IMG/VR virus record: IMGVR_UViG_2974697560_000001
Reading direction: 5' to 3' (one strand)
Length of the DNA: 64,000 nucleotides
DNA from: a virus
Lineage: Duplodnaviria; Heunggongvirae; Uroviricota; Caudoviricetes
In this document: piece after piece, positions 1 through 64,000 of the stretch
Position numbering within the stretch: position 1 is the first letter of the stretch
Layout: each line of letters opens with the position of its first letter
The notes under the pieces: model-generated
What the model saw: only the letters and a program-made list of their open reading frames with translations
Databases searched by the model: none
Told to the model about the DNA's origin: nothing
Position numbers and translations under genes: made by a program

Positions 1-360
1 AGCCTTGGCTCATCTTTCTTCGAGAAGCTTATTACGATGCATGACCTTCTCGACAGCATCACTGAGCACAACTTCAAGGTGACTCGAACCGGTACCTCAA
101 AGGACACCAAGTGGGACCTCCAGCTTCTTAAGGGAGACACCCCACTGGACGACAGTGAGGCTGTAGTTCACGACATCGACAATGAGGCCAACGGCATCAT
201 CCGTCGATACCCTTACGAGGCAACCTCTGAGAAGGCTTCCCAGGAGCAGTATTTCGCTGGTGAAACCTACAAGCAGAAGGATGACACTGCCGATTCTGGC
301 AATGCATCTGGTGGTGCCTCCAAGGCTACTTCCGGCTACAACATGGACGAGTCCTGGTAA
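1..360 (+). CDS. hypothetical protein; reading frame is open from window edge, so probably 5' partial
   Basis: ORF track 37..360; frame 1 has no stop back to nt 1. Confidence 0.4.
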   Translation, partial: SLGSSFFEKLITMHDLLDSITEHNFKVTRTGTSKDTKWDLQLLKGDTPLDDSEAVVHDIDNEANGIIRRYPYEATSEKASQEQYFAGETYKQKDDTADSGNASGGASKATSGYNMDESW

Positions 361-362
361 CA

Positions 363-388
363 AGATTGCCCCTCTTCGGAGGGGCTTC
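363..388 (+). terminator. hairpin GCCCCTC-TTCG-GAGGGGC followed by a T-rich tail
   Basis: stem-loop read directly after the stop at 360. Confidence 0.5.
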
Positions 389-444
389 TTGCGTATATGA
401 GGCCGGTCTGATAGAGTAGACCTACAACAACAAGGAAGGTAGCA

Positions 445-3400
445 ATGACTCAGACTGTCGAACTACACCTTCATGACCATTACTCCTCCATGGACGGAAC
501 CAATACTGCTGCTGAGTATATGGTTCGTGCCAAGGAATTGGGAATGACGCACCTTGCCCAGACGAATCACGGTACCCTTGGTGGTCACCGCGAGTTTCAG
601 CAAGCTGCGAAGGATGCAGGTATTGTTCCAATTCTCGGTGTAGAGGCTTATATCTCACCGACTGACCGTTTTGACAAGCGCTCCAAGGCGTCTCGTTCAG
701 ACGGCACAAACGCATACAACCACCTTATCATTCTGGCTCAGAATGAGACTGGTCTACAGACTCTCAACCGAATCAACCGTGTCGGATGGACTGAGGGCTT
801 TTACTCAAAGCCTCGTATCGACATGGAGGTTCTGGAAAACGACAATGAGGGTCTGATTGTTCTTTCTGGGTGCCTTAACGGACTCATCTGTAAGGCAATC
901 GAGCGAGGTGAGCTTGATGAGGCTATGGCTATTGCCGACCGATTCAAGAGCATTCTTGGCGACCGATTCTTCATTGAGGTTCAGGGTCACAATCCTGTCG
1001 ATATGAATGCGGCATTGTTCCACATTGCTGACGCTAAGGGAATTAAGCCTGTCGTCACAAGTGACTGCCACTACGCTCGTAAGGAAGACCTGTGGATTCA
1101 GGAAGCCATGCTCATCCTGTCCACGAATCCTAAGAAGAACAAGGACGCTGAGTTCTCCAAGTCTCAGAAGATGGAGATGCTGGAGCGGTTTAATTACCTG
1201 TACCCTGACCGCAAGATGACGTTCGAGAAGATTGAGATTTACCTTCACGACGCTGAGGAGCACCGTCAGGCATTTAAGGCGCAGGGGTTTGACCGTGAGG
1301 ACATCATCACCAATACCCATGTCGTCGCTGACATGATTGGTGACTATCCGTTCCACCAGGGTCTTGACCTTCTGCCTCGTCCAAAGGATGGAAATCCTGA
1401 CGACCTGCTTGAGGAAATGTCTCGAAAGGGCCTGGAGGACAAGGGCCTCTCTGGCGATAAGAAGTACGTAGAGCGACTTGAGGAAGAACTTGAAATCATC
1501 AAGTCAAAGGACTTCTCTACCTACTTCCTCATTGTTGAGGACATGATTTCATGGGCTAAGTCTCAGGGAATTATGGTTGGTCCTGGTCGTGGTTCTGGTG
1601 CTGGTTCACTCGTGAACTATGTACTTGGCATCACTGACATTGACCCAATCGCTGAGAACCTGCTGTTCTTCCGATTCATTAACCCTGAGCGAAATGACTT
1701 CCCTGACATTGACACCGACTTCGAGGATGCTCGTCGTGGTGAGGTCAAGGAATACCTTCGCAAGAAGTACAAGAACGTAGCGTCTATTGCCACCTTCACC
1801 TTCTTTGGTGACAAGGCGGTAGTAAAGGATGCTGCTCGTGTATTCTGTGTTCCTGTTGGTGAGGTAAACCGAGCACTCAAGTTCGTTGATAAGTGGGAGC
1901 AGTTCCTTAGCTCTCCAACGACTGAGGAGTTTCGTAAGAAGTATCCAGAAGTCATCACCCTGGCAGAGCGTCTTCGTGGTCGTATCCGTCAGACTGGTAT
2001 GCACGCGGCTGGTGTAGTAATTGCAAATCAGCCTCTGGCCAACTTCGCGCCCATCGAAACCGCAAAGGACCCGAACGACCCCAACGGTCCTCGTATCCCT
2101 CTTGTGGCGATGGACATGGACCAGGCAGCAGACCTTGGACTGGTGAAGCTTGACGCCCTTGGGCTTAAGGCTCTCAGTATCATCAAGGACACCATCAAGA
2201 TGATTGAGGACCGTCACAACAAGAAGATTGTGCTGAATGACATTCCTCTGACTGACAGCCGTGTATATGGAATGCTTTCTGAGGGATACACCAAGGGTGT
2301 GTTCCAGTGTGAGGCGACCGCATACACCAAGCTGATTATCAAGATGGGTGGCGTTCAGAACTTTGATGAGCTTGCTGCGTCTAACGCTCTTGTTCGTCCT
2401 GGTGCAATGAACACCATTGGTGCTGAGTACATCGCTCGTAAGAACGGAAAGTCTCCTGTAAAGTATCACCACTTTGAGATGAAGCCATTCACCTCTGAGA
2501 CCTATGGTGAGATTCTGTACCAGGAGCAGGTCATGCAGACCATGACAGAATTGGCCGGTATGAAGATGGCCACTGCTGACAAGGTTCGTAAGATTATTGG
2601 TAAGAAGAAGGACGCACGTGAATTTGACCAGTACCGAGAGGAATTCCTTGAGGGAGCTTCTAAGAAGGTTCACCCTGCCGTTGCTGAAAAGCTCTGGCAC
2701 GACTTCGAGGCTCACGCTGGATACTCATTCAACAAGTCTCACGCTGTAGCGTATTCTCGCCTCAGCTATTGGACTGCGTGGCTCAAGAAGCATTACCCAC
2801 TTGAGTTCATGTGTGCTACCCTTCGCAATGAGGGAGACAAGGATGCTCTGACCGAGTACCTGATTGAGACGAAGCGCATGGGCATCAAGATGCTTCTGCC
2901 TCACGTCAATGTATCAGGAGTCAACTTCGAAATTGAGGGTGACGCCATTCGGTTCGGCCTGACGAACATCAAGTTCATTCGTGAGCCTGGTGCTTTGCAG
3001 CTCATTGAGTATCGTCCCTTCACTTCTTACTCTGACCTGTACGCCAAGGTCAACGAAAAGGGCAATGGACTGAGCGCTAGGACCCTCACAGGTCTTAATG
3101 CAATCGGTGCGTCTGCCTTCGAGGACCATCCTCGCACAGGGGAGGAGCGAGAGAACTACTACGAGTACCTTCGCATTCCTGCCTTCGAATTGAAGTTCAT
3201 TCCTCCAAAGGTCAGGGCACAAATGACTGACCTGGAAGACTACAAAGACAAGGGAGCGTTCTGCGTCCTTGCAATGGTTCGAGGAATCAAGCGAGGAGAA
3301 GGATGGGCACGTTTGGACTTGATTGATGAGACTGGCACTGCTGGTGTCTTCACGAATCCAGAGACGCCTATTGAGTCTGGCCAGATGTATGCTATCCTGG

Positions 3401-3729
3401 TATCTGACAACAGGGTTGCGAGGTTTGCGACCATGGACGAGCTGATTCACAGGATTCCTAACGGCTTCGTGGACTATCTGTATGCGAGTGAATACGGTGA
3501 CATTCCGGAAGGCATGTACAAGGTGCTTGCTTTCCAGCGGTACGTTACGAAGGCGAAGAAGACAATGGCGTATACGACAGTATGCGATTCTGACAAGAAT
3601 CTGTATCCTGTGATGGCCTTTCCTACCATGTTCCACAAGGCATATGGTAAGTGCAAGGATGGTGCGGTAATCGACGCTATTCTCAAGCAGACTCAGGAAG
3701 GTAGCTGGTTCTACGACAATATCCTGTGA
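445..3729 (+). CDS. dnaE: DNA polymerase III alpha subunit (DnaE-type, PHP N-terminus)
   Basis: 1094 aa; HLHDHYSSMDGT PHP motif, GPGRGSGAGSLVNYVLGITDIDPI, FFRFINPER, PDIDTDF; RBS aaggaagg upstream. Confidence 0.9.
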   Translation: MTQTVELHLHDHYSSMDGTNTAAEYMVRAKELGMTHLAQTNHGTLGGHREFQQAAKDAGIVPILGVEAYISPTDRFDKRSKASRSDGTNAYNHLIILAQNETGLQTLNRINRVGWTEGFYSKPRIDMEVLENDNEGLIVLSGCLNGLICKAIERGELDEAMAIADRFKSILGDRFFIEVQGHNPVDMNAALFHIADAKGIKPVVTSDCHYARKEDLWIQEAMLILSTNPKKNKDAEFSKSQKMEMLERFNYLYPDRKMTFEKIEIYLHDAEEHRQAFKAQGFDREDIITNTHVVADMIGDYPFHQGLDLLPRPKDGNPDDLLEEMSRKGLEDKGLSGDKKYVERLEEELEIIKSKDFSTYFLIVEDMISWAKSQGIMVGPGRGSGAGSLVNYVLGITDIDPIAENLLFFRFINPERNDFPDIDTDFEDARRGEVKEYLRKKYKNVASIATFTFFGDKAVVKDAARVFCVPVGEVNRALKFVDKWEQFLSSPTTEEFRKKYPEVITLAERLRGRIRQTGMHAAGVVIANQPLANFAPIETAKDPNDPNGPRIPLVAMDMDQAADLGLVKLDALGLKALSIIKDTIKMIEDRHNKKIVLNDIPLTDSRVYGMLSEGYTKGVFQCEATAYTKLIIKMGGVQNFDELAASNALVRPGAMNTIGAEYIARKNGKSPVKYHHFEMKPFTSETYGEILYQEQVMQTMTELAGMKMATADKVRKIIGKKKDAREFDQYREEFLEGASKKVHPAVAEKLWHDFEAHAGYSFNKSHAVAYSRLSYWTAWLKKHYPLEFMCATLRNEGDKDALTEYLIETKRMGIKMLLPHVNVSGVNFEIEGDAIRFGLTNIKFIREPGALQLIEYRPFTSYSDLYAKVNEKGNGLSARTLTGLNAIGASAFEDHPRTGEERENYYEYLRIPAFELKFIPPKVRAQMTDLEDYKDKGAFCVLAMVRGIKRGEGWARLDLIDETGTAGVFTNPETPIESGQMYAILVSDNRVARFATMDELIHRIPNGFVDYLYASEYGDIPEGMYKVLAFQRYVTKAKKTMAYTTVCDSDKNLYPVMAFPTMFHKAYGKCKDGAVIDAILKQTQEGSWFYDNIL

Positions 3730-3737
3730 GGAGGATA

Positions 3738-3917
3738 ATGGACGAGGCAATCAGGCCAGAAGACATTCTGCGCCTGTTGCTTATCGCTAACGGCCCTGTC
3801 ACTATCTCTGCTGAGGAGATGGACAGGGCTCTTGGCGATGCAACACACTATCAAGTAGCGGTAAGCTACGAACCATTCAAAGAAGAATTCACAATACACC
3901 TGGAGAACGATGATTAG
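3738..3917 (+). CDS. hypothetical small protein
   Basis: ORF 3726..3917; first ATG at 3738 after gaggagg RBS. Confidence 0.4.
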   Translation: MDEAIRPEDILRLLLIANGPVTISAEEMDRALGDATHYQVAVSYEPFKEEFTIHLENDD

Positions 3918-4284
3918 CGGATTTGAAAACCTGGGCAACGACCTGAGCATTAACGACTATCAGCTAACTGCCAACGAGACTGCGATTTACCCTGAGAATG
4001 GTGAGGCCAGTACAGCAGCTATCAATTACTGCATTCTTGGCCTGGTTGGTGAGGCTGGCGAAATCGCAAACAGCTTCAAGAAGACCATTCGAGACGACAA
4101 TGGCATTGTCACAGGAGAAAAGGCGAAGGCCCTCGCAGCAGAGCTTGGTGACGTTCTCTGGTATGCCGCTAATCTGGCGAGTGAGCTTGGCTATCCGCTT
4201 GAGCTAATTGCGAAGCAGAATCTACAGAAGCTCAAGTCACGTCAGGCACGAGGAGTGATTCAGGGCAGTGGCGACAACCGCTGA
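3910..4284 (+). CDS. mazG: MazG-like nucleoside triphosphate pyrophosphohydrolase
   Basis: 124 aa; LGLVGEAGEIANSFKK and ELGDVLWY MazG-type motifs. Confidence 0.7.
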   Translation: MISGFENLGNDLSINDYQLTANETAIYPENGEASTAAINYCILGLVGEAGEIANSFKKTIRDDNGIVTGEKAKALAAELGDVLWYAANLASELGYPLELIAKQNLQKLKSRQARGVIQGSGDNR

Positions 4285-4303
4285 CGCCTGATATACTGAG
4301 CCT

Positions 4304-4504
4304 ATGGCAACAGAAGCATATTTCCTCCGGGGAGTCGAAGACGAACATCTATTGGTGTTTCGTGGAAACTCTTCGGAGGAAATTTTGTTTATCATTAAGC
4401 GGTTGGCCGCCTGCCGCGACAAAGAAATAAAGGCAATGGCAAGAAAACTTGAAGAGGAATGGAACCAGAGAGAATATGGAAATAGAAGAGGAGATTCTAG
4501 CTAA
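4304..4504 (+). CDS. hypothetical protein
   Basis: ORF track, 66 aa. Confidence 0.35.
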   Translation: MATEAYFLRGVEDEHLLVFRGNSSEEILFIIKRLAACRDKEIKAMARKLEEEWNQREYGNRRGDSS

Positions 4505-5480
4505 GCTAAGCCCAAAGGTATTGGCAAGAGCTAAGATGGCCTCAGAGGTGCAATTGATGAGGCAGCCCACTCCAAGCACAGGGCTGAATTCTGCATTGCG
4601 TGGAGGCATCGGCTATGGACGCCAGACCCTAATCTGGGGTAGCAAGTCAGCAGGAAAATCAACATTCTGTCTAGGGATGCTGGGAATTGCACAGGCGGCC
4701 GGTAAGAAGACGGCCTTTATTGACTCTGAGCAGTCCTTTGACCCCTCTTGGGCAGAGCGTCTAGGAGTAGATACAAGAAAGCTCATCTACACTGACGTAA
4801 AGACAATCGAAGATATGGTAAGCGCAGGAGTCGAGTTCATGAAGGCTGGCATTGATATTGTCACTGTGGACTCCATCTCAGCACTTCTTTCATCAGCCTA
4901 CTTTGAGAAAGATAAGAAGGGTGATGAACTAAAGGAACTATCTGGCACAAAGCAGATTGGTTCAGAGGCAAGAGAGTTGGCTAATGGCGTAAAGATGCTT
5001 AACTACGCCAACAAGAAGACTGCTCTGGTTCTCATTTCCCAGGTACGTAACAAGATTACTACCTATGGAGCTATGCATCAGGCGACCGGTGGTCACGCAG
5101 TGGACTTCTTTAGTTCTACAGTCGTAAAGCTATGGAGTTCTGCTCGTGAGGCAGACCAGATTATGGGTGAGGTCCACAATGGTGACCTTCTGCTAAAGGA
5201 GCCAATTGGTCGTGAAGTAAACTGGACCATTGACAAGAACAAGCTTGGTCCTCCAAACAAGACTGGCAAGTACAATCTCTTCTACGATGGCGACTTCGTA
5301 GGAATCGACAATATTGGTGAAGCAGCCGTTTTGGGTGTTGCGCTTGGCATTGTCGAGAAGAAGGGCGCTTGGCATTACTACGGAGACCTCAAGGTTCAGG
5401 GTGGAGACAATTTCGCCATTGAGCTACGAGCTAATCCTGAATTGGCTGAAAAGCTGGTGAAGGAGGTAGAGGGCGCGTGA
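4476..5480 (+). CDS. RecA-family recombinase/ATPase (phage Sak4/UvsX-like)
   Basis: GSKSAGKST Walker A, AFIDSEQSFDPSWAERLGVD, VDSISALL RecA-like core. Listed start 4449 is TTG; first ATG is 4476. Start uncertain. Confidence 0.65.
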   Translation: MEIEEEILAKLSPKVLARAKMASEVQLMRQPTPSTGLNSALRGGIGYGRQTLIWGSKSAGKSTFCLGMLGIAQAAGKKTAFIDSEQSFDPSWAERLGVDTRKLIYTDVKTIEDMVSAGVEFMKAGIDIVTVDSISALLSSAYFEKDKKGDELKELSGTKQIGSEARELANGVKMLNYANKKTALVLISQVRNKITTYGAMHQATGGHAVDFFSSTVVKLWSSAREADQIMGEVHNGDLLLKEPIGREVNWTIDKNKLGPPNKTGKYNLFYDGDFVGIDNIGEAAVLGVALGIVEKKGAWHYYGDLKVQGGDNFAIELRANPELAEKLVKEVEGA

Positions 5481-5677
5481 TTAATCCATTCGCTGAGCAG
5501 CCGAAGAAGCCTGTCGATGAACTTCCTATGGGAATCGTCATCGACGGCTCTTTCGTCTGTATGACTTGTGGCCACGTTTGTGACGAAGCAGAGTATTTTC
5601 CAGTGGACAAGATTCTTGTATGGATTTGTGTCGAGGAGCACAAGTCTGCCATTGAGAATTTCAATCTAGGAGTATAA
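5477..5677 (+). CDS. hypothetical Cys-containing small protein
   Basis: ORF track, GTG start, CMTCGHVC motif. Confidence 0.4.
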   Translation: MINPFAEQPKKPVDELPMGIVIDGSFVCMTCGHVCDEAEYFPVDKILVWICVEEHKSAIENFNLGV

Positions 5678-5997
5678 TGACTGAGCTAAACGAAATCAAG
5701 AGAGATGGTGCCAAGGCACAGAAGAATTCTGGGCGTGGTCAATTCCAAAAGGGTGACGCCACGCTGGGGCCCTTCTGCTACGACATCAAAGAGTATGCCA
5801 AGTCTTTCAGTGTTTCCCAGGCTGTGTGGGGCAAGATTTGCACAGACGCCTTTCGGTCTGGTAACATGATTCCTGCGCTCAAGCTCGTCCTAGGCGCAGC
5901 AGACAAGAAGACTCGTGTCTGGGTAATTGGGGACGATATGTTCAAGGAAATGCTAGAAGCATGGGAGGAGAAGTATGGCGAAGCTAACGAGGGTTGA
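5677..5997 (+). CDS. hypothetical protein
   Basis: ORF track 106 aa. Confidence 0.45.
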   Translation: MTELNEIKRDGAKAQKNSGRGQFQKGDATLGPFCYDIKEYAKSFSVSQAVWGKICTDAFRSGNMIPALKLVLGAADKKTRVWVIGDDMFKEMLEAWEEKYGEANEG

Positions 5998-6184
5998 GTA
6001 TATTCGTCGTGACAATGGCGGATGGCTGGCGTACAAGAAGTATGACGACGGCAGCGAATATGGAGGCCCGGTAAGTAAGCAGGAGGTCGAAAACATGATT
6101 CTTGAAATGTTTGATGACCTAGGTGGCGTAATGATGCCAACCGACCTTGTGAAGGATGATGATGAGCGACCTGACGCCTCTTGA
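5975..6184 (+). CDS. hypothetical protein
   Basis: ORF track 69 aa; overlaps its neighbours at both ends. Confidence 0.35.
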   Translation: MAKLTRVEYIRRDNGGWLAYKKYDDGSEYGGPVSKQEVENMILEMFDDLGGVMMPTDLVKDDDERPDAS

Positions 6185-6497
6185 GCACATTTCAAAGATT
6201 GGTGAATTTCAGGAGCTTCATGAGTTCATGGAAGACCCGGAACTGGATGAGGCAATGGCTGTCATGGTACAGCTCATGATGAACCCAAACCTCAAGCCGG
6301 AAACCAATCAGCGACTCATTGTCCAGCTACAGGCGTATGCGGCCAAGTTCAGCATGCTTGCCTCTATCTATAGCACAATCAAAAAGGCACCTGCTGGTAG
6401 TCCAAACAATTTCAAAAAGAATATCTACTACACGACGGCTGAGTCAATCGACAAGCTAGTTCAGGCATTGAAGTACACTTTCAAGTTGCCCTACTGA
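6156..6497 (+). CDS. hypothetical protein
   Basis: ORF track 113 aa. Confidence 0.45.
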   Translation: MMMSDLTPLEHISKIGEFQELHEFMEDPELDEAMAVMVQLMMNPNLKPETNQRLIVQLQAYAAKFSMLASIYSTIKKAPAGSPNNFKKNIYYTTAESIDKLVQALKYTFKLPY

Positions 6498-6541
6498 TGT
6501 GTTACAATAGTAATCACTAAGAGAAACGGAAACTAACAACA

Positions 6542-7315
6542 ATGTCTAACGGACTACTTAAGATTGCTCGTCTGGGAAAGAAGGCGGACTTCGATATCAA
6601 GAAGCTGGTATCAGTTCTCGAAGACGCTTATGTAAATTCCCGGCCGAAGGAAAGATATTCCAAGAAGGTCTCATTTAGTCCGTCCTCTCTTGGCTATGGT
6701 GCCGGTACCTGTCCTAGGTACTGGTATCTGGCTTTTGAGGGCGGAACTTTTGTCGATACCTTTGATGGACTGAGTGTCGCCAACATGGCAAACGGAACAG
6801 CCGCACATACTCGCATCGAAAAACTATTCGGTGATGCTGGTGTGCTTGATGAAGCAGAGCGAGAGATTACCTATGCAGACCCTCCAATTCGAGGGTTCGT
6901 GGACGTAATCGTAGATTTCGAAGGACGAAAGATTGTTGGTGAGTTTAAGACGACTCGTCAGGAATCATATATCCATCGTGAAACAAATGGAACAGCAATT
7001 GACTATCATAAGGTTCAGGTTCTCGTGTACATGCGAGTGCTTGGTCTAGACGATGGCTTCGTTCTCTACGAAAACAAGAACACGCAGGAACTATTCCTTG
7101 TCCCCATTACAATGGATGAGGCGAACAGTGAATATACCGACTATCTGTTCGATTGGATGCGTGACACACGAAAGACATGGGAAGACAAGACTCTGCCTAC
7201 CCGACCATTTACCCAAAAGAGTAAGGCGTGCAAGTCCTGCGCGCTATTCAATGTGTGTTGGAACGAATCTCCAGAAGGCGACATTACTAAGGCACCACTG
7301 GAGGTGAAGAAGTAA
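6542..7315 (+). CDS. Cas4/RecB-like PD-(D/E)XK exonuclease with C-terminal Cys cluster
   Basis: SPSSLGYGAGTCPRYWYLAFEG N-terminus, DVIVDFEGRKIVGEFKT core, CKSCALFNVC Fe-S-type cysteines. Confidence 0.8.
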   Translation: MSNGLLKIARLGKKADFDIKKLVSVLEDAYVNSRPKERYSKKVSFSPSSLGYGAGTCPRYWYLAFEGGTFVDTFDGLSVANMANGTAAHTRIEKLFGDAGVLDEAEREITYADPPIRGFVDVIVDFEGRKIVGEFKTTRQESYIHRETNGTAIDYHKVQVLVYMRVLGLDDGFVLYENKNTQELFLVPITMDEANSEYTDYLFDWMRDTRKTWEDKTLPTRPFTQKSKACKSCALFNVCWNESPEGDITKAPLEVKK

Positions 7316-7597
7316 TTGATTTGCGCCTACGGAGAATGCGGTAACATGTTTGAGCCCAAGACTCATAATCAGAAGTTTTGCAGCTCAGCATGTTGCCGTA
7401 AGGCGACCAACGCAAGAATCATGGAGAAGTATTACGCTCGGCGTGCACGTCAAAAGGGAATCCTAAGAACGTGCTCTGAGTGCCCCACTGTGCTCTCCAG
7501 ATATAACAGCTCAGACAAATGCGAGGGCTGTAAAGCGGAGCAGCGCCGAAAGGAACGAGTGGAACTATTGGAGTTGATTGGTAGTGCCTCTGTCTGA
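7316..7597 (+). CDS. hypothetical zinc-ribbon protein
   Basis: 93 aa with several CxxC pairs. Confidence 0.45.
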   Translation: MICAYGECGNMFEPKTHNQKFCSSACCRKATNARIMEKYYARRARQKGILRTCSECPTVLSRYNSSDKCEGCKAEQRRKERVELLELIGSASV

Positions 7598-8153
7598 TAT
7601 ACACAAGACAAAGGCTCGAAGGGTCATGGGAATTGACTGCTCTACCAAATCCATAGCATTCACTATCTTTGACGGAGAAGACTTCTTGAAGTGTGGAGAG
7701 GTCTTCTTCAATGGAGCGACAGTATTCGAAAGAGTGCATGATGCGAACGTAAAGACCCTCGCACTCTTCGAACACTTCTCTCCTGATTTTGTTGCAATTG
7801 AAGCAGCCATTATGGTTCGAAGTACATCAGTCGCTATTAAGATGGCTTATGTGTTTGGTGCCGTGATTGCTGCTCTCTTGAAAAAGGGAGCAACTGTAAT
7901 TGAAGTCCCACCGATTTCATGGCAATCATTCATTGGCAATAAGAATCTGACGAAGGCAGAGAAGGATGCTATAAAGGCAGAATTTCCTGGTAAGTCTGCA
8001 AGTTGGTATCAGAATAAGGGCAGACTGATGAGGAAGCAGCGCACCATTGACTTTGCTAAACGAGAGTTTGGCGTCGAGCTAGAAAGCGATAACGTAGCTG
8101 ATTCACTAGGCATTGCCTGGTGGGCAGTGAAGAATAAGACACGAAGGAGTTAG
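7578..8153 (+). CDS. RuvC-like Holliday junction resolvase
   Basis: MGIDCSTKSIAFTIF catalytic N-terminus; true start may be the ATG at 7626. Confidence 0.65.
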   Translation: MVVPLSDIHKTKARRVMGIDCSTKSIAFTIFDGEDFLKCGEVFFNGATVFERVHDANVKTLALFEHFSPDFVAIEAAIMVRSTSVAIKMAYVFGAVIAALLKKGATVIEVPPISWQSFIGNKNLTKAEKDAIKAEFPGKSASWYQNKGRLMRKQRTIDFAKREFGVELESDNVADSLGIAWWAVKNKTRRS

Positions 8154-8154
8154 C

Positions 8155-8613
8155 ATGATTGTTGCGGGAACAGGTCATAGAGATTTGAGGGACCGTGACT
8201 GGATTGCTGCCCAAACTGAGAAGGCCCTCATTGATATGGGGGCCTCTTTGGTTTATGTAGGCATGGCATCTGGTTTCGACCTCCTATTGGCAAAAACGGC
8301 ATGGGGGCTCAAGATTCCCTTCATTGCTGCAAAGCCATGGAGAGGCCACAAGCCACGTAGAGCAGACGAGTACGACTATCACAGGGCTCTACAACTGGCT
8401 GATGAGGTCATCAACGTATTACCAAATGACGACTACCCTGGAGCATGGGCTTACCAAAAGCGCAATGAGTACATGGTAGACCACGCAGAAGGCGTCCTTG
8501 GAATGCTTGAGGCTGGTAAGACTGGGGGCACGTATAATTGCATTAAGTACGCCTCTGGCAAGATGCCAATCAAGATTATTGACCCTCTGATGAAGGAGGT
8601 GTGGGATGTCTAA
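8155..8613 (+). CDS. SLOG/DUF2493-like Rossmann-fold protein
   Basis: MIVAGTGHRDL N-terminus typical of YspA/DprA-like SLOG domains. Confidence 0.45.
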   Translation: MIVAGTGHRDLRDRDWIAAQTEKALIDMGASLVYVGMASGFDLLLAKTAWGLKIPFIAAKPWRGHKPRRADEYDYHRALQLADEVINVLPNDDYPGAWAYQKRNEYMVDHAEGVLGMLEAGKTGGTYNCIKYASGKMPIKIIDPLMKEVWDV

Positions 8614-8770
8614 GAAGAAAAAGAAAGAGTATTACAAGAGTGAGAAGTGGCTGAGAGCGCGTTACCGACAAAAGACTGCTCTCCAGATTGCCGAAGAGTG
8701 TGGCGTGTCAGAGATGACAATCACTCGTTATCTTGAGACGTTTAACATCACACGTAGACGTAGCCGTTGA
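8606..8770 (+). CDS. small HTH DNA-binding protein
   Basis: 54 aa not in ORF track (<60 aa); ALQIAEECGVSEMTITRYL helix-turn-helix; start overlaps the upstream stop. Confidence 0.4.
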   Translation: MSKKKKKEYYKSEKWLRARYRQKTALQIAEECGVSEMTITRYLETFNITRRRSR

Positions 8771-9408
8771 CCTGTGCTATGCTGACCTCTATGATGAAGA
8801 TTGGCATGATGGGCGCACATGGGACAGGGAAGACTTCCATGGCAGAAGCCATGGTTGAAGGACCATTCAAATTGTTTTCCCTGGTCCCATCAACGGCCCG
8901 ACAGATAAAAGCATATGGCTATCCCATTAACAGAGAAGCCACAGAGCTAAGTCAGATTCTCGTTCCCCTTCTACGAATGATTGATGAGGCAGAGGCTACA
9001 GTCAATCCACACAACAAAATGTACAAGCAAGGGCTCATCTCAGACAGAACGCTGGTTGACTCTCTTGCTTACACGATGTATCAGTGTGCTAACGTATGGG
9101 AGAGTGGAGAATTCATTGAGCATGTCACATATCGTCTGACTCAGATGTATATGAAGACGTACTCTCTTCTCCTTTACTTCCCAATTTACTGGGGGAATGT
9201 GGACGATGGAGTCCGAGACCCTGACGAGAAGTACCGCAGAGAAATCGACAATAACGTAAAGACAGTCCTGGATATGTTGGATGTTCCCTATTTCACGGTT
9301 CCTGATGTGTCTCCTCAAATGCGTGTGAACTGGCTTGTTGACAAGCTTGACATTCAGCGTGAGGAAGATGCCCGGAAGTGGATGGAAATCTTTCAGGGCA
9401 TGATATAA
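8767..9408 (+). CDS. P-loop NTPase/kinase (AAA_28/NadR-kinase-like)
   Basis: MMGAHGTGKTS Walker A at N-terminus, 213 aa. Confidence 0.55.
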   Translation: MTCAMLTSMMKIGMMGAHGTGKTSMAEAMVEGPFKLFSLVPSTARQIKAYGYPINREATELSQILVPLLRMIDEAEATVNPHNKMYKQGLISDRTLVDSLAYTMYQCANVWESGEFIEHVTYRLTQMYMKTYSLLLYFPIYWGNVDDGVRDPDEKYRREIDNNVKTVLDMLDVPYFTVPDVSPQMRVNWLVDKLDIQREEDARKWMEIFQGMI

Positions 9409-9432
9409 TTATCTTGAAAGTGAGGAGATACT

Positions 9433-9753
9433 ATGGGAACACCGACTAGAAGGCGCTCAAGGGAGAGGAATCCTGATGCCTGGTGGCAGGGAGCGTACAG
9501 CGGAATCCCACACATCATCGCTTCATATGAATTCGAAATTGATGGAGACACGGTTCTGCCAAAGGCTCTCATCAAGTTCAAAAATACGCGAGGCTCATTC
9601 AAGTTCCGATGTGTGGCAACCAATACTCAGACTGGCAAAACCTGGATTGACTGCATCAATGCAGATACAGGTGAATGGAAGTCTTTCTATGTGGAAAAGC
9701 TCAAGGGACTCGTAAAGCCAAGGCGTCCACGTAGAAGGAGAAAGGTTGCCTAA
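9433..9753 (+). CDS. hypothetical protein with basic C-terminal tail
   Basis: ORF track; ends KPRRPRRRRKVA. Confidence 0.45.
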   Translation: MGTPTRRRSRERNPDAWWQGAYSGIPHIIASYEFEIDGDTVLPKALIKFKNTRGSFKFRCVATNTQTGKTWIDCINADTGEWKSFYVEKLKGLVKPRRPRRRRKVA

Positions 9754-10273
9754 AGAACTAGACACGCTTGACCGAATTGAGCAGATGAATACGGTCGTAG
9801 CGGCTCATCTTAAGGGCGACAATGCCACTGCAATTGCTCGTAGTACGGGCATGAAGCGTGCTCAAGTCATTGAGTATATTGACGAGTGGAAGCTCATCGC
9901 TCAGAATAATAAGGCAATCCAGGCGCGAGCCACGGAAGCCTTGACTGGCATGGATGAGCATTACAACATGATTATCAGAGAACTCTGGGAAGTCCTAGAG
10001 GAAGCTGATATGAACAATGACCTCAAGACAAAGACTACTGTCCTGAAAAACCTGGCAGATGTTGAGGGCAAGCGAGTAGACCTTTTGCAGAAGGCTGGTC
10101 TCATTGACAGTCAGCATGCAGGAGATGAAGTAATTGAGATGGAGCGAAAGCACGAAATTCTCATTAGCATTCTCCGAGAAGTGACATCTGATTGTCCGCA
10201 TTGCAAGGTCGAAGTTGCTCGAAGGCTGAGCAGGGTCACTGACAAGACAGAGACCATTGTCGTCCCGAATTGA
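9746..10273 (+). CDS. HTH-containing protein; terminase small subunit is possible
   Basis: ATAIARSTGMKRAQVIEYIDEW HTH; lies directly upstream of the terminase large subunit. Confidence 0.4.
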   Translation: MPKELDTLDRIEQMNTVVAAHLKGDNATAIARSTGMKRAQVIEYIDEWKLIAQNNKAIQARATEALTGMDEHYNMIIRELWEVLEEADMNNDLKTKTTVLKNLADVEGKRVDLLQKAGLIDSQHAGDEVIEMERKHEILISILREVTSDCPHCKVEVARRLSRVTDKTETIVVPN

Positions 10274-10274
10274 T

Positions 10275-10316
10275 TAAATCCCTTCATGATATACTTTATA
10301 TCAATGAAGGGATTTA
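10275..10316 (+). repeat. near-perfect 19-bp inverted repeat (AAATCCCTTCATGATATAC-TTTA-TATCAATGAAGGGATTT, one interior mismatch) before the terminase start
   Basis: read directly; hairpin or symmetric protein-binding site. Confidence 0.7.
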
Positions 10317-10319
10317 GTT

Positions 10320-12140
10320 TTGTCTACTGATTTTGCTGAGTTCTTCAATGCGTTGTCAGACGACGACTTTGAAGAAATTCCAGTTGATATCGAAGTCTTC
10401 GTGCAAAGCGAAGACTACCTAGGCATGCCTCATTTGTCCGAATATCAGTACCAGCTCATTCGTGCTAGCAGTCAGATTTACAAGCAAAGCACGCTGTACA
10501 ACCTCTACGAGGCAGAAAAGGCAGAACGACGCTGGAAAGAAACGTGCAACGAGGTAATCGCCTGTTTGGGCAAGGGTAGTGGTAAGGACTTTACGTCAAC
10601 CATTGCCTGTGCCTACATTGTTTATTTGCTGCTGTGTCTACGTAATCCAGCGAAGTATTTTGGAAAGCCTGCTGGCGACTCCATTGACATCCTGAACATT
10701 GCTATTAACGCAGCGCAGGCTAACAACGTATTCTTCAAGGGATTCAAGAGCCGCATTGAGGGCTCCCCCTGGTTTGAAGGAAAGTACACGACCAAGGCTG
10801 GTCACATCGCTTTCGAGAAAAACATCAACGTCTACTCAGGGCACTCTGAGCGTGAAGCCTGGGAGGGCTACAACCTCATCTATTGCGTCCTTGATGAGAT
10901 TTCCGGTTTTGCTCTCGACTCTACCTCTGGTAATGAGCAGGCAAAGACGGCTGATGCTGTCTACAAGATGTATCGAGCATCTGTTGACTCCCGATTCCCG
11001 GCAGAAGGAAAGGTAGTTCTTCTATCATTCCCTCGCTTCAAGAACGACTTTATCTCTCAGAGATATGAGGCGGTAGTTGCAGAAAAGGAAGTAGTCGAGC
11101 GTAGCCATGTATTCAAGCTTGACCCTGAACTACCAGACGAGATTGAGGAAAACAAGTTCAGCATTAAGTGGGAGGAAGACCATATCATTTCCTACCACGT
11201 TCCTCGCGTCTATGCCTTGAAGCGTCCTACCTGGGAAGTCAATCCAACTCGTCAGATTGAAGACTTTACAACTGCATTCTTCACTGACCCAATTGATGCA
11301 CTGTCTCGATTTGCTTGTATGCCACCTGACGCTATTGACGCATTCTTTAAGGACAAGGAGAAGGTGGAAGCCTCTTTCGTTCGACCCAATGGAGTTGATG
11401 AGGACGGGTCATACAGGGCAGACTTTACACCGAAGGAGGGTGTACGCTACTATGTACACGTAGACCTTGCGCAGAAGCATGACCACTGTGCTGTAGCTCT
11501 TGCTCACGTTGAGAAGTTCGTACAGAAGAAGATTGGTGGTCAGCTTAACGAAGTGCTTCCTTATGTTGTGGTTGATGCTGTCCGATGGTGGACACCAAAG
11601 CCCGGTAAGGATGTTGACTTTGCTGACGTAAGAGACTACATTACAGGATTGAAGCGCAGAGGTTTTGACCTCCGCCTAGTGACCTTTGACCGCTGGAACT
11701 CTAATGACCAGATGAAGTATCTGCGAGGAGTCGGTATTAATTCCGAGGTTCTTTCAGTGGCAAAGAAGCACTATGAAGACTTGAGCTGGGTCATCTACGA
11801 CCAAAGACTTATGGGTCCAGATGTATCATTGCTTAAGAGAGAATTGCTGGCACTGCGTATCATGCCAAATGACAAGATTGACCACCCTAGAACGGGGTCA
11901 AAGGACTTGGCTGACGCAACGTGTGGAGCAGTTCACAATGCAATTACATACACGCCACGAGACGAGTTTGCTACCATTGAGGTACAAACGTACGAGTCAA
12001 TCAGGCGGGCAGAAATTGAGGCCAAGCGTGAGGAGCTTGACATGGCTCGTGAACGTGATAATGTAATTGAAGTGCCTCGTGAGCAAAGGAAGATGCCAGA
12101 TGAACTGGCTGATTATCTCACGAAGCTAGAAATTATCTGA
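10320..12140 (+). CDS. terminase large subunit
   Basis: 606 aa; LGKGSGKDF Walker A-like, YCVLDEISGF Walker B, C-terminal VHVDLAQKHDH nuclease-like; TTG start. Confidence 0.7.
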   Translation: MSTDFAEFFNALSDDDFEEIPVDIEVFVQSEDYLGMPHLSEYQYQLIRASSQIYKQSTLYNLYEAEKAERRWKETCNEVIACLGKGSGKDFTSTIACAYIVYLLLCLRNPAKYFGKPAGDSIDILNIAINAAQANNVFFKGFKSRIEGSPWFEGKYTTKAGHIAFEKNINVYSGHSEREAWEGYNLIYCVLDEISGFALDSTSGNEQAKTADAVYKMYRASVDSRFPAEGKVVLLSFPRFKNDFISQRYEAVVAEKEVVERSHVFKLDPELPDEIEENKFSIKWEEDHIISYHVPRVYALKRPTWEVNPTRQIEDFTTAFFTDPIDALSRFACMPPDAIDAFFKDKEKVEASFVRPNGVDEDGSYRADFTPKEGVRYYVHVDLAQKHDHCAVALAHVEKFVQKKIGGQLNEVLPYVVVDAVRWWTPKPGKDVDFADVRDYITGLKRRGFDLRLVTFDRWNSNDQMKYLRGVGINSEVLSVAKKHYEDLSWVIYDQRLMGPDVSLLKRELLALRIMPNDKIDHPRTGSKDLADATCGAVHNAITYTPRDEFATIEVQTYESIRRAEIEAKREELDMARERDNVIEVPREQRKMPDELADYLTKLEII

Positions 12141-12154
12141 CCGGAAGGTATGCC

Positions 12155-12676
12155 ATGCCGAGTTTAAAGTTCAATCGTAAGGAGATTGTCAAGGCATTGA
12201 CTCTTCGTGATGGACTCATATGTCGATACCCTGGCTGTGAGACTCCATTCACAAAGGATAATGGCCCTACTATTGACCACTGGTTTCCATTGAGTGCTGG
12301 TGGTACGTGGGACCTTGACAACCTCAAGTTGATGCACAAGAAGTGCAACTCTGCCAAGGGTGACAAGATACCTCTTGACGACGGTACCTTGCCTGTGGTA
12401 GAAAAGAAGCAGCGGGTCAGCCGAGCTGTGAAGCGAAGCGAACGCCCAGTAGTTTGTGAGCAGTGTCAGTCTGGTAGACTGCTTGGTCCAGACGAAGAGT
12501 GTGACCAGTGCGGTAGTGGTCCTATGCCACCTTCTTATCCTCAATGGAGTAAGATGCGTGCAAACGAATGTACCCATGAGGGTATCTGGTGGTGTTGGGC
12601 CTGCATCTCTGGCGTAGTTGACAGGGTGCCTGCTTCTAAGATAGTGTTTGATGGAGGAGAGCCGGGGATAGATTAG
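12155..12676 (+). CDS. HNH endonuclease
   Basis: IDHWFPLSAGGTWDLDNLKLMHKKCNSAKGDK HNH motif; extra Cys pairs downstream. Confidence 0.8.
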   Translation: MPSLKFNRKEIVKALTLRDGLICRYPGCETPFTKDNGPTIDHWFPLSAGGTWDLDNLKLMHKKCNSAKGDKIPLDDGTLPVVEKKQRVSRAVKRSERPVVCEQCQSGRLLGPDEECDQCGSGPMPPSYPQWSKMRANECTHEGIWWCWACISGVVDRVPASKIVFDGGEPGID

Positions 12677-12703
12677 TCCCCGGCACCTCTAAAAAGGAGA
12701 GTA

Positions 12704-13309
12704 ATGACTGACGTAGATATTGTTCTTATCGTAGACCGCTCTGGTAGCATGTCTAGGATTAAGGACGAGGCAGAAGGTGCCCTCAACAGGTTCCTTGATG
12801 AACAGCAGAATGTTGAGGGTGATGTTTTTGTCACCTACGTGCAGTTTGATGATGTATACGAAACCAAGTTTGAGAAGGTTGGTCTTGCCAATGCGGTTGG
12901 TACAGTAAGTATTCAGCCTCGTGGCATGACTGCCCTTCTTGACGCAATCGGTAAGACCGTAGTAAACTATGTACCACAGACCAAGAAGACAATCTACGTC
13001 ATCATGACTGATGGCCTGGAGAACGCTTCTCAGGAGTGGACAGTAGAAACGGTCAACCAGCTCGTTACGGAATCAAAGCAGCACGGTGACGAATTCGTAT
13101 ACCTCGGTGCCAATCAGGACGCCATCGCAGTAGGCTCAAAGCTGGGAATCCCTGTGGCTTCCAGCCTAACGTTCGCTGCGGACAAGGCAGGACTTGACGC
13201 GGTATCAAGGAGTATGACAAGCTATGTAACAGCGACTCGCTCTGGACTCGCCTACGAGTTCACTGATGAGGACCGTAAGAACGCTACAGGCTTGACAGAC
13301 AGCGAGTGA
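12704..13309 (+). CDS. von Willebrand factor A domain protein
   Basis: DIVLIVDRSGSM MIDAS motif. Confidence 0.7.
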   Translation: MTDVDIVLIVDRSGSMSRIKDEAEGALNRFLDEQQNVEGDVFVTYVQFDDVYETKFEKVGLANAVGTVSIQPRGMTALLDAIGKTVVNYVPQTKKTIYVIMTDGLENASQEWTVETVNQLVTESKQHGDEFVYLGANQDAIAVGSKLGIPVASSLTFAADKAGLDAVSRSMTSYVTATRSGLAYEFTDEDRKNATGLTDSE

Positions 13310-13416
13310 GCTGTTAAAGTAGTAAATGTGGGTCGAACGAAAGTTGGTTATCTTTCAATAATGGTGAATACGCTCCGATAGGGGCTCTCCGACTTTCAAA
13401 CACTTATCCACACAAT

Positions 13417-13487
13417 GCATCGGTAGTTTAATGGTAGAACGAGTGACTTCCAATCATTCAGCGCGGGTTCGATTCCCGCTCGGTGCT
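13417..13487 (+). tRNA. tRNA-Gly (TCC)
   Basis: hand-folded cloverleaf; acceptor GCATCGG/TCGGTGC, D GTTT-AATGGTA-GAAC, anticodon loop CTTCCAA, T-arm GCGGG-TTCGATT-CCCGC. Confidence 0.75.
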
Positions 13488-13619
13488 CCGAAGACCTGGA
13501 TTCGCCTCTGTTGACTTTCGCCAACATGCTACCAGCAAAATGTAGTCTAGAATACATTTTGGCCTCTGGCCCGGAGGCGTTATGAGAGTGACAGACTCTT
13601 TAACTGTCAGGGCATTCAT

Positions 13620-13693
13620 TCCCCCGTGGTCCGTGTGGCTGGCCACTGAGACTCTGAATCTCAGGTACGTAGGTTCGACTCCTGCCGGGGGAG
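13620..13693 (+). tRNA. tRNA-like element, non-canonical D arm; possible anticodon CTG (Gln)
   Basis: acceptor TCCCCCG/CGGGGGA, loop CTCTGAA, T-arm GTAGG-TTCGACT-CCTGC; D stem does not fold normally. Confidence 0.3.
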
Positions 13694-13821
13694 CTGGTCC
13701 GACTTCGTGATATCGGTGACAATAACTGATTCGGAACGCATAATAACCATGGTAAAAGTGCGGAAAGAGGATGTAACGATAATCGGAAGCGATGGGTAAA
13801 ACCTCCTCGGACCGACAACAT

Positions 13822-13892
13822 ATGCCCTAAGTGTTACGGTAGCACGTTGGTCTCCAAAACCAAAAGCGTAGGTTCGACTCCTACAGGGCGTG
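13822..13892 (+). tRNA. tRNA-Trp (CCA)
   Basis: acceptor ATGCCCT/AGGGCGT, D GTGT-TACGGTA-GCAC, loop CTCCAAA, T-arm GTAGG-TTCGACT-CCTAC. Confidence 0.65.
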
Positions 13893-14098
13893 CTTTGACG
13901 AAACTCGCCTTAGAAGGCATGAACGATGGTGGTCAGCATAAACCATTTAGTAAGCCCGAGAGTAGTATTGAAAGGACATCGGCCATGCTGAGGTCGTCCG
14001 AGTAGAGAAGTAGGGGATAAGGTCCCGAATGGCGTCAAAACCATTTAACAAACGCCCGGTATCGAAAGGTACCGGGCACAATCATATCCGGAGGAAAC

Positions 14099-14551
14099 AT
14101 GGGATATTACACTGACTTCACACTGAGTGCTGAGGGTCGTGGCCCAGTATATGATAAGATGATGAACCAGAAGGACAAGATTATCTTCTCCAGTGGAGAC
14201 TATGATTTCGTCCTCGGAGAGTGGCTTGATAGAAACTACTCCCAGAACCTAAAGTGGTATGACTGGGAGAAGGACATGAAGCAGCTCTCACGTGAGTGGC
14301 CAAACGTCCTGTTCATCCTTGAGGGTGACGGTGAAGAGGCTGGTGACCTCTGGAAGGCATGGTTCCGAAATGGAGAAATGCACAAGCTAGAGGCTAAGAT
14401 TATCTTTGAGACAATCAAGCCAGACCTGGACAAACATCTTCCATACGACCACAGCCTTGACAAGCGTCTTGGTGAGCAGTACAAGAAGGAGCTTGAGGCA
14501 GAGATTGCCAAGCTACAGGGTCAGCTTGACGAACTGAACCAGAAGGAGTAA
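14099..14551 (+). CDS. hypothetical protein
   Basis: ORF track 150 aa; ggagg RBS. Confidence 0.5.
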   Translation: MGYYTDFTLSAEGRGPVYDKMMNQKDKIIFSSGDYDFVLGEWLDRNYSQNLKWYDWEKDMKQLSREWPNVLFILEGDGEEAGDLWKAWFRNGEMHKLEAKIIFETIKPDLDKHLPYDHSLDKRLGEQYKKELEAEIAKLQGQLDELNQKE

Positions 14552-14768
14552 AGTGGCTCTTACAGGCAGCAAGGGGCAGTGTTGGTTCCAACGCTGTTCA
14601 AGAAAAGCCACTACCACGATTAGGTACCACAACAAATCTGTGGTAGTCTGTGAAGGACACAAGAACCTGGACGGCAAGGGCTGTCCACCAAGTAGGCGAA
14701 AGCCGAAGAGTTGACACTCACCAGAGCGTCTGCTAAGATTAAGTACAACGGCAGGGAAACCTGCTTAT

Positions 14769-14840
14769 CAGGTGCGGGGAAGATGGTAATCCGTTGGTTT
14801 TGGAAACCTAAGACACCCGGTTCGATTCCGGGGCACCTGA
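14769..14840 (+). tRNA. tRNA-like; degenerate Pro(TGG)-like copy
   Basis: acceptor CAGGTGC/GCACCTG, loop TTTGGAA, T-arm CCCGG-TTCGATT-CCGGG; anticodon and D stems carry mismatches. Confidence 0.35.
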
Positions 14841-14844
14841 CTTC

Positions 14845-14919
14845 CGGGATATAGCTCAGCTTGGTCAGAGCGCTGCATTTGGGATGCAGAAGTCGCTGGT
14901 TCGAATCCAGTTATCCCGA
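14845..14919 (+). tRNA. tRNA-Pro (TGG)
   Basis: CGGGATA-TA-GCTC-AGCTTGGTCA-GAGC, loop TTTGGGA, T-arm GCTGG-TTCGAAT-CCAGT. Confidence 0.85.
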
Positions 14920-14920
14920 C

Positions 14921-15000
14921 TGGTTCCATAGGATAATGACTAATCCGCCTGTACGTGGAGTACAGGTAATACCGGTTAAATTCCGGACTAGGAACCACCA
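14921..15000 (+). tRNA. tRNA-like with unusual arms (anticodon-loop CGTGGAG, T-loop TTAAATT)
   Basis: acceptor TGGTTCC/GGAACCA, D GGAT/ATCC; an extra nucleotide and G33 depart from the canonical form. Confidence 0.25.
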
Positions 15001-15167
15001 ACTTTTGGGTCGATTGAGACACGGTTATCTTACACAATGGATACTAGGTTCGATTCCTAGGGGTGCTATAAAAGGCGCTCTGTAAAGTCATCTCAGATGT
15101 GTGTGGTAGGATGACATAAGGTACTACACTCTCTCCGTTCTCGCCACTTACCTAAAGGACTTACATT

Positions 15168-15689
15168 ATGACGGTACTCCTAAGAACAATTCATGGTTCG
15201 CATCTGTACGGTCTCGCTCACGCAGGTTCGGATAAAGACATCTACGAAGTAGTTGCTACGAAGCGGACCAAGCGGAAGCGCAATATTAAGCAAACCATCG
15301 TGAATGGAATTGACAAGACGGTCGTTGACCTCTCGACATTCATGCACATGGTTGACGAATGCGTACCTCAAGCACTTGAAGCGCTATGGACGCCGGTACC
15401 AGATGTGGATGAAATCCACCAGTTCCGGACACAATATCGAGTGAATCGCGCCAAGATGAAGGAAGTATACATTCGTACTGCTCTGAACTTCGCCAAGCAT
15501 GAAGACGTAAAACGAAAGCGACATGCTATTCGTCTCCTTCTAAACCTTGGTGAGGCCCTGGAATACGGTAAGTTTAATCCAAGGCTGTCCACTATGGACA
15601 AGTTCATTCTCCGCTCATCACTCGGAGAATCTGGAGCATATGAGGATGTCTTTCTGGGCGTTCTCGATGAAGTGCAAAAGTGGGTCTGA
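15168..15689 (+). CDS. minimal nucleotidyltransferase (Pol-beta/MNT-like fold)
   Basis: HGSHLYGLAHAGSDKDIY matches the GS...SDxD NTase signature. Confidence 0.55.
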   Translation: MTVLLRTIHGSHLYGLAHAGSDKDIYEVVATKRTKRKRNIKQTIVNGIDKTVVDLSTFMHMVDECVPQALEALWTPVPDVDEIHQFRTQYRVNRAKMKEVYIRTALNFAKHEDVKRKRHAIRLLLNLGEALEYGKFNPRLSTMDKFILRSSLGESGAYEDVFLGVLDEVQKWV

Positions 15690-15702
15690 CGGCTCACGCC
15701 AA

Positions 15703-15779
15703 TGGGGCGTATACCCTCACTCTGATAAAGTGTAGAAAGGTTAATCGGTTACATGTGGGTTCAATTCCCACCGTCCCAA
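15703..15779 (+). tRNA. tRNA-like element; T-arm and acceptor are clear, D/anticodon fold unresolved (possible GAT loop)
   Basis: acceptor TGGGGCG/CGTCCCA, T-arm GTGGG-TTCAATT-CCCAC, CACT-CTGATAA-AGTG hairpin. Confidence 0.3.
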
Positions 15780-15821
15780 CTGGTCTTCATTGGAGGACCC
15801 GAATAGAAACCCCTTAAAACA

Positions 15822-17636
15822 ATGGTAGATTTCGACAAGAGACATTCCAAAGAGCTTGTGAAACACCCTGACACAGACCTGGTTGATACCAGGTCTTTTC
15901 GGTCTTCCGGTCAGGGTGCATTTTCGCATGTCCGAAAGGGAATGAAAGTAACTACGAAGGCCGTTCTGGATTGGGTCTACCTGAACGACTATAAGGAAGA
16001 GATTGCCAAGGCTAAGATGGATGGCAATCTGGAAAAGGCCCGGAAGTTGAAGATAGAGCAAGAGAAGCGTAGTGAGCCAAGACGTAAGAGATTCTACTCA
16101 GTCCTTGCTGTACTGATTGCGCTTCTTGGTTGGGCCTATGTCACATGGGCGATTGTTCCAATCGTTGTGGTGTTCGCTGTGAGCCTTCTTGCCATGTGGT
16201 TCGTAGGTAGTGGCGTCAAGCCTAAGCAGCTTGTGTCAGCAATAACAGGAAAGGAAGAGGAGCTTGACCCTATGGAACCTTTCCCAATTGCAGATGCTCG
16301 TACCAGAGACGAGGCACAGGAATGCTTGAGACGTGCGCTACTTGCTGAGGGAATCACTCCCAGGGTTATCTTGGAACCAACTCGTTACAATTGGGGTTGG
16401 GAAATCCCGGTAGTCCTGAGAAAGGGAACTCCTGATGATGTAATGTCTAAGGCTAAGAAGATGGAGACACTACTAAGACTTCCTACTGATGGAATGCTAG
16501 TAGCTGCTACTCGATTCCGGGCCGAAGTTGTCATCAGACTTATGCAGACAGACCCGTTTGCAGATATGACCCCAGAGCACAGAGCAGAGCCTCTTTCTCG
16601 TTCAATCAAGAAGAAGTACAAAATTGCTCAGCGAATGGATGGTCAGTTCCTTGAACTCAGCTTGCTTCGAAACCACGCAGTAATCATTGCTGCACCTGGT
16701 GGTGGTAAGTCAATGTTCATGCGTAAGCTGGCAGACATCACCACTAGCTGTAGAGACTGTGTAACTTGGGACATTGACCCTGGTGGTAATGGACTCGAAG
16801 TCTTCGGAAGGGCTATCGCAAGACGCGGTAGAACGGAAGACGAAATTGAAGAAATGCTAACCGAGGCTCTGGAGTACACCAAGATTCGTGCAAAGAAGCT
16901 GACGAAGCTAGGGATGGGTGACAACTGGCAGCCAACCAAGGAGCACCCTGCTCTCATCATCTTCATTGACGAGTTTATTCAGCTTAACAAGAAGTGCAAG
17001 GATTTGGCTGTACAGATTATCCGCAATGGACGTAAGTCAGCTATTACTGTCGTTATGGCAGCACAGCAGGCTACGAAGGACACTCTTGGTGCCGCCATTG
17101 CAGATGCAGTCAGCATCAAGGTAATGTTTGCTTCTCGTCATGCTGACGTACCTCTCGTGTTCGGAGAGGGCATGTTGTCACAGGGTTGGAGACCTGATAA
17201 GCTACATCCAGCATCAGGTGAGGACGTGGAAGACGCTGGTAAGTGCTACATCTTGGGCGGTGGCTCAAGAGAGCCATACCTGTACAAGGTCTTCCCAATC
17301 GAACCAGATGAGGCAATTGAAATGGGTGACGAGCGTGAAGCAGAGGGCATGCCCGAGCTTGACAAGGACACCTACCTAGATGTTACAGTTACAGACACAA
17401 CCGACAAGCGCATGCTTGAGGACGTGCTTGACATCTTTGAGAACTTCGACGAGAATGATTGGCTACCAGCCAGCATCTTGGTCAAGGAACTCAAGGGCTA
17501 CGGTCACACCTTGACAGCTCGTCAGTTGCATGAGATTCTAGGGGATACCGGCCGAGAGAGCCGTATTTGGGAAGGGTCCAAGTACAAGGTGGCTGGTTAT
17601 TTCAGGAAGAACATCGAGAAGCAATTGGAGAAGTGA
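15822..17636 (+). CDS. FtsK/SpoIIIE-family ATPase with N-terminal transmembrane segments
   Basis: 604 aa; two hydrophobic helices near residues 95-135; IIAAPGGGKSMFMRKL Walker A; IIFIDEF Walker B. Confidence 0.7.
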   Translation: MVDFDKRHSKELVKHPDTDLVDTRSFRSSGQGAFSHVRKGMKVTTKAVLDWVYLNDYKEEIAKAKMDGNLEKARKLKIEQEKRSEPRRKRFYSVLAVLIALLGWAYVTWAIVPIVVVFAVSLLAMWFVGSGVKPKQLVSAITGKEEELDPMEPFPIADARTRDEAQECLRRALLAEGITPRVILEPTRYNWGWEIPVVLRKGTPDDVMSKAKKMETLLRLPTDGMLVAATRFRAEVVIRLMQTDPFADMTPEHRAEPLSRSIKKKYKIAQRMDGQFLELSLLRNHAVIIAAPGGGKSMFMRKLADITTSCRDCVTWDIDPGGNGLEVFGRAIARRGRTEDEIEEMLTEALEYTKIRAKKLTKLGMGDNWQPTKEHPALIIFIDEFIQLNKKCKDLAVQIIRNGRKSAITVVMAAQQATKDTLGAAIADAVSIKVMFASRHADVPLVFGEGMLSQGWRPDKLHPASGEDVEDAGKCYILGGGSREPYLYKVFPIEPDEAIEMGDEREAEGMPELDKDTYLDVTVTDTTDKRMLEDVLDIFENFDENDWLPASILVKELKGYGHTLTARQLHEILGDTGRESRIWEGSKYKVAGYFRKNIEKQLEK

Positions 17637-17860
17637 TGGAAGCCGTACTCGTCGGCCCTGTCATCCTCTGGGTTCTAATCTCACTCTACCTTGTCAAGAA
17701 GAAGGGTAAGCAGTGGCCGGAACTCATGTGGGGCATCGTCGGAGGTCTCATCCTTGCCACCATCTTTACCGGTCTTCCTAAGACCGTGTATAACATGGCT
17801 GACACTGGATGGAACGGTATCGTCAGCGTGGCACAAAACATCACCAACTCTCAGGGTTGA
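17636..17860 (+). CDS. small membrane protein
   Basis: ATG overlaps the upstream TGA; two hydrophobic helices; holin-like size. Confidence 0.45.
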   Translation: MEAVLVGPVILWVLISLYLVKKKGKQWPELMWGIVGGLILATIFTGLPKTVYNMADTGWNGIVSVAQNITNSQG

Positions 17861-17885
17861 CAGGTGCTCGTGCTCGCTGTAAGAT
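17857..17885 (+). promoter_or_regulatory. sigma70-like promoter TTGACA-N17-TAAGAT ahead of a tRNA group
   Basis: sequence motif read directly. Confidence 0.5.
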
Positions 17886-17917
17886 ATAACTAAACCTAGT
17901 CCTTCCGGGCTAGCGGA

Positions 17918-17991
17918 GCGCCAGTAGCATAACGGTTCAATGCAGTAGGCTTATATCCTACCGAGAGAAGGTTCAATTCCTTCCTGGCGTA
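17918..17991 (+). tRNA. tRNA-Ile (TAT), AUA decoder
   Basis: GCGCCAG-TA-GCAT-AACGGTTCA-ATGC, anticodon arm GTAGG-CTTATAT-CCTAC, T-arm GAAGG-TTCAATT-CCTTC. Confidence 0.7.
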
Positions 17992-18168
17992 CTTGTGGGT
18001 CGAAGATGATTGTTTATCTTCAAATCAGCGTGTTGGGGGTTCGAATCCTCCCTGGGGACTTCATTGTCCTCGGTAACTCAATGGCAGAGTAGCTGACATT
18101 GCCCGAATGGGCTAGACGATTGTCACACCTTATCCACATTACAAACAACTACTAACTAAGGAATAACC

Positions 18169-18336
18169 GTGGCTGCTCTTTCACATGCAGTGGGTACCAG
18201 AGTTAAAGTTACAAATGGGTCTTACAAAAACACGACTGGAACTGTTCAGGTAAGGGATGGCCACAAGGTCATCGTTTCTGACAAGGACAACGCTGTTCTG
18301 TTTGGTGCCCATGACCGTATGGTCGAAGTTCTCTAA
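18169..18336 (+). CDS. small hypothetical protein (GTG start, KOW-like)
   Basis: 55 aa, below the ORF-track cutoff; aggaa RBS. Confidence 0.35.
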   Translation: MAALSHAVGTRVKVTNGSYKNTTGTVQVRDGHKVIVSDKDNAVLFGAHDRMVEVL

Positions 18337-18345
18337 GGAGGCACA

Positions 18346-18504
18346 ATGGCTTATTTCGAGGGCCAGAAGATTTGGGTCGGAAACGAACCTGGTATTTACT
18401 GGGGAGATTCTGAGAACCCAACCTTGGCAAAGGTAGAGGTTCCCGAGGGTTCTGGGAACGTCGTGCTCTGCGTAAAGAAGCAAATCAACGTTCGGAATGA
18501 CTGA
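18346..18504 (+). CDS. small hypothetical protein
   Basis: 52 aa; ggagg RBS. Confidence 0.35.
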   Translation: MAYFEGQKIWVGNEPGIYWGDSENPTLAKVEVPEGSGNVVLCVKKQINVRND

Positions 18505-18511
18505 ACGTTTT

Positions 18512-18596
18512 GGAAGGTAAGCGATTGGTTAGCAGGAGTCTTGGAAAGGCTCTAAGGGTGTTACAGCCCGGCAGGGTTCAATTCCCTGGCCTTCCG
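18512..18596 (+). tRNA. tRNA-Ser (GGA), long variable arm
   Basis: acceptor GGAAGGT/GCCTTCC, anticodon arm GAGTC-TTGGAAA-GGCTC, variable GGGT-GTTACA-GCCC, T-arm CAGGG-TTCAATT-CCCTG. Confidence 0.7.
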
Positions 18597-18609
18597 CAGG
18601 AGGTGCAAT

Positions 18610-18828
18610 ATGATAATCTGTGGTGACACAGTTGAAGTAAAGCACGACCGTCCTAATGTTGACCCTGATTACTACGGTAAGCGTGGCAGGATTCACAAAA
18701 GGACTCGCATTCTCGGTGCTCTTGGTGCTGGGCAATACGAAATCATGTTCTTCGAGAGAGGACTCAATCATCCCATCATGGGTGTAATGGGTGGCTTTAA
18801 CGAAGATGACCTGGAAGTCATTCGCTGA
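18610..18828 (+). CDS. hypothetical protein
   Basis: ORF track 72 aa; gcaggagg RBS. Confidence 0.45.
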   Translation: MIICGDTVEVKHDRPNVDPDYYGKRGRIHKRTRILGALGAGQYEIMFFERGLNHPIMGVMGGFNEDDLEVIR

Positions 18829-18837
18829 CTTCCCTAT

Positions 18838-18923
18838 GGAGGCACGCATTGGAGTGCTTATAGGTCTTGAAAACCTTGAAGGTGTAGTGATATGCCGTGG
18901 GGGTTCGACTCCCTCTGTCTCCG
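18838..18923 (+). tRNA. tRNA-Ser (TGA), long variable arm
   Basis: acceptor GGAGGCA/TGTCTCC, loop CTTGAAA, T-arm GGGGG-TTCGACT-CCCTC. Confidence 0.65.
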
Positions 18924-18969
18924 CTCCCGCCCGGTACTAATTGTGCCGGGCATTTTCTATAGGAGAGAT

Positions 18970-19182
18970 ATGAATCCCGAAGAAGAACTTCGCTTCTATG
19001 AGAATCTTAAGCGTGACCTTCCTGGCAAGGAGAGGGAGCTTAAGTCAATGGAGCAAACTATGCGTGGCAAGAAGGGTGCCGAGCTTGATGCAATTAAGCG
19101 CAAGGCTGGTACCCTGGCAATGGAAATTGGTGGAATGAAGAATACCATCAAGGCCATTAAGCATAAGCGTGGTCTTAAGTGA
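18970..19182 (+). CDS. hypothetical coiled-coil protein
   Basis: ORF 18892.. overlaps the tRNA; ATG at 18970 after aggagag. Confidence 0.45.
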   Translation: MNPEEELRFYENLKRDLPGKERELKSMEQTMRGKKGAELDAIKRKAGTLAMEIGGMKNTIKAIKHKRGLK

Positions 19183-19571
19183 CAGCAGCTCTTATCGGAG
19201 TTTTGCTCCACTTCGTAGGTGATTACATCATTCAGACAGATTGGATGGCACAGCTCAAAACAAAGCGATGGGCACCAGCAATTGTCCACGGTGTCACATA
19301 CGGTGTCCCATTCCTGTTTGTCACTATGTCACCGATAGCTTTGGCTGTCATCATTGTCACTCACATTGTCATCGACCATTATCGCCTGGCGAGACATGTG
19401 GTCTGGGCGAAGAACCAACTTGCTCCAAAGGAATGGCGATATTCCTGGAGCGAAGGTAATCTAACCGGTTATCGAAATGACGGGCCTCCTTGGCTCAATA
19501 CCTGGCTGATGATTATCGCAGATAACACTATCCACGTAATCATCAACACTCTAGCCATCCTCTATCTATGA
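19179..19571 (+). CDS. integral membrane protein (DUF3307-like)
   Basis: 130 aa with several hydrophobic helices. Confidence 0.5.
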   Translation: MTAALIGVLLHFVGDYIIQTDWMAQLKTKRWAPAIVHGVTYGVPFLFVTMSPIALAVIIVTHIVIDHYRLARHVVWAKNQLAPKEWRYSWSEGNLTGYRNDGPPWLNTWLMIIADNTIHVIINTLAILYL

Positions 19572-19608
19572 GGATGGCTTTTAGTGTTTTTGGTGATAAA
19601 ATGAATGC

Positions 19609-21564
19609 ATGGCTAATTCAACACCCTTGCTTGGAGCAGGAAACGTCACCACAGCAAGCAATGCAAATGCGACATCAGTAACCGTTGCCAAGCCAGCTAA
19701 TCTGGCAAATGGGCATTACATGTTCGCAGCTATCCTACAAAGGAATGCAGCCGGTACGTGGACTGTTCCTTCCGGCTGGACCGAAGTTGGCGTAACTCAG
19801 CAAGATTACGTTGACTGCAAGGTGTATTACAAATATGTTGCTACAGCCTCAGCAGAGAGTGCGTCTAACTATACATGGACGACCAACAAGACTGCCGAGC
19901 GAATTGTAGCTATTCTTTGGCTTCAAACCAATACCGACACCACAACTGCAATTGATGCACTAGGCTCTGGTACGGCTACAGCACCCAACAGAACAAGCAT
20001 GAACTTCGCGTCTGTCAATGCAGTAAGCGACCATGCGACTCTGTTCACCATTGGCTATTCCACAATTGCAGGAGGAAGCTCAGCACCAGTTGGAAGCACT
20101 CCAAGCGGTATGACTGAGATTGCTAACGTCAACATCGCTAACAGCGTACCTAACGCTCTTGACCTCAAGGTATCTTATCAGGTTCTATCTGTCTCTGGAG
20201 CTACAGGAACAAGGACGACTACTTATTCACCGGCCGCATCTGGTTCTGGTGGATTCACATTCACAGTAAAGCCTCTTGGAACAGCACCACCAACTGTCAT
20301 CGCATTGAGACAAGGTCTTGCGGACAAGGACAAAATCCGTGTCCTCAGCAGGACAAACAGTGCGACATCTGTCCGCCTAGCAGTGTCACTGTCAAGTGAC
20401 ATGTCCTCACCTGTATATTCCTCAGCAGTGACACCGGACAGCGATGGATACTCTAAACTGACTGTCACTGGTTTGTCCCAGGACACACAGTATTACTTCG
20501 CTCTGGAAATGAACGGTGTCCTGGATGTCACAATCGTGGGACAGACGAGGACATTCCCTGTCACCGGCTCTTTTAGCTTTCTTGCTGCGTCATGCTCCTT
20601 CACTGCATCAAATCATGCAGTCTTCGATGCTATGCGCACACGAGTAGGACCAGATGGATTGCCTGCAAGGTTCTTCGCCCATCTTGGAGACGTGCACTAT
20701 GAGCATGCGAGCTACACGTCTAACCCGATAGCTCCGAATGACCCTGTGGAGCACCGTACGAATTATGAGAATTCTCTGATGACCGCCAGACAGTCTGCTC
20801 TTTGGCGCAATATTCCAGTGAGCCATACGTACTCAGACAACGACTTCTGTGGAAGCAACTCTGATAGCACGTATGCCGGTCGTCCAGCAATCATCAGTGT
20901 TCGTCATCAGATTATGATTGACCCGCCTCTTCCTGATACTCAAGGAAACGGACTCTGGAGAACCTGGGTAATCGGAAGGGTGAGATTCATTCAGACTGAC
21001 AGCCGTACTTATATGAGTGCAAGGGGGTCTACAGATAATTCATCAAAGACCATGCTGGGAGCAGAACAGAAAGCTTGGCTTAAGAGTCAACTTCTACAGC
21101 CAGAGCTTCTGAAAGTCTGGCTACATGACCAAGCATGGGGAGGAATAGCAACAAACCCCGGTACAAATGATACTTGGCAAGCCTTCAATACTGAGAGAGT
21201 AGAGATAGGAAACTTCATCTCTTCCAATCAAATCAAGGTAGTCTATGTACATGGCGATAGCCATCGCCTTTCTGCTGATGATGGAACTCTTAACACAAGA
21301 GGGGGATTCCCAACAATCTCCTGTGCCCCTATGGACCAATCAGCTCAAGGAGGAGATTCATCAGGAGAAGCAAATTCAGCAGGAGTCTATCCTGCTTATG
21401 GAGTTACACAACAAGGAAATCACTACGGATGGTTTGATGTTGATGACGATGGCTATGAACTCTCCTTGATATTCAAGGGGTACGACTCAGGAGGAACACA
21501 GAGAGTAACAATGACAGTCACAGTCAGTCCTGATGTAGCCATTGGATGGGGATATCCTCTCTGA
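19609..21564 (+). CDS. large protein with a Ser/Thr/Asn-rich N-terminus and a calcineurin/PhoD-like metallophosphatase domain
   Basis: 651 aa; FFAHLGDVHYEH, HTYSDNDF, VVYVHGDSH motifs. Confidence 0.5.
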   Translation: MANSTPLLGAGNVTTASNANATSVTVAKPANLANGHYMFAAILQRNAAGTWTVPSGWTEVGVTQQDYVDCKVYYKYVATASAESASNYTWTTNKTAERIVAILWLQTNTDTTTAIDALGSGTATAPNRTSMNFASVNAVSDHATLFTIGYSTIAGGSSAPVGSTPSGMTEIANVNIANSVPNALDLKVSYQVLSVSGATGTRTTTYSPAASGSGGFTFTVKPLGTAPPTVIALRQGLADKDKIRVLSRTNSATSVRLAVSLSSDMSSPVYSSAVTPDSDGYSKLTVTGLSQDTQYYFALEMNGVLDVTIVGQTRTFPVTGSFSFLAASCSFTASNHAVFDAMRTRVGPDGLPARFFAHLGDVHYEHASYTSNPIAPNDPVEHRTNYENSLMTARQSALWRNIPVSHTYSDNDFCGSNSDSTYAGRPAIISVRHQIMIDPPLPDTQGNGLWRTWVIGRVRFIQTDSRTYMSARGSTDNSSKTMLGAEQKAWLKSQLLQPELLKVWLHDQAWGGIATNPGTNDTWQAFNTERVEIGNFISSNQIKVVYVHGDSHRLSADDGTLNTRGGFPTISCAPMDQSAQGGDSSGEANSAGVYPAYGVTQQGNHYGWFDVDDDGYELSLIFKGYDSGGTQRVTMTVTVSPDVAIGWGYPL

Positions 21565-21666
21565 GTTGACACCACCTTGAGGCCATGCTAGGGTAGTATT
21601 ACACTAGAGAAAATAAAGAAAAAGATGTTTAGATATTCTCTAGAATCTAGATAGAATATAGGGAAA

Positions 21667-21951
21667 ATGAGACTGTTTGAACTTCATAGAGACGTAGATT
21701 CATCTGGCGTCTCTGGAACAGGAGTGGTTGCACAGGGAGTCCAGTTTGACAATGGGCAGTGTTGTATGACATGGTTGACCTCTTGGAACTCAGTTGCTGT
21801 GTATCCAAACATTGAGACTCTTGAGAACATCCATGGGCACAACGGTAACACTCGTGTAGTCTTTGTTGAAGGCCCGGTAGAGAAGACTGTCAGAGTTGCT
21901 GGCAAGGACGTTCCAGTCCAGTCAGTTGACAGGTTCTCCGAGAACCGGTAG
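21667..21951 (+). CDS. hypothetical protein
   Basis: ORF track 94 aa. Confidence 0.45.
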   Translation: MRLFELHRDVDSSGVSGTGVVAQGVQFDNGQCCMTWLTSWNSVAVYPNIETLENIHGHNGNTRVVFVEGPVEKTVRVAGKDVPVQSVDRFSENR

Positions 21952-22028
21952 AGTAGAACGTAGATGGTCGGCAAGCAGGTAAGAGAGGAACACAGGAGCT
22001 TGAGCCACAACCCCTCCGCCATCACCTT

Positions 22029-22104
22029 GCGTCTGTAGTATAGTCTGGTCTAATGCACCTGATTGTCAATCAGGAAATCGCGGGTTCGAATCCCGTCAGG
22101 CGCG
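22029..22104 (+). tRNA. tRNA-Asp (GTC)
   Basis: acceptor GCGTCTG/CAGGCGC, anticodon arm CCTGA-TTGTCAA-TCAGG, T-arm GCGGG-TTCGAAT-CCCGT. Confidence 0.75.
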
Positions 22105-22105
22105 C

Positions 22106-22270
22106 ATGGCTATCAGATTCTGTCCATCCTGTATGCAAAATGTCGTAACCATCGTGCAAAAGTCAAACTGCAAGCACTGTGGTACAGTTACTAAGCCGGT
22201 AGATGAGAAGCTTCCTCTACCAGACGAAGGCGAAGTTAACGACTTGACAGGTAAGCATCGTAAGGAGTAA
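22106..22270 (+). CDS. small zinc-ribbon protein
   Basis: 54 aa; CPSC...CKHC. Confidence 0.4.
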   Translation: MAIRFCPSCMQNVVTIVQKSNCKHCGTVTKPVDEKLPLPDEGEVNDLTGKHRKE

Positions 22271-22271
22271 T

Positions 22272-22460
22272 ATGCCTAAGTACGAAATCAAGGGAACAAT
22301 TCCCTTCGGCAAGGATACTGAAATTGTCGATGATGTGTACGAAGCAAAGAACGAACTGGAAGCAAATCGGAAGTTCAATGCACGAGTGCAGGAGATTTCC
22401 AGGCAGACTGGTCGTAAGACGACAGGTAAGCCAAACGTAACAATCACCCTTAAGCGGTAG
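22272..22460 (+). CDS. hypothetical protein
   Basis: ORF track 62 aa; aaggag RBS. Confidence 0.45.
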   Translation: MPKYEIKGTIPFGKDTEIVDDVYEAKNELEANRKFNARVQEISRQTGRKTTGKPNVTITLKR

Positions 22461-22468
22461 GGTGTTAT

Positions 22469-22539
22469 CCCGGCGTGGTGTAATGGAAACACACTTCGTT
22501 GTCAGCGAAATGTCGAGGGTTCGATTCCCTTCGTCGGGA
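22469..22539 (+). tRNA. tRNA-Asp (GTC), second copy with a slightly irregular anticodon stem
   Basis: acceptor CCCGGCG/CGTCGGG, D GTGT-AATGGAAAC-ACAC, loop TTGTCAG, T-arm GAGGG-TTCGATT-CCCTT. Confidence 0.55.
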
Positions 22540-22557
22540 CTTAAGGAGGCAAGACCA

Positions 22558-22728
22558 TGATGTTCCACTTGAACCTCAAGGTGCTCAAGCCATCAAAGAA
22601 TAAGATGCAGCTACAATCAACTGTGGATGCACGTAATATGGCTGAGGCACTAAGGGAACTAGCAAAGAGTCTAGAAAATCTTGACCTTGAGCATGTGGAA
22701 AATATTGAGGTCAAGCTGTACCGTTAAT
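22558..22728 (+). CDS. small hypothetical protein
   Basis: 56 aa; aaggagg RBS. Confidence 0.4.
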
Positions 22729-22734
22729 AAGCTT

Positions 22735-22806
22735 GCGGGTCGAAAGAGTAAGTCGGTTATCTTCCTTTGAATAAGAAACAGGTAGGTTCGAATCCTACGT
22801 AGCCCA
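22735..22806 (+). tRNA. tRNA-like; T-arm GTAGG-TTCGAAT-CCTAC plus a 9-nt-loop hairpin; acceptor unresolved
   Basis: canonical T-arm, other arms degenerate. Confidence 0.25.
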
Positions 22807-22849
22807 AGGCACGGGTGACTCCGACTCTCACCTATATATCCGCACTAGT

Positions 22850-23179
22850 ATGAACACTGAGCAAAGAATTGAAAAGCTGAAAGAACTCTGGAATGATGGC
22901 TGGTACCTTGAGGATGCCATCGATGAAATTGGTGACCTAGTAGAAGACGGTGAATTCAAGCCGGTACTAGTGGATACCATTGAGGAGCATGAGTCTCGTT
23001 GGATGATTCATACTCTTGACATTGCTGAGCTTGACAAGGGCGTATACGTAGGTGTACGTTGGGAGCGAGGCAAGACGGAGATGCAAGAGAATATCTTCGA
23101 TGACAAGAACGTTTACCTTCTCGAAAGAGTCGAGAAGATTGTTACTACAGTCGATTGGAATGACAAGAAGAAGCTATGA
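22850..23179 (+). CDS. hypothetical protein
   Basis: ORF track 109 aa. Confidence 0.45.
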   Translation: MNTEQRIEKLKELWNDGWYLEDAIDEIGDLVEDGEFKPVLVDTIEEHESRWMIHTLDIAELDKGVYVGVRWERGKTEMQENIFDDKNVYLLERVEKIVTTVDWNDKKKL

Positions 23180-23592
23180 AGAACTGGCTCGGTCATGAAA
23201 TCGAGGTTGGCGCAGTAGTCTTTCGCGGCGGAAAGCAGGGCACATCGTCCTCTTTCCGCGTCGGCGTTGTAGATGACATTAACGAAGAAAAGCGAACGGC
23301 ACGTGTAGAATGGCATTGGGTTCCTAGTAACAGAACTATCTGGGACAAGGACACCTATCAGTATTCTCACATGGATGACAATCGCTACTACGTTTCTGGT
23401 CCTGCAAAAGCCAGCACTCAGAGAACTCGCTACCACATCAACGACCTTGCGCGACTTGATGACGGTATGCTAGAGTACCTAGAACGACGATACAGGCTCA
23501 TTGAAGCCGCAATCCATTACAAGATTCGTGAAGACGACTTTGCTCAGTTTGAGCATGACTTCGAGATGGGTCTTGTTCCTGAATACAACTAA
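23176..23592 (+). CDS. hypothetical protein
   Basis: ORF track 138 aa. Confidence 0.45.
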   Translation: MKNWLGHEIEVGAVVFRGGKQGTSSSFRVGVVDDINEEKRTARVEWHWVPSNRTIWDKDTYQYSHMDDNRYYVSGPAKASTQRTRYHINDLARLDDGMLEYLERRYRLIEAAIHYKIREDDFAQFEHDFEMGLVPEYN

Positions 23593-23617
23593 TTATCCTT
23601 AGAAAGGGTCGAAAGAA

Positions 23618-25270
23618 ATGTCAAACGCACTTAACACTGCTGCCAAGGGTCTGAACAAGACTCCTCAGTCTCAGAAGGCTAAGGCAGGTCAGGTAAAGAA
23701 CAACGCTGGTGGATTCGTCTTCCAGGTTTCTGACCAGGCTCGCCTAGAGCGATTCCTGATTCTGGGTGTTGATGGTGGCACATATTACGTCAAGGAGAGC
23801 ACTCACGCTCGTTCCAACGTACAATTCCTCAACGAGATGATTGAGCGAGACGAAGCCTCTGTACTGAACACCATTGTGGACGTGTCCGTCAATGGTCGTG
23901 CATACAAGCAGTCTCCTGCCCTGTTCGCTCTAGCCTCTGTCATTGCCAATGGTAAGGACAAGCAGGCGGTCAAGGCGGTATTCAATCGTGTCGTTCGTAC
24001 AGGCACTCACCTGTATGAGCTTCTGAACTACCTTACTTCAATGAACGTTGGATGGGGTCGTTCAAAGCGAGAGATTGTTGCTTCTTGGTTCGACCGAGAT
24101 GCTGACAAGCTGGCTTACCAGGCGGTCAAGTACCGTTCTCGTAAGTTTGGTGAGCAGACTTGGACGCTCCGAGACGTAATGCGTCTTTCCCACCCACGAG
24201 ATGTGAACACATCTGTTGCAGATTTCGTTCTCGGCAAGCCTCACGATGCTACCGATGACCTTCGGGTTATCGAGGGCTTCAAGAAGATGCAGAGGGCTCA
24301 GTCTGTCGAGGACGTTCACAGCGTTCTCCGTGAGTACGAGATACTTTCATGGGAGACAATCCCAACTCAGTTCCTCAAGGACGTGAGTGTATGGAAGCGA
24401 ATCTTCGCTAACGGACAGCTCCGTGGCCAGGCTCTTGTTCGAAACATCACTCGCCTTGCGCGAATTGGTGCTTTCCAGGACATGCGCTTTGCTGCTGCGT
24501 ATGCAGGACAGCTCACAAATCAGGAGATGATTGTACAGACTCGTCTGCACCCAATCAACTTCCTGAATGCGTCTGTCGTGTACAACGAAGGCCAGATGAA
24601 GACCGTAAGGGACCGCTGGGGCTTCGAGCGCGAGGAGCGTGTAAAGGACTGGACAACTGAGAGTGTTATTGCGGATGCCCTCAATGAGGGATTCCACAAG
24701 GCATTCAAGGCTGTCGAGCCTGCCGGTAAGCGAACGATGCTGGCTCTGGATGTATCAGGCTCCATGAGTGCAAAGGCTAACGGTCTCGACCTTAGCTGTG
24801 CTCAGGTTTCTGCTGCAATGTCTATGGCCATTGCTCGTACCGAGCCTGCTCACATCATCCGTGGATTCACGTCCAATGGATATGGCTGGTCTGGTCGCAA
24901 CAGTGACCTCACCGACCTTGGTATCAGCGCTAAGACAGACCTTGCTACGGCAATGCGTAATGTCCAGCGTCATAACTGGGGCGGTACGGACTGTAGCCTT
25001 CCAATGCGTTGGGCTCTGGACCGTGGAATTGAAGTAGACACGTTCATCATTATCACCGATAATGACACGTGGGCTGGTGAAATCCACCCATTCCAGGCGC
25101 TCAAGGAGTACCGTAAGAAGACTGGCATTCCAGCTCGTCTGGCAGTTCTGGGAGTTCAGGCAACTGAATTCACCATCGCTGACCCAAGCGATGCAGGAAT
25201 GATGGACTTCGTAGGGTTTGACAGCAATGCACCTCGCGTGCTGGCTGACTTCTCCGCAGGTCGCATCTGA
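23618..25270 (+). CDS. rsr: Ro60-related protein (TROVE domain) with C-terminal vWA/MIDAS domain
   Basis: GGFVFQVSDQARLERFLILGVDGGTYYVKE TROVE N-terminus; LALDVSGSM MIDAS; 550 aa. Confidence 0.85.
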   Translation: MSNALNTAAKGLNKTPQSQKAKAGQVKNNAGGFVFQVSDQARLERFLILGVDGGTYYVKESTHARSNVQFLNEMIERDEASVLNTIVDVSVNGRAYKQSPALFALASVIANGKDKQAVKAVFNRVVRTGTHLYELLNYLTSMNVGWGRSKREIVASWFDRDADKLAYQAVKYRSRKFGEQTWTLRDVMRLSHPRDVNTSVADFVLGKPHDATDDLRVIEGFKKMQRAQSVEDVHSVLREYEILSWETIPTQFLKDVSVWKRIFANGQLRGQALVRNITRLARIGAFQDMRFAAAYAGQLTNQEMIVQTRLHPINFLNASVVYNEGQMKTVRDRWGFEREERVKDWTTESVIADALNEGFHKAFKAVEPAGKRTMLALDVSGSMSAKANGLDLSCAQVSAAMSMAIARTEPAHIIRGFTSNGYGWSGRNSDLTDLGISAKTDLATAMRNVQRHNWGGTDCSLPMRWALDRGIEVDTFIIITDNDTWAGEIHPFQALKEYRKKTGIPARLAVLGVQATEFTIADPSDAGMMDFVGFDSNAPRVLADFSAGRI

Positions 25271-25272
25271 GC

Positions 25273-25300
25273 AAATCCCCTCTTCGGAGGGGATTTTTGC
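25273..25300 (+). terminator. intrinsic terminator AAATCCCCTC-TTCG-GAGGGGATTT+TTTT
   Basis: read directly after the rsr stop. Confidence 0.75.
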
Positions 25301-25312
25301 TATACTGAATAG

Positions 25313-25453
25313 ATGATTAGCAAAGAAGAACGCAAACAACTCAAACTCGCAAGGTCTAAAGCAGAACTAGTAAGAACTGTGGCATCACTCTGTCAGATGG
25401 CTATGGCAGCAGCTACACTATGCATCCTAGTCTATGTGAACTTCATGCGTTGA
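25313..25453 (+). CDS. possible small membrane peptide (uncertain)
   Basis: 46-codon ORF with no clear RBS; the region could instead be non-coding RNA. Confidence 0.2.
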   Translation: MISKEERKQLKLARSKAELVRTVASLCQMAMAAATLCILVYVNFMR

Positions 25454-25469
25454 CACAGCTCCTACGAAG

Positions 25470-25667
25470 GTGTACTCTCGATACATGAAGGAAGACGAGC
25501 CTGGCGTTTCAATCCTCAGTCTATTGAGGATGTTCAGGCGTGCAAAGAAGGTTCGGCCGGTAGTCGAAATGTCTACCTGTGGCCATTGTAAGACCAAGTA
25601 CGATATCCATAAGGGCCATATGTGTCCTTATATCAGAGACCTCTATGCAAAGATGGAGAAACCATGA
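25470..25667 (+). CDS. hypothetical Cys/His-rich small protein
   Basis: ORF track 65 aa; CGHCKTKYDIHKGHMCPY. Confidence 0.4.
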   Translation: MYSRYMKEDEPGVSILSLLRMFRRAKKVRPVVEMSTCGHCKTKYDIHKGHMCPYIRDLYAKMEKP

Positions 25668-25876
25668 GTTACGATACTCGTCGCTACACTTTCAATGGCT
25701 CAAATGCTCTGGCCGATGAGGTAGCATATCTTGCAGTGAAGAATCACTGCCGTGTTTCAAACCGTGTGACGACTGGCATTTTCAAGAAAGAGCATATCTT
25801 TGTGGTTTTCGGACCTAACTCAAATCTTGACCGCTTTGAGTCCGAGATGAAGACTGCCAAGAGGAACATCAAGTGA
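25664..25876 (+). CDS. hypothetical protein
   Basis: ATGA start/stop overlap with the upstream gene. Confidence 0.4.
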   Translation: MSYDTRRYTFNGSNALADEVAYLAVKNHCRVSNRVTTGIFKKEHIFVVFGPNSNLDRFESEMKTAKRNIK

Positions 25877-26253
25877 GCAATAGCTTTTACCATGCCCGTA
25901 GCTCGGCCCGGAAGTGGGGAGGTGAGCCAGAAGATTACATTGCCATTCACGAGTGGCTTGATGCATCCAAGGCTCACTTCGGAGACGCCCGGCACAGAGC
26001 ATTGCGTCATCACACAGAAGGATGCTGGGAAGCCGAACGAGTCTTTGGCCTCACCATCACAGTAAAGAAGAAAAGAACAGGTGTAGAAGTACGTGTGCCT
26101 GTTCGTGAAATTGCTGAGCAGCATGTCTTTGAGGATTTGGGGTACATTCCTAGCCTTGCTGACTGGTTGAAGAACATGGAACTCAAGGCATGGATGGGCG
26201 GTAAGGTTAAGAAGACCGTTTCTCGTGCTGATATTCTAGGAGAAAATAAGTGA
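25873..26253 (+). CDS. hypothetical protein
   Basis: ORF track 126 aa. Confidence 0.45.
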   Translation: MSNSFYHARSSARKWGGEPEDYIAIHEWLDASKAHFGDARHRALRHHTEGCWEAERVFGLTITVKKKRTGVEVRVPVREIAEQHVFEDLGYIPSLADWLKNMELKAWMGGKVKKTVSRADILGENK

Positions 26254-26777
26254 CAGACAATCTATTTGGACGTACTCTTAAGGGAGAAGTTCAGGCAGAG
26301 GACTCATGGCCTCATCAGGATGACACAAAGATTCTGATTGACAAGCTTGACGAACTGCTTGCCATGGAGCATGTCTCTGCTGTACGATGGGACCAGTACA
26401 CACCGAGCTTCAATGATGGCGAGCCCTGCCGATTTGGTACTCACGCTGCTTATGTCCGTCTTGATGGACTAACGGCCGGTGAGGAAGGGTTTGAGACCAA
26501 TGAAGAAGAGTGGTACGATGAGGACGAAGAAATCTTCCTCAGCTCTTACGACCTGTATACCTATCCCACAAGGGAAGATGGTACCGTAGATTACGGAGAG
26601 CACGTCTACGAGATTCAGGGTATTCCTACCAAGGAAATCAAGACAAAGCTCGAAGAGTTTGAGTCTCTTTTGGACAACAAGGCTCATTATGTATGGCTGA
26701 TGAAGACCTTTGGAGACCCTGCCCGAGTCACCGCAACTGACGGTGAGTTTGAGGTTGAGTTCTGCGAGCACGAATAA
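26250..26777 (+). CDS. hypothetical acidic protein
   Basis: ORF track 175 aa. Confidence 0.5.
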   Translation: MTDNLFGRTLKGEVQAEDSWPHQDDTKILIDKLDELLAMEHVSAVRWDQYTPSFNDGEPCRFGTHAAYVRLDGLTAGEEGFETNEEEWYDEDEEIFLSSYDLYTYPTREDGTVDYGEHVYEIQGIPTKEIKTKLEEFESLLDNKAHYVWLMKTFGDPARVTATDGEFEVEFCEHE

Positions 26778-26785
26778 GGAGCTAC

Positions 26786-26971
26786 ATGTCTTTGGAACAC
26801 ATTGACGCTGAACGTATCCTTGACCTCATTTCCGGAACCATTGATGGTGGATGGAATGATGGCATTGAGGCATTCGTTGGTGCGTCTAACGATGGAGAGT
26901 TTCTAAAGGTCGAAGTTGAAGATGACGACGGCACGAAGAAGCGCTTCACTCTGACTATAGAAGAACTATAG
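26786..26971 (+). CDS. hypothetical protein
   Basis: ORF track 61 aa; ggag RBS. Confidence 0.4.
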   Translation: MSLEHIDAERILDLISGTIDGGWNDGIEAFVGASNDGEFLKVEVEDDDGTKKRFTLTIEEL

Positions 26972-27026
26972 CCAAAGCTTCTCATAATCATTCGTCAGAT
27001 ATAATGATTGTGAGAGGAGGGTAAAG

Positions 27027-27308
27027 ATGGCTTATTACCCAATTAACCAGTTCTTCTACGACTCAGAGACTAACAACATCATCGTTCAGTTCGCTGTATA
27101 TACTGAAAAGACTTACGAAACGGCGCAGATGGACGACCCATATGATGTAGTTGAGGCAGAACTCTTCCTGGATGCAGGTAAGTTCAAGATTGGTGAGTAC
27201 CGTCCAGCAGCACTTGATGGTAGTGTAACTCAGGAGTTCATCGGTCGTGACCTAGGTCAGGCACCTAATATAACTCCACCCAATCCAGTTCCAGAAGAAC
27301 CAGCTTGA
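27027..27308 (+). CDS. hypothetical protein
   Basis: ORF track 93 aa; gaggagg RBS. Confidence 0.5.
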   Translation: MAYYPINQFFYDSETNNIIVQFAVYTEKTYETAQMDDPYDVVEAELFLDAGKFKIGEYRPAALDGSVTQEFIGRDLGQAPNITPPNPVPEEPA

Positions 27309-27333
27309 CAGACTAGTCTAGTCACGCTAGACT
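27305..27333 (+). promoter_or_regulatory. promoter-like TTGACA-N17-TAGACT overlapping an 8-bp inverted repeat (TAGTCTAG-TCACG-CTAGACTA)
   Basis: motif read directly. Confidence 0.4.
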
Positions 27334-27375
27334 AACTTATACAGCGCAGGACGGGGCGCTCACAAATCCGTTCAC

Positions 27376-27446
27376 GCCCCTATAGTCTAAGGGTAGGATA
27401 CAAGATTCTCAATCTTGTGGTCGGAGTTCAATTCTCCGTAGGGGTA
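27376..27446 (+). tRNA. tRNA-Glu (CTC)
   Basis: acceptor GCCCCTA/TAGGGGT, D GTCT-AAGGGTA-GGAT, anticodon arm CAAGA-TTCTCAA-TCTTG, T-arm CGGAG-TTCAATT-CTCCG. Confidence 0.75.
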
Positions 27447-27447
27447 C

Positions 27448-27699
27448 GTGCCAGCTAAGATACCAACTCAAATAGAAGCAAGAATAGTAGTAGCCATCCT
27501 TACCGGAATCATTGGCTGCATCTTTGCCAGCTTCTTGATGGTTGGATGTATAACTGAAAGCAATGAAACAAGCAAGATGAAGGCTTGTGTAGCTAAAAGT
27601 ATGGAGTGGGTAAACGCGCCCGGTGGTCCTGAGTGCAGGAAGCCGCTTGACAGACTCCCACAGCCAAGCTACAGTAGTAGTAACGAAGACAAGCAGTGA
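27448..27699 (+). CDS. putative lipoprotein/membrane protein
   Basis: hydrophobic N-terminus with LMVGC lipobox-like motif. Confidence 0.45.
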   Translation: MPAKIPTQIEARIVVAILTGIIGCIFASFLMVGCITESNETSKMKACVAKSMEWVNAPGGPECRKPLDRLPQPSYSSSNEDKQ

Positions 27700-27703
27700 A
27701 CAT

Positions 27704-27777
27704 GCCCCGTTGGTCTAGCGGTTAGGATACCGGACTTTCAATCCGTGTGAACGTCGGTTCGAATCCGACACGGGGTA
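27704..27777 (+). tRNA. tRNA-Glu (TTC)
   Basis: acceptor GCCCCGT/ACGGGGT, D GTCT-AGCGGTTA-GGAT, loop CTTTCAA, T-arm GTCGG-TTCGAAT-CCGAC. Confidence 0.7.
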
Positions 27778-27789
27778 CGTAAGATTTAG

Positions 27790-27860
27790 GCCCGGTTAGC
27801 TCAATGGGAGAGCGGCGCGTTTACACCGCGTATACGGGGGTTCGATTCCCTCACTGGGTA
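27790..27860 (+). tRNA. tRNA-Val (TAC)
   Basis: acceptor GCCCGGT/ACTGGGT, D GCTC-AATGGGA-GAGC, anticodon arm GCGCG-TTTACAC-CGCGT, T-arm GGGGG-TTCGATT-CCCTC. Confidence 0.75.
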
Positions 27861-27865
27861 CGTAT

Positions 27866-27942
27866 GGGTTTGATTGGTATGACGTTACGGAAAGCCGACA
27901 ATGGACCCGTAGCCGCAGAGGGTTCGAATCCCTCCAAATCCA
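27866..27942 (+). tRNA. tRNA-like, 77 nt; no canonical anticodon arm; a TACGG...CCGTA stem encloses 16 nt
   Basis: acceptor GGGTTTG/CAAATCC, T-arm GAGGG-TTCGAAT-CCCTC. Confidence 0.3.
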
Positions 27943-28014
27943 CTTGGTGATAAAGCTCCCCAAGCTGATAGTCCATATCAGCCGGACACTTGGCGGTGAC
28001 GCCCTTCACCTTAT

Positions 28015-28089
28015 GCGCCGTTGACGGGAACTGGCATACCTAGTTGACTTAGAATCAACTGCTTGGGAGTTCGACTCTCCCACGGCGTA
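28015..28089 (+). tRNA. tRNA with anticodon TAG (Leu by anticodon) but a class-I short variable arm
   Basis: acceptor GCGCCGT/ACGGCGT, anticodon arm GTTGA-CTTAGAA-TCAAC, variable TGCTT, T-arm GGGAG-TTCGACT-CTCCC. Confidence 0.55.
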
Positions 28090-28228
28090 CTCCATAACTA
28101 CAAAGACAAGGATGCACATGGCAGCCTGCCCAAAGGGTGGTAAGCACGAATGGAAGATGTGGTCTGGAAAGTATCGTTGTCGCAAGTGTGGTGAAACAAG
28201 TAAGATACAGCCTACATAGGTTGTTTAT

Positions 28229-28302
28229 GCGTCGGTAGCCCAATGGCAGGAGGCACCAGTCTTAGGAACTGGACAGTGTGAGTTCGAGTCTCACCCGGCG
28301 TA
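28229..28302 (+). tRNA. tRNA with anticodon TAG (Leu by anticodon), class-I architecture, second copy
   Basis: acceptor GCGTCGG/CCGGCGT, D GCC-CAATGGCAGGA-GGC, anticodon arm CCAGT-CTTAGGA-ACTGG, T-arm GTGAG-TTCGAGT-CTCAC. Confidence 0.6.
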
Positions 28303-28356
28303 CTTTGATGGTAAACGCGATGCCATCGAATGCACACAGGGTCGCTCCCAGTGTGA

Positions 28357-28477
28357 GGAACGTAGTTTAATGGTAAAACCGTGAAATGCGCTGTCGAACG
28401 AGAAGTGCTGCCGAGCTAAAGGCGGGTCTTCTGCTAGTAGATAACAGAGTAGCAGTTGTCGGTTCGATTCCGACCGT
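28357..28477 (+). tRNA. interrupted tRNA-like gene: 5' half (acceptor + Gly-like D arm) and 3' half (T-arm + acceptor) separated by an insert of about 80 nt
   Basis: AGGAACG-TA-GTTT-AATGGTA-AAAC ... GTCGG-TTCGATT-CCGAC-CGTTCCG; acceptor complementarity 6 of 7. Confidence 0.3.
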
Positions 28478-28624
28478 TCCGCTAGCCTGCGCTAGATGCA
28501 GGAATGTAAGTCGGCAAGGGAGTGTACAATCCCAAACCGCATTTCTCAACGGCCTTGCAAGGGGCATCAAAGCAACAGGGTGAGAGTGTCTTGGCTGTTC
28601 CGACTCATAACTGGAACCTCCACA

Positions 28625-28695
28625 ATCCGTAGTGGTGAAATGGTATCACATGGCCTTGCCAAGGCTAAAGCGCGAGTTCGATTCTCGTCTACGGG
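28625..28695 (+). tRNA. tRNA-Gly (GCC)
   Basis: acceptor TCCGTAG/CTACGGG, D GTGA-AATGGTA-TCAC, anticodon arm TGGCC-TTGCCAA-GGCTA, T-arm GCGAG-TTCGATT-CTCGT. Confidence 0.75.
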
Positions 28696-28710
28696 ACTTG
28701 GGAACTGACA

Positions 28711-28797
28711 TGGAACTGGCTGAGTCATGACCAGCACGCAATGGTGCGATAGCGGCCGATAAACCGTCAATTCTGGGTTCGAATCCCGGCAGTTCCC
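28711..28797 (+). tRNA. tRNA-like, 87 nt, class-II length; anticodon unresolved
   Basis: acceptor GGAACTG/CAGTTCC (exact), D-like GCTG-AGTCATGAC-CAGC, T-arm CTGGG-TTCGAAT-CCCGG. Confidence 0.3.
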
Positions 28798-28803
28798 CCT
28801 AAT

Positions 28804-28876
28804 GCCCTGGTAGCGTAGTGGATAACGCGGCTGTCTTCTAAACAGTTACAGGCAGGTTCGATTCCTGTCCAGGGTA
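28804..28876 (+). tRNA. tRNA-Arg (TCT)
   Basis: acceptor GCCCTGG/CCAGGGT, D GCGT-AGTGGATA-ACGC, anticodon arm GCTGT-CTTCTAA-ACAGT, T-arm GCAGG-TTCGATT-CCTGT. Confidence 0.75.
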
Positions 28877-28959
28877 CGTTATGAAAATGCTCGGTAGGAA
28901 AGTCTGGAGAGGCCAGACGTTCGAAGACTCTCCAGTCAAAAATAAAATTTGGAGGCGTC

Positions 28960-29151
28960 GTGAACGAAGAGAATGGCACCGAGAATGGAATAATGACAGA
29001 GCTGATTCTACGAGGGATTCTTCAAGTTGAAGAAGTTGAAGAGAATGGCGACATTCTTCTCTCACTAGATTGGGATGCTCTGTACGAGTACAATCCAGAT
29101 ATCTACCTGTATCTCAGGACTGCGGAACTTAACGGTCAGATGATACAATGA
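28960..29151 (+). CDS. hypothetical acidic protein
   Basis: ORF track 63 aa; ggagg RBS. Confidence 0.45.
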   Translation: MNEENGTENGIMTELILRGILQVEEVEENGDILLSLDWDALYEYNPDIYLYLRTAELNGQMIQ

Positions 29152-29155
29152 GTTC

Positions 29156-29308
29156 ATGAAGACATACACCATTGCAGTTAGCCTTCTGTTGGCGGTGGAA
29201 GCTCCCGACCAATCAGACGCCCTTGAAGCAGTTAAGGATACGTTTGGTGAAGGCGAAATCTGCGGAATAGATATCAAAGACGTTGAGGTTGAAGTAATTG
29301 ACGAACTT
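29156..29308 (+). CDS. small hypothetical protein
   Basis: 50 aa, below the ORF-track cutoff. Confidence 0.35.
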
Positions 29309-29489
29309 TGATATGCTGGCTAACATACCTGATGTTGAGTTCTTCCTTAAGTGCACATTTTGCCCGGAAGAAGCTGACGGTGACTTGACAGTAGAGCTTG
29401 AACCTGGTATGTTTGTACCAATGCCAATCTGTGAAGATTGTCTGGTAGAACAAGCCAAGAACTTCAATATGATTGACAGTCCTCAATGA
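29298..29489 (+). CDS. hypothetical Cys-containing protein
   Basis: ORF track 63 aa. Confidence 0.4.
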   Translation: MTNFDMLANIPDVEFFLKCTFCPEEADGDLTVELEPGMFVPMPICEDCLVEQAKNFNMIDSPQ

Positions 29490-29496
29490 GGACTAT

Positions 29497-29568
29497 GGGC
29501 GATTAGTGTTAATGGTAGCACGTCTGTTTTGCAAGCAGATAGAGGGGGTTCGAGTCCCCCATTGTCCA
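29497..29568 (+). tRNA. tRNA-Ala (TGC) with G3:U70
   Basis: acceptor GGGCGAT/ATTGTCC with G3-T70 wobble, D GTGT-TAATGGTA-GCAC, anticodon arm TCTGT-TTTGCAA-GCAGA, T-arm GGGGG-TTCGAGT-CCCCC. Confidence 0.75.
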
Positions 29569-29595
29569 CAACTCCTGCGCAGGGAGGTGTTAAAT

Positions 29596-29670
29596 ATGAG
29601 AGGCGATAGTGTAATTTGGACTATCGTAGGAATCCTGCTCATCGTAGCGCTTGTGCTTTGGATTCTTTGA
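29596..29670 (+). CDS. 24-aa hydrophobic peptide
   Basis: ggagg RBS; listed ORF 29473.. runs through the tRNA, so the upstream part is spurious. Confidence 0.3.
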   Translation: MRGDSVIWTIVGILLIVALVLWIL

Positions 29671-29734
29671 TAACAAACTGGCTGGCCGATACGAACCCCA
29701 TCGTATCCTCGCCCGAGGGTTAGGGACCAGCACT

Positions 29735-29808
29735 AGATTCAGTCGCAGAATTGGTACTGCAAAAGACTCTTAATCTTTGAGGATGTGGGTTCGAGTCCCA
29801 CCTGAATC
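29735..29808 (+). tRNA. tRNA-Lys (CTT)
   Basis: acceptor GATTCAG/CTGAATC exact, D GCAG-AATTGGTA-CTGC, anticodon arm AAAGA-CTCTTAA-TCTTT, T-arm GTGGG-TTCGAGT-CCCAC. Confidence 0.8.
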
Positions 29809-29862
29809 ACGTTGGGTTAGGGAACGCACACCTGGCGAGGTGCCCGCCCAGCTCCACTTAAA

Positions 29863-29896
29863 ACCCACCCTATCCCTCGTGGATAGGGTTTTTTCA
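29863..29896 (+). terminator. rho-independent terminator CCTATCC-CTCGT-GGATAGG-TTTTTT
   Basis: read directly; closes the tRNA transcription unit. Confidence 0.8.
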
Positions 29897-29912
29897 TGCT
29901 ACAATAGTTTGT

Positions 29913-30464
29913 ATGACTACACCAAAGAAATACACACCAAGGCCAGGCGACATCGGACTCACCAGAATTGGTGGTCTGACAGGCGTTCTAGTGGGTCTAG
30001 GGCAATTCATCATGCGAGATGCGAGTAGATACACTCACGTCTTTGTTGTTTTGGATAACCAGGAAGTCATAGAGGCTATGCCAGGTGGAGCAATCATCAG
30101 CCCACTGGACAAGTATGCTGGAACCACTAAGTACGGCAGTCCACTGGCAGTTTATCTAGACATCAAGTTGACGCAGGAGCAGCGAGACGCTATCGTAGAA
30201 GTAGCCCGGCAGCTAGAGGGAACGCCATACAGCTTCCTTGACTATGTGGCCTTGGCTATAGAAAGATTCGGTATCCATTGGAAGTGGGTAGAGAACAGAG
30301 TAACCTCTTCCAAGCATCTAATCTGTTCCCAGTTGGCTGACGAAGCCTATAAGCGTGCAGGTGTTCACCTGTTCGAAGATGGTAGACTGTCCCAGAAGGT
30401 AACCCCAGGAGATTTGACTTATGTCGGGTTCGACCAGCGGTACGATGAAGTGTCTGGGCTGTAA
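29913..30464 (+). CDS. hypothetical protein (possible Cys/His hydrolase fold)
   Basis: 183 aa; TACAAT -10-like element 7 nt upstream and no Shine-Dalgarno. Confidence 0.5.
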   Translation: MTTPKKYTPRPGDIGLTRIGGLTGVLVGLGQFIMRDASRYTHVFVVLDNQEVIEAMPGGAIISPLDKYAGTTKYGSPLAVYLDIKLTQEQRDAIVEVARQLEGTPYSFLDYVALAIERFGIHWKWVENRVTSSKHLICSQLADEAYKRAGVHLFEDGRLSQKVTPGDLTYVGFDQRYDEVSGL

Positions 30465-30645
30465 GAAAGACAAGCCCAAGACTGACTTTGGAACGACAGG
30501 CAACGCAAGGGCCTTGTGCTCACGCTGTAGGTCTGGTAGAGTAATAAGCACAAGCCGAGGGAGTGCCCGGAAGTCAAGTAATGGCAACTGGGTTGGAGAC
30601 CTCTTCGAGGATATTGCTGACGCAATCAGCAGTATGTTCGACTAA
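30445..30645 (+). CDS. hypothetical zinc-ribbon protein
   Basis: MKCLGCKKDKPK...CSRCRSG; listed ORF begins at 30421. Confidence 0.4.
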   Translation: MKCLGCKKDKPKTDFGTTGNARALCSRCRSGRVISTSRGSARKSSNGNWVGDLFEDIADAISSMFD

Positions 30646-30666
30646 GCAAGACGCCCGAAAGGGCTA

Positions 30667-30742
30667 TTCCGGTGGGGCTACTATTGGCAGTAGCGACGAG
30701 CTGTTAACTCGTTTCCCTGTAGGTTCGATTCCTGCCTCCGGA
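30667..30742 (+). tRNA. tRNA-Asn (GTT)
   Basis: acceptor TCCGGTG/CTCCGGA (one mismatch), D GCTA-CTATTGGCAG-TAGC, anticodon arm ACGAG-CTGTTAA-CTCGT, T-arm GTAGG-TTCGATT-CCTGC. Confidence 0.7.
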
Positions 30743-30899
30743 GCTGGAACGCCAAAGCTCGTATACAGGGCACGGATAAAGTCAAAGGGTAGCGTACGTA
30801 TTCTAGATACTATGTGCGTGAGAGTATGATACTAATCCCGGATTAACCGGCAACGTTCCACCAACTTGACACTCCAACTACATCTGCTAGGATGAACAC

Positions 30900-31070
30900 A
30901 TGACAGAGAACGAAGGCTACCTGGTTACCGCAGATGGGCTCTTGAAGGGTCTGTACAAGGATGAAGTGGTAATTCGACAGGGTCGTCTGTGGGTTTGGTT
31001 CAAGTACGAGAAGGCCAAGGAATGGTCTCTCCAATGTCCTAACCAGATTGTAGTTGACGAGGAGCAGTAA
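30900..31070 (+). CDS. small hypothetical protein
   Basis: 56 aa + ORF; stop/start coupling TAAATG with the next gene. Confidence 0.35.
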   Translation: MTENEGYLVTADGLLKGLYKDEVVIRQGRLWVWFKYEKAKEWSLQCPNQIVVDEEQ

Positions 31071-31289
31071 ATGCCCTACGATGAAGACCTCGGATGCGTT
31101 CGAGAGACAAAGAAATTTCAGGTGACACTCAAGGAAGCTGCTTGGGACAATGAGGAACACATTGGTCCTCAGCCCGGTATTAAGGGTGAGTGTTTCGAGC
31201 AAAGGTTCATTGATGGAGACTGGTTTTACTACATCAAGTTCCCAGGATGGCCTGGCTTCCATATTGCATACAAGCACCAAGTAGAGTAA
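31071..31289 (+). CDS. hypothetical protein
   Basis: ORF track 72 aa. Confidence 0.45.
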   Translation: MPYDEDLGCVRETKKFQVTLKEAAWDNEEHIGPQPGIKGECFEQRFIDGDWFYYIKFPGWPGFHIAYKHQVE

Positions 31290-31495
31290 GCTTTACTCAC
31301 AGCATGTAGATTCACTCGCTTGATGGGGTTTTACGTCTTTCCCAGCCCCGGCGGCGGTGATGAAGAAGGGTTTAGCGGCCCTACTTGTACAAGAGGAAGA
31401 CGTTGAGTACAATCATGCTAGAGTAAATAAGCGGATGTTGGGACCGCTTCAAGCAAGAGACACCGCTCAAAGGTGGAATGCTGCATCCCTTCCTA

Positions 31496-31567
31496 TGGCC
31501 TATAGCTTAACGGCAGAGCGATTGACTGTTAATCAATTAGGTGCTGGTTCGAATCCAGCTAGGTCAG
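31496..31567 (+). tRNA. tRNA-Asn (GTT), second copy
   Basis: acceptor TGGCCTA/TAGGTCA, D GCTT-AACGGCA-GAGC, anticodon arm ATTGA-CTGTTAA-TCAAT, T-arm GCTGG-TTCGAAT-CCAGC. Confidence 0.75.
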
Positions 31568-31594
31568 CTCCAACACAACAACGCAAGGATAAAA

Positions 31595-32464
31595 ATGGTA
31601 TACATTGGTTTCGCTGTTCTGCTTCTTCTCGTCACTGTGATTGCGGTCGCAGTTGGGGTGGTGACGAAGAATTCAGTCAGCTACCTTGTTGCTGTTGGTG
31701 CCTTTGTCGTACTGCTCATCGTAACTGGCTTCAACTCAGTAACTTCTGTTGGCGCTCGTAATGTGGGTATTCAGACGGCATTTGGTCGTTACCAGGGAAA
31801 TCTTGACAACGGTTTGCAAATCATTGCTCCGTGGTCTGAGCACGAAGACTTTTCTACTCAGGTTCAGTTCCTTGACCTTGATGGAGATAAGTGGGAGGAT
31901 GGTGCTCCTGTCACCTTTGAGGGTGGCGGCCGTGGTGCAATCTTTGCAACTCCTCGTTGGAGGATTAACGAGGACTCTGCTGGTGACCTTTGGAAGAAGT
32001 ACAAGAACTTCGACAATGTTCGAGACCAGCTTGTTCTTTCTTCTGCAAAGGACTCCTTCCGTGCCGTAGTCAAGGACTACACCCCCAATGAGGCTCTTAC
32101 TATGACTCGTGAAATTGCGAGCAAGGTAAAGGCTGACCTGGCTACTAACCTTGCAGATGATGGAATTCTCATCGATTCTGTAAGCATCCGTGACGTAAAG
32201 CTGGATGACCGTAGTCAGGCTTCTCTCGACAAGATTGTTCAGGCCAACAACGACATTGAGCGTGCGAAGGCTGAGCAGCAGCGAGCGAAGATTGATTCTG
32301 AGACTGCCAAGCTTCGTGAGAAGACTGGCTCCCTCAAGCCCGAGGCTCTACAGCGTTACTGCCTCGATGTGGTCAACAACTGGGACGTAAAGAAGAACGG
32401 AAGCCTGCCTGCTGGCTTCAACTGCAATGGCGGTAATGTTCCGTTCACTGTCACCAACAAGTAA
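31595..32464 (+). CDS. SPFH/band-7 (prohibitin/HflK-like) membrane protein
   Basis: N-terminal TM helix then NVGIQTAFGRYQGNLDNGLQIIAPW SPFH core; coiled-coil C-terminus. Listed ORF starts inside the tRNA, so start trimmed to the ATG at 31595. Confidence 0.6.
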   Translation: MVYIGFAVLLLLVTVIAVAVGVVTKNSVSYLVAVGAFVVLLIVTGFNSVTSVGARNVGIQTAFGRYQGNLDNGLQIIAPWSEHEDFSTQVQFLDLDGDKWEDGAPVTFEGGGRGAIFATPRWRINEDSAGDLWKKYKNFDNVRDQLVLSSAKDSFRAVVKDYTPNEALTMTREIASKVKADLATNLADDGILIDSVSIRDVKLDDRSQASLDKIVQANNDIERAKAEQQRAKIDSETAKLREKTGSLKPEALQRYCLDVVNNWDVKKNGSLPAGFNCNGGNVPFTVTNK

Positions 32465-32506
32465 AAGCACAATCGCAGTGAGATGATTTCAATCTGCTCT
32501 CGCCTG

Positions 32507-32530
32507 CCCCTGACTTCGGTCGGGGGTTTT
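32507..32530 (+). terminator. rho-independent terminator CCCCTGAC-TTCG-GTCGGGGG-TTTT
   Basis: read directly. Confidence 0.8.
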
Positions 32531-32558
32531 CGGCGTTGTAAGGCCCGGTAGCGAGGGG

Positions 32559-32587
32559 TTGACACCCCTCCTTGCTTCCAGTAGAGT
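32559..32587 (+). promoter_or_regulatory. promoter TTGACA-N17-TAGAGT(AGT)
   Basis: one of the recurring motif copies. Confidence 0.6.
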
Positions 32588-32646
32588 AGTAACAAGCGAA
32601 CAGCACAAAAGTATGCTATCCTATTGAAACAAATAGGAGGCAAACA

Positions 32647-32811
32647 GTGAGGTTCGCTTTTGGACTTAGGCCAGGGCATGTTACCAAGCATGGTACAGTA
32701 GTCGCAGCACAGAAGACCTTTGATGGTAAGCACGTGCAGTTGACACTGTCTGGCAGGTCAGATAATGTAGTCATAAGCAAGTACACACTTCTACGAACAC
32801 GGAGAAAATAA
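32647..32811 (+). CDS. small hypothetical protein (GTG start)
   Basis: 54 aa; aataggagg RBS. Confidence 0.4.
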   Translation: MRFAFGLRPGHVTKHGTVVAAQKTFDGKHVQLTLSGRSDNVVISKYTLLRTRRK

Positions 32812-33207
32812 GTGTCTGTAAACATTGGCGATGGCGAAGAGACTGCGGCTGAGACTGAGGTAACTCAGGATGACCGTCCGATTAAGGAAATCATCAAGGA
32901 CTCTGCCAAGGCTTACGCTCGTGCCAAGGGTCGTCAGGCTTTCTTCTGGGCAGTCAAGAACATGAAGGCTCAGGCGAAGGAGAAGGGTAAGGACCCCAAG
33001 TCTGTCAAGGTTCCTACGAAGAAGGCTTCTGCCCTTCGTGTTGGTGACCTTACTGCAAAGGGTGAGTTGAGGAACAGTCAGGTATCTCCCATCGACAAGA
33101 AGAAGATGGAACTGACATTCATCGGTGACTCTGGGGTCGTCTACGAGACGGTTGACAAGAACACCTCCTACAAGGTAGTATCTCGTAGGGAAGTCAAGGA
33201 ACGCTAA
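32812..33207 (+). CDS. hypothetical Lys-rich protein
   Basis: ORF track 131 aa, GTG start. Confidence 0.5.
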   Translation: MSVNIGDGEETAAETEVTQDDRPIKEIIKDSAKAYARAKGRQAFFWAVKNMKAQAKEKGKDPKSVKVPTKKASALRVGDLTAKGELRNSQVSPIDKKKMELTFIGDSGVVYETVDKNTSYKVVSRREVKER

Positions 33208-33226
33208 GCAAGGGCCTTCGGGCCAA

Positions 33227-33298
33227 GTCCCTATAGTTCAAGGGAAAGAACAAGACTCTCCTAAAGTCTAGATGCAGGTTCGAATCCTGCTGGGGATA
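33227..33298 (+). tRNA. tRNA-Arg (CCT)
   Basis: acceptor GTCCCTA/TGGGGAT, D GTTC-AAGGGAAA-GAAC, anticodon arm AGACT-CTCCTAA-AGTCT, T-arm GCAGG-TTCGAAT-CCTGC. Confidence 0.8.
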
Positions 33299-33301
33299 CG
33301 G

Positions 33302-33330
33302 TTGACGCCCGGCACCGAAGGGTGTAGAGT
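33302..33330 (+). promoter_or_regulatory. promoter TTGACG-N17-TAGAGT(AGT)
   Basis: recurring motif copy. Confidence 0.6.
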
Positions 33331-33384
33331 AGTCAACAGATGGACACCTCCTAAGTGTCTTGGGTACACAAACTAGGAGGAAAA

Positions 33385-33531
33385 ATGATTTACATAGTAA
33401 CTGACGGAGTCTGCTGCTGCGGCATCGAGATTCTGGGAGTCTTTACCACCAAGGAAAAGGCTCAGAAGTTTGTTGACAGCGACGAGAAGTACAAGTACGC
33501 TGAGATTGAAGAACACGAAGCAGAATGAGCC
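33385..33531 (+). CDS. small hypothetical protein
   Basis: 48 aa; ctaggagg RBS. Confidence 0.4.
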
Positions 33532-33550
33532 CGAAAGGGTTTTGGGAGCG
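33531..33550 (+). terminator. small terminator CCC-GAAA-GGG-TTTT
   Basis: read directly. Confidence 0.5.
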
Positions 33551-33618
33551 TAGCTCAGTCTGGTCGGAGCAATGCACTGATAATGCATCGGTCGCTGGTT
33601 CAAATCCAGCCGTTCCTA
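33544..33618 (+). tRNA. tRNA-Ile (GAT)
   Basis: acceptor GGGAGCG/CGTTCCT, D GCTC-AGTCTGGTCG-GAGC, anticodon arm ATGCA-CTGATAA-TGCAT, T-arm GCTGG-TTCAAAT-CCAGC. Confidence 0.8.
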
Positions 33619-33622
33619 CTTC

Positions 33623-33694
33623 GGGGTTGTAGCATAACGGTAATGCACTTGCATGGCATGCAAGCGATTGTGGGTTCAAATCCCATCGACTCCA
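33623..33694 (+). tRNA. tRNA-Ala (GGC) with G3:U70
   Basis: acceptor GGGGTTG/CGACTCC, D GCAT-AACGGTA-ATGC, anticodon arm CTTGC-ATGGCAT-GCAAG, T-arm GTGGG-TTCAAAT-CCCAT. Confidence 0.7.
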
Positions 33695-33913
33695 CGGCAG
33701 TTTTATCAGTTTCTCGCCCCGGCATGAAACTGAACGAGGCAGGTTCTAGCAGACCTTATTGGGTGCAAGGTATAGCCCGTATACCCCTTGCAGCGTACAG
33801 ACCACATGTGCTAGCATGGTACGTAATTGAGGGAGTGAGAGGTTGGTCGCCTCAATCTCCCACCTATAATATAAATAATAAAATAAAGCCCTATGATATC
33901 GTAGGGCAACCAA

Positions 33914-33986
33914 GCTCCGGTAGCTCAGTTGGTAGAGCAGGTGACTCTTAATCATCAGGTCCACAGTTCAAGTCTGTGTCGGAGTA
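33914..33986 (+). tRNA. tRNA-Lys (CTT), second copy
   Basis: acceptor GCTCCGG/TCGGAGT, D GCTC-AGTTGGTA-GAGC, anticodon arm GGTGA-CTCTTAA-TCATC, T-arm CACAG-TTCAAGT-CTGTG. Confidence 0.7.
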
Positions 33987-34050
33987 CAAAGCATCATTGC
34001 AAGGGTGCTTAATCACATTGGGGTTCGATTCCCTCTGGTGAAATAATGTG
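33987..34050 (+). tRNA. tRNA-like remnant: T-arm GGGG-TTCGATT-CCCT without a pairing 5' acceptor
   Basis: orphan T-arm between two tRNAs. Confidence 0.2.
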
Positions 34051-34105
34051 GTGTAATCGAGAAGCACAACGATGGGATTCCCATGCGGTTTAACTTCTCC
34101 CTTAT

Positions 34106-34180
34106 GGTCCAGTCGCACAGTCTGGTAGTGCAATTGACTTTTAATCTTTGTGGACGTGGGTTCGAATCCCACCTGGACCA
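34106..34180 (+). tRNA. tRNA-Lys (TTT)
   Basis: acceptor GGTCCAG/CTGGACC exact, D GCAC-AGTCTGGTA-GTGC, loop CTTTTAA (stem has two U-U), T-arm GTGGG-TTCGAAT-CCCAC. Confidence 0.6.
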
Positions 34181-34184
34181 CTTT

Positions 34185-34257
34185 GCCCTTTTAGCTCATT
34201 GGATAGAGCGTTGGTCTTCGAAGCCAAGCGTAGGGAGTTCGATTCTCTCAAGGGGCG
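34185..34257 (+). tRNA. tRNA-Arg (TCG)
   Basis: acceptor GCCCTTT/AAGGGGC, D GCTC-ATTGGATA-GAGC, anticodon arm TTGGT-CTTCGAA-GCCAA, T-arm GGGAG-TTCGATT-CTCTC. Confidence 0.8.
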
Positions 34258-34483
34258 CTTGACATAGCCAAGATGGCATGTCACACTGTTAACAGGACAC
34301 AGCGGACAAGGCTTAGGCGGATGAGTCGGCCCCAGGGTAGACAACAAGCCGGTGGGATGCGAGTGGCTGACCAGTCCTGTTGACACAAGCGGGGAACGTT
34401 GAGTATGCTAACCTCTAAGAGGAACGACGACTAACAAGTTCCCCGCTTTCTAATAAACAACTATAGTAACTAGGAGTTACACA

Positions 34484-35272
34484 ATGGGTTTTCTGCGTAA
34501 GATGAAGAACTTCACGCCTGCTGCTAACCTGTCTGCGAAGAAGACGGTTACGCTGACTCGAATCAATTCTGGTCAGCCTGCTGCAAACGTGAGCCTCATC
34601 AAGCAGAACGGCGTTTCCTTCGAGAAGAAGGTTCAGAGCGCTGTTAAGCTCCAGAAGAACCTGGGTGTCGATAACCGATTCGACGTTATTGCTCTAATTG
34701 ACGAGTCTTACTCCATGGATGGCCTCTTCGCTGATGGCACCGTTCAGGCAATTGCTGAGCGAGCCCTTGCGTGGACTGCTGGTGTGGATGCGGACGGCAT
34801 GGCCCCTGTCGGTGGCTTTGCGAACGGATTCAAGTGGCATGGTGAGATTGACCTCACCAACGTCATGGGATGCGCGTCAAGTTGGGGAACCTGGGGTGGA
34901 ACTGACCTGGCTGCTGGTCTTAAGGCTGCATTTGAGGTTGCGAAGGGTGCTGACAATCCTGTCTATCTCTTCGTTGTCACCGATGGTGCTCCTAACGACC
35001 GACAGGCAGTAGTGAAGCTGGTCAAGGAGATGTCTCAGTATCCTATCTTCATCAAGTTCCTGCTCGTTGGCAATGACCGCAGCGGTAAGCAGTTCCTTGA
35101 GTACCTGGATGACCTTGAGACTCATGAGGGTGCCTCTCGTCTCTTCGACAACGTGGACACGCAGCACATCCAGAACGTCTCTCGTGTGAGCGATGACGAT
35201 TTCAACAAGGCCATGACTGAGGAAGTTCCTTCCGCCATTCAGGCAATGCGTGGAGTCGGCCTGGTTCGCTGA
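34484..35272 (+). CDS. von Willebrand factor A domain protein
   Basis: VIALIDESYSMDG MIDAS; VVTDGAPND; aactaggag RBS. Confidence 0.65.
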   Translation: MGFLRKMKNFTPAANLSAKKTVTLTRINSGQPAANVSLIKQNGVSFEKKVQSAVKLQKNLGVDNRFDVIALIDESYSMDGLFADGTVQAIAERALAWTAGVDADGMAPVGGFANGFKWHGEIDLTNVMGCASSWGTWGGTDLAAGLKAAFEVAKGADNPVYLFVVTDGAPNDRQAVVKLVKEMSQYPIFIKFLLVGNDRSGKQFLEYLDDLETHEGASRLFDNVDTQHIQNVSRVSDDDFNKAMTEEVPSAIQAMRGVGLVR

Positions 35273-35273
35273 G

Positions 35274-35302
35274 TTGACACACTGGCTCAGATGATGTAGA
35301 GT
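35274..35302 (+). promoter_or_regulatory. promoter TTGACA-N17-TAGAGT(AGT)
   Basis: recurring motif copy. Confidence 0.6.
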
Positions 35303-35515
35303 AGTTCTTATCAGGGATGCAAAACCCTCTCAAGCTTCCAGGTAACAGCGGCGGCGGCGTTCAGGGAAGAGGGGATGTGTGGTAGAGTGAACGTACCCAC
35401 ACAACAGCAAAGACAAAAATCTCCGTCTGAGGCTGATAATGTGGAGTAGTGCTAAAGGTAAAGAGGTGGAGGCGAAAGCCAGAGAAGCTTAAGACTTACC
35501 CCAAAGCACTATAAT

Positions 35516-35587
35516 GGCAGTGTGGTGAAACGGCTATCACGTTCCCCTCATAAGGGAAAATCGAAGGTTCGATTCCTTCCATTGCTA
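35516..35587 (+). tRNA. tRNA-Met (CAT)
   Basis: acceptor GGCAGTG/CATTGCT, D GTGA-AACGGCTA-TCAC, anticodon arm TTCCC-CTCATAA-GGGAA, T-arm GAAGG-TTCGATT-CCTTC; TATAAT 4 nt upstream. Confidence 0.75.
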
Positions 35588-35589
35588 CT

Positions 35590-35658
35590 TGCAGATTAGT
35601 GAAACGGTATCACGCTGGGCTCATAATCCAGAATTCCTGTTCGAATCAGGGTCTGCCC
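35590..35658 (+). tRNA. tRNA with CAT anticodon (Met or Ile2-type), unpaired position 1-72 and 4-bp T stem
   Basis: acceptor TGCAGAT/GTCTGCC (T1.C72 mismatch), D GTGA-AACGGTA-TCAC, anticodon arm CTGGG-CTCATAA-TCCAG, T CCTG-TTCGAAT-CAGG. Confidence 0.5.
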
Positions 35659-35703
35659 CCACGTAACAACAAAACAATCAATGTAAGACAACAAGGAGAT
35701 AAA

Positions 35704-35835
35704 ATGCCTGGTCCTCTTTCTACCCCTGGTGCCATCAAGCGTCCGACTGTCGCTGAGCAGATGAAGCGTGTTGCGGACCTGATGAAGGGTAAGGCTCCGC
35801 GTACTGGCAAGACCGCAAAGAAGCACGGTCGCTGA
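35704..35835 (+). CDS. small basic protein
   Basis: 43 aa; aaggag RBS. Confidence 0.4.
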   Translation: MPGPLSTPGAIKRPTVAEQMKRVADLMKGKAPRTGKTAKKHGR

Positions 35836-35850
35836 CCTCTCGGAGGTTAA

Positions 35851-36024
35851 ATGGCAAAGCGAGAGCAGGTTGGAACGGCCTTCTCTGTAGCTGAGAAAGA
35901 CAGGGTAAAGAAGAGTCTAGAAGACCTTCTAAAAGCCCGGAAGGCGAAGGGAAGGCTAGAAGTAAAGCACTTCACCAAAGGAAAGAATCAGCACCGCTGG
36001 GAATTCTGGTACGTGGAGGATTAA
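35851..36024 (+). CDS. small hypothetical protein
   Basis: 57 aa; ggagg RBS. Confidence 0.4.
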   Translation: MAKREQVGTAFSVAEKDRVKKSLEDLLKARKAKGRLEVKHFTKGKNQHRWEFWYVED

Positions 36025-36266
36025 TGGATTACACAATGGAAGATGTCCTGGCTGCTGTTGAAACTCTCGATGGCGTTCAGCCAAGCTACTACCGAGACAT
36101 CCTGGAACTTGGTCCCGATGGGACTGAGGCATACACAATCTACGGTGACGACCTTGGAAGCATGATTCATGCGATTCATGTTCTCAAGACTCACTTCGGA
36201 ATCGTGGGCAATGCTCCACGGTCAACAGGTCCGGTTGCTTCTCCCAATCGAACTGTGGTAGAGTAG
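36024..36266 (+). CDS. hypothetical protein
   Basis: ORF track 80 aa; TAATG coupling. Confidence 0.45.
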   Translation: MDYTMEDVLAAVETLDGVQPSYYRDILELGPDGTEAYTIYGDDLGSMIHAIHVLKTHFGIVGNAPRSTGPVASPNRTVVE

Positions 36267-36287
36267 GAGAAAGCCCTTCGGGGCAAT

Positions 36288-36369
36288 GCATGAGCGGCGA
36301 AGTTGGAGAGACGCGGTGGTCTGTAAAACCATTCCTTCGGGTGAGTCAGTTCGAATCTGACCTCATGCA
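36288..36369 (+). tRNA. tRNA-Tyr (GTA), class II
   Basis: acceptor GCATGAG/CTCATGC exact, D GCG-AAGTTGGAGAGA-CGC, anticodon arm GTGGT-CTGTAAA-ACCAT, long variable arm, T-arm GTCAG-TTCGAAT-CTGAC. Confidence 0.75.
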
Positions 36370-36425
36370 CGTACAGTATAATAGAAAGAAGAGGTTGTAG
36401 CAGCTCCTCTGGAAAAGCTGCCTAT

Positions 36426-36497
36426 GCATGTAAGCCAGGGATAAGCTAGGCGGGCCTGTAAAGCCCTACCTCGATGGTTCGAATCCGTCTACATGCA
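36426..36497 (+). tRNA. second GTA-anticodon tRNA with a class-I 5-nt variable arm
   Basis: acceptor GCATGTA/TACATGC exact, loop CTGTAAA, T-arm GATGG-TTCGAAT-CCGTC; D and anticodon stems each have a mismatch. Confidence 0.5.
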
Positions 36498-36499
36498 CG

Positions 36500-36571
36500 G
36501 TGACGTTGTTGTAATGGTGGCATAGAAGATTGTGACTCTTCCAGAGGCGGGTTCGATTCCCCCACGTCACA
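36500..36571 (+). tRNA. tRNA-His (GTG)
   Basis: acceptor GTGACGT/ACGTCAC exact with G at -1, anticodon arm GAAGA-TTGTGAC-TCTTC. Confidence 0.7.
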
Positions 36572-36639
36572 CTGGGTGGCTGTACGGCAAAAGGTCCGTA
36601 CGGTGTTATCTCTCCAAACTCCCATAAGGTTTGGCGCAA

Positions 36640-36711
36640 GGGCATGTAGCTCAGTTGGTAGAGCGTCGGTGTGAAGTACCGAGTGCGAGGGTTCGATTCC
36701 CTACTTGCCCA
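36640..36711 (+). tRNA. tRNA-Phe (GAA)
   Basis: acceptor GGGCATG/CTTGCCC (one mismatch), D GCTC-AGTTGGTA-GAGC, anticodon arm TCGGT-GTGAAGT-ACCGA. Confidence 0.7.
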
Positions 36712-36712
36712 C

Positions 36713-37042
36713 ATGAAAAGAATGAGAGTAGCAGCCAGTCTAGCTACTCTTCTCATTCTTGTTGGATGTGGTTCTAATCAAGACGAAGACAAGCTGACAA
36801 CAAAGGATAAGGCTTATGTGAAAGTCGTAAGAGAAGAGATTACTGGCGTCAAAGACATGAGTGACGAGAAGCTAGTAGCTTTGGCAATCACTGCTTGCGA
36901 AGTTTCCAGCAGTGGAGAGAATTTCTTCGAGACTGTCAGGAAGATTAGCAACTACAATCTAACCGAAAGTGATGCTTCTTATCTGACAGGAGCAGCGTTC
37001 GCAGCATATTGTCCAGAGAATGTTCAGAAAATAGGCCAGTGA
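36713..37042 (+). CDS. lipoprotein
   Basis: MKRMRVAASLATLLILVGCGSNQ signal peptide with lipobox. Confidence 0.55.
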   Translation: MKRMRVAASLATLLILVGCGSNQDEDKLTTKDKAYVKVVREEITGVKDMSDEKLVALAITACEVSSSGENFFETVRKISNYNLTESDASYLTGAAFAAYCPENVQKIGQ

Positions 37043-37043
37043 A

Positions 37044-37283
37044 ATGATGCAGATTGAGATACATTACTCCTTTGGAGAAGGTCCCTACGTAGTAGGTGGA
37101 GAGATTGATGAAATCCCCTTCGAGTTGAAGTATTACGAAGGAGAAGCGTATCTCGTAGTTCTGACAAAGGACTTTGTTCTGCGTACAGGTTGCGCTTACA
37201 GTCCATTTCTTGGTAAGCTTGACCATCTAATGACAGGCCAACTGATATTCAATCTGGCCAGGCAGATGAACGACAATCTGTGA
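37044..37283 (+). CDS. hypothetical protein
   Basis: ORF track 79 aa. Confidence 0.45.
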   Translation: MMQIEIHYSFGEGPYVVGGEIDEIPFELKYYEGEAYLVVLTKDFVLRTGCAYSPFLGKLDHLMTGQLIFNLARQMNDNL

Positions 37284-37419
37284 TATAATGTACTTGAGGT
37301 AGAAGCAGCGGGTGCTGCCGACAGTCTGCAAAACTGTTTGTATTTGGAGTTCAACTCTCCTCTATCTCTCTCCGAAAGGTAGGAGCCCTTTACCGAGGCC
37401 AATGACAATATCGGTTCTT

Positions 37420-37494
37420 GCCACCTTAGCTCATTTGGTGTAGAGCGACGCTCTTGTAAAGCGTAGGCGGTCGGTTCGAAACCGACAGGTGGCT
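37420..37494 (+). tRNA. tRNA-Thr (TGT)
   Basis: acceptor GCCACCT/AGGTGGC exact, D GCTC-ATTTGGTGTA-GAGC, anticodon arm ACGCT-CTTGTAA-AGCGT, T-arm GTCGG-TTCGAAA-CCGAC. Confidence 0.85.
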
Positions 37495-37586
37495 CAATGG
37501 GAAGATGTGCTGGGGAGAATGCAACCGAACCAGCCTCCATCAACTCAGGACGGTCTAGTACCTAGTTGCAGGGGAACGGCCTTTAT

Positions 37587-37659
37587 GCCTCGTTAGTGCT
37601 AATGGTTAACACATATCCTTGGTACGGATATAAAGAGAGTTCGATTCTCTCACGAGGCT
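37587..37659 (+). tRNA. tRNA-Thr (GGT)
   Basis: acceptor GCCTCGT/ACGAGGC exact, anticodon arm TATCC-TTGGTAC-GGATA, T-arm GAGAG-TTCGATT-CTCTC. Confidence 0.8.
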
Positions 37660-37818
37660 CGCTATGAATACACTAACTCTAAGGCTCAAGACCCTGTTCC
37701 TTAAGGCTAAGCCATACATTCCACTAGCTCTTGCTTGGTGGAAGTCACGCAAGAACAAGAAGTAAGGGGATTTCGACGGAGGCGACGAAATCTTAAACGA
37801 CCGTCCACCTCGGTGCCC

Positions 37819-37891
37819 AAACTTCTATCTCTCCATAGGCTAACTGGATAAACCAGAGTGCTACGAACGCTCAATTGTGGGTTCGAATCCC
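37819..37891 (+). tRNA. tRNA-Arg (ACG)
   Basis: acceptor CTCTCCA/TGGAGAG exact, anticodon arm GAGTG-CTACGAA-CGCTC, T-arm GTGGG-TTCGAAT-CCCGC. Confidence 0.75.
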
Positions 37892-37892
37892 G

Positions 37893-37918
37893 CTGGAGAG
37901 ACTGGCCCAAGTCAATAA
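37893..37918 (+). terminator. 10-bp stem hairpin GGCCCAAGTC-AATAA-GACTTGGGCC
   Basis: read directly after tRNA-Arg. Confidence 0.65.
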
Positions 37919-37954
37919 GACTTGGGCCTTAATTCATGTTGAAGGTGATTTAAC

Positions 37955-38188
37955 ATGCACGAAATTGACCGGTGGGAAGGAGAGGGTGGTCACTTGCATT
38001 ACGACCTAACTCATAGAGAACGATTGATGAAGATTCTCAAAGAGGCCGGTATTCGTTTCGAAGAAGATACATTTGGAGAGGAAGGAACAGACCAAGATAT
38101 AACTGTCTATCCGAACAACGATGAGAGAGTCTATTTCTCCTTTCATCCAGACGGATTCCTCAGCGATATCAACGTCTTTTATTCATGA
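37955..38188 (+). CDS. hypothetical protein
   Basis: ORF track 77 aa. Confidence 0.45.
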   Translation: MHEIDRWEGEGGHLHYDLTHRERLMKILKEAGIRFEEDTFGEEGTDQDITVYPNNDERVYFSFHPDGFLSDINVFYS

Positions 38189-38742
38189 AAACATTCTATG
38201 ACACAGAATTTTTGGAGACTGGGCCAGAGGAGCCTACTAGGTTCATCAGTCTAGGGGCTGTGCGTGAGGATGGTGAGGAGCTGTATCTCATCACTAACAA
38301 CCTCTACGTGCTCAACAGAGCAAATGAGAATGAGTGGATGAGGGAGAACGTCATCTCTCAGTTGCCAGTAAAGCAGGCGGCCTCTGGTGGCCTTGCTTGG
38401 GACACTCAGCATCCTGACTACGCAAGGGTACTTCCCAACGAAGCGATTGCTGGACTATGGAGAGATTTTGTTCTCGACTATGAGCCTCGCTACGAGTTTG
38501 ACACGCCAGAGCTATGGGCCTACTATGGAGCCTATGACCACTACGTGGCCAGCCAGCTCTTTGGTTGCATGAGGTTCTTGCCAGATGGCATGCCGATGTA
38601 TACTATGGACATCAAGCAGCGCTGGCACAATGAAGGTAAGCCTAGTCTGCCTCCACAAGAGGGCACGGAGCACAACGCTCTTGACGACGCCCGGTGGAAT
38701 AAGGTAGCATATGAGTACCTTGATGAGTACGCCAATCGGTGA
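38185..38742 (+). CDS. DnaQ-like (DEDDh) 3'-5' exonuclease
   Basis: FYDTEF Exo I-like motif; HNALDDARWNKVAYEYL Exo III-like motif. Confidence 0.6.
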   Translation: MKTFYDTEFLETGPEEPTRFISLGAVREDGEELYLITNNLYVLNRANENEWMRENVISQLPVKQAASGGLAWDTQHPDYARVLPNEAIAGLWRDFVLDYEPRYEFDTPELWAYYGAYDHYVASQLFGCMRFLPDGMPMYTMDIKQRWHNEGKPSLPPQEGTEHNALDDARWNKVAYEYLDEYANR

Positions 38743-38944
38743 CTCATCACCTGGGGATGCCTTGGTTTCGACTGGGGTGGATGACTTTAGTTTGCAGCCT
38801 GACATTGAGGAGATGTCATTAAAAAGCCTCAACCCTATAAATGCCAACTCTAAGTTCGCATTCGCTCTTGCTGCCTGACGGTAGCTGAGCGGGGCTAGTG
38901 GGCGGCCTGGCAACAGAATAGCCCACCACAAACTTTCTTGTAAC

Positions 38945-39018
38945 ACCCCTTGACACATGGCTGTGTATAGACTACTGTTTGAAGCATCAGGACGCGGGTT
39001 CGACTCCCGCCATCTCCA
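38945..39018 (+). tRNA. tRNA-like: T-arm GCGGG-TTCGACT-CCCGC plus a 3' tail, 5' acceptor unresolved
   Basis: orphan T-arm upstream of the next CDS. Confidence 0.2.
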
Positions 39019-39039
39019 CTTCCTATTAAGGAGTAAAAA

Positions 39040-39261
39040 ATGCCCAACTGGGCACGTCTCCCGAGTACACGTAAAGACGTTTCACTCGGATATCGCATGG
39101 GCTCAGCATTTGAGAATGGCTATGGAGACGAAGGCCCTCTGGCCAAGTTCCTTGCCATCGGTGGATGCTTTGGTGTAATCATCTTTGCCTTCCTGCTCGT
39201 GCTTGCAATTTTGGGCGGAGCAGGGTGGGGACTCTGGTACCTTGGAACCTTGGTGTTCTAA
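39040..39261 (+). CDS. small membrane protein
   Basis: C-terminal hydrophobic helix; taaggag RBS. Confidence 0.45.
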   Translation: MPNWARLPSTRKDVSLGYRMGSAFENGYGDEGPLAKFLAIGGCFGVIIFAFLLVLAILGGAGWGLWYLGTLVF

Positions 39262-39331
39262 TGGACTATGACACCCTTATGCAAAAATGGATGAAGGCAA
39301 TTCGAGACAAGAAAGGTTCTGTTACAGAATC

Positions 39332-39360
39332 TTGACACTTAACCTTCCATGCAGTACAGT
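39332..39360 (+). promoter_or_regulatory. promoter TTGACA-N17-TACAGT
   Basis: motif in a 240-nt intergenic region ahead of the NlpC/P60 gene. Confidence 0.45.
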
Positions 39361-39499
39361 TGAATGCACGTGAGCCTACCGACCTATTAAGGGGATTTAT
39401 CTCCCCAACAGAAAGAAAGCTCAAGCACAACTCAATAGGACAAAATTAGGATTCCCGATGAATACCTAGTTGCGTAGGCTCCACTAACATTGGAGTTAT

Positions 39500-39958
39500 A
39501 TGTATAAGTCAGCGATAGCTGCGATATTGGTCGCCTCAGCAATGGTTGTGGCAACACCATCACATGCCGAGGCAGCAACATTGAAGTCTAAGGCCCTGAG
39601 TGTCGCAAAGGCACAGAAGGGAGATAGGTACCAATATGGTGCAACAGGACCAAACGCTTTCGATTGCTCTGGTCTGACGTATTACTCATACAAAAAGTCC
39701 GGTAAGACAATCAAGCGCGTAGCTAATGACCAGTACAACGCTTCTAAGCACATCAGTGCAAGCGCTGCACAGCCAGGAGACCTTGTATTTTTCAAGTACA
39801 AGTCTGGTGGTAAGGTCTTTCACATGGGCATCGTGTCCAAGAAGGGGTACATGGTCCATGCAAACGCTGGTGGATACTATGGCAAAAAGGTAATTGAGGA
39901 GAAGATTGCTCCGTATTGGGGTAAGAACTATAGAGTCTACTACGGCTCTGTCAAGTAG
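39500..39958 (+). CDS. secreted NlpC/P60 peptidoglycan endopeptidase (candidate lysin)
   Basis: signal peptide MYKSAIAAILVASAMVVATPSHAEAA; YGATGPNAFDCSGLTYYSY catalytic motif. Confidence 0.75.
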   Translation: MYKSAIAAILVASAMVVATPSHAEAATLKSKALSVAKAQKGDRYQYGATGPNAFDCSGLTYYSYKKSGKTIKRVANDQYNASKHISASAAQPGDLVFFKYKSGGKVFHMGIVSKKGYMVHANAGGYYGKKVIEEKIAPYWGKNYRVYYGSVK

Positions 39959-39960
39959 GA

Positions 39961-40290
39961 GTGAAAATGGCTCGTGAGTACAAGATTTGGGTTGACGATG
40001 AGCGACCCGCACCAGACGAAACATGGACGAGGATGAAGAACAGCGTTGTTACTGTTCTCCTACTCAAGGCATTGAAGCGTCGTGGTCTTGTGCCACGGGC
40101 CATTTCTCTTGACCATGACCTTGGTTTGTCCAGGTCAACAGGGCTTGAGGACACGACTCGTCCTGTGGTACTGTGGATGTGTGAGCAGGAATTCTGGCCT
40201 GAGAAGGTCTACGTGCATACAGCAAACCCGGTAGGCCGTGAGTGGCTTGAGGGTATGGTAAATCACTACGGACCAGGAGTGTCCCGATGA
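39961..40290 (+). CDS. hypothetical protein
   Basis: ORF track 109 aa. Confidence 0.45.
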   Translation: MKMAREYKIWVDDERPAPDETWTRMKNSVVTVLLLKALKRRGLVPRAISLDHDLGLSRSTGLEDTTRPVVLWMCEQEFWPEKVYVHTANPVGREWLEGMVNHYGPGVSR

Positions 40291-40461
40291 GAACCTACGA
40301 AGCAGACGAGTGGACCCTTGAGATGGCTCTGTCACGAGCCATGGAGCACGATGGCTTGACGTACGGTGAGGTTGTTGCTATCCTGTTCCTTACACAGGGA
40401 TGGCCGGTAGACAACAACAATCCGGGCGTCTTCAAAAGTCTGATGCCAATCAAGGAGTAAG
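40288..40461 (+). CDS. small hypothetical protein
   Basis: 57 aa; ATGA overlap coupling. Confidence 0.35.
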
Positions 40462-40869
40462 ATGCGTACCAAAACAGCTATTAAGCTGGTGCGTAATCTC
40501 ACCCCGGAAGAATATCGCAAATGCCGTAGCCTGAACCTACGCTGGGGAGGCTACATGCAGGAGGAGCTGATGTTCGCCCGGCGTGGTGAGAGAGGTGATG
40601 CAAAGGCCGTGTTGATTACGGAGTCTGGAACTGATAGACTCATCGCATGGTCACTGCTTCTCCCCAAGGATGAGCAGATGATTGCTCATTACTACACTCG
40701 AAGGTCTTGCAGACGGCAGGGCTTCGGTGATAGACTGATGAAGTCAGTACAGAAAGTTGCGCCAAAGCCCATCGTGGTTCCTGGCGAAGACATCATGAGT
40801 CAGCGTTTCTTTGGTAAGCACAAGGAAAACCTGACCATCACAAACGTTTACTCACTCTACGAAAGTTGA
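40462..40869 (+). CDS. GNAT-family N-acetyltransferase
   Basis: RRSCRRQGFGDRLM matches the R/Q-x-x-G-x-G/A CoA-binding motif. Confidence 0.55.
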   Translation: MRTKTAIKLVRNLTPEEYRKCRSLNLRWGGYMQEELMFARRGERGDAKAVLITESGTDRLIAWSLLLPKDEQMIAHYYTRRSCRRQGFGDRLMKSVQKVAPKPIVVPGEDIMSQRFFGKHKENLTITNVYSLYES

Positions 40870-41093
40870 TAATCATGGCTGCTAAGACCAAGGCGTTCGA
40901 GCTTCGCAAGACCGACAAGGACAACACCTTCAACCTGTTCGTTCAGGGTCGATGGGTTGGTCTGGTCGAGACCAGCAAGGCTGCGAACCGAAAGACCAAC
41001 TTCCGCCTGCACGGTGGTCGTGGTAACTGGGAGGACGTTGTTGGTACTAAGAAGGACTTCGAGACCTTCGCCAAGGACAAGTTCACCAAGTGA
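40866..41093 (+). CDS. hypothetical protein
   Basis: ORF track 75 aa. Confidence 0.45.
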   Translation: MIIMAAKTKAFELRKTDKDNTFNLFVQGRWVGLVETSKAANRKTNFRLHGGRGNWEDVVGTKKDFETFAKDKFTK

Positions 41094-41114
41094 GGCCCGG
41101 CCCGAAAGGGTCAT

Positions 41115-41189
41115 TGTCACGTAATTCAATCAGGCAGAATCAATGCTCTTGGCCAGGGTAGGTTAGAGGTTCAAATCCTCTCGTGACAG
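41115..41189 (+). tRNA. tRNA-like, 75 nt, with a 3-nt spacer before the anticodon stem; possible anticodon GGC
   Basis: acceptor TGTCACG/CGTGACA exact, D ATTC-AATCAGGCA-GAAT, TGCTC-TTGGCCA-GGGTA, T-arm AGAGG-TTCAAAT-CCTCT. Confidence 0.35.
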
Positions 41190-41267
41190 CAAGTTAATTA
41201 GACTTCATAATCTCCTTCCTGCTATACTGATAGCGCCTAATCCATCAGAGGCAGGAGGATTGATTAA

Positions 41268-41699
41268 ATGGATTTTGTAGAACATCTGGGCTACCAATAC
41301 CTTACTGACCTTCTGACGGAAATCCGCGTAGGCCAGCAGGGATTGGAGGAACAAATGGCAGACCTAACAACTGAGGTTGCAAACCTCCGTGAGGCAGTAA
41401 GCGGTGTCAGCGCACGTGTTGATGCACTTGTTGGACCACTTACGGATGCCGTTAGAGAGGCACAGGATGCCCTTGCAGCAGAGCGTGAAGCAGCAGCAAA
41501 TCTAGCAGCAGCAGAAGATGCTGAGGACGTTGAGCAGAACCGTCAGCTAGACGAAGCAAAGGCAGCTACAGACGCAGCTCTAGCAAACGCTCAGAGCGCA
41601 GCAGATGAAATCAGCAATGAGACTGCACGTCTAAACTCTATTGCAAAGCCAGCCGAGGAGCCAACTCCAGAGCCAACAGAGCCACCAGTCGAAGGCTAA
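41268..41699 (+). CDS. Ala-rich coiled-coil protein
   Basis: ORF track 143 aa; ggagg RBS. Confidence 0.45.
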   Translation: MDFVEHLGYQYLTDLLTEIRVGQQGLEEQMADLTTEVANLREAVSGVSARVDALVGPLTDAVREAQDALAAEREAAANLAAAEDAEDVEQNRQLDEAKAATDAALANAQSAADEISNETARLNSIAKPAEEPTPEPTEPPVEG

Positions 41700-41750
41700 T
41701 ATTCGACTATTGACAACCAGCTTAGCTCCACGTTAGGCTGGTTGTCGCAT

Positions 41751-41884
41751 GCCGGGGAAGTTCTTTGGTAAGAACAGTCTCTCTATAGTGTTCATTTGAC
41801 TGTGCACGGTCTCTTGACACCTCCTAGTAGCGCTGCTAGGATGACAGAGTAGAAAGGTTGGAGGTTCGATTCCTCCCTCTGGCA
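41751..41884 (+). tRNA. interrupted tRNA-like gene: canonical 5' acceptor + D arm, an insert of about 80 nt containing a promoter-like motif, then T-arm + 3' acceptor
   Basis: GCCGGGG-AA-GTTC-TTTGGTAA-GAAC ... GGAGG-TTCGATT-CCTCC-CTCTGGC; acceptor pairs 7 of 7 with two G-U. Confidence 0.3.
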
Positions 41885-41941
41885 CTTAAGACTTGGCCCC
41901 AAGAGGCAACCGATGGTCACCGGGATGCATACCGCCCATTG

Positions 41942-42023
41942 GACCTTATCTAGGTACCACGTCTATGCAATCGACGGATTGAGCACATAGACAATGGGGT
42001 AGGTTCAAATCCTACTGGGGTCC
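41942..42023 (+). tRNA. tRNA-like, 82 nt: paired acceptor and T-arm, with an internal 7-bp hairpin instead of canonical D/anticodon arms
   Basis: acceptor GACCTTA/TGGGGTC, T-arm GTAGG-TTCAAAT-CCTAC. Confidence 0.25.
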
Positions 42024-42120
42024 ACTATGTTGGAAACTATTCATTCGAAGAGTGGAAGGAGCGTAATGATTTACGACCCTGGTTAGTGTAACTACACTAA
42101 CTTTGAAGGAGTGAATTATT

Positions 42121-42408
42121 ATGGCAACTGGCAAGGAGCGCGGCTACAAGGACTGGAAGCTTTCCAAGAACTTCAAGCGCAGCGCTCGCAACTACACTGA
42201 GTCCGACACCATCAACCGTGGTCGCAAGAAGAAGAACACGCGCAAGTGGTGCAAGGGCGTTGAGGGGCGTAAGCACACTCTCGCGCTTTACAACAAGTAT
42301 TCCTGGAGTCACAGCCACAAGTGTGTTAAGTGTGGCAAGGAAATCTGGGGACCTGTAAACCGCGATGAGTTCGACTTCGTTCCCATGCGTTGGGAAGACT
42401 TTCACTGA
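42121..42408 (+). CDS. hypothetical Cys/His-containing protein
   Basis: ORF track 95 aa; ggag RBS. Confidence 0.45.
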   Translation: MATGKERGYKDWKLSKNFKRSARNYTESDTINRGRKKKNTRKWCKGVEGRKHTLALYNKYSWSHSHKCVKCGKEIWGPVNRDEFDFVPMRWEDFH

Positions 42409-42593
42409 TGCAACTCAAGATGTACGCGATTGCCTGTGACCAAGCAGAAGCTATTAAAAACTGCTACACAGGCAAATACACAAATCAACCATTCTGGCCA
42501 GAGCATAAGACTCTGGTACCATATCTAGAAAAGGCCAAGGAAGAGAATCCTGGCCTTCCACTAAAAATCTTTGTGATTAAGGTGAGTGGATAA
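42390..42593 (+). CDS. hypothetical protein
   Basis: ORF track 67 aa. Confidence 0.4.
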   Translation: MGRLSLMQLKMYAIACDQAEAIKNCYTGKYTNQPFWPEHKTLVPYLEKAKEENPGLPLKIFVIKVSG

Positions 42594-42855
42594 ATTGGCC
42601 GGAAACAAGAACAGCCGTAAGAAGTGGCTTTGCCTTGACTGTGGTGTTGACACTGGCAGGATTGGCGAACACTTCTTTCTCGACATGAGCGTCTGGTCCT
42701 TGACAGGACTTGGACACGAAGGTATGCTCTGTGTAGAGCACGTTGAGAAGAGAATCGGCAGGCGTCTTGTTCCGGCCGATTTTACGTCCGCCTACATCAA
42801 CCGCTTGAACTTCGGGTTCAAGTCTGATAGGCTCATCGAGAGGATGAAGGGATGA
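42586..42855 (+). CDS. hypothetical Cys/His-rich protein
   Basis: ORF track 89 aa. Confidence 0.4.
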   Translation: MDKLAGNKNSRKKWLCLDCGVDTGRIGEHFFLDMSVWSLTGLGHEGMLCVEHVEKRIGRRLVPADFTSAYINRLNFGFKSDRLIERMKG

Positions 42856-43025
42856 GACACAGTCCACACTGCACCTTCCCAGGTTGCAAGGGTGACTGTC
42901 TAATCACCATCACGATTGACCCACGCTGTCTGAAAGCTCTGCTAGACTTGAACAGAAGCAGAATCAAGACCGGTACAGTGGGAGAAGCATACGCACTTCG
43001 TACTCTGCGAGATGCGGTAAAGTAA
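42852..43025 (+). CDS. small hypothetical protein
   Basis: 57 aa; ATGA overlap coupling. Confidence 0.35.
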   Translation: MRHSPHCTFPGCKGDCLITITIDPRCLKALLDLNRSRIKTGTVGEAYALRTLRDAVK

Positions 43026-43041
43026 CTAACAAGGAGGACCG

Positions 43042-44142
43042 ATGAAGTTCACCAAGATTTTCTCTCAGGACTTGCTTGACCAGATGGTCAACGAGGGCTT
43101 TGTTCGGGTGCAGACTCATCCGGTTCTCCCTCTGCGAATCCTGAACTACTCCGAGAAGGCGCAGTTCGCTGGCAAGTGGAACGCATGTACGCTTGCTTGT
43201 CGTGGCCTTATCATTGACGAGTTTGACAACGTCATTGCTCGTCCGTTTGAGAAGTTCTTCAACATGGGGGACTCTCATGCTGCTGACATTGACTGGAACG
43301 CTCCGGTTGAGGTTACGGACAAGAAGGACGGCTCTATGGGCATCCTTTACTCCGTAATGCCTTACAGTGACGCGATTCCGCCTTACGGATTCCAGTACGG
43401 AATTGCTACGCGAGGCTCTTTCCAGTCTGACCAGGCAATCCACGCCACGAAGCTGTGGCTGGAGCGCTACAAGAACACTGCCGTCCCTCACGACTGGACG
43501 TTCATTTTCGAGATTGTCTACCCTGACAACCGAATCGTCCTGGACTACGGGGACATGGATGACCTTATCCTTCTGGGTGCGGTAAACAAGGAGCACGGCT
43601 ACGTGTATGGTCCTCGTGAGGCTTCGGTTTTGCTGGATTGGCAGGGGCCGGTGACCGAGGTGTTTGATTACAAGAACATTCACGAGGCTGTTGGTGCGGA
43701 CTACCGTCCCAACGCTGAGGGTCTTGTAATCCGCTCTGGCTCTAAGATGGTCAAGCTAAAGCAGGCTGACTATGTTGAGCTGCACCGACTGATTTCAATG
43801 CTTTCAGAGCGCTCTGTATGGAGTCAGCTCACTGAGGGCAAGACGATTCTGGAGATTTGTGAGGCTCTGCCTGACGAGTTCCACCAGTTCGTCAAGGATG
43901 TCGGTGGCAAGCTGCTCAGCGACTACGAGGAGATTGAAATTAAGGTGCGTGGAATCTTCCACAACCTTCTTTCCTCAATGGATGAGGGCTTCACACGACG
44001 TGACTTCGCAATGAAGGCCAACGGTGTGGACCTCTACCGTAGCCACATGTTCAACCTGCTTGACGGCAAGAGCATCGATGAGCTAATCTGGAAGCAGCTC
44101 AAGCCCGCTGCAAAGACGGAGGATGGCTACCCTGTTGGGTAG
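43042..44142 (+). CDS. RNA ligase, T4 Rnl1 (RnlA)-like
   Basis: CRGLIIDEFDNVIARPFEKFFNMGD aligns to the Rnl1 N-terminal signature; TDKKDGSMG is a KxDG adenylation motif; 366 aa. Confidence 0.8.
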   Translation: MKFTKIFSQDLLDQMVNEGFVRVQTHPVLPLRILNYSEKAQFAGKWNACTLACRGLIIDEFDNVIARPFEKFFNMGDSHAADIDWNAPVEVTDKKDGSMGILYSVMPYSDAIPPYGFQYGIATRGSFQSDQAIHATKLWLERYKNTAVPHDWTFIFEIVYPDNRIVLDYGDMDDLILLGAVNKEHGYVYGPREASVLLDWQGPVTEVFDYKNIHEAVGADYRPNAEGLVIRSGSKMVKLKQADYVELHRLISMLSERSVWSQLTEGKTILEICEALPDEFHQFVKDVGGKLLSDYEEIEIKVRGIFHNLLSSMDEGFTRRDFAMKANGVDLYRSHMFNLLDGKSIDELIWKQLKPAAKTEDGYPVG

Positions 44143-44305
44143 CCTCCCATAACAAGGAGAATAAATTGTCTGACGCCACTCGCACTGCCGATGAGGCTGT
44201 TTCAAATGCTAAGCTCATTGGCATGGCTGTTTGGTCTTGGCTGAGTTCCCATCCTGCGGTTCTCGCCATTCTGTTCTTCGTACTTGGCTTCATGATTGGC
44301 TAAGC

Positions 44306-44485
44306 ATGAGGAATGTATTTAGGGCGGCAGCCCAAAAGGCTGTACGCGAAGGTATATGTACCCCAGTCATAGGCTGTGGTCAGCCTATTCGAGATGAGGA
44401 TTTCAATGACGAAGAGTCTTTGCGAGAGTCCCGTATCTCAGGTCTCTGTCAGTCCTGTCAAGATAGGATTTACGGAGACCTCTGA
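44306..44485 (+). CDS. small Cys-containing hypothetical protein
   Basis: ATG-initiated C-terminal part of listed ORF 44231..44485. Confidence 0.35.
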   Translation: MRNVFRAAAQKAVREGICTPVIGCGQPIRDEDFNDEESLRESRISGLCQSCQDRIYGDL

Positions 44486-44589
44486 GGTCAGGATGGGCGA
44501 AGAGGCATTTCGATGCTCATCCTGTCAATATCAGTTTCCGTACCATTCGGATGACTGTCCGTACAACATGAACAACCAGAAGTAGCAAA

Positions 44590-44612
44590 AGGGCCCTTCG
44601 GGGCCCTTTTTG
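44590..44612 (+). terminator. rho-independent terminator AAGGGCCC-TTCG-GGGCCCTT-TTT
   Basis: read directly. Confidence 0.8.
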
Positions 44613-44620
44613 CGTAGGGG

Positions 44621-44649
44621 TTGACGCGGCCTGTCTGTTCGACTAGAGT
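44621..44649 (+). promoter_or_regulatory. promoter TTGACG-N17-TAGAGT(AGAG)
   Basis: recurring motif copy, directly upstream of the kinase/phosphatase gene. Confidence 0.6.
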
Positions 44650-44676
44650 AGAGCTAACAACAACGAAGGGAAAGAC

Positions 44677-45582
44677 ATGGCAACGCTTCTCATTCTCCGG
44701 GGTGTCCCTGGATGTGGTAAGAGCACTTTCGCCCATCAGTGGCTCATGGAGGGCGAGCGACGTGCCCGTGTAAACCGTGATGACATCCGTATGCAGTTCT
44801 TCGGCAAGGAGACTGGTGTGGATGAGAACATGGTTACACAAATTGAGCATATGCAGGTTGACAGTCTGCTTAAGGCTGGATACTCTGTGGTGGTCGATGA
44901 CACGAACATCCGCCACGCTTACATCAAGGCTTTCGTCAAGATTGCCAGTAAGCATGGTGTGCCTGTTGCGGTAAAGCAGTTCGATGTGGACCTCAAGGTT
45001 GCCATTGAGCGCAATGCTGGCCGGGCGGCACAGGGTGGTCGTGACGTTCCTACTCCTGTCATTGAGAAGATGCACAAGTCTCTCAAGTCAAGTGGACAGT
45101 TCACGCGCAAGCTGATTGAGGAAAGCTACTGTAGCTCTCCTGTTGGCAAGCCTTACGTTCGGCCGGTAGGCAAGCGGAAGATTTACCTCTTTGACATTGA
45201 TGGTACTCTTGCCAGCATGTCTGACAGGTCTCCGTTTGACTGGTCTCGCGTAGGAGAGGATGACCCTCGTAGGCAGGTCGTACTAACTGCTCAGGCACTC
45301 GCAGAGGCAGGTTACGACATTGTAGTTATGAGTGGTCGTGACTCTAGCTGCCGTGAAGAAACAATCGCTTGGCTGGAGTTCTACGATGTTCCTTTCTGTG
45401 ACCTCTTCATGAGGGCAGAGGGTGACATGCGTAAGGACAACATCGTCAAGCAGGAATTGTTTGACCAGCACATCCGTGACTTCTACGATGTTGTGGCCGT
45501 CTTTGACGACCGCCAGCAAGTAGTTGACATGTGGCGTGACATGGGCGTAGACTGCTTCCAGGTTGCGCCTGGAGATTTCTGA
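44677..45582 (+). CDS. polynucleotide 5'-kinase/3'-phosphatase (T4 Pnk-like)
   Basis: N-terminal GVPGCGKST P-loop kinase; C-terminal IYLFDIDGTL HAD DxDGT phosphatase. Confidence 0.8.
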   Translation: MATLLILRGVPGCGKSTFAHQWLMEGERRARVNRDDIRMQFFGKETGVDENMVTQIEHMQVDSLLKAGYSVVVDDTNIRHAYIKAFVKIASKHGVPVAVKQFDVDLKVAIERNAGRAAQGGRDVPTPVIEKMHKSLKSSGQFTRKLIEESYCSSPVGKPYVRPVGKRKIYLFDIDGTLASMSDRSPFDWSRVGEDDPRRQVVLTAQALAEAGYDIVVMSGRDSSCREETIAWLEFYDVPFCDLFMRAEGDMRKDNIVKQELFDQHIRDFYDVVAVFDDRQQVVDMWRDMGVDCFQVAPGDF

Positions 45583-45584
45583 CA

Positions 45585-45606
45585 GAAGGGGCCTTCGGGC
45601 CCCTCT
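45585..45606 (+). terminator. hairpin GGGGCC-TTCG-GGCCCC
   Basis: read directly. Confidence 0.6.
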
Positions 45607-45640
45607 TGTCGTTTGGCCCGGTGTGGTGTAGGCTGTAGGC

Positions 45641-45946
45641 ATGACTTACAAAAACCCCGAGAACTATTTCAAAATCCTGGTTCGTCCCTATGGTCCCCTT
45701 CCTCAAACTGGGGAAGAGGATGTCAGGACATGGGCTGTTGCTGGTGTAACCCACTATGAAACTGGTGGAATGTACAACAAGCCTATCGGTGTGGTGGAGT
45801 ATATCCAGTTTGGCTTCAAGAACGAACAGGTTGCCAAAGCCTGGATGGACGAGTATCTTAGGATGTACGTCAAGGACGCACACTTCGACCAGTATATTGA
45901 AGGCTGGTTGTTCGAGCCACTTGACGAGAGCAAGACCACACGCTAA
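45641..45946 (+). CDS. hypothetical protein
   Basis: ORF track 101 aa. Confidence 0.45.
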   Translation: MTYKNPENYFKILVRPYGPLPQTGEEDVRTWAVAGVTHYETGGMYNKPIGVVEYIQFGFKNEQVAKAWMDEYLRMYVKDAHFDQYIEGWLFEPLDESKTTR

Positions 45947-45979
45947 GCTAGTACCAACAACAACGACGAAGGGTCGAAA

Positions 45980-46456
45980 ATGAACAAGCGAGTTGCTACC
46001 ACTGCCGTATCCGCTGCCGTTGCTGCTGGGATGGTCTTCGGACTCTCCGCATGTGGCTCCGAAGCCAGTGATGGGTTCAAGAAGAACTGCAAGGCGGCTG
46101 GTGGCCACATCGAACGAGAGAATGATTTCGAGTCTCTGGGAATGGCTCCCATGGCATTCACTGCTCCGAAGCCTCCTGCCCCTAAGCCTGCCGCGCCTGC
46201 GGTAAAGGCTCCTTCTGTTCCGAAGGCTCCCAAGCCTGCGGCTCCGAAGGTGGAGATTCCCAAGACACCGAAGCTTCCGAAGAACGACGCTCCGAAGTCA
46301 AACAAGACTCGGACTCCTTCTGTCACGGCTACGCCTAACAGCAATGGTCTGGCCTTCGGAACTTCCAAGAGCAAGAAGCGCAAGTCGAAGAAGGCTGATG
46401 ACAATGACTTCCTCTGCGTGAAGGACGGCAACGTCCTCTTCGAAGAGGATGAGTGA
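45980..46456 (+). CDS. lipoprotein with Ala/Pro/Lys-rich repeats
   Basis: VFGLSACGS lipobox; repeated APKPAAPK. Confidence 0.5.
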   Translation: MNKRVATTAVSAAVAAGMVFGLSACGSEASDGFKKNCKAAGGHIERENDFESLGMAPMAFTAPKPPAPKPAAPAVKAPSVPKAPKPAAPKVEIPKTPKLPKNDAPKSNKTRTPSVTATPNSNGLAFGTSKSKKRKSKKADDNDFLCVKDGNVLFEEDE

Positions 46457-46486
46457 TTGACACAAAGAGTGCCTTGGTGATACACT
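46457..46486 (+). promoter_or_regulatory. promoter TTGACA-N18-TACACT ahead of tRNA-Leu
   Basis: motif read directly. Confidence 0.4.
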
Positions 46487-46496
46487 AAGTGCACGA

Positions 46497-46578
46497 GCGC
46501 CCATGGTGGAATGGTAGACACACTAGACTGAGACTCTAGGCTCGAATGAGCGTCCGGGTTCGACTCCCGGTGGGCGTA
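46497..46578 (+). tRNA. tRNA-Leu (GAG), class II
   Basis: acceptor GCGCCCA/TGGGCGT, anticodon arm CTAGA-CTGAGAC-TCTAG, variable GCTC-GAAT-GAGC, T-arm CCGGG-TTCGACT-CCCGG. Confidence 0.75.
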
Positions 46579-46579
46579 C

Positions 46580-46777
46580 ATGAGAATGGGAAGCAGAGTT
46601 GAGGTCAAGTATTTCGTTGACACGAAGACGATGACTGACTATTCTGGTAAAAAGGGCCAAGCTCTCACAAGGGAGCGCGGTGGTAAGTGGGGTGTAAGGA
46701 TTGATGGTCGTGAAGGCCCCAATCTCATCATCCCAGAAAAGCAGCTAAAGGAAATTCCCTGGACCGAAGGAGAATAA
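46580..46777 (+). CDS. hypothetical protein
   Basis: ORF track 65 aa. Confidence 0.45.
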   Translation: MRMGSRVEVKYFVDTKTMTDYSGKKGQALTRERGGKWGVRIDGREGPNLIIPEKQLKEIPWTEGE

Positions 46778-47008
46778 ATGCCTGACATGCCTTACATGGA
46801 ACGAGTCGGACGACAGTTCGTTTCTGACATGAATGAGGTTCTGACTGGTATCGACCGAATCAATGCACTTCGGGCGGTGGCACGACCAGCAAACCGTGAC
46901 AAGGCTGACAAGTATCTCAAGCTGTACACTGAGCAGAACCTTCCGCCAAAGACCATGGCAGAATGGCGAGTGCTCCGAGATGGAATGATTAAAAGGCTTC
47001 GAGGCTGA
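46778..47008 (+). CDS. hypothetical protein
   Basis: ORF track 76 aa; ggag RBS. Confidence 0.45.
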   Translation: MPDMPYMERVGRQFVSDMNEVLTGIDRINALRAVARPANRDKADKYLKLYTEQNLPPKTMAEWRVLRDGMIKRLRG

Positions 47009-47015
47009 GGCCCCA

Positions 47016-47086
47016 ACCCGCTTAGCTCAATGGTAGAGCGCCTGCTCGACACGCAGGAGACATGAGTTCAATTCTCTTAGTGGGTA
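47016..47086 (+). tRNA. tRNA-Val (GAC) with C at position 33
   Basis: acceptor ACCCGCT/AGTGGGT, D GCTC-AATGGTA-GAGC, anticodon arm CCTGC-TCGACAC-GCAGG, T-arm ATGAG-TTCAATT-CTCTT. Confidence 0.65.
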
Positions 47087-47103
47087 CTCCCGAACAAAGG
47101 AAC

Positions 47104-47301
47104 ATGATGGAAAGCGCAGTGAATTTGGTAATGGCGAGCTACCAGCTTGTCTATCCTGATGCTCCATATGAGTGGCTTGAGAAGGCTGCTAACGAGACTC
47201 TTCATTGGAGTGCTCGTGTCACTGACCCTACGCTAGAGCAGATGAATGCTCACCAGGCTCGAATTGACACAATGTGTCGGACAGGACAGTGGAATGTTTG
47301 A
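47104..47301 (+). CDS. hypothetical protein
   Basis: listed ORF 47062.. overlaps the tRNA; internal ATG chosen. Confidence 0.4.
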   Translation: MMESAVNLVMASYQLVYPDAPYEWLEKAANETLHWSARVTDPTLEQMNAHQARIDTMCRTGQWNV

Positions 47302-47497
47302 TAGCAATAGCGTCAAGGTTGGGATTCTGGTTCTGCTGGGATTCCTTGGTTTCGTCTTCGCCATCTCTGGTGGAATCGTTGCCAACACTTACCTTGAGAA
47401 TCAGAAGGTAAGTAAGTGCATCTCTGCAAATAAGATTTGGGCAGAGGGTGCATGTGTGAACAACATCAACGAACTTCGGTACGTTGACAACGACTGA
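47246..47497 (+). CDS. small membrane protein
   Basis: ORF track 83 aa with a hydrophobic helix. Confidence 0.4.
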   Translation: MLTRLELTQCVGQDSGMFDSNSVKVGILVLLGFLGFVFAISGGIVANTYLENQKVSKCISANKIWAEGACVNNINELRYVDND

Positions 47498-47511
47498 TTC
47501 GTCAGTCTCAT

Positions 47512-47587
47512 GGCTCTGTAGCAGAATCAGGTATATGCGCCGGTCTCAAACACCGGGTCAATGTGGGTTCGAGTCCCATCAGGGCTA
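47512..47587 (+). tRNA. tRNA with anticodon CAA (Leu by anticodon) but class-I architecture
   Basis: acceptor GGCTCTG/CAGGGCT, anticodon arm CCGGT-CTCAAAC-ACCGG perfect, variable GTCAAT, T-arm GTGGG-TTCGAGT-CCCAT. Confidence 0.55.
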
Positions 47588-47588
47588 C

Positions 47589-47813
47589 ATGGAATATACA
47601 CTATCAGAAGCTCCAGAGGGTTATACCTGGGAGCTGGGAGTCGAAGAAGGCTCCTTCATGGGGACAGAAGGAACGACGTATGAGATACGTCTAATGAAGG
47701 ATGGCAAGACCGTAGACACCAGGGGCGTGTTTGTTTCAAAGGCACGTGAGGCTGATACTGCTTCTTACATTTCTGCAATGGAGCAGAGCATCAGAATGAG
47801 CCTCGGTAACTGA
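47589..47813 (+). CDS. hypothetical protein
   Basis: ATG just after the tRNA; listed ORF 47484.. is an upstream read-through. Confidence 0.45.
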   Translation: MEYTLSEAPEGYTWELGVEEGSFMGTEGTTYEIRLMKDGKTVDTRGVFVSKAREADTASYISAMEQSIRMSLGN

Positions 47814-47821
47814 GGCTTTAT

Positions 47822-47904
47822 GGAAGGTGAGCGAGAGGTCTCGCAGGTAGTTTGCTAAACTGCTGGGTTGTAAAAGGCTCGGGGTTCGAATCCTCCTCCT
47901 TCCG
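47822..47904 (+). tRNA. tRNA-Ser (GCT), class II
   Basis: acceptor GGAAGGT/TCCTTCC (6 of 7), D GCG-AGAGGTCT-CGC, anticodon arm GTAGT-TTGCTAA-ACTGC, long variable arm, T-loop TTCGAAT. Confidence 0.6.
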
Positions 47905-47921
47905 CATAGTATAATAGGTCT

Positions 47922-48230
47922 ATGGAAATTAATAGACACCGCAAGAAGGGGAGCTTCGTTAGGCGTCACAGTCTATCGCTTGCTCTCCTTTTTGTGTTTT
48001 TGATTCAGTGTGTCATTGTGTGGTTCACAGGCTATTCAGACTGGAGAGGTGACCAGCTTCTACAGCATGCATCTGTTGCCATCTGGCCTGACTACCTGAT
48101 ACACTGGGTCTACGAGATGGCAGTCAGTCTGGTAGCAGACACCTACGGTGCTCTGCTTCTGGTGCTGTTTGCAAAATGGTTTTATGAAAAGGGTAGCCCA
48201 GAGAGTGGAGATGAAAATGACTCTAATTAA
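47922..48230 (+). CDS. membrane protein
   Basis: ORF track 102 aa with two hydrophobic helices; TATAAT upstream. Confidence 0.45.
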   Translation: MEINRHRKKGSFVRRHSLSLALLFVFLIQCVIVWFTGYSDWRGDQLLQHASVAIWPDYLIHWVYEMAVSLVADTYGALLLVLFAKWFYEKGSPESGDENDSN

Positions 48231-48420
48231 TTGCTCTCAGTGTGGCTTTCGGTTGGCAGAGGACGACTACATGGAAAATGGTGTATGCGGCCTCTGCCTT
48301 CTTGTTGCCCTGACTGAGGAACTGGGACTTTATGATACGAATATGGGAGGTGTAAATGAAGAAGAAGTGGATTTCGCCCGGCACGAGAGTGATGGACCGA
48401 GCGTACATGAGGGACCGTAG
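48211..48420 (+). CDS. small zinc-ribbon protein
   Basis: internal ATG of listed ORF 48148..48420; CSQCG...CGLC. Confidence 0.35.
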   Translation: MKMTLINCSQCGFRLAEDDYMENGVCGLCLLVALTEELGLYDTNMGGVNEEEVDFARHESDGPSVHEGP

Positions 48421-48557
48421 TGGTAATGTACATACGGGAGAAGCCCTCCTGCTAGCTCTGCTATTGCATGCAAAGGGCAAGACCAAGCGAGGTCAGGAAG
48501 AAATGACTGAGGTTGGTAAGATTATGAAGGACCGCAATCTACCAAAGGAAAAGAAGA

Positions 48558-48917
48558 GTGGCGACAGGCGAAGGGCCCAAAGAGGTAACAAGGCTTGAGT
48601 GGCATTATCTTGACATCCAAGAGTTCGTGAAGAACAATTGGGGTGTTGAATGGGAAGGCGGAGCTGCAATGGGCTTCCCTGCTCAAGACACCTATCATGA
48701 TGTTGAGGTAAACTATGGCGTCGAAGAGGGTGATGAACTCAATCTTTGGATTGATGACTACACCTTTGAAGAGGCCAAGACTGCCATTGAGAAGTTCAAG
48801 GCTGAGGGCATGCCTCGTGAAGAGTATGCTGAGCCTGGTGAGGGATTGCTTCTTAACTGGCTGGCATACGAGGGCCTGATTCCAAAGGGCGATTATCGTA
48901 TTTTGGTGTGGTGGTAA
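48558..48917 (+). CDS. hypothetical acidic protein
   Basis: ORF track 119 aa. Confidence 0.45.
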   Translation: MATGEGPKEVTRLEWHYLDIQEFVKNNWGVEWEGGAAMGFPAQDTYHDVEVNYGVEEGDELNLWIDDYTFEEAKTAIEKFKAEGMPREEYAEPGEGLLLNWLAYEGLIPKGDYRILVWW

Positions 48918-49177
48918 TGGGCTGGGGTTCAGGTACCAGGTACTTTGACTTCCCTCTAGACCTCATGCTAGAGTATGTCCCAGAAGACAAGCGCAAGGAA
49001 GTCATCGAGGCCCTGTATAGAGAGATTCGAGATGGCGACTGGGATACAGTCGATGAGTCTGCTTACTTCAACCTACTTGTCAAGTATGATATTGATGGGT
49101 ATGGTGAGTTGAAGAACGACCCTGACTATCTTGAGGAGCTTGATGAGGACGAGGCAGCGGAACTTCAAGAGATGTAA
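48908..49177 (+). CDS. hypothetical acidic protein
   Basis: ORF track 89 aa. Confidence 0.45.
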   Translation: MVVMGWGSGTRYFDFPLDLMLEYVPEDKRKEVIEALYREIRDGDWDTVDESAYFNLLVKYDIDGYGELKNDPDYLEELDEDEAAELQEM

Positions 49178-49337
49178 GTGTGGTCGGCCAATCTTGACCG
49201 GCCACCTTCGTCAATACAATGGTGATGACACCAAAGTTTGCCCAGCATGCAATGCTGAGCGTCAGATTGAGGAGATTAGGAATCGTGTCCGGCCCGAAGG
49301 TCTTGACAGCACTGATTCTGACGGGTACGATACTTAA
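49131..49337 (+). CDS. small zinc-ribbon protein
   Basis: CKCGRP...CPAC; overlaps neighbours. Confidence 0.35.
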   Translation: MRSLMRTRQRNFKRCKCGRPILTGHLRQYNGDDTKVCPACNAERQIEEIRNRVRPEGLDSTDSDGYDT

Positions 49338-49563
49338 CATAGTGTTCCTCACCATCGCTGCAAGCGAAATCAACAGAGCGATAGAGGAAATCAGCATTGA
49401 CATACAGCGAAATGCGTGTAGACATGCGAATCCGGAACTTGAAGACTGGTCTCAAAGCAACTATTGCGACTAAGGAGAGCGGTCGGTTTCGGATTATGGA
49501 TGAGAACGGTCATGTAGAAGATTTCGACCGGCATGATGCCGGAGAATGGGAACCGATTAAGTA

Positions 49564-49920
49564 ATGGGATTCTTTAAGGATTTTCGGAACATCGTAGCTT
49601 TTGAGAATTCACCTCACAAGGTGGATATTCAGGAGTGGGATTGTTTCGATGACCTGGTTCAGGAGTGGAAGAGCTACTTCGAAAAGAAGGCTCGTGCGGC
49701 AAAGATTAAGCCGTCTGACCTCCAGTTCGGAGGAAGCGTCTTCGATTCAGCAATGAATCTGGATGGCTCTACTCCTCCTGCCAAGCGCAGTGGTGGTAAC
49801 TGTACTGCTCGCGCTGTCCACCTTTTCAATAAGTATGGTCGAGGCAGTGGCCCTACATATGGTGCTGCAATGGCTGAGGGTCTTCACCTCGCCAAGGGTG
49901 GCCGCTCAAACTACAGGTGA
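49564..49920 (+). CDS. hypothetical protein
   Basis: ORF track 118 aa. Confidence 0.45.
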   Translation: MGFFKDFRNIVAFENSPHKVDIQEWDCFDDLVQEWKSYFEKKARAAKIKPSDLQFGGSVFDSAMNLDGSTPPAKRSGGNCTARAVHLFNKYGRGSGPTYGAAMAEGLHLAKGGRSNYR

Positions 49921-49926
49921 GTTGAC

Positions 49927-50166
49927 GTGGCCGAGCAGAAGCAGTACGATGTAATGGTCCAAGTGCAGTTCACCTGGGAGAACGAGTATGGTGATGAGCG
50001 TAAAACTTGGGCCACTAACATCGGCACCTACGGCTCAAATGACCCTGATTCGCTTCCTGAATGGATAGCTGCGAATCACGTCACCTGTGAGCCACCAGGA
50101 CCAGAAAAGGTCAAGAGGGTTCTGTTTTCAGAAATCTCTTGCTACACTATCACTGAGGTGAAGTAA
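49927..50166 (+). CDS. hypothetical protein
   Basis: ORF track 79 aa. Confidence 0.45.
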   Translation: MAEQKQYDVMVQVQFTWENEYGDERKTWATNIGTYGSNDPDSLPEWIAANHVTCEPPGPEKVKRVLFSEISCYTITEVK

Positions 50167-50226
50167 TGTTCAAAGGAGAAGGTAACCGGTCTTTCTAATA
50201 GAGACCGGTCTTTTCTGTCTCTGGCA

Positions 50227-50541
50227 ATGGAACTCAGTTTGAAGAGTAACATGAAGCAGAGGCATGGCGCAGTCATTGTCAAGGGTGGTAGAGTTCTCTC
50301 ACGAGGCTGGAACCTATTGAAGAATGACCCCAACAACGTAAGCGACGAGCACATTGAGCGCTTTTGCTCTGTGCATGCTGAGGCAATGGCAATCGCCCGA
50401 TGCAAGAAGGCCATAGGTGCAACTATTTATATTGCACGAAACAAGTCAGGCAACGCACGACACTCTAAGCCTTGTGATGCATGTCATGCTGCCATCGATG
50501 CGGCTGGCATCGCAAGGGTTGTGTACACGACTGACCTCTGA
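50227..50541 (+). CDS. cytidine/dCMP deaminase-family zinc enzyme
   Basis: VHAEAMAI (H-A-E) and PCDACHAAI (PCxxC) zinc-binding motifs. Confidence 0.7.
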   Translation: MELSLKSNMKQRHGAVIVKGGRVLSRGWNLLKNDPNNVSDEHIERFCSVHAEAMAIARCKKAIGATIYIARNKSGNARHSKPCDACHAAIDAAGIARVVYTTDL

Positions 50542-50586
50542 TAGACTCAACTACGTAACCGGCTCACAACTACCAAGGAGAGAATC

Positions 50587-52497
50587 ATGGAGCCTACTGC
50601 TATTTATGCCGAGCGCAAGGGAAACCTTGCCGGTGAGACTGTTGCAATGAGCGTGGATGCTGCGAGCATGGCGCACGTCATGTCCATCCTGACCGACCTC
50701 TACTCAGACCCCGTTCTGGCTGTCATTCGGGAATACAGCACCAACGCCTTTGACTCTCACATCGAGGCCGGTGTCAGTAAGCCCATTGAGGTCTCCCTTC
50801 CCAATGCTATGTCTCCCTTCTTCAAGGTTCGAGACTATGGTGTTGGCCTGTCTGTGGAAGACATTCGCAATGTCTACTCCAAGTATGGTGCGTCAACCAA
50901 GCGTTCTACCAATGAGCAGGTCGGTATGCTTGGACTTGGCTGCAAGTCTGCACTGACTTACACTCAACAGTTCACTGTTCGTTCTGTCAAGGACGGCCAG
51001 ATGGCTCACGTTGCTATCTCTCGTACCGAGGATGGCTCTGGTGTGATGCAGGTTGTTCACACTCAGGAAGTCGATGAGCCGAATGGCGTGGAGATTGCTG
51101 TTCCTGTCCACCGTCAGAATGATTTTGAATGGAAGGCTCGTGAGTTCTTCAAGTTCTGGGAGCCTGGCACTGTTCTGATTGACGGACAGGAGCCTGCTCG
51201 ATTTGACGGACTCAAGCTGAGCGACGACATTACCCTTGTTGAGGGTAGCAACACAGACTATGTTGTCATGGGTAACGTTGGTTACCGTGTCAGCAATGAG
51301 AACACTCTGTACCGTCCTCAGAATGGCTATTACCACAGCCGCAACTTCGGCATCATTGCCAAGGTTGCCATTGGTTCTGTCAACTTCACGCCTTCTCGTG
51401 AAGACCTGCATTACACTGAGCACACTCTGAGCACGCTTGAGAAGTTGCGTGAGGAAATCAGGAATGCGTTCGTCAACACGATTCAGGCTGCCGTTGATGC
51501 AAAGCCTGACCACCCTTCTGCTCGTGCTGAGTGGGAGAAGTGGCGTCAGCTTTCTGGTCTTGGCACGAATGCAATCACCTACAAGGGTGAGCAGATTCCT
51601 ACTGAGATTTCTCAGCCGCACCTGCGATACCGTCAGGACTATGGTCGAAACTCTGTGAATTTCCATCACAGCATTCGATTCAACGAGATTAACCGTTTTG
51701 TGCTCATCAGTGGCTACGAGAATGGTGAGATTTCTACGTCTCACCGTGCTAAGATGCGTCTGTGGGCAGAACAGAATGGCGTTCCTGCTCGTAGCTTCAT
51801 CGTTACCAAGGGTGTCATTGAGCAGAAGTGGTTCACGGCTGACAAGGCTGTGACGTGGGAAGAGGTCTTTGCTACAAAGAAGCCTCGTGTTCCTCGTACC
51901 GATTCTGTTGAGACATTCTCTGTCATGTCTCCTGGCCAGCGCTATGCACAGATGCAGCGAATTGCTGACCTTGACAAGACCAAGACTCTCATCGTATGGT
52001 CTACTGGTGACGAGAAGTACGAAGACCTGATTGGCCAGATTGTCAGGCTTCATGGCAATGCCTATTCAGTTCGTCTTCCTAAGAACCGTTGGGACAAGTT
52101 CCTGCGTGAGAACGCAAATGCGGTAAAGGTTCAGGACGTTCTGTCTGCTATGGTTAAGAAGGCTTTCGACGCGCTCTCTGACGACGAGAAGCTGAGCATG
52201 AGCATCGACTACTACGACCGTGGTACGCTGATGCGACTCGATGCGAAGCGTATTGACGACCCTGAGTTGGCGCGGTACACTAAGGTGGTACAGAGCATCC
52301 GCAAGAGTGACGCTATCGACCACTACAATGAGGTTGCGAACGTCTGCTCTCGACTCTTCATCGACCGACCTACGGTTGACAAGGTGGAGAGTCCCAAGGT
52401 AAAGTATCCACTACTGGCTGCGGTTGACAGCGCGTTCGGTCTCGCGGTCGAACACTTCTACATCTACGCAAACACTGTTTACTCCGAGGAGAAGTAA
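50587..52497 (+). CDS. GHKL-superfamily ATPase-domain protein (Hsp90/MORC/GyrB-like Bergerat fold)
   Basis: REYSTNAFDS (N box E-x-x-x-N-A-x-D), VRDYGVGLS (G1), GMLGLGCKSAL (G2); 636 aa; aaggag RBS. Confidence 0.55.
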   Translation: MEPTAIYAERKGNLAGETVAMSVDAASMAHVMSILTDLYSDPVLAVIREYSTNAFDSHIEAGVSKPIEVSLPNAMSPFFKVRDYGVGLSVEDIRNVYSKYGASTKRSTNEQVGMLGLGCKSALTYTQQFTVRSVKDGQMAHVAISRTEDGSGVMQVVHTQEVDEPNGVEIAVPVHRQNDFEWKAREFFKFWEPGTVLIDGQEPARFDGLKLSDDITLVEGSNTDYVVMGNVGYRVSNENTLYRPQNGYYHSRNFGIIAKVAIGSVNFTPSREDLHYTEHTLSTLEKLREEIRNAFVNTIQAAVDAKPDHPSARAEWEKWRQLSGLGTNAITYKGEQIPTEISQPHLRYRQDYGRNSVNFHHSIRFNEINRFVLISGYENGEISTSHRAKMRLWAEQNGVPARSFIVTKGVIEQKWFTADKAVTWEEVFATKKPRVPRTDSVETFSVMSPGQRYAQMQRIADLDKTKTLIVWSTGDEKYEDLIGQIVRLHGNAYSVRLPKNRWDKFLRENANAVKVQDVLSAMVKKAFDALSDDEKLSMSIDYYDRGTLMRLDAKRIDDPELARYTKVVQSIRKSDAIDHYNEVANVCSRLFIDRPTVDKVESPKVKYPLLAAVDSAFGLAVEHFYIYANTVYSEEK

Positions 52498-53463
52498 ATG
52501 ACCAACATTCAGTACAGCCTGATTCGGAACTCTGGTGGAGAGGTCATTACCGTTTTCGCAAACGGTGAGATGTTCTCTGCACTGGACACCCACCCGAACT
52601 GGGCCGGTATTAAGGCTGGTGCTGAGGCTGATGACCCGAATGTCATTGACCTCTTTGACATCGGTCGTACTGCTCAGATTCGCTTCGAGCGTCTTTCTGA
52701 GCGTGTCACTGTTCGCAACGGCAAGGTGCACTGGGACAATGTTCCTGTCCACTCTGCTCTGACCGAGCAGGTTGTTCGCTTCATCGAGAATGGTCAGGAA
52801 GACTTCGGTCCTCTTGTTGAGTTCTTCGAGAAGGTTCAGACCAACGAGAACGAGCACAGTCGAGAGCAGCTTTTCGATTGGCTCAAGGTTCACGACTTCA
52901 CGATTCTGCCCAACGGTAACTTCATTGGTTACAAGGGTGTCCGTGTAAATGGTGACTCTTACGAGAGCATCAGTCACGGAAATGCCATCTCCAATGGCAT
53001 TGAGTACACTGGTGCCATTCCTAACCCGATTGGCGCTGTGGTCGAGATGCCTCGTGACCAGGTTCAGCATGACCCTTCTGTGGGTTGCCACACGGGTCTG
53101 CACGTTGGCACTTGGGAATACGCTTCTGGGTTCGCTCAGGGTGCTGTTCTCAAGGTTGAGGTAAACCCTCGTGACGTTGTTTCTGTTCCTACCGATTGCG
53201 GTTGGCAGAAGCTCCGTACTTGTCGCTACACCGTTCTTGAGGTCATTGACGCCCCTGTTGATGGTCCTCTGGACATGGACCCTGCTGTTGCTGATGATGG
53301 CGGACAGGCTCTCTGGGCTGAGGCTGAGGAGCACTACGCCGACATGGCTGCGCAGAGCACCAATCCTATCGTAAAGACGATGGCTGGTGTGGTGGACACT
53401 CGTTTCAATCACCTTCGTCAGAAGCGTGATGCGAACGGACGATTCATTCCCAAGAGCAAGTGA
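52498..53463 (+). CDS. hypothetical protein, start abuts the GHKL gene stop
   Basis: ORF track 321 aa; TAAATG junction. Confidence 0.5.
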   Translation: MTNIQYSLIRNSGGEVITVFANGEMFSALDTHPNWAGIKAGAEADDPNVIDLFDIGRTAQIRFERLSERVTVRNGKVHWDNVPVHSALTEQVVRFIENGQEDFGPLVEFFEKVQTNENEHSREQLFDWLKVHDFTILPNGNFIGYKGVRVNGDSYESISHGNAISNGIEYTGAIPNPIGAVVEMPRDQVQHDPSVGCHTGLHVGTWEYASGFAQGAVLKVEVNPRDVVSVPTDCGWQKLRTCRYTVLEVIDAPVDGPLDMDPAVADDGGQALWAEAEEHYADMAAQSTNPIVKTMAGVVDTRFNHLRQKRDANGRFIPKSK

Positions 53464-53467
53464 TGTC

Positions 53468-53486
53468 AGGCCCCTTCGGGGGCCTT
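53468..53486 (+). terminator. hairpin AGGCCCC-TTCG-GGGGCCT
   Basis: read directly. Confidence 0.6.
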
Positions 53487-53496
53487 TCGTCATCTC

Positions 53497-53526
53497 TTGA
53501 CACAGACATCTACAAGATGTTAGAGT
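53497..53526 (+). promoter_or_regulatory. promoter TTGACA-N18-TAGAGT(TAGT)
   Basis: recurring motif copy. Confidence 0.5.
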
Positions 53527-53557
53527 TAGTACAACGACGAACGAAAGGAAGGGCGTC

Positions 53558-54325
53558 ATGAAGATTGTCATCGCAGGCGACTGGCATGGTGACACGAATC
53601 ACGCTCGAAAGGTTGTCCGTCTCGCTGCCGAGAATGGCGTAAAGGTCATCATGCAGGTTGGTGACTTTGGCTATTGGGAGCACGAGGTTGACGGATTCAA
53701 CTACCTTGACGCTCTGAATGATGAGTGTCGCAAGCATGGTGTCAAGGTCTACTTTGTGGCCGGTAACCATGAGAACTGGGACAGGCTTGACTGGATGGAG
53801 AAGAATAACCCAAAGACCTACGCAGGTCTGACGGTAATCCGTTCTCACATTCGCTACACTGGCCGTGTGAAGCGCTGGAGCGTGGATGGCAAGTGGTTCC
53901 AGGCTGTTGGTGGCGCAGTCTCTATCGACAAGGCTCACCGTACACCTGGTAAGTCTTGGTGGTCTCAGGAGAAGGTTCCTGAGAATGTGGTAAAGGGTCT
54001 GGAGAATGCTAGTCGTCAGTCTGACTACCTTCTTACTCATGACGCTCCCACGTGCGCACCATTCAGGTTCCGGCTCAAGAATGACCCTGACTCTCAGATG
54101 CATCGAGAGCTGATGAATCGGATTGGTCGAGTCGTGAAGCCAAAGATTTGGTTCCACGGACACTACCACACATGGATGGAGAACTACAGTTTCATGCACC
54201 AGAGCGGCTACAGCAGCGTGTACGGTCTTGAAATGAATGGTGACTTCTACCACTGTGTTGTCCTTGACACTGAGAACGATTCAGTGCAGACTAGGACTGG
54301 TAAGGTCATCGAGCTTGAGCAGTAA
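53558..54325 (+). CDS. calcineurin-like metallophosphoesterase (Mre11/SbcD-like fold)
   Basis: IAGDWHGD, GDFGYWEH, VAGNHENW, HGHYHTW metal-ligand motifs. Confidence 0.7.
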   Translation: MKIVIAGDWHGDTNHARKVVRLAAENGVKVIMQVGDFGYWEHEVDGFNYLDALNDECRKHGVKVYFVAGNHENWDRLDWMEKNNPKTYAGLTVIRSHIRYTGRVKRWSVDGKWFQAVGGAVSIDKAHRTPGKSWWSQEKVPENVVKGLENASRQSDYLLTHDAPTCAPFRFRLKNDPDSQMHRELMNRIGRVVKPKIWFHGHYHTWMENYSFMHQSGYSSVYGLEMNGDFYHCVVLDTENDSVQTRTGKVIELEQ

Positions 54326-54376
54326 CCTCCGCTTCATAATCAAGTCTGTGTTACTCTTTTAGAGAATTCTTCAAGA

Positions 54377-54772
54377 ATGCGCAGACTTGAGGAGAAGGAG
54401 GTGAAATCAAAAATGGCAGAATACAAGTACGAGCCAAAGACTTCTCAGGACGTTGTTGCTCCACACCTTGACCCACTAGCGGACGAGGATGCAAAGCGTG
54501 CTGAGGATGCAGGCGTAAAGGACTCAGCTTTCGTTGACTACGAGGCCGCTCTAGAGAATTACCAGAGCCGTCCAGACGTAGAGACTCTAGCTGCCCGTCG
54601 TGCCCGTGAGGGTGGATGGAAGTTCGAAGACGCTGCATTCCGTCGTTCTGCAAAGGACGATGAGCTAACCGGTGGTGGTGTTGTCACCTCTGACCAGGCA
54701 ACTGAAAAGCAGCCTGAGCAGCAGAAGGAAGTAAAGGACACTACGCCAGTAGCTCGCAAGGCAACTAAGTAA
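54377..54772 (+). CDS. hypothetical acidic protein
   Basis: ORF track 131 aa; ggagg RBS. Confidence 0.45.
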   Translation: MRRLEEKEVKSKMAEYKYEPKTSQDVVAPHLDPLADEDAKRAEDAGVKDSAFVDYEAALENYQSRPDVETLAARRAREGGWKFEDAAFRRSAKDDELTGGGVVTSDQATEKQPEQQKEVKDTTPVARKATK

Positions 54773-54852
54773 GCGAAGACTTAATAATTGAACAGGGAGG
54801 TTAATAGCCTCCCTGTTCTGTCATCAGTAAAACAAGAAAAGAGAAAGCGATT

Positions 54853-55092
54853 ATGTCTGTTGTTCTAGACCACAACTCCGTTGAGAAGTTCGTTACCGCC
54901 CAGAAGGAAAAGGGCAATGACGTTCGCTGGGAGGGTTGGGACCTGGTTTTCTTCCGCAAGAGCAAGAATCATTCTGGTTGGTCAAAGCGTGACGGTGCCT
55001 ACCGTGACGGCAACTGGGGATTCCAGACTCGCATTGCGGTTGGTGCCGATGGAATGTGGAGGGTTCCTAACCGTAATGTCAAGCATTCTTGA
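54853..55092 (+). CDS. hypothetical protein
   Basis: ORF track 79 aa. Confidence 0.4.
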   Translation: MSVVLDHNSVEKFVTAQKEKGNDVRWEGWDLVFFRKSKNHSGWSKRDGAYRDGNWGFQTRIAVGADGMWRVPNRNVKHS

Positions 55093-55384
55093 GCAAAGGG
55101 GCATAAGTCCAGAGGAAGTAGAGTGGGAAGACCTGGCCCTGTGTCGTGGTCTTCCCACTTCTTTCTTCTTTGAAACTTATGAGCAGGACAAGGTTTCTGC
55201 CCGGTATGTAGATGAGATGTGCCTTCGCTGTCCAGTCATGAAGCAATGTGCTATGGCAGCCAAGGATAACAATGGCTTTGGAGTTTGGGGAGGCGTCTAT
55301 TGGAATGGCGCTAAGGTTGATACCTATCGCAATGCCCACAAGACTCCAGAGGTGTGGAAGAGAATCAAGGAGAGGTTGTCGTGA
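55078..55384 (+). CDS. WhiB-like (Wbl) Fe-S transcription regulator
   Basis: ALCRG...CLRCPVMKQC...GFGVWGGVYW, four Cys plus the G[VI]WGG motif; internal ATG of listed ORF 54881..55384. Confidence 0.65.
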
Positions 55385-55689
55385 GTGCAGAGAACGCATA
55401 CGCTCTGCTACAGATAGAGAACGTCAGGAAGGTGTTCAGGGAATTCACTTTTGAACCAGGTACAGGATTCATCTGCGACCTTGTGCAATACCCTGCAACA
55501 CAGCATGACGTTCCTAACTTCGCATTGTGGGCGTACAAGAACACCTTCGACAATCTTACTGAGCACCAAAAGCTGCTCATCACTGAACAGATAAGTCGTC
55601 TGATTCAGTTGATTCGTTCCCTTGGTGTAAACTGTATATTGGAGGTCCACGATGCACCGGGAAAGTCAGGTAGTAAGGGTAGAAACTGA
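55354..55689 (+). CDS. hypothetical protein
   Basis: ORF track 111 aa. Confidence 0.4.
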   Translation: MEENQGEVVVSAENAYALLQIENVRKVFREFTFEPGTGFICDLVQYPATQHDVPNFALWAYKNTFDNLTEHQKLLITEQISRLIQLIRSLGVNCILEVHDAPGKSGSKGRN

Positions 55690-55837
55690 CGAAGGCGATG
55701 CCTTCGGAATAATCATGAAGGTCTTGGCGTTTCATTGTTTGGTGAAGTATTGGGACAGTGATGGCGAATGGCAGCTTGATTATTTCGAGCATGATGAAGT
55801 CGAAGTCATTGGCGAAATAGGATACGAGGAAGAGTGA
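55652..55837 (+). CDS. hypothetical protein
   Basis: ORF track 61 aa. Confidence 0.4.
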   Translation: MHRESQVVRVETDEGDAFGIIMKVLAFHCLVKYWDSDGEWQLDYFEHDEVEVIGEIGYEEE

Positions 55838-56064
55838 GAGAACTAGTTTGCGATAGCTGTGGGGGTCAGAGATTCAGCCTTGTCTCTGCGCAGTCAAAAC
55901 TACTCAAGAGCATGACTTTCAATCTGTGCAACGATTGTAAGGAAAGTGGCAAAGAGCCACGATGGCTCATTGTATTGGCGGCACGGGACGGTCAGGATGT
56001 TTCTCACTGGCTCTCAAACCAGCTCTACGATGGAGAGGCAATAAAGCAGGAGGATTTGAATTAA
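55834..56064 (+). CDS. hypothetical Cys-containing protein
   Basis: ORF track 76 aa. Confidence 0.4.
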   Translation: MRELVCDSCGGQRFSLVSAQSKLLKSMTFNLCNDCKESGKEPRWLIVLAARDGQDVSHWLSNQLYDGEAIKQEDLN

Positions 56065-56070
56065 GCCTCC

Positions 56071-56128
56071 AGGCCGGGTATACTAGGCACATCTAGGGAA
56101 CTATGGGGTTCGAATCCCTACCGGCCGC
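56071..56128 (+). tRNA. mini tRNA-like element (58 nt): T-arm TGGGG-TTCGAAT-CCCTA with a 6 of 7 paired acceptor but too short for D + anticodon arms
   Basis: AGGCCGG...CCGGCCG. Confidence 0.2.
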
Positions 56129-56154
56129 AATACAATCCCCTTGAGGGGAGGAAC

Positions 56155-56403
56155 GTGTACGTTGAAAGCGATGAAGATGTATCTCAGTGTATAGAGGATT
56201 TGACGAAGGAGATATGGAGCACCATTAAGATGGTGCTAAAGTCTCAAGCAACATCAGAGGAAATTTCTGATGCAGCTTCCAGGGCTAAATTTCTTCGTCT
56301 GTACATTGAACGGTATCGCTTCAAGAGGTTTGACTCACTTACTGAGACCGAGCTTTGGTTGGCTCAGGAAGTCGCAGATGCAGTAGAAGACTTGATTGAT
56401 TGA
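56155..56403 (+). CDS. hypothetical protein (GTG start)
   Basis: ORF track 82 aa; gaggggagg RBS. Confidence 0.4.
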   Translation: MYVESDEDVSQCIEDLTKEIWSTIKMVLKSQATSEEISDAASRAKFLRLYIERYRFKRFDSLTETELWLAQEVADAVEDLID

Positions 56404-56434
56404 CTTTTAACTCATCTGTGATTACAATTCAGGT

Positions 56435-56836
56435 ATGTCCAGGATATCAACAGCACTAGTGAAGATTTTCAAGCATCCTCTAGTTTTCATAGAGGTAATC
56501 ATGGCTGTAGGTTTGCTGGTCTCAGGATTGTACGCAGTGGGTCCTTGGTATGTTGCCAGTGCAACAACACCAATTGGTCAGGCAATTGATTCCGTATTCG
56601 TAAGAATGGGAATCGGTGCCTTCTATACCATAAGTGCGAGTGTATCTCTATGGGGAGCATTCAAAAACGACGGTGTGGACAGGACAGCAGGTTTGTTTCT
56701 GATGTTCCTCTCCTATTCTTTCATGACCATCCTAAGATGGTTGGCAATCGGCTTTACACCGCTAACTTGGGTATTCAGTCTTACCTTGGCGCTCATCGTG
56801 GCATTCCTATACTTTAGGATAAGGTTGCTGAAATAA
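56435..56836 (+). CDS. multi-pass membrane protein (holin-like size)
   Basis: 133 aa with about four hydrophobic helices. Confidence 0.5.
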   Translation: MSRISTALVKIFKHPLVFIEVIMAVGLLVSGLYAVGPWYVASATTPIGQAIDSVFVRMGIGAFYTISASVSLWGAFKNDGVDRTAGLFLMFLSYSFMTILRWLAIGFTPLTWVFSLTLALIVAFLYFRIRLLK

Positions 56837-57145
56837 ATGCCCGAGATTACTACGGCTTGGATAGCCTTGATTGGTACAGTGCTGGGGGGTGTTGGACTCA
56901 AGTTTGTCGAACACTGGCTCAGTCGTAGCAAGGTTCGGGACGACACAGCCTCTCAGCTCAGAAATGAATTGAGAACTGAAATTCAGGGACTCAAAACTGA
57001 GCTGAACAATGTCGAATCCGACCTAGACAAGTGGCGTGGAAAGTATTACGAATTGATGGACAACTTTATCAAAGTCAAGAGTGAACTTGAGACGGCCATG
57101 CGGCAGCTACAAGCACAGAACAACAACACGCAACCCCCTGGCTGA
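56837..57145 (+). CDS. membrane-anchored coiled-coil protein
   Basis: N-terminal TM helix then coiled coil; gene adjacent to the holin-like protein. Confidence 0.5.
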   Translation: MPEITTAWIALIGTVLGGVGLKFVEHWLSRSKVRDDTASQLRNELRTEIQGLKTELNNVESDLDKWRGKYYELMDNFIKVKSELETAMRQLQAQNNNTQPPG

Positions 57146-57175
57146 TGCCAGGGGCGTTGTGCTATCGTAAGGAGC

Positions 57176-57373
57176 ATGATGATGGAAGCAGTGATGGAAC
57201 GTCCTCTTCGCAGGACCGAGGACAGATGTGATAAGTGCAACGCTCAGGCGTTCATGATTGCAGAGAAGGGCGCGCTGGCGTTGCTGTTCTGTGGTCATCA
57301 TGGCAAGCAGTACAGTCAGTCACTTGAGCAGCAAGGATGGCAACTGCTTGACTTCACCGACGAGATTGGCTAG
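57176..57373 (+). CDS. small zinc-finger protein
   Basis: CDKC...CGHH. Confidence 0.4.
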   Translation: MMMEAVMERPLRRTEDRCDKCNAQAFMIAEKGALALLFCGHHGKQYSQSLEQQGWQLLDFTDEIG

Positions 57374-57382
57374 AGTGGAGAC

Positions 57383-57613
57383 ATGGACACAGAGAAGCGG
57401 TTCCTCGTAGGAGATGTCGTTCGTATCTCGGGCTCGCAGAACGGCAACGACAATTGGATTGGTTTTCTGGCTATGGTTGAGCCGTGGCCAATTGATGAGG
57501 AGCAGTTCGTGGATGGACTTCTTCACAACTGGCTCCTTCCCATCTGTGAGCGTCCTGACGGATTCGAGTACAGTCCGTTCATGTGGCCCACACGAAACCT
57601 CGAAAAGATGTAA
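57383..57613 (+). CDS. hypothetical protein
   Basis: ORF track 76 aa. Confidence 0.45.
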   Translation: MDTEKRFLVGDVVRISGSQNGNDNWIGFLAMVEPWPIDEEQFVDGLLHNWLLPICERPDGFEYSPFMWPTRNLEKM

Positions 57614-57625
57614 TGCTCTAGGGCC

Positions 57626-57705
57626 TTCGGGCCATTCCCCAGTTGCTCTGTTTGGTAGGGGCCGCCTGACTTTGAATCAGGACTAGCGACGTAGGTTCGA
57701 ATCCT
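57626..57705 (+). tRNA. tRNA-Gln (TTG) with a 9-nt variable region
   Basis: acceptor TCCCCAG/CTGGGGA exact, D GCTC-TGTTTGGTAG-GGGC, anticodon arm CCTGA-CTTTGAA-TCAGG, T-arm GTAGG-TTCGAAT-CCTGC. Confidence 0.6.
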
Positions 57706-57716
57706 GCCTGGGGAGC

Positions 57717-57953
57717 ATGGCAAATGAATATAGTTTCACTGACCATAAAGGAAGGCGAGTCAATAAGGGAGACCGAGTAAAGGTCTTTCGTGCCCCAAAG
57801 GGACAGGAAGCATGGATTGGTTGCACGGCAACAGTAACAAGCATTGCTTTGCCGTATGAGCAGTTGGTTCAGCTTATGGACCTGAGAGGGCAGCCGTCAG
57901 ATTACACTGACAGGTTCGTCTATCATCCTCACGAATATTTGGAGAAGGCATAG
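57717..57953 (+). CDS. hypothetical protein
   Basis: ORF track 78 aa. Confidence 0.45.
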   Translation: MANEYSFTDHKGRRVNKGDRVKVFRAPKGQEAWIGCTATVTSIALPYEQLVQLMDLRGQPSDYTDRFVYHPHEYLEKA

Positions 57954-57993
57954 CCAGGATTAAGTTCCTGGCTTTTGCCATGTTAGGAGAGCA

Positions 57994-58599
57994 ATGAAGT
58001 TTGAAGAACTGAATAATCGTATTCCATACGTGACTGGAGGAATGAAACATATTCTTTCTACCAGTCCTTATGACGGAGTAACGCTTCGAATGCCTGGCAG
58101 GCACGAGAATGATACTGAGACTCCAGGTGGTGACTTTGTAGTCGAGATTACAGATGACACTACAAGTTGGGAGTCTAAGCAGTTCACACATCAGCACATC
58201 TTCGATGACTTCCAAGACAAAACTGACTTGGATGAGGATGCCGCCAAGAAGCTCATGAGCCTTTACGCAAAGGTTGTGATGGGCGAAGACCCGGACGATA
58301 TGTTCAAATACGGGTACCCCAAGTCAGAGGCTTGGGAAGGCACTGTGAAGGTGGACACCCTACTAGCTGCGTTGCAGTGTCTTGCAGTCGCGGAGCACAG
58401 GCGCTATGCTAGGTACGAAGCCAAGATGGGTGGCAGGTTCCTTCCAGCACGCTTCACGGCTGGCATCGTCTATGGACTTTGGACAGCAGATGATGCTAAG
58501 ATGGTTGTACGTAAGGGAAGGCCCGGTGTTGAGATGCTTGAACGTCTCAATGGTAAGCCACCTACCCTGCAAGAGCTAGCAGAACTAAACAACGACTGA
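57994..58599 (+). CDS. hypothetical protein
   Basis: ORF track 201 aa; taggagag RBS. Confidence 0.5.
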   Translation: MKFEELNNRIPYVTGGMKHILSTSPYDGVTLRMPGRHENDTETPGGDFVVEITDDTTSWESKQFTHQHIFDDFQDKTDLDEDAAKKLMSLYAKVVMGEDPDDMFKYGYPKSEAWEGTVKVDTLLAALQCLAVAEHRRYARYEAKMGGRFLPARFTAGIVYGLWTADDAKMVVRKGRPGVEMLERLNGKPPTLQELAELNND

Positions 58600-58612
58600 A
58601 TAGGAGGAGACG

Positions 58613-58801
58613 GTGGCCGAGCCTAAGAGGCCCAGAATCGACTTCACTGCACAAGAGAGGCGTACTGAGATTAACCTTCTCAAAGACCTCAAGAATGCAA
58701 AGAAGTTCGCGGCTGTAAACCCCGAAGCGGTAGCTGTAGCAGAAGCGCATCTCGCGGAACTGTACGCTATCGTTGAGGACCGGTACCGCAACGAAAAGTA
58801 A
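58613..58801 (+). CDS. hypothetical protein
   Basis: ORF track 62 aa; aggagga RBS. Confidence 0.45.
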   Translation: MAEPKRPRIDFTAQERRTEINLLKDLKNAKKFAAVNPEAVAVAEAHLAELYAIVEDRYRNEK

Positions 58802-59043
58802 TGGATGAAAGAGAATCATTTGTATTGACGACTGACTCTGCAATCATAGATTCTGTAGAGGAAGCAGTGAGGAATCTGAACATCTCAGTCTCACTTCTAT
58901 CAGCGATTCTTCAAGAGGCTTTGGCTAAGGCAAAGGTTCCTGTTGACGATGACACGATAGATGCTTTTGGAATCGTTGAACAGAGCACTGCGTCAATCAA
59001 CATGTTCCTTGAGAGGCTGGGTCTGTGGAATTCCAAGGACTAG
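58801..59043 (+). CDS. hypothetical protein
   Basis: ORF track 80 aa; TAATG coupling. Confidence 0.45.
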   Translation: MDERESFVLTTDSAIIDSVEEAVRNLNISVSLLSAILQEALAKAKVPVDDDTIDAFGIVEQSTASINMFLERLGLWNSKD

Positions 59044-59300
59044 CCAAAAGATTCAAGGAAGTCTTTGATGAAAAGCAGTATCACTGGATGATTGATGGTG
59101 CCTTGACAGTGCCGTCAGAACAGGATATCCTTGATACGTTGAATCAGATGGCCGACCGTCTTGATGAGTATCCTGACGGAACTCAAATGGAGCTGGGTCA
59201 TCTGATTTTCATTAAGACTGGGCGTCTCATTGATGTGTACCTGCATCATGGGACAATAGAGAGGCAAGATGAACAACCCCCTACGGAGCCTGTACTTTAG
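59025..59300 (+). CDS. hypothetical protein
   Basis: ORF track 91 aa. Confidence 0.4.
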   Translation: MEFQGLAKRFKEVFDEKQYHWMIDGALTVPSEQDILDTLNQMADRLDEYPDGTQMELGHLIFIKTGRLIDVYLHHGTIERQDEQPPTEPVL

Positions 59301-59327
59301 GCTCCGTAAAGCAATTTACAACTATCT

Positions 59328-59756
59328 GTGAGGAAAATCGTGGACTTCATTTACACCAATGCAATTGGCACCAACAGCAGCGCTCTCCAGGGTGTCTACT
59401 GGAACAAGAACTCTGAGGAGCTGGTTGTTCAGTTCTGGGGTGGCAGTGTCATTAAGTACACTGGCTTCAATGAGGACGACTACCGTGCCTTTGCCAGTGC
59501 TCTGAGCAAGGGTCGCTTCTACTCTCAGTACGTGAAGGGCAACTTCCGTGGTGAGAAGATGGACAATGAGACCAACTTCGTTCACGAGCAGGACGTAGTT
59601 ACTCCTTTCTCTGAGGTCAAGGAGCTTGAGGCTGAGGTCGGTCCTTCAATTCAGGTAACCGTCAACATCTACGTCAACGGAGACCCTGACTCAATTGCTA
59701 AGGCGGTTGAGCGTCTTGCCCCCAGCATTCGTGCAGTACAGAATTGGAGGGGATGA
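59328..59756 (+). CDS. hypothetical protein
   Basis: ORF track 142 aa; gtgagga RBS. Confidence 0.5.
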   Translation: MRKIVDFIYTNAIGTNSSALQGVYWNKNSEELVVQFWGGSVIKYTGFNEDDYRAFASALSKGRFYSQYVKGNFRGEKMDNETNFVHEQDVVTPFSEVKELEAEVGPSIQVTVNIYVNGDPDSIAKAVERLAPSIRAVQNWRG

Positions 59757-60061
59757 GAATCCTAGTAAAGGTAGATGACCTCAAAGATTTTGAGTCATAC
59801 ACCAGCCGCAAGGCAATCGTTGTTTTCTCTGCACCTGATTGGTGTGTACCTTGTCAGAGACTACAGCCACACATCGAGAAGCTAGCTGAGAAGCTAGACT
59901 ATCCTGTCGTGTATGTAGATATCGACAAGGCAGAGGAAATCAAGAATACGCAGCAGGTCATGTCAGTACCACAGGTTTACGAATTTGTGGACGGCAAGCC
60001 TGGGCGTGCTCTTAAGGGACGCACTGTCCTTGCAATGGAACGGGAACTAGCCGCTGAGTAA
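59744..60061 (+). CDS. trx: thioredoxin
   Basis: VVFSAPDWCVPCQRL; WCxPC active site in the usual position of a 105-aa thioredoxin fold. Confidence 0.7.
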   Translation: MEGMRILVKVDDLKDFESYTSRKAIVVFSAPDWCVPCQRLQPHIEKLAEKLDYPVVYVDIDKAEEIKNTQQVMSVPQVYEFVDGKPGRALKGRTVLAMERELAAE

Positions 60062-60170
60062 TCAGCGGCTTTTGCCGTATCACTTGACTTTGACAAGTGA
60101 TGAGCGTAACATAGCCCTATGGAAACGGTGCTGATGTACGCTATAGGCTTGCTGCTAGGTCTAATAGGTA

Positions 60171-60377
60171 TTGGACTGGCAGAGTTGTCTTATGTTTTCA
60201 TCAAGCGCTACGACATTCCGGGCTTTTATTGGCCAGACGTGGAAGAAGATGAGGATAGTGTCGTGTGAACAATGTGGTTCCACGTGCGATGACAGCGTAA
60301 GCTTCGATACTCTGAGACGACGAGTATTCTTTTGCTGCCTATCACACAGGGCAGCCTGGTTCTTTGGATGGCTGTGA
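60171..60377 (+). CDS. hypothetical Cys-containing protein
   Basis: ORF track 68 aa. Confidence 0.3.
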   Translation: MDWQSCLMFSSSATTFRAFIGQTWKKMRIVSCEQCGSTCDDSVSFDTLRRRVFFCCLSHRAAWFFGWL

Positions 60378-60391
60378 AATGTGGTTTTTGA

Positions 60392-60946
60392 TTGGAGGGC
60401 TCCTATGGGTCCTCCTCATTCTTTTTATTTGTCGATGGTTCTACGTCATCAGCGAAAGGCGAGAAGGTGACTCCAGTACAACCAATCGTGAGGTTTGATG
60501 GTCAGTATGATTGGCTATCTAACTTCTATGTCAGACCAGTCAAAGTAGGTAATCTGACATTCAGCAACAACGAGGCGGCCTTTCAGGGAGCTAAGTACAA
60601 AGCAGCTCTCTGTGACCAGGCTGAGCAATACCGTTATCTTGAGAAGATGGTTCAGGCCGACCCACAAACTGCAAAGAACATGGGCAGGCGTATCCCTCTA
60701 GACCTTGACAAGTGGGAGTCCATCAAGGTAACGTGTATGAGAGAGGTAGTCAAGGCGAAGTTCGACCAGCATGCCGACCTACACACAAAGCTTATTGAAA
60801 CTGGTGCTGCTCTGCTAGTAGAGGGCAATCATTGGGGAGATAAGTTTTGGGGCCGGTGCGATGGCAAGGGTTTGAATGTCCTTGGCTCTATTCTCATGGA
60901 ACTAAGAGGCTACTACTTCTGGAAGGAATACCAGAGTATATGGTGA
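60392..60946 (+). CDS. NADAR (YbiA/DUF1768) domain protein
   Basis: DWLSNFY, NNEAAFQGAKY, KFDQHADLHTKLIETG, GNHWGDKFWG, LNVLGSILMELR match the NADAR fold signature. Start is non-ATG (TTG at 60392 or GTG at 60479), so the 5' end is uncertain. Confidence 0.65.
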   Translation: MEGSYGSSSFFLFVDGSTSSAKGEKVTPVQPIVRFDGQYDWLSNFYVRPVKVGNLTFSNNEAAFQGAKYKAALCDQAEQYRYLEKMVQADPQTAKNMGRRIPLDLDKWESIKVTCMREVVKAKFDQHADLHTKLIETGAALLVEGNHWGDKFWGRCDGKGLNVLGSILMELRGYYFWKEYQSIW

Positions 60947-61440
60947 ACGTACTCAATGACATCAGGAAAATGCGTGACCTGCCTGATGCAGAGGTGTCAT
61001 CCAAGTTCAAGGGACTTGTCGATGGCTACGTAAGAGACTTGACCAAGAGCAAGTCAAAGGGCAATCCAGGCTCAGGCTCTATCCCTTCTGTGCGTGTCGG
61101 TAAGATTCGCAGAAAGAAGGGGCAGCTCATTCCCTCAGAGATTCTTTTCGCAATGCGTAAGAGCCTTTGGGAGATGGGTTGGACACAGGGTGTGCTAAAG
61201 AACGCAGAAGGACACATGTGTCTGCGTGGTGCCATGGTGTATATCAATCTTAAGGGTCATGCTCACAACGATGACTTGCAGATTGCAGCCCAATACCTAC
61301 ACGATGAGGTAAGGCGAAAGAATGGCGACGCTCGCCAGTACAATTTCATTTACTGGAACAATGATGAGCGTCGAACCCTTGCTGAAATCCTCAAGATTCT
61401 AGAGGATTGTGGTAATCGTGCCAGACTCGCAGGGGAATGA
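60940..61440 (+). CDS. hypothetical protein
   Basis: in-frame ATG of listed ORF 60847..61440; ATGGTGA overlap with the NADAR stop. Confidence 0.45.
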   Translation: MVNVLNDIRKMRDLPDAEVSSKFKGLVDGYVRDLTKSKSKGNPGSGSIPSVRVGKIRRKKGQLIPSEILFAMRKSLWEMGWTQGVLKNAEGHMCLRGAMVYINLKGHAHNDDLQIAAQYLHDEVRRKNGDARQYNFIYWNNDERRTLAEILKILEDCGNRARLAGE

Positions 61441-61882
61441 GTGGCAGCATCTTGGATTCACTTCTGAGCCTGAGTTTATCAGGAGTAATGAAGAGTGGGA
61501 CGAGATTGTTGAGCACTTTCAAAGGGCAGTGGATTCGTATAGACGAATCGGGCCGGTAGTCGTTGAGGCGAGTGAATCTCTAAGTAGATTCTCTCACTAC
61601 AACGAAGAGGCTGATGCTGCCCAAGAAGAAAGAATTAGGGAGACACAAGCAATGGCAGTAGACATCAGGCATGGTGAATATCCAGGCCGAGACAGTTATG
61701 GGACGTACTGGTATGACCCTTCTGGATTTCATTCTGATGACCCTCACGTATGCTTCATCTGTGGCAGACCAACTGGCCGCATCGATATCGATTATCATGG
61801 AGCGTTCTGCAATTCGGAAGAGTGCAACGAGGTCATCCGGCAGGACCTTGAAAGGCTGAATGGCGGTCCAGAGAATGAATAA
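61409..61882 (+). CDS. hypothetical Cys-containing protein
   Basis: ORF track 157 aa. Confidence 0.45.
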   Translation: MVIVPDSQGNEWQHLGFTSEPEFIRSNEEWDEIVEHFQRAVDSYRRIGPVVVEASESLSRFSHYNEEADAAQEERIRETQAMAVDIRHGEYPGRDSYGTYWYDPSGFHSDDPHVCFICGRPTGRIDIDYHGAFCNSEECNEVIRQDLERLNGGPENE

Positions 61883-62096
61883 GTATCGAATTCATCTAGG
61901 ACTCAGGTCAGGGAAGCTGGTCTATTCTGACCCCATGGATGTGGGTGAGATGAGTCATGAAGAGGTCACAGACACCCTTGAGAAAATGGTAGAAATCGTA
62001 GGCGATGGTGGACACATCAGTCTTTTGGTCAATGGTCAGAAGAAGACGTATCTCCATCACGCTATCGAATCTATCTGGTGGACTGACGGCAGTTGA
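61860..62096 (+). CDS. hypothetical protein
   Basis: ORF track 78 aa. Confidence 0.4.
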   Translation: MAVQRMNKYRIHLGLRSGKLVYSDPMDVGEMSHEEVTDTLEKMVEIVGDGGHISLLVNGQKKTYLHHAIESIWWTDGS

Positions 62097-62131
62097 CAAT
62101 TTCGTAATCAATGCTCTAGCATGAGAGCATT

Positions 62132-62368
62132 ATGAGATATACAATTGTGAAAGAGCCTCTTAAACGAGGCCGGACTGTGGAGGGCTACAACTGGGCAATT
62201 ACTGATACCAAGGTAGGCAAGGTTGTAGTCCGCTATGGAAATGAATTCAAGGCTGAGTTCGTCAAGGACTCCTTCAATGAAGCAAACGTAAGCAGCAGAT
62301 TCGAATTCGAAATCCCTGGCGACGAGACCATTGAAGACCTCGATGAGTCAGCATTCAAAGGGGAATGA
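62132..62368 (+). CDS. hypothetical protein
   Basis: ORF track 78 aa. Confidence 0.45.
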   Translation: MRYTIVKEPLKRGRTVEGYNWAITDTKVGKVVVRYGNEFKAEFVKDSFNEANVSSRFEFEIPGDETIEDLDESAFKGE

Positions 62369-62647
62369 GTGCTAGAGAAATGGGCATGGTGGATTCTGGC
62401 CCGGCAGATGAGAAGGTACCGTGATACCAGACAACACCACCAAGCAGACCACATAAGGGCAGCACTAGCCACAAGAGAACAGAAGATTTGTAGTCTCTGC
62501 TGTATCCTTGAGAATACAGACTGGCTAGCATGGGCAACACGCTTTGACCCGACTGCTAATGAGTGCAAGGACAACGAGCTATATGCAAGTATTGTTGAAG
62601 ATGAATCCCGGTTTGGAGATGTGGTTCGGAGAACAGGTCTGGATTGA
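62369..62647 (+). CDS. hypothetical protein
   Basis: ORF track 92 aa. Confidence 0.4.
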   Translation: MLEKWAWWILARQMRRYRDTRQHHQADHIRAALATREQKICSLCCILENTDWLAWATRFDPTANECKDNELYASIVEDESRFGDVVRRTGLD

Positions 62648-63055
62648 CGAAGACTGGGAAGATTGGGACGACGACGAGGACTGGCCAGATGATGGCTGGT
62701 CCTTTTCGTTTTTATAGGGGTGGCATCGGATGTCGGATTTCTTAGTCGCAATTCGAATCCATGATTTTTTTAGTCATAGATTTTTAGTCGCGTAGCGACT
62801 GCGCCTGCGGCTCAAAGAGGGCCCGGTAGTGAAGGGTCCCAGTACCCCTATATACATTACTCCTTATCCCCTATAAGAGAACACCCAACCACTATATACC
62901 CAAAGGCATATGAGGCATACAGAGCATGTCGATGAGCATGCAGTGAGGCATGACAACGTGTGCTTGAATCAATCAGTCCGTATGCATGATGAGTCTGTCT
63001 TGCATACCGTCCTTGAATACATGAAGTACACCCATCTTGTCAACCAATGTTGCAA

Positions 63056-63122
63056 GTTATCCACAGGTTTAGGCTAGGTTGTGGATAACTATTGTGGATA
63101 AAGAAATATAGGTTGTGCACAA
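63056..63122 (+). promoter_or_regulatory. cluster of DnaA-box-like 9-mers (TTATCCACA, then two inverted TTGTGGATAA) plus the palindrome TTGTGCACAA
   Basis: exact matches to the bacterial DnaA box consensus TTATCCACA, read directly inside a non-coding region of more than 1.3 kb. Confidence 0.5.
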
Positions 63123-63699
63123 TATAGTAGTGTGAAGGGTATGTGTAATAGTCCGGGATATCTCGCAGGCTTAACAAGCATTTGGAGGCACATTCTAAGC
63201 CCTAGCAAACATTCTGCCCACGAATCCAAGGCAAATAAGGCTGTCAAGCACCGAAATATATGCTCCAAAAGTGTCCCAAAATGAGCAAAAACATGCTAAT
63301 TTCAAGGGGAATGCTGCCATTTTGCCCGAAATCGTGCCAGAATCCAGCAATTTTAACAGTCATTCGTAAAGCAGCCCCAATCTAGCCCACATGCAGCCCC
63401 AAATCAGCCCATCTTCCTGGAAAATTAGGCAGTCATCGTAAATGGACCCACCATTCGAAGGCCAATGAGCCTGATAGACCTTAGATTCATAGATGAGGTG
63501 TCGATTCTCCCTATATACATGCCAGACTTGAGTCTGATGTGAGAAAAGCCCGGCAGTTTGAAGAGGCTTTCGTAAATGGACTAGATAGATACACACGCAT
63601 TATAGGGAAGGGTAGATAGTATATGTATATAGGGGACAAGGACACCTATCACTACCGGCCTTGAATCTCAGCATGTCTTGTCTCTCATGTATATAGCAG

Positions 63700-63727
63700 A
63701 AAAGCCACCCCGAAGGGTGGCTATTTT
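63700..63727 (+). terminator. rho-independent terminator AGCCACCC-CGAA-GGGTGGCT-ATTTTTGT
   Basis: read directly; there is no annotated ORF upstream, so it may end a non-coding transcript. Confidence 0.75.
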
Positions 63728-64000
63728 TGTACTCAAAAAAGTTTCTGAAAATGTGCTGACTCCGGGGATTTTGAGCCCTGACTTAAAGGGCCAAATCCTG
63801 GGAAAAATAAGGAGCCTTCGTAAAGGGGATTCAATTCGGACATCGGGGACAAATCGATGTGAATCTTGACAGACATGAAGTTAGTTAGGCTAGCTAAGAT
63901 GTCCGCCCCGGACATTGAAAGGTCCCTGGGGAGAGGCCGACCTTCCTCTAATTAAGCCCTCGCCAGATTGACTGATAGGGCCCCCAGGGACACACTTTGT

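What the first reader, a model, noticed from the sequence alone, without database searches (positions are those of the whole stretch)
28357..28477. Interrupted tRNA-like gene: canonical 5' acceptor/D arm and 3' T-arm/acceptor split by an 80-nt insert
AGGAACG-TA-GTTT-AATGGTA-AAAC (almost identical to the D arm of the genuine tRNA-Gly at 13417) is followed about 80 nt later by GTCGG-TTCGATT-CCGAC-CGTTCCG. The 3' tail pairs 6 of 7 with the 5' acceptor. The insert contains GCTAGTAGATAACAGAGTAGCAG, which recurs in a second interrupted locus at 41751-41884. This may be an intron-containing or insertion-disrupted tRNA, or two halves of a recombined gene.
Basis: seen in the sequence. Interest (0 to 1): 0.65.

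Follow-up and report, generated by a model that had tools for sequence, protein, structure and literature searches.

The report
tRNA-shaped phage RNA lacking an anticodon
This is not a broken or intron-split tRNA but a conserved, tRNA-shaped non-coding RNA of Streptomyces phages whose anticodon arm is replaced by a structured rod, probably a new, tRNA-ordered relative of the Y RNAs that partner the phage's own Ro60 protein.

Summary
The window is Streptomyces phage Samisti12 (cluster BE). At 28355-28482 (+) there is one tRNA-like gene: an acceptor stem, D arm and T arm, with 78 nt where the 17-nt anticodon arm should be.

It is conserved in at least 83 related phages. In an 18-phage alignment all 24 modelled pairs hold in every sequence, and six pairs show compensatory double changes. 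The tertiary 15:48 pair also covaries.

The "insert" is a folded rod. It has three short helices, two invariant GAA/AGUA internal loops (loop-E-like) and a tip hairpin that is a different sequence in different phages.

No anticodon exists. ARAGORN's intron mode calls nine different anticodons among the orthologues, so the intron and disrupted-gene readings fail.

Coruscantvirus phages hold an uninterrupted 74-nt orthologue at the same site. Its "anticodon loop" is the 6-nt GUCGAA, the same motif kept inside the long form.

GYCGAA matches the proposed Ro60-binding motif of bacterial Y RNAs (GNCGAAN0-1G). The phage's Ro60 gene lies 3.1 kb upstream on the same strand.

Two unrelated Ro60-encoding phage contigs carry tRNA-ordered, insert-bearing tRNA-likes with clear Y-RNA signatures next to Ro60.

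Best reading: a non-decoding tRNA mimic, likely a Y-RNA-type Ro60 partner. The partner is unproven.

The parts
28355..28362 (+). 5' strand of the acceptor stem: G-1 (28355) and A1-G7 (28356-28362). The outer part, G-1:C73 / A1.G72 mismatch / G2:C71 / G3:C70, is invariant; the inner three pairs covary.
   Evidence: alignment columns 1-8 with 122-129: 100% paired, 3 pairs with changes on both sides; table.
28363..28380 (+). U8-A9, D arm (GTTT / AATGGTA / AAAC, 28365-28379) and C26.
   Evidence: A15 (or G15 in Warpy/Jay2Jay) covaries with U48 (or C48), the Levitt tertiary pair.
28381..28398 (+). Rod, descending strand (tRNA body towards the tip): G27-Y28 (paired), GAA no. 1 (28383-28385), A, UG (paired, 28387-28388), CGC, UGUC (paired, 28392-28395), GAA no. 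2 (28396-28398). 28393-28400 reads GTCGAACG, which fits GNCGAAN0-1G.
   Evidence: GYCGAA is invariant in 18 phages and in Coruscant/Mandalore. The U-to-C change in G[Y]CGAA is compensated by A-to-G opposite it in BoomerJR/Genie2 and in L281.
28399..28435 (+). Variable tip hairpin (37 nt here; 16-37 nt and at least six unrelated sequences in other phages).
   Evidence: every version folds into a hairpin. Compensatory AGAAG/CUUCU to AGAGA/UCUCU between Samisti12 and Paradiddles.
28436..28453 (+). Rod, ascending strand: AGUA no. 2 (28436-28439), GAUA (paired, 28440-28443), A, CA (paired, 28445-28446), G, AGUA no. 1 (28448-28451), G-C (paired, 28452-28453).
   Evidence: AGTAGATAWCAGAGTAG is nearly invariant. 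Each AGUA faces a GAA and is flanked by a Watson-Crick pair, which fits the loop E / sarcin-ricin consensus (my own knowledge; the 3-D fold was not tested).
28454..28482 (+). Variable loop AGUU (28454-28457), T arm GTCGG-TTCGATT-CCGAC (28458-28474), 3' acceptor strand CGTTCCG (28475-28481) and C73 (28482).
   Evidence: T stem columns 105-109 with 117-121; one pair changes C-G to G-C in 6 sequences.
28333..28355 (+). Conserved hairpin directly upstream (CACACAGGG-UCGCU-CCCAGUGUG). The loop region GGUCGCUCC is invariant and the stem covaries. It is preceded by the conserved (A/G)AAUGCA. Also present in Coruscant and Mandalore, so it travels with the element.
23618..25270 (+). Ro60/Rsr orthologue (550 aa, TROVE plus Ro60 vWA domains); the candidate protein partner, 3085 nt upstream on the same strand.

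Best explanation
The locus is a dedicated gene for a non-decoding, tRNA-shaped RNA (a tRNA mimic). It is neither an interrupted tRNA nor a pseudogene.

Shown:
- It keeps the parts of a tRNA that build the L-shape and that processing enzymes recognise: a 7-bp acceptor stem plus a G-1:C73 pair, the D arm, the T arm with UUCGAUU, and a covarying 15:48 tertiary pair.
- The anticodon arm is replaced by a 73-nt rod (28381-28453). The rod is made of short helices, two invariant GAA/AGUA internal loops and a freely varying tip hairpin.
- The only sequence at the 'anticodon' position that is shared between this long form and the 74-nt short form of Coruscantvirus phages is GYCGAA.

Inferred:
- It is transcribed with the neighbouring tRNAs and released by RNase P at the 5' end and by 3' trimming. 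It may receive CCA, as Mycobacterium smegmatis YrlA does.
- It works by binding protein rather than by decoding.

Favoured partner, not proven: the phage's own Ro60 (Rsr). On this reading the RNA is a Y-RNA-like molecule in tRNA gene order, that is, a non-permuted counterpart of YrlA with an open acceptor stem. It would use its GYCGAA-containing rod to hold Ro60 and its tRNA-like body to reach tRNA-handling or RNA-decay/repair factors during infection.
For: Structure and conservation:
- At least 83 phage records hold the element, at identities down to 70%.
- In an 18-sequence alignment, 24 pairs are 100% paired, 6 pairs have changes on both sides, and 0 of 500 shuffles reach the observed covariation score. 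Partners slid by 1-3 columns give only 30-59% pairing.
- The Levitt pair switches from A15:U48 to G15:C48 in Warpy; Jay2Jay has the identical sequence.
- The Y41-R88 pair inside GYCGAA is compensated in two hairpin backgrounds.
- The tip hairpin is replaced by at least 6 unrelated hairpins whose lengths differ by non-multiples of 3. That excludes a conserved ORF.

No anticodon.

tRNA-likeness: Rfam tRNA model 35.7 bits with a 74-nt insertion.

Orthologous short form: Coruscant and Mandalore have a 6-bp stem with a GUCGAA loop at the same site, behind the same upstream hairpin.

Transcription context: promoter-like TTGACA-17-TACAGT at 27647, and no terminator on the + strand before 29385.

Link to Ro60 and Y RNAs:
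- The Ro60 gene (TROVE and vWA_Ro60 domains) is 3.1 kb upstream on the same strand.
- Chen et al. 2014 (PMC4201824) report that YrlA RNAs carry GNCGAAN0-1G plus tRNA-like D and T arms, lie within 4 kb of Ro60 on the same strand and lack an anticodon loop, and that M. smegmatis YrlA is cut by RNase P and gains CCA.
- 28393-28400 is GTCGAACG.
- In two unrelated Ro60-encoding phage contigs (L343, L339), tandem tRNA-ordered tRNA-likes with 42-70-nt inserts (ARAGORN's estimate; 62-79 nt by Rfam) sit 0.2-2.7 kb upstream of Ro60. In L343 the inserts carry clear Y-RNA signatures (GCCGAAUG or GCCGGAG, then GUUAUC, a V region and the T arm). In L339 they carry only the YUAY-type (A)UUAUC motif and no GNCGAA match.
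- Rfam's YrlA model reads across the junction of two such units.
Against: Binding to Ro60 is not shown by anything here.

- The motif is short. GNCGAAN0-1G occurs 63 times on the + strand of the window, so a match inside a 74-nt insert has roughly a 7% chance.
- The phage already has three canonical-order Y RNAs (13328-13412, 17995-18138, 22733-22845). They share 5' GYGGGUCGAANG and 3' UAUCCRC termini, which this element lacks.
- The motif lies on the strand running away from the tRNA body. That is the opposite of YrlA and of the L343 units.
- There is no (G)GUUAUC/YUAY motif.
- Rfam's YrlA model does not match the element.
- In the long form the G-Y-C of the motif is base-paired and the GAA faces AGUA. 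Conservation of GAA could therefore reflect a loop-E-type fold for some other protein.
- Cluster BK phage Stigma has Ro60 and canonical Y RNAs but no copy of this element within 9 kb on either side of its Ro60 gene.
- Expression, the RNA ends and CCA addition are untested.
Confidence: 0.55

Rival explanations
1. A tRNA mimic with a partner other than Ro60. The rod, with its two loop-E / sarcin-ricin-like GAA/AGUA modules, would be a platform for another phage or host protein. Candidates include a translation factor or ribosomal protein (these phages are annotated with uL24 and L7/L12 C-terminal domain proteins), an RNA-repair enzyme (RNA ligase, polynucleotide kinase or CCA-adding enzyme encoded nearby), or a host tRNA-targeting defence nuclease that it would soak up as an uncleavable decoy.
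For: - Both GAA/AGUA modules are invariant in 18 phages, and each is flanked by the Watson-Crick pair that the loop E consensus requires.
- The element lacks the termini shared by the phage's canonical Y RNAs.
- RNA ligase, polynucleotide kinase and tRNA nucleotidyltransferase are annotated in the same arm of the related genome Mildred21.
- Ribosomal-protein-like genes are reported for Riptide (PMC12509530).
- T4 likewise encodes two stable RNAs of unknown role inside its tRNA cluster (PMC3014915).
Against: - The short form in Coruscant and Mandalore has no AGUA/GAA modules yet keeps GUCGAA. The loop-E modules are therefore not the family's core.
- A decoy for an anticodon nuclease would be expected to imitate a real 7-nt anticodon loop.
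- No candidate protein is tied to the element by co-occurrence.
Confidence: 0.25
2. The tRNA-like unit is only one module of a larger composite transcript: upstream hairpin, tRNA-like unit and the 143-nt structured RNA downstream. Its main role would be as a processing handle, with RNase P and RNase Z cuts defining the ends of the neighbouring RNA (as for MALAT1/mascRNA), or as the 5' domain of a single RNA of about 300 nt.
For: - The downstream RNA starts 2 nt after C73 with the invariant UAGCCUG.
- It is itself strongly structured: 30 predicted pairs, 19 with compensatory changes.
- It follows the element in all 18 long-form phages examined.
- The upstream hairpin is conserved even in Coruscant.
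Against: - In Coruscant the tRNA-like unit is followed directly by tRNA-Gly, with no downstream structured RNA. The unit therefore exists without it.
- Ordinary flanking tRNAs would already supply processing sites.
- A mere handle would not need an invariant rod or GYCGAA.
Confidence: 0.12
3. An intron-containing tRNA that is spliced to a decoding tRNA (the first reader's leading idea, and the basis of the tRNA-Thr annotation in the Sushi23 record and the tRNA-Tyr annotation in Mildred21).
For: - ARAGORN's intron mode reports tRNA-Thr(ggt) with a 37-nt intron.
- The Sushi23 record annotates a 127-nt tRNA-Thr at this site.
- The Mildred21 record annotates tRNA-Tyr at this site.
Against: - ARAGORN's model has a poor anticodon stem.
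- The called identity changes between orthologues: nine identities, and no call in 3 of 18.
- The conserved blocks that flank the variable hairpin do not form a 5-bp stem with a 7-nt loop.
- No intron family matches, and 78 nt is too short for a group I intron.
- The uninterrupted relative has a 6-nt loop with no anticodon.
- The phage already encodes tRNA-Thr(ggt) and tRNA-Thr(tgt).
Confidence: 0.03
4. A decaying tRNA pseudogene disrupted by an insertion, or two halves left by recombination.
For: The phage carries several other odd tRNA-like remnants: orphan T arms at 15044, 27918, 28773, 36473, 41999 and 56104.
Against: - The insert is more conserved than the acceptor stem.
- 100% of the modelled pairs are kept, with compensatory changes in both the body and the insert.
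- The element is retained in at least 83 phages of two genera and in three uncultivated contigs.
Confidence: 0.02

Closest known systems
YrlA-type bacterial and phage Y RNAs (Rfam RF02553; Chen et al. 2014, PMC4201824; Wang et al. 2018, bioRxiv 10.1101/312249)
   Same: - A tRNA-like L-shaped body with D arm, T arm and an acceptor-type stem.
- No anticodon loop; a rod extends from the anticodon-stem position.
- A GNCGAAN0-1G match in that rod.
- Encoded within 4 kb of a Ro60 gene on the same strand, in an actinophage tRNA/RNA-repair region.
- M. smegmatis YrlA ends up with an open, CCA-tailed acceptor stem after RNase P cleavage.
   Different: - The gene order is that of a tRNA (acceptor 5' strand, D arm, rod, T arm, acceptor 3' strand). 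The RNA ends are in the acceptor stem and the rod is closed by a hairpin. YrlA is the circular permutation: a closed acceptor loop, with the ends in the Ro60-binding stem.
- The motif is on the opposite strand of the rod.
- There is no YUAY/GUUAUC motif.
- The two GAA/AGUA modules are not a YrlA feature.
- Rfam's YrlA model does not match.
tRNA-ordered Y-like units next to Ro60 in IMG/VR contigs 3300033146_002139 (L343) and 3300017527_000512 (L339).
   Same: - tRNA gene order with a perfect 7-8-bp open acceptor stem, D arm and T arm.
- An insert of 42-70 nt (ARAGORN's estimate; 62-79 nt by Rfam) in place of the anticodon arm, with a tip hairpin.
- Located next to Ro60 on the same strand.
- The D arm of the unit at L343:7609 (GUUU-AAUUGGUA-GAAC) is nearly the same as in this element.
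   Different: - Their inserts carry the (G)GUUAUC-type motif, a V region and the T arm on the strand that leads into the T arm; the L343 units also carry the Ro60-type motif, while the L339 units have no GNCGAA match.
- They have no GAA/AGUA modules.
- There is no sequence homology to this element's rod: my model scores L343 at only 40.5 bits, which is the level of ordinary tRNAs.
Canonical tRNA (Rfam RF00005)
   Same: Acceptor stem, U8-A9, D arm, T arm with UUCGAUU, the 15:48 pair, a position inside a tRNA array, and a score above the Rfam gathering threshold in a local search.
   Different: No anticodon stem-loop (73 nt in its place), an invariant A1.G72 mismatch together with a G-1:C73 pair, and no detection by ARAGORN in default mode.
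T4 RNAC and RNAD (species 1 and 2 RNAs)
   Same: Small stable RNAs encoded inside a phage tRNA gene cluster, with biological roles still unknown (PMC3014915). From my own memory, they have tRNA-like ends and are processed with the tRNAs.
   Different: Unrelated phage and host. No sequence or structure comparison was made here.
Loop E / sarcin-ricin (bulged-G) motif
   Same: Two copies of 5'-AGUA-3' opposite 5'-GAA-3', each with the flanking Watson-Crick pair on the side the consensus requires (Y28-R42 and C-G).
   Different: The match is by sequence pattern only. The three-dimensional fold was not tested. The motif is absent from the short form.

Membership tests
tRNA (RF00005) | 7-bp acceptor stem, D arm and T arm with a T-loop consensus; score at or above the Rfam gathering threshold | tested here: met
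   35.7 bits against a threshold of 29 in a local search. The stems covary. The element was not listed in the whole-window gathering scan.
tRNA (RF00005) | Tertiary Levitt pair 15:48 | tested here: met
   A15:U48 in 17 of the 18 aligned sequences and G15:C48 in Warpy. Jay2Jay, which was not in that alignment, has the same sequence as Warpy.
tRNA (RF00005) | 5-bp anticodon stem with a 7-nt loop, U33 and a conserved anticodon | tested here: not met
   73 nt of rod occupy that position. ARAGORN in default mode finds nothing. The short-form orthologue has a 6-nt loop, GUCGAA.
Intron-containing tRNA | Removing the intron yields the same canonical anticodon arm in all orthologues | tested here: not met
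   Nine different anticodons are called, and none in 3 of 18 orthologues.
Intron-containing tRNA | A recognisable intron type (group I ribozyme core, or an archaeal bulge-helix-bulge) | tested here: not met
   No intron family matches at E-value up to 10. The insert forms a closed rod supported by covariation.
YrlA Y RNA (RF02553) | GNCGAAN0-1G motif | tested here: met
   GTCGAACG at 28393-28400. GYCGAA is invariant in 18 long forms and 2 short forms. Specificity is low: the motif occurs 63 times on the + strand of the window.
YrlA Y RNA (RF02553) | Encoded within 4 kb of a Ro60/TROVE gene on the same strand | tested here: met
   The Ro60 gene is at 23618-25270 (+). The element starts at 28355, 3085 nt downstream.
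YrlA Y RNA (RF02553) | tRNA-like D and T arms without an anticodon loop | tested here: met
YrlA Y RNA (RF02553) | Permuted order: the 5'/3' ends form the Ro60-binding stem and the acceptor-like stem is closed by a loop | tested here: not met
   The order is acceptor 5' strand, D arm, rod, T arm, acceptor 3' strand. The canonical permuted form exists elsewhere in the window, at 18009-18123, where Rfam YrlA scores 33.1 bits.
YrlA Y RNA (RF02553) | A match to the family covariance model; a YUAY motif at the start of the V loop | tested here: not met
   There is no YrlA match over the element, and no GUUAUC/YUAY motif between the GNCGAA motif and the T arm.
YrlA Y RNA (RF02553) | Physical binding to Ro60/Rsr | not testable with these tools
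   This needs immunoprecipitation or a gel-shift assay.
tmRNA | A tRNA-like domain combined with an internal tag reading frame and pseudoknots | tested here: not met
   The real tmRNA is at 38753-39021. There is no tmRNA match over the element. Indels in the tip that are not multiples of 3 exclude a conserved reading frame.
Loop E / sarcin-ricin motif | 5'-AGUA-3' opposite 5'-GAA-3' with a closing Watson-Crick pair | tested here: met
   Two copies, invariant in 18 sequences. This is a sequence pattern only.
Loop E / sarcin-ricin motif | Bulged-G S-turn geometry | not testable with these tools
   This needs chemical probing or a solved structure.

The most novel reading that the evidence does not exclude
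Phages carry a previously unrecognised class of 'unpermuted' Y RNAs. These would be tRNA-ordered molecules with an open acceptor stem that can be processed by RNase P, tailed with CCA and perhaps even charged with an amino acid, and whose anticodon arm has been turned into a Ro60-binding rod. This BE-phage element (long form), the Coruscant short form with a GUCGAA hexaloop, and the tandem units beside Ro60 in L343 and L339 would all be members. They would also be the missing evolutionary link showing that the permuted YrlA arose by reading across two tandem tRNA-like units, as Wang et al. 2018 speculated.
Probability: 0.3. Interest if true: 0.75.

Novelty: new variant of a known kind. Interest (0 to 1): 0.62.

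Why it matters
Annotation. Phage annotators currently skip this locus or mislabel it: tRNA-Thr in Sushi23, tRNA-Tyr in Mildred21, tRNA-OTHER in Coruscant. Recognising it as a conserved non-decoding tRNA mimic corrects tRNA counts and codon-usage arguments for more than 80 genomes.

Biology. It adds a tRNA-ordered, open-acceptor design to the small set of tRNA mimics (tmRNA, viral tRNA-like structures, YrlA). It also gives a concrete, testable candidate for how phage Ro60 is connected to the tRNA and RNA-repair machinery that these large actinophages carry.

Evolution. The tandem units found beside Ro60 in unrelated phages, across which the YrlA model can be read, make the proposed origin of permuted Y RNAs from dimeric tRNAs directly examinable.

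Tried and rejected
- **Intron search.** ARAGORN in intron mode on the window and on 18 orthologues gave inconsistent anticodons. Rejected.
- **Rfam.** At relaxed thresholds over 28300-28810 there is nothing besides tRNA.
- **Host or bacterial copy.** A scan of one genome per species with AGTAGATAWCAGAGTAG gave 77 hits, all in unrelated, mostly AT-rich genomes and none in Streptomyces.
- **Metagenomes.** A scan with GYGAAATGCNNTGYCGAA gave 120 loci. None of the 100 tested matched the covariance model.
- **Distribution.** The covariance model R1 found no full-length relative outside Boydwoodruffvirinae-type phages. It was searched against Stigma (cluster BK), mycobacteriophage Nappy, and 13 of the more divergent Ro60 loci.
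- **Second locus as a paralogue.** 41751-41884 shares only CTAGTAG and ACAGAGTAG in Samisti12, and the latter is not conserved in its orthologues. I treat it as a separate family.
- **Protein-coding explanation.** Short ORFs at 28386-28583 (+) and 28367-28570 (-), and a 'hypothetical protein' annotated in Bmoc, overlap the element. Rejected because the tip hairpin varies by non-multiples of 3.
- **Histidine-tRNA mimicry.** This was suggested by G-1:C73. The phage's own tRNA-His has G-1 with A73, and Mandalore has U73, so I did not pursue it.
- **Long-range pairing.** Pairing between the upstream AAAUGC and the downstream GCAUUU is not conserved in Wofford or Elmer.
- **Short form elsewhere.** A search for short forms (a GNCGAA loop followed by a T arm) beside Ro60 in other lineages found only Coruscant.
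Full report
**Source and setting**

The window is identical to Streptomyces phage Samisti12 (MF347639; cluster BE, Stanwilliamsviridae, Boydwoodruffvirinae). Window position 28000 corresponds to record position 87894. ARAGORN finds 42 tRNAs and a tmRNA on the + strand, and Rfam agrees. The finding lies between tRNA-Leu (28229-28303) and tRNA-Gly (28626-28697).

**The observation**

- AGGAACG-TA-GTTT-AATGGTA-AAAC at 28356-28379.
- GTCGG-TTCGATT-CCGAC-CGTTCCG at 28458-28481, with 78 nt between the two.
- The acceptor strands pair at 6 of 7 positions (A1.G72 is a mismatch), and G28355 pairs with C28482.

ARAGORN in default mode does not call it. In intron mode it calls tRNA-Thr(ggt) with a 37-nt intron and a poor anticodon stem. 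Rfam's tRNA model, searched locally, scores it 35.7 bits (threshold 29), with 74 nt inserted in place of the anticodon arm. The second locus, 41751-41884, scores 32.8 bits with a 72-nt insertion.

Only CTAGTAG...ACAGAGTAG does. The ACAGAGTAG part is not conserved in orthologues of the second locus, which is a different tRNA-like family.

**Conservation and structure**

blastn finds the element in 83 Streptomyces phage records, at identities down to 70%. Most records leave it unannotated. Sushi23 calls it a 127-nt tRNA-Thr and Mildred21 a tRNA-Tyr.

I fetched 18 diverse orthologues and aligned them. RNAalifold and an explicit pair count support 24 pairs. Every cell is a standard pair, 6 pairs have changes on both sides, no shuffle out of 500 reaches the observed covariation score, and sliding the partners by 1-3 columns drops pairing to 30-59%.

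- The acceptor stem covaries at its three inner pairs. The outer G-1:C73 / A1.G72 / G2:C71 / G3:C70 is invariant.
- The tertiary 15:48 pair switches from A:U to G:C in Warpy and Jay2Jay.

The body is therefore a real tRNA-like L-shape.

**The "insert" is a folded rod**

In window coordinates:
- G28381-C28453 and U28382-G28452 are paired. The second pair becomes U-A or C-G in other phages.
- GAA (28383-85) faces AGUA (28448-51).
- U28387-A28446 and G28388-C28445 are paired.
- A small asymmetric loop follows.
- UGUC (28392-95) pairs with GAUA (28440-43). Its third pair changes from U-A to C-G in BoomerJR/Genie2 and independently in an IMG/VR contig.
- A second GAA (28396-98) faces a second AGUA (28436-39).
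- A tip hairpin (28399-28435) closes the rod.

Both GAA/AGUA modules are invariant in 18 phages. With their flanking Watson-Crick pairs they fit the loop E / sarcin-ricin consensus. That consensus is my own knowledge, and the fold was not tested.

The tip is a hairpin in every phage, but with at least six unrelated sequences of 16-37 nt. This rules out a conserved reading frame and marks the tip as a spacer.

**No anticodon, no intron**

Across the 18 orthologues ARAGORN's intron mode returns nine different identities (Thr, Arg-gcg, Phe, Ser, Arg-tct, Asn, His, Pro, Cys) and nothing in three of them. No intron family matches. The intron, pseudogene and recombined-halves readings are therefore rejected.

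**An uninterrupted relative exists, but it is not a normal tRNA either**

In Coruscant and Mandalore (genus Coruscantvirus, same subfamily) the same conserved upstream hairpin (AAAUGCA...GGGUCGCUCCC...) is followed by a 74-nt tRNA-like RNA:
- It has the same G-1/A1.G72 acceptor design.
- Its "anticodon arm" is a 6-bp stem with the 6-nt loop GUCGAA.
- ARAGORN reports it as "tRNA-??? (cg)", and the Coruscant record annotates it as tRNA-OTHER.

 blastn of this short form lands on the site of the element in the BE phages. GUCGAA is thus the one feature at the anticodon position that is shared by the short and long forms. The long form is an expansion around it.

**Link to Ro60 and Y RNAs**

The window encodes a Ro60/Rsr orthologue at 23618-25270 (+), with TROVE and Ro60-vWA domains. 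It lies 3085 nt upstream of the element.

Chen et al. 2014 (PMC4201824) showed that bacterial and phage YrlA Y RNAs:
- lie within 4 kb of Ro60 on the same strand;
- carry a proposed Ro60-binding motif, GNCGAAN0-1G;
- contain a tRNA-like domain (D arm, T arm, acceptor-like stem) without an anticodon loop.

They also showed that M. smegmatis YrlA is cut by RNase P and gains CCA. Wang et al. 2018 describe YrlA as resembling a circularly permuted tRNA.

The element's 28393-28400 is GTCGAACG. The motif alone is weak evidence, because it occurs 63 times on the + strand of the window.

The window also holds three canonical-order Y RNAs:
- 17995-18138, YrlA-like, Rfam 33.1 bits;
- 13328-13412;
- 22733-22845.

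All three share 5' GYGGGUCGAANG and 3' UAUCCRC, which the element lacks.

**Independent support for tRNA-ordered Y-like RNAs**

I took Ro60 loci from IMG/VR. Two unrelated contigs carry tandem tRNA-ordered tRNA-likes with inserts of 42-70 nt by ARAGORN's estimate (62-79 nt by Rfam), directly upstream of Ro60:
- L343: 7315-7460, 7468-7594 and 7609-7731. Rfam tRNA scores are 46.1, 36.0 and 44.7 bits.
- L339: 9545-9666 and 9670-9800.

In L343 the inserts show the full Y-RNA signature: a tip hairpin, GCCGAAUG or GCCGGAG, GUUAUC, a V region and the T arm. In L339 they show only the tip hairpin and the (A)UUAUC motif, with no GNCGAA match. Rfam's YrlA model reads across the junction of L343 units 1 and 2 (29.3 bits). 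YrlA order is therefore the permutation of such units.

I found no paper in the held library that describes tRNA-ordered Y RNAs.

**Distribution**

My covariance model finds full-length copies (112-151 bits) only in Samistivirus and Karimacvirus phages and in three uncultivated contigs. It finds none in:
- Stigma (cluster BK) or mycobacteriophage Nappy;
- Coruscant, where the best hit is the short form at 45 bits;
- other Ro60 loci;
- 100 metagenome loci.

A genome scan found no host copy.

**Context**

Promoter-like sites with a perfect TTGACA lie at 27305 and 27647. There is no + strand terminator-like site before the next promoter-like site at 29385, so co-transcription with the tRNAs is plausible.

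Immediately upstream is a covarying hairpin (28333-28355) with the invariant loop region GGUCGCUCC. Immediately downstream (28483-28625) is a second structured RNA with 30 predicted pairs, 19 of them with compensatory changes, ending in a hairpin whose loop contains CUCAUAA. Coruscant lacks this downstream RNA.

**Verdict**

What is established:
- The element is a conserved, non-decoding tRNA mimic.
- The "insert" is a functional rod built around GYCGAA.

What is not established:
- Its partner. Ro60 is the best-supported candidate (about 0.35-0.45 on its own).
- Other protein partners, or a role within a composite transcript, remain open.

I found no prior description of this tRNA-ordered design, so I rate it a new variant of a known kind (tRNA-like Y-type ncRNA).

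Noticed in passing
window 28483-28625 (+): A second conserved structured RNA begins 2 nt after the element with the invariant UAGCCUG. RNAalifold predicts 30 pairs, 19 of them with compensatory changes. It has a multi-branch domain (28485 to about 28581) and then a hairpin (28597-28617) whose 11-nt loop holds the conserved CUCAUAA, which looks like a tRNA-Met anticodon loop. There is no Rfam match. Coruscant lacks it.
   Followed up: partly
window 28555-28564 (+), within the downstream RNA: The palindrome CCUUGCAAGG changes in concert to CCUAGCUAGG in other phages (U to A together with A to U). This suggests either pairing in a very tight hairpin or an intermolecular/dimer contact.
   Followed up: no
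window 28310-28355 (+): Two covarying hairpins lie upstream of the element, separated by the conserved (A/G)AAUGCA. The second (28333-28355) has the invariant loop region GGUCGCUCC and is also kept in Coruscant and Mandalore. Its GUCGCU loop resembles the GUCGAA at the anticodon position.
   Followed up: partly
window 17995-18138, 13328-13412, 22733-22845 (+): Three unannotated canonical-order Y RNAs share 5' GYGGGUCGAANG...(G)GUUAUC and 3' UAUCCRC. The first is a full YrlA type with T arm, closed acceptor stem and D arm (Rfam YrlA 33.1 bits, below the family threshold of 69). The second is a YrlB-like hairpin. The third has a T arm only and lies about 800 nt upstream of Ro60.
   Followed up: partly
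window 41751-41884 and 41895-42022 (+): Two more long tRNA-like RNAs (133 and 128 nt) have acceptor, D and T arms and central inserts of about 70 nt. The first has the invariant hairpin UCUAGUAGCGCUGCUAGR plus GUGCAC and CUUGAC blocks in six phages. The second is annotated tRNA-OTHER in Mildred21. Neither is related to the rod of the element studied here.
   Followed up: partly
window 28701-28796, 27866-27941, 36426-36496, 15703-15779, 15044, 56104 (+): There are further orphan T arms and degenerate tRNA-like units outside the ARAGORN calls. Examples: 28712-28796, with a perfect 7-bp acceptor but no D arm (a weak Rfam mascRNA-type match), and 27866-27945, a weak tmRNA-type match at 30.3 bits. 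The phage carries many non-canonical tRNA-shaped RNAs.
   Followed up: no
L343 7315-7731 and L339 9545-9800 (IMG/VR contigs 3300033146_002139 and 3300017527_000512): In two unrelated Ro60-encoding phages there are tandem tRNA-ordered tRNA-likes with inserts just upstream of Ro60. The L343 inserts carry the Y-RNA motifs (GCCGAAUG or GCCGGAG, plus GUUAUC); the L339 inserts have only an (A)UUAUC motif. Rfam's YrlA model aligns across the junction between two L343 units, which fits an origin of permuted YrlA from dimeric tRNA-like units.
   Followed up: partly
window, all tRNA 3' ends (e.g. 27447, 28090, 28697): Most of the phage tRNAs encode only N73-C74 rather than a full CCA. Related records annotate a phage tRNA nucleotidyltransferase, an RNA ligase and a polynucleotide kinase, which together make up an RNA-repair and tRNA-maturation kit around the Ro60 gene.
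   Followed up: no

What the first reader, a model, noticed from the sequence alone, without database searches (positions are those of the whole stretch)
41751..41884. Second interrupted tRNA-like locus with a promoter-like motif inside the insert
GCCGGGG-AA-GTTC-TTTGGTAA-GAAC-A is a perfect acceptor + D arm. After about 80 nt comes GGAGG-TTCGATT-CCTCC-CTCTGGC, and the acceptor pairs 7 of 7 (two G-U). The insert holds TTGACA-N17-TAGGAT and GCTAGGATGACAGAGTAG, which is shared with the 28357 locus. A repeated element inserted into tRNA genes (for example a small mobile or promoter-bearing cassette) is one explanation.
Basis: seen in the sequence. Interest (0 to 1): 0.65.

Follow-up and report, generated by a model that had tools for sequence, protein, structure and literature searches.

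The report
tRNA-shaped phage RNA with swapped arm
This is not a broken tRNA gene but a conserved, unannotated small RNA of Streptomyces phages that keeps the tRNA shape and carries two hairpins (which also read as a promoter) in place of the anticodon loop; it joins the little-understood tRNA mimics that phages encode beside RNA-repair genes.

Summary
The window is Streptomyces phage Samisti12. Positions 41751-41884 have a 7-bp acceptor stem, a D arm and a T arm. They score above Rfam's tRNA threshold, with 72 nt where the anticodon loop should be.

Sixteen distinct variants from related phages and soil metagenomes show covariation in every helix, including a 7-9 bp extended "anticodon" stem and two insert hairpins. 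Selection therefore maintains the whole 134-nt RNA. No empty allele exists, and removing the insert does not restore an anticodon arm.

The locus at 28356 is a different tRNA-shaped RNA. It shares only a 22-nt stretch with this one, and only in the Samisti lineage.

The promoter-like TTGACA-17-TAGGAT is kept in all 16 variants and matches the phage's own abundant promoter type. It may be a real nested promoter.

A third such RNA lies directly downstream (41895-42023). The phage also encodes a Ro60 protein, a YrlA-like Y RNA, and T4-type RNA ligase and kinase.

Best reading: a stable tRNA-mimic non-coding RNA on a tRNA scaffold. Its partner and function are untested. It is a new variant of a known kind.

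The parts
41710..41739 (+). Upstream promoter of the RNA: TTGACA (41710-41715), 18-nt spacer, TAGGCT (41734-41739). It ends 11 nt before the RNA's 5' end.
   Evidence: Read. It belongs to the TTGAC[AG]-N16-19-TAnnnT class found 52 times on the + strand and once on the - strand of the window. The same arrangement is seen upstream of the element in relatives. Function as a promoter is inferred.
41712..41746 (+). Inverted repeat GACAACCAGC ... GCTGGTTGTC overlapping the upstream promoter. It may be the hairpin/terminator of the upstream gene, or an operator.
   Evidence: The arms change in a compensatory way in Wofford, Yaboi and L181 (GACAGCCAGC/GCTGGCTGTC). Coruscant has a different inverted repeat at the same place.
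41751..41884 (+). The tRNA-shaped RNA ('B'), 134 nt. Acceptor 41751-41757 with 41877-41883; D arm 41760-41775; variable loop 41855-41859; T arm 41860-41876; discriminator A at 41884.
   Evidence: Rfam tRNA 32.8 bits. Covariation in acceptor, D and T helices. One copy per phage at 88-160 bits with model R1.
41778..41853 (+). Expanded 'anticodon' arm. The extended stem is 41778-41784 paired with 41846-41853 (3 bp, bulged U, 4 bp), closing a three-way junction.
   Evidence: The stem sequences differ completely between variants yet still pair: UCUCUCU/AGAGUAGA, CCGCUCU/AGAGAUGG, UCCUUAU/AUAAGGA, UCCAAGUCA/UGACAAGGA, CCCGGUGU/ACACAGGG.
41788..41820 (+). Hairpin P1 of the insert. The apex U-GUGCAC-G is invariant (UGCA tetraloop, or an 8-nt loop with a 6-nt palindrome).
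   Evidence: In the distal helix, 3 of 5 pairs change on both sides, with many G-U intermediates. GTGCAC is invariant in 14 of 14 sequences.
41822..41841 (+). Hairpin P2 of the insert: UCCUAGUA-GCGC-UGCUAGGA. The 16-nt core CUAGUAGCGCUGCUAG is invariant.
   Evidence: The two outer pairs covary (C-G to U-A or U-G), the inner six are invariant, and 100% of cells pair.
41814..41842 (+). Promoter-like motif nested in the RNA gene: TTGACA, 17 nt, (TGC)TAGGAT. A start here would fall near 41849, inside the 3' strand of the extended stem.
   Evidence: All 16 distinct variants keep TTGNNN-17-TGC-TA[GA][GA]AT. GCTAGGATGA is identical to the intergenic promoter-like site at 30866. Activity is untested.
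41895..42023 (+). Second tRNA-shaped RNA ('C'), 129 nt, 10 nt downstream. It has no promoter of its own in this phage.
   Evidence: Acceptor GGCCCCA/TGGGGTC plus T arm. Covariation in 9 of 40 predicted pairs. Annotated tRNA-OTHER in Mildred21, where it has its own promoter.
28356..28482 (+). The 'first' locus ('A'), 127 nt. A different tRNA-shaped RNA whose arm carries invariant GCGAAAUGC and G[UC]CGAA.
   Evidence: Rfam tRNA 35.7 bits with a 74-nt insert. Found in 81 phage records and annotated tRNA-Thr in Sushi23. The proposed structure pairs in 100% of cells. Motif comparison with YrlA uses and PMC4201824.
23618..25270 (+). Ro60/Rsr ortholog. Context only: it is the protein partner of Y RNAs.
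   Evidence: Pfam TROVE 6.5e-31 and vWA_Ro60 4.6e-59. Annotated 'Ro-like RNA binding protein'.
43042..45582 (+). T4-type tRNA repair genes 1.2-3.7 kb downstream: RNA ligase 1 (43042-44142) and polynucleotide kinase-phosphatase (44677-45582).
   Evidence: Pfam RNA_lig_T4_1 1.5e-14 and HAD_PNKP 1e-53 plus a kinase domain. Record annotation.

Best explanation
41751-41884 is a gene for a stable, non-coding tRNA mimic. It is one member of a family found once per genome in Samisti12-like (Boydwoodruffvirinae) Streptomyces phages.

Shown:
- The RNA keeps the tRNA acceptor stem, D arm, T arm and elbow nucleotides.
- Its anticodon arm is replaced by a 7-9 bp stem that opens into two conserved hairpins.
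- Every helix is maintained by compensatory change.

Inferred mechanism:
1. The RNA is transcribed from its own promoter, which ends 11 nt upstream.
2. Because it looks like a pre-tRNA, it is trimmed by RNase P and the tRNA 3'-end machinery and is protected from decay. This is the principle of the engineered 'tRNA scaffold'.
3. It has no anticodon loop, so it cannot decode. The tRNA-shaped part is the handle. The two invariant hairpin tips (U-GUGCAC-G and U-AGCGCU-G) are the working part and bind a specific partner.
4. I think it most likely acts as a tether or decoy in the phage's RNA repair and tRNA-defence system, in the manner of bacterial Y RNAs. That system includes Ro60, a YrlA-like RNA, T4-type RNA ligase and kinase, about 43 tRNAs and a tmRNA.

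Secondary claim, about 45% likely: the DNA of hairpin P2 and its flanks also serves as a sigma-70-type promoter nested in the RNA gene. It would drive whatever lies downstream, which in this phage is the promoter-less RNA C.

The confidence given (0.8) is for the core claim, that this is a selected, functional tRNA-mimic RNA gene and not an interrupted tRNA. The tether or decoy role I hold at about 0.3.
For: tRNA body:
- Rfam tRNA 32.8 bits with a 72-nt insert.
- D loop with GG and T loop UUCGAUU are intact.

Structure under selection (14 sequences, MAFFT alignment not fitted to the structure):
- 95.3% of cells pair, against 43-53% when partners are slid.
- 22 of 42 pairs change on both sides, against 2-6 in the slid controls.
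- 0 of 500 shuffles reach the observed values.

Family:
- Exactly one hit of 88-160 bits per phage locus and in 3 soil metagenome contigs; ordinary tRNAs score 42 bits or less.
- 50 phage records, all Streptomyces phages.
- None among 185,579 bacterial and archaeal species genomes for the two-motif pattern.

Modularity: an identical payload sits in three unrelated tRNA-like bodies in closely related phages.

Own promoter: and it belongs to a class with 52:1 strand bias.

Nested promoter:
- Found and kept in 16 of 16 variants with fixed 17-nt spacing and TG.
- C has its own promoter only where B is absent.

Context:
- Ro60.
- YrlA-like RNA at 18009-18123, 33.1 bits.
- Rnl1 and Pnkp.

Precedents:
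- Bacterial and phage Y RNAs mimic tRNA and are RNase P and CCA-enzyme substrates (PMC4201824).
- Phage Ro60 binds phage Y-like RNAs (PMC12135203).
- T4 species 1 RNA (rnaC) is a 139-nt RNA of the T4 tRNA cluster with a T arm; the roles of T4 RNAC and RNAD are unknown (PMC3014915).
Against: - There are no expression, end-mapping or binding data, so promoter use, processing and stability are all inferred.
- In this phage B lacks the CGAA/GNCGAA motif used to recognise Ro60 ligands. It lies 16.5 kb from the Ro60 gene, whereas known Y RNAs lie within 4 kb (PMC4201824). A link to Ro60 is therefore weak.
- The element is dispensable. Several relatives carry only C at this position.
- Both invariant hairpins are quasi-palindromes in DNA and overlap a promoter-like site. 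Part of their conservation could be DNA-level (promoter or operator) rather than RNA-level.
- The generic promoter scan is not enriched over shuffles in this region.
- No antisense target was found in the window.
Confidence: 0.8

Rival explanations
1. First reader's view. A tRNA gene was interrupted by a small mobile or promoter-bearing cassette. The tRNA halves are a disrupted target, and the cassette exists to carry a promoter.
For: - The same insert module occurs in three unrelated tRNA-like bodies.
- The promoter-like motif is universally kept and resembles another phage promoter-like site.
- The element is always directly upstream of variable downstream genes.
- There is a significant 22-nt match to the 28356 locus.
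Against: - No empty-site allele in 50 records.
- The flanks do not form a normal anticodon stem and show no remnant of an anticodon loop.
- Both tRNA halves and the stem bridging the insert covary, so the halves are selected to pair in one RNA.
- There are no terminal repeats or target duplications at the insert edges.
- Model R1 does not see the 28356 insert as related.
Confidence: 0.06
2. An intron-containing pre-tRNA. The 56-72 nt insert is cut out, by a nuclease or by self-cleavage, and the halves are joined by the phage's T4-type kinase and ligase encoded just downstream. This would give a working tRNA, much like yeast tRNA splicing.
For: - Rnl1 and Pnkp lie 1.2-3.7 kb downstream.
- At a lowered threshold ARAGORN can draw a tRNA with a 56-nt intron and loop CU-AUG-AC.
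- The junction nucleotides ...CU and AUGA... recur in several variants.
Against: - At ARAGORN's normal threshold with introns allowed, nothing is called here.
- The implied anticodon AUG (His, with A34) and the 9-nt variable region are implausible, and the body has no G-1 for His.
- The extended stem is 7-9 bp in all variants rather than 5 bp. There is no bulge-helix-bulge motif.
- No ribozyme or group I intron family matches at E up to 10.
- All 20 amino acids are already served by the phage's tRNAs.
Confidence: 0.05
3. Mainly a DNA-level regulatory region. The two palindromes are operators and the TTGACA/TAGGAT pair is a regulated promoter. The tRNA-like flanks matter only as a processing signal or 5' stabiliser for the downstream mRNA.
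For: - P1 and P2 are quasi-palindromes placed upstream of the -35 element and in the spacer of a conserved promoter-like site.
- Many promoter-like sites of this phage have inverted repeats in their spacers.
- The upstream promoter is also wrapped in an inverted repeat.
- In EGole the P1 apex is the exact reverse complement of the Samisti12 sequence, a DNA-type event.
Against: - The hairpins tolerate and conserve G-U pairs, which are mismatches in DNA.
- The extended stem and acceptor stem, which flank the 'regulatory' DNA, covary strongly. That only makes sense for an RNA spanning the whole element.
- The palindromes occur nowhere else in the window.
Confidence: 0.07

Closest known systems
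Bacterial and phage Y RNA-like RNAs (YrlA, Rfam RF02553; partners of Ro60/Rsr)
   Same: - A non-coding RNA of about 110-130 nt built from a tRNA-like module (T arm, D arm, acceptor-like stem) plus a second module for a protein partner.
- Some are RNase P and CCA-enzyme substrates (PMC4201824).
- Encoded in phages that carry Ro60 (PMC4201824, PMC12135203), and this phage does.
- In Salmonella the Y RNAs sit in one operon with RNA repair genes (PMC7790460). Here B and C sit upstream of RNA ligase and kinase.
   Different: - Topology: in YrlA the RNA ends lie in the Ro-binding stem and the order is T arm, closed acceptor-like hairpin, D arm. In B the ends form the acceptor stem, the order is D then T as in a real tRNA, and the extra module is closed.
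- B in Samisti12 has no CGAA/GNCGAA motif, is 16.5 kb from Ro60, and gets no YrlA hit at E up to 10.
- A separate, canonical-order YrlA-like RNA exists at 18009-18123.
Phage T4 species 1 RNA (rnaC) and species 2 RNA (rnaD)
   Same: - Small stable RNAs encoded in a phage tRNA cluster, of unknown role (PMC3014915).
- rnaC is 139 nt, with a canonical T arm (CCGGGUUCGAAUCCCGG), paired termini and two long internal hairpins.
- T4 also encodes Rnl1 and Pnkp (from general knowledge of T4).
   Different: - No sequence relationship: model R1 gives 13.8 bits, E 0.71.
- rnaC has no D arm, and its termini pair poorly.
- rnaD shows no tRNA features.
tmRNA (tRNA-like domain with an inserted body)
   Same: The strand order matches: acceptor 5' strand, D region, long helix leading to an inserted body, T arm, acceptor 3' strand. 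The phage has a real tmRNA at 38753-39019.
   Different: - No G3-U70 alanine identity pair (B has C3-G70 and G4-U69).
- No resume codon or tag reading frame conserved among variants.
- No pseudoknots.
- No Rfam tmRNA hit.
Engineered 'tRNA scaffold' RNAs (recombinant RNA grafted onto the anticodon stem of a tRNA for stable expression in bacteria)
   Same: The design is identical: an intact acceptor, D and T core, an anticodon stem prolonged into a payload, and reliance on tRNA processing for defined ends and stability. The design details are from general knowledge; the approach is mentioned in the abstract of PMC3753655, listed.
   Different: B is natural, is conserved by selection, and its payload doubles as a promoter-like DNA sequence.
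Intron-containing tRNA genes (bacterial group I introns; archaeal and eukaryal bulge-helix-bulge introns)
   Same: A tRNA-like gene with extra sequence at the anticodon loop. tRNA finders with the intron option call A 'tRNA-Thr', and C is annotated 'tRNA-OTHER' in some GenBank records.
   Different: - The insert is too short for a group I intron and matches no such model.
- There is no bulge-helix-bulge motif.
- The exons do not rebuild a canonical anticodon arm.

Membership tests
Canonical tRNA (RF00005) | 7-bp acceptor stem, D arm with GG loop, and T arm with a UUCRANY loop | tested here: met
   (32.8 bits against a gathering score of 29). All three helices covary.
Canonical tRNA (RF00005) | 5-bp anticodon stem, 7-nt loop with U33 and an anticodon, and total length of about 70-95 nt | tested here: not met
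   134 nt. A 7-9 bp stem opens into a three-way junction with two hairpins. ARAGORN does not call it.
Intron-containing tRNA | Removing the insert yields a canonical anticodon arm with a sensible anticodon that is conserved among relatives | tested here: not met
   Only a sub-threshold model, tRNA-His(AUG), with a 9-nt variable region. The stems differ in length between variants.
Intron-containing tRNA | A recognisable intron type: a group I core or a bulge-helix-bulge motif | tested here: not met
   No Rfam family other than tRNA at E up to 10. The stem irregularity is a 1-nt bulge or mismatch, and it is absent in Anedea.
Mobile insertion in a tRNA gene | Empty-site alleles or multiple dispersed copies of the insert | tested here: not met
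   One copy per phage. No uninterrupted allele in 50 records. The motifs occur nowhere else in the window.
Y RNA-like (YrlA, RF02553) | A tRNA-like domain with T and D arms | tested here: met
Y RNA-like (YrlA, RF02553) | GNCGAAN0-1G / CGAA motif for Ro60 recognition (PMC4201824, PMC12135203) | tested here: not met
   Absent from B in Samisti12. CGAA is present only in Coruscant-type variants. It is present and invariant in element A.
Y RNA-like (YrlA, RF02553) | Encoded within about 4 kb of the Ro60 gene on the same strand (PMC4201824) | tested here: not met
   Same strand, but 16.5 kb downstream of 23618-25270. Element A is 3.1 kb downstream.
Y RNA-like (YrlA, RF02553) | Module order T arm, closed acceptor-like hairpin, D arm, with the RNA ends in the protein-binding stem; a match to the Rfam model | tested here: not met
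   The order is D then T, with the ends in the acceptor stem. No YrlA hit at E up to 10, whereas 18009-18123 does hit at 33.1 bits.
Y RNA-like (YrlA, RF02553) | Physical binding to Ro60 | not testable with these tools
   Needs immunoprecipitation or a gel-shift assay with the phage Ro60 (gp126).
tmRNA | G3-U70 pair, tag reading frame with a resume codon, and pseudoknots | tested here: not met
   C3-G70. No frame is conserved across variants, judged by inspecting the sequences. No Rfam tmRNA hit.
Sigma-70-type promoter (nested, 41814-41842) | -35 and -10 hexamers with 16-18 nt spacing | tested here: met
   10 of 12 matches plus TG. Kept in 16 of 16 variants. It belongs to a strand-biased class in this phage.
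Sigma-70-type promoter (nested, 41814-41842) | A transcription start about 7 nt downstream of the -10 hexamer | not testable with these tools
   Needs 5'-end mapping of primary transcripts.

The most novel reading that the evidence does not exclude
B, together with A and C, would define an undescribed class of non-permuted tRNA mimics in which a true tRNA framework carries an exchangeable effector arm. Under this reading three things hold.
1. These RNAs work alongside the phage's Ro60, its Y-like RNAs and its T4-type ligase and kinase, as an RNA-based counter-defence or repair system.
2. B's arm is dual-coded: as RNA it presents two hairpins, and as DNA it is an active promoter nested inside the RNA gene.
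3. The hairpin loops are 6-nt palindromes (GUGCAC, AGCGCU; in C, AUGCAU or AGCGCU), which could make the RNA pair with itself through kissing loops.
Probability: 0.15. Interest if true: 0.8.

Novelty: new variant of a known kind. Interest (0 to 1): 0.58.

Why it matters
Phages with large tRNA sets are now thought to use them against host nucleases that cut tRNA. The extra "odd" RNAs in those clusters have had no assigned role; the roles of T4's RNAC and RNAD, for example, are still unknown.

This phage group offers a tractable case:
- There are at least three families of tRNA-shaped RNAs with swapped arms, in about 50-80 sequenced phages each. All have clear covariation.
- The same genome holds a Ro60 protein, a YrlA-like RNA and a T4-type tRNA repair pair.
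- The RNAs are mostly unannotated. One is mis-covered by a protein annotation, and others are filed as tRNA-Thr or tRNA-OTHER.

If the arm binds a defined partner, it would show how viruses reuse the tRNA fold as a stable carrier. It might also supply natural scaffolds for RNA expression in actinomycetes.

A promoter nested in a structured RNA gene would be a neat example of one sequence serving at both the DNA and RNA levels.

Tried and rejected
- **IMG/VR scans with 14-nt motifs** (CGAAATGCNNTGNCGAA, TAGTAGCGCTGCTA) returned mostly random contigs. Only the hits with a T arm downstream were useful.
- **ARAGORN with introns allowed** gave merged neighbouring tRNAs, plus a weak tRNA-Thr model for A. 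It gave nothing for B at the default threshold.
- **Known ribozymes, riboswitches or other RNA families** in 41700-42050 and 28310-28625: none at E up to 10.
- **tmRNA-like tag frames** in A and B: frames and stop codons are not conserved between variants. This was by inspection.
- **Antisense targets** of A, B or C in the window: fewer 10- and 11-mer complements than chance predicts.
- **Origin of B's body from a canonical tRNA of this phage**: no close paralogue.
- **The two conserved palindromes as general operators**: they occur nowhere else in the window.
- **Host or prophage copies**: none in the species-genome collection.
- **Literature searches** for a description of these RNAs in Streptomyces phages found nothing specific.
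- **Rfam on the Y-like elements near 15004 and 22735**: no hits.
Full report
**Source and setting**

The window is Streptomyces phage Samisti12 (MF347639.1). Window position equals record position minus 59894. It covers a long + strand region holding 42 ARAGORN tRNAs and a tmRNA.

The finding lies in a 420-bp unannotated gap (41700-42120). The gap sits between a small ORF and four small ORFs that precede a T4-type RNA ligase 1 (43042-44142; Pfam RNA_lig_T4_1, 1.5e-14) and a polynucleotide kinase-phosphatase (44677-45582; HAD_PNKP, 1e-53).

**The observation**

- acceptor 5' strand GCCGGGG (41751-41757);
- D arm GTTC-TTTGGTAA-GAAC (41760-41775);
- T arm GGAGG-TTCGATT-CCTCC (41860-41876);
- acceptor 3' strand CTCTGGC (41877-41883), pairing 7 of 7 with two G-U pairs.

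Rfam's tRNA model aligns 41751-41884 end to end at 32.8 bits (gathering score 29). It skips 72 nt where the anticodon loop should be. The locus at 28356-28482 behaves the same way, at 35.7 bits with 74 nt skipped.

TTGACA-17-TAGGAT is at 41814-41842, with TG before the -10 hexamer. That generic scan finds equally many sites in shuffles of the region, so the motif alone proves nothing.

**Relatives and structure**

The element occurs in 50 phage records, all Streptomyces phages. It also occurs in three soil-metagenome contigs. I collected 16 distinct variants.

On a MAFFT alignment of 14 of them, not fitted to any structure, I named a structure with these helices:
- acceptor stem, D arm and T arm;
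- an extended stem;
- hairpin P1 (two segments);
- hairpin P2.

The counts were as follows.

| Measure | Named structure | Partners slid 1-3 columns |
|---|---|---|
| Cells that pair | 95.3% | 43-53% |
| Pairs changed on both sides (of 42) | 22 | 2-6 |

None of 500 shuffles reached the observed values.

The extended stem is the clearest case. Its two strands are unrelated in sequence between lineages yet always pair: UCUCUCU/AGAGUAGA, CCGCUCU/AGAGAUGG, UCCUUAU/AUAAGGA, UCCAAGUCA/UGACAAGGA, CCCGGUGU/ACACAGGG.

G-U intermediates are frequent in P1. An invariant U-G sits in P2. Both point to selection on RNA rather than on a DNA palindrome. The RNA spanning both "halves" is therefore the selected unit.

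**What is conserved in the insert**
- The P1 apex U-GUGCAC-G is invariant.
- The P2 core CUAGUAGCGCUGCUAG is invariant.
- The AUGA that follows P2 is invariant.
- The spacing between the GTGCAC apex and P2 is fixed at 17 nt in the variants read.

A covariance model of the family (R1) finds exactly one copy per phage locus at 88-160 bits. Canonical tRNAs reach at most 42 bits. The joint motif TGTGCAC-N15-19-TAGTAGCGCTGCTA is absent from 185,579 bacterial and archaeal species genomes.

**Is it an interrupted tRNA?**

No, for four reasons.
1. No record holds the same body with a normal anticodon arm.
2. With introns allowed, ARAGORN calls nothing at its normal threshold. At a lowered threshold it offers only tRNA-His(AUG) with a 9-nt variable region.
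3. There is no bulge-helix-bulge motif. The stem irregularity varies between a bulged U, a bulged A, a C-A mismatch and a 2x2 loop, and it is absent in Anedea.
4. No ribozyme or intron family matches.

**Is the insert a repeated element shared with 28356?**

Only in a narrow sense. In Samisti12 the two inserts share a 22-nt stretch: CTGCTAG(TA)GATAACAGAGTAG against CTGCTAG--GATGACAGAGTAG. It scores 28 against 14.5 +/- 2.6, with 1 of 2000 shuffles reaching it.

- In B this stretch is the 3' strand of P2, a junction and the 3' strand of the extended stem. The stem part differs in other B lineages.
- Against Yaboi, Anedea, Coruscant and Jay2Jay the similarity to A is at chance level.
- R1 scores A at 27 bits, like any tRNA.

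What is modular is B's own payload. The same P1/P2 unit sits in three unrelated tRNA-like bodies: GCCGGGG..., GCCUGCG... and GGGCCCA.... These occur in phages whose RNA ligases are up to 95% identical. That indicates cassette exchange and argues that the payload is the functional part.

**The promoter-like motif**

The window has 52 TTGAC[AG]-N16-19-TAnnnT sites on the + strand and one on the - strand. Many lie just upstream of tRNAs. This looks like the phage's real promoter class, although that is inferred.

B has one of these ending 11 nt before its 5' end (41710-41739), so it looks like an independent gene.

The nested site is kept in all 16 variants as TTGNNN-17-TGC-TA[GA][GA]AT. Its GCTAGGATGA is identical to the site at 30866.

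RNA C has its own promoter where B is absent, as in Mildred21. In Samisti12 it has none, and it starts 10 nt after B. A nested promoter, or read-through from B's own promoter, must therefore serve it.

Downstream of B, different phages carry C, a HIT-family gene or small ORFs. I rate a working nested promoter at about 45%. Its conservation is confounded with that of the P2 hairpin.

**Neighbours of the same kind**
- **C (41895-42023)** is a 129-nt structured RNA with an acceptor stem, a T arm and two long arms. Nine of its 40 predicted pairs covary. It is annotated tRNA-OTHER in Mildred21. The 8-nt loop of its first arm is GAUGCAUA in one lineage and UAGCGCUG in another. Both contain 6-nt palindromes, as do B's two hairpin tips.
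- **A (28356-28482)** is in 81 records. It has a long irregular arm with invariant GCGAAAUGC and G[UC]CGAA on one strand and two AGUAG on the other, a covarying helix UGYC/GRUA and a variable terminal hairpin. I read the GAA/AGUA pairs as possible loop-E motifs. This is inference only.

**Ro60 and Y RNAs**

The ORF at 23618-25270 is a Ro60 ortholog (TROVE 6.5e-31, vWA_Ro60 4.6e-59; annotated Ro-like RNA binding protein).

Rfam YrlA matches 18009-18123 at 33.1 bits. This is below the gathering score of 69, with E = 1.3e-5 in a 351-nt search. The match has the canonical order: GUCGAAG motif, T arm, closed acceptor-like hairpin, D arm.

Two further elements share GGGTCGA[A/T]...GTTATCTT...T arm, near 15004 and near 22735. 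The latter is about 700 nt upstream of Ro60. Neither gets an Rfam hit.

Published work establishes the relevant precedents:
- Y RNAs of bacteria and phages mimic tRNA, carry a GNCGAAN0-1G motif, lie within about 4 kb of Ro60 on the same strand, and can be RNase P and CCA-enzyme substrates (PMC4201824).
- A phage Ro60 binds phage Y-like RNAs identified by a CGAA motif (PMC12135203).
- In Salmonella, Y RNAs share an operon with RNA repair genes (PMC7790460).

A fits several of these criteria: it is 3.1 kb downstream on the same strand and carries the motifs. Its motif, however, lies on the strand leaving the D arm, so it is not a simple circular permutation of YrlA. B fits only the tRNA-mimic criterion.

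**Comparison with T4**

T4's species 1 RNA (rnaC, 139 nt) lies in the T4 tRNA cluster. It has a canonical T arm and paired ends around two long hairpins. It has no sequence relationship to B (13.8 bits). The roles of T4 RNAC and RNAD are still unknown (PMC3014915). It is the closest precedent in kind.

**Conclusion**

B is a real, selected, unannotated tRNA-mimic RNA gene with an exchangeable arm. In effect it is a natural tRNA scaffold. That it is a functional structured RNA and not an interrupted tRNA I hold at about 0.8.

Its most likely role is a tether or decoy within the phage's RNA repair and tRNA-defence system. I hold that at about 0.3, and a direct Ro60 link at less.

The mobile-cassette, intron and DNA-only readings are each unlikely, at about 0.05-0.07.

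Noticed in passing
window 41895-42023 (+): A second unannotated tRNA-shaped RNA ('C', 129 nt) lies 10 nt after the finding. It has acceptor GGCCCCA/TGGGGTC, a T arm and two long arms with covariation. Its first-arm loop is GAUGCAUA in one lineage and UAGCGCUG in another, both containing 6-nt palindromes. It is annotated tRNA-OTHER in Mildred21.
   Followed up: partly
window 23618-25270 (+): A Ro60/Rsr ortholog (TROVE plus Ro60 vWA domains) is encoded inside the tRNA array. This makes the phage a Ro60 / Y RNA system carrier.
   Followed up: partly
window 18009-18123 (+): A YrlA-like RNA lies directly after tRNA-Ile(tat). It scores 33.1 bits on Rfam RF02553, below the threshold of 69. It has a GUCGAAG motif, a T arm, a closed acceptor-like hairpin and a D arm in the canonical Y-RNA order. 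It is unannotated in the record.
   Followed up: partly
window ~15004-15080 and ~22735-22835 (+): Two more unannotated elements share GGGTCGA[A/T] ... GTTATCTT ... T arm with the YrlA-like RNA. One precedes a nucleotidyltransferase gene. The other lies about 700 nt upstream of Ro60. Neither has an Rfam hit.
   Followed up: partly
window 28356-28482 (+): Element A carries invariant GCGAAAUGC (compare the YrlA consensus cggCgaAUGC) and G[UC]CGAA. It lies 3.1 kb downstream of Ro60 on the same strand, so it is a candidate Ro60 ligand with a non-permuted tRNA topology. It is annotated tRNA-Thr in Sushi23.
   Followed up: partly
window 27866-27941 (+): A 76-nt tRNA-like element not called by ARAGORN. 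Its acceptor GGGUUUG/CAAAUCC gives a G3-U70 pair, followed by A73, which are the alanine identity marks. Rfam's tmRNA model matches it partially (30.3 bits).
   Followed up: no
window 15703-15779, 36426-36497, 28712-28796 (+): Further tRNA-like elements missed by ARAGORN. Two pass Rfam's tRNA threshold (30.8 and 32 bits). The third is an 85-nt element with acceptor GGAACUG/CAGUUCC and a T arm.
   Followed up: no
whole window, + strand: TTGAC[AG]-N16-19-TAnnnT occurs 52 times on the + strand and once on the - strand, often just upstream of single tRNAs and often with an inverted repeat in the spacer. One copy (38950-38978) lies inside the tmRNA gene just before its T arm, the same placement as in B.
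   Followed up: partly
L015/L022 (EGole), equivalent of window 41798-41811: In EGole the P1 apex GACCGTGCACAGTC is the exact reverse complement of Samisti12's GACTGTGCACGGTC. The quasi-palindrome has been inverted, which turns a U-G pair into a C-A mismatch.
   Followed up: no
L272 (Evy MK977711.1) 282-743: The annotated start (GTG) of the histidine-triad protein gene lies inside the B-family RNA. The likely true start is the ATG about 115 nt downstream (MNCVFCKIV...), which matches the Anedea protein.
   Followed up: yes
window 41712-41746, 28334-28355; L004 ~962-1000: A, B and C are each preceded by a hairpin or inverted repeat ending 0-10 nt before the mature 5' end. The arms covary between phages. 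It could be a terminator of the upstream gene, a processing signal or an operator.
   Followed up: no
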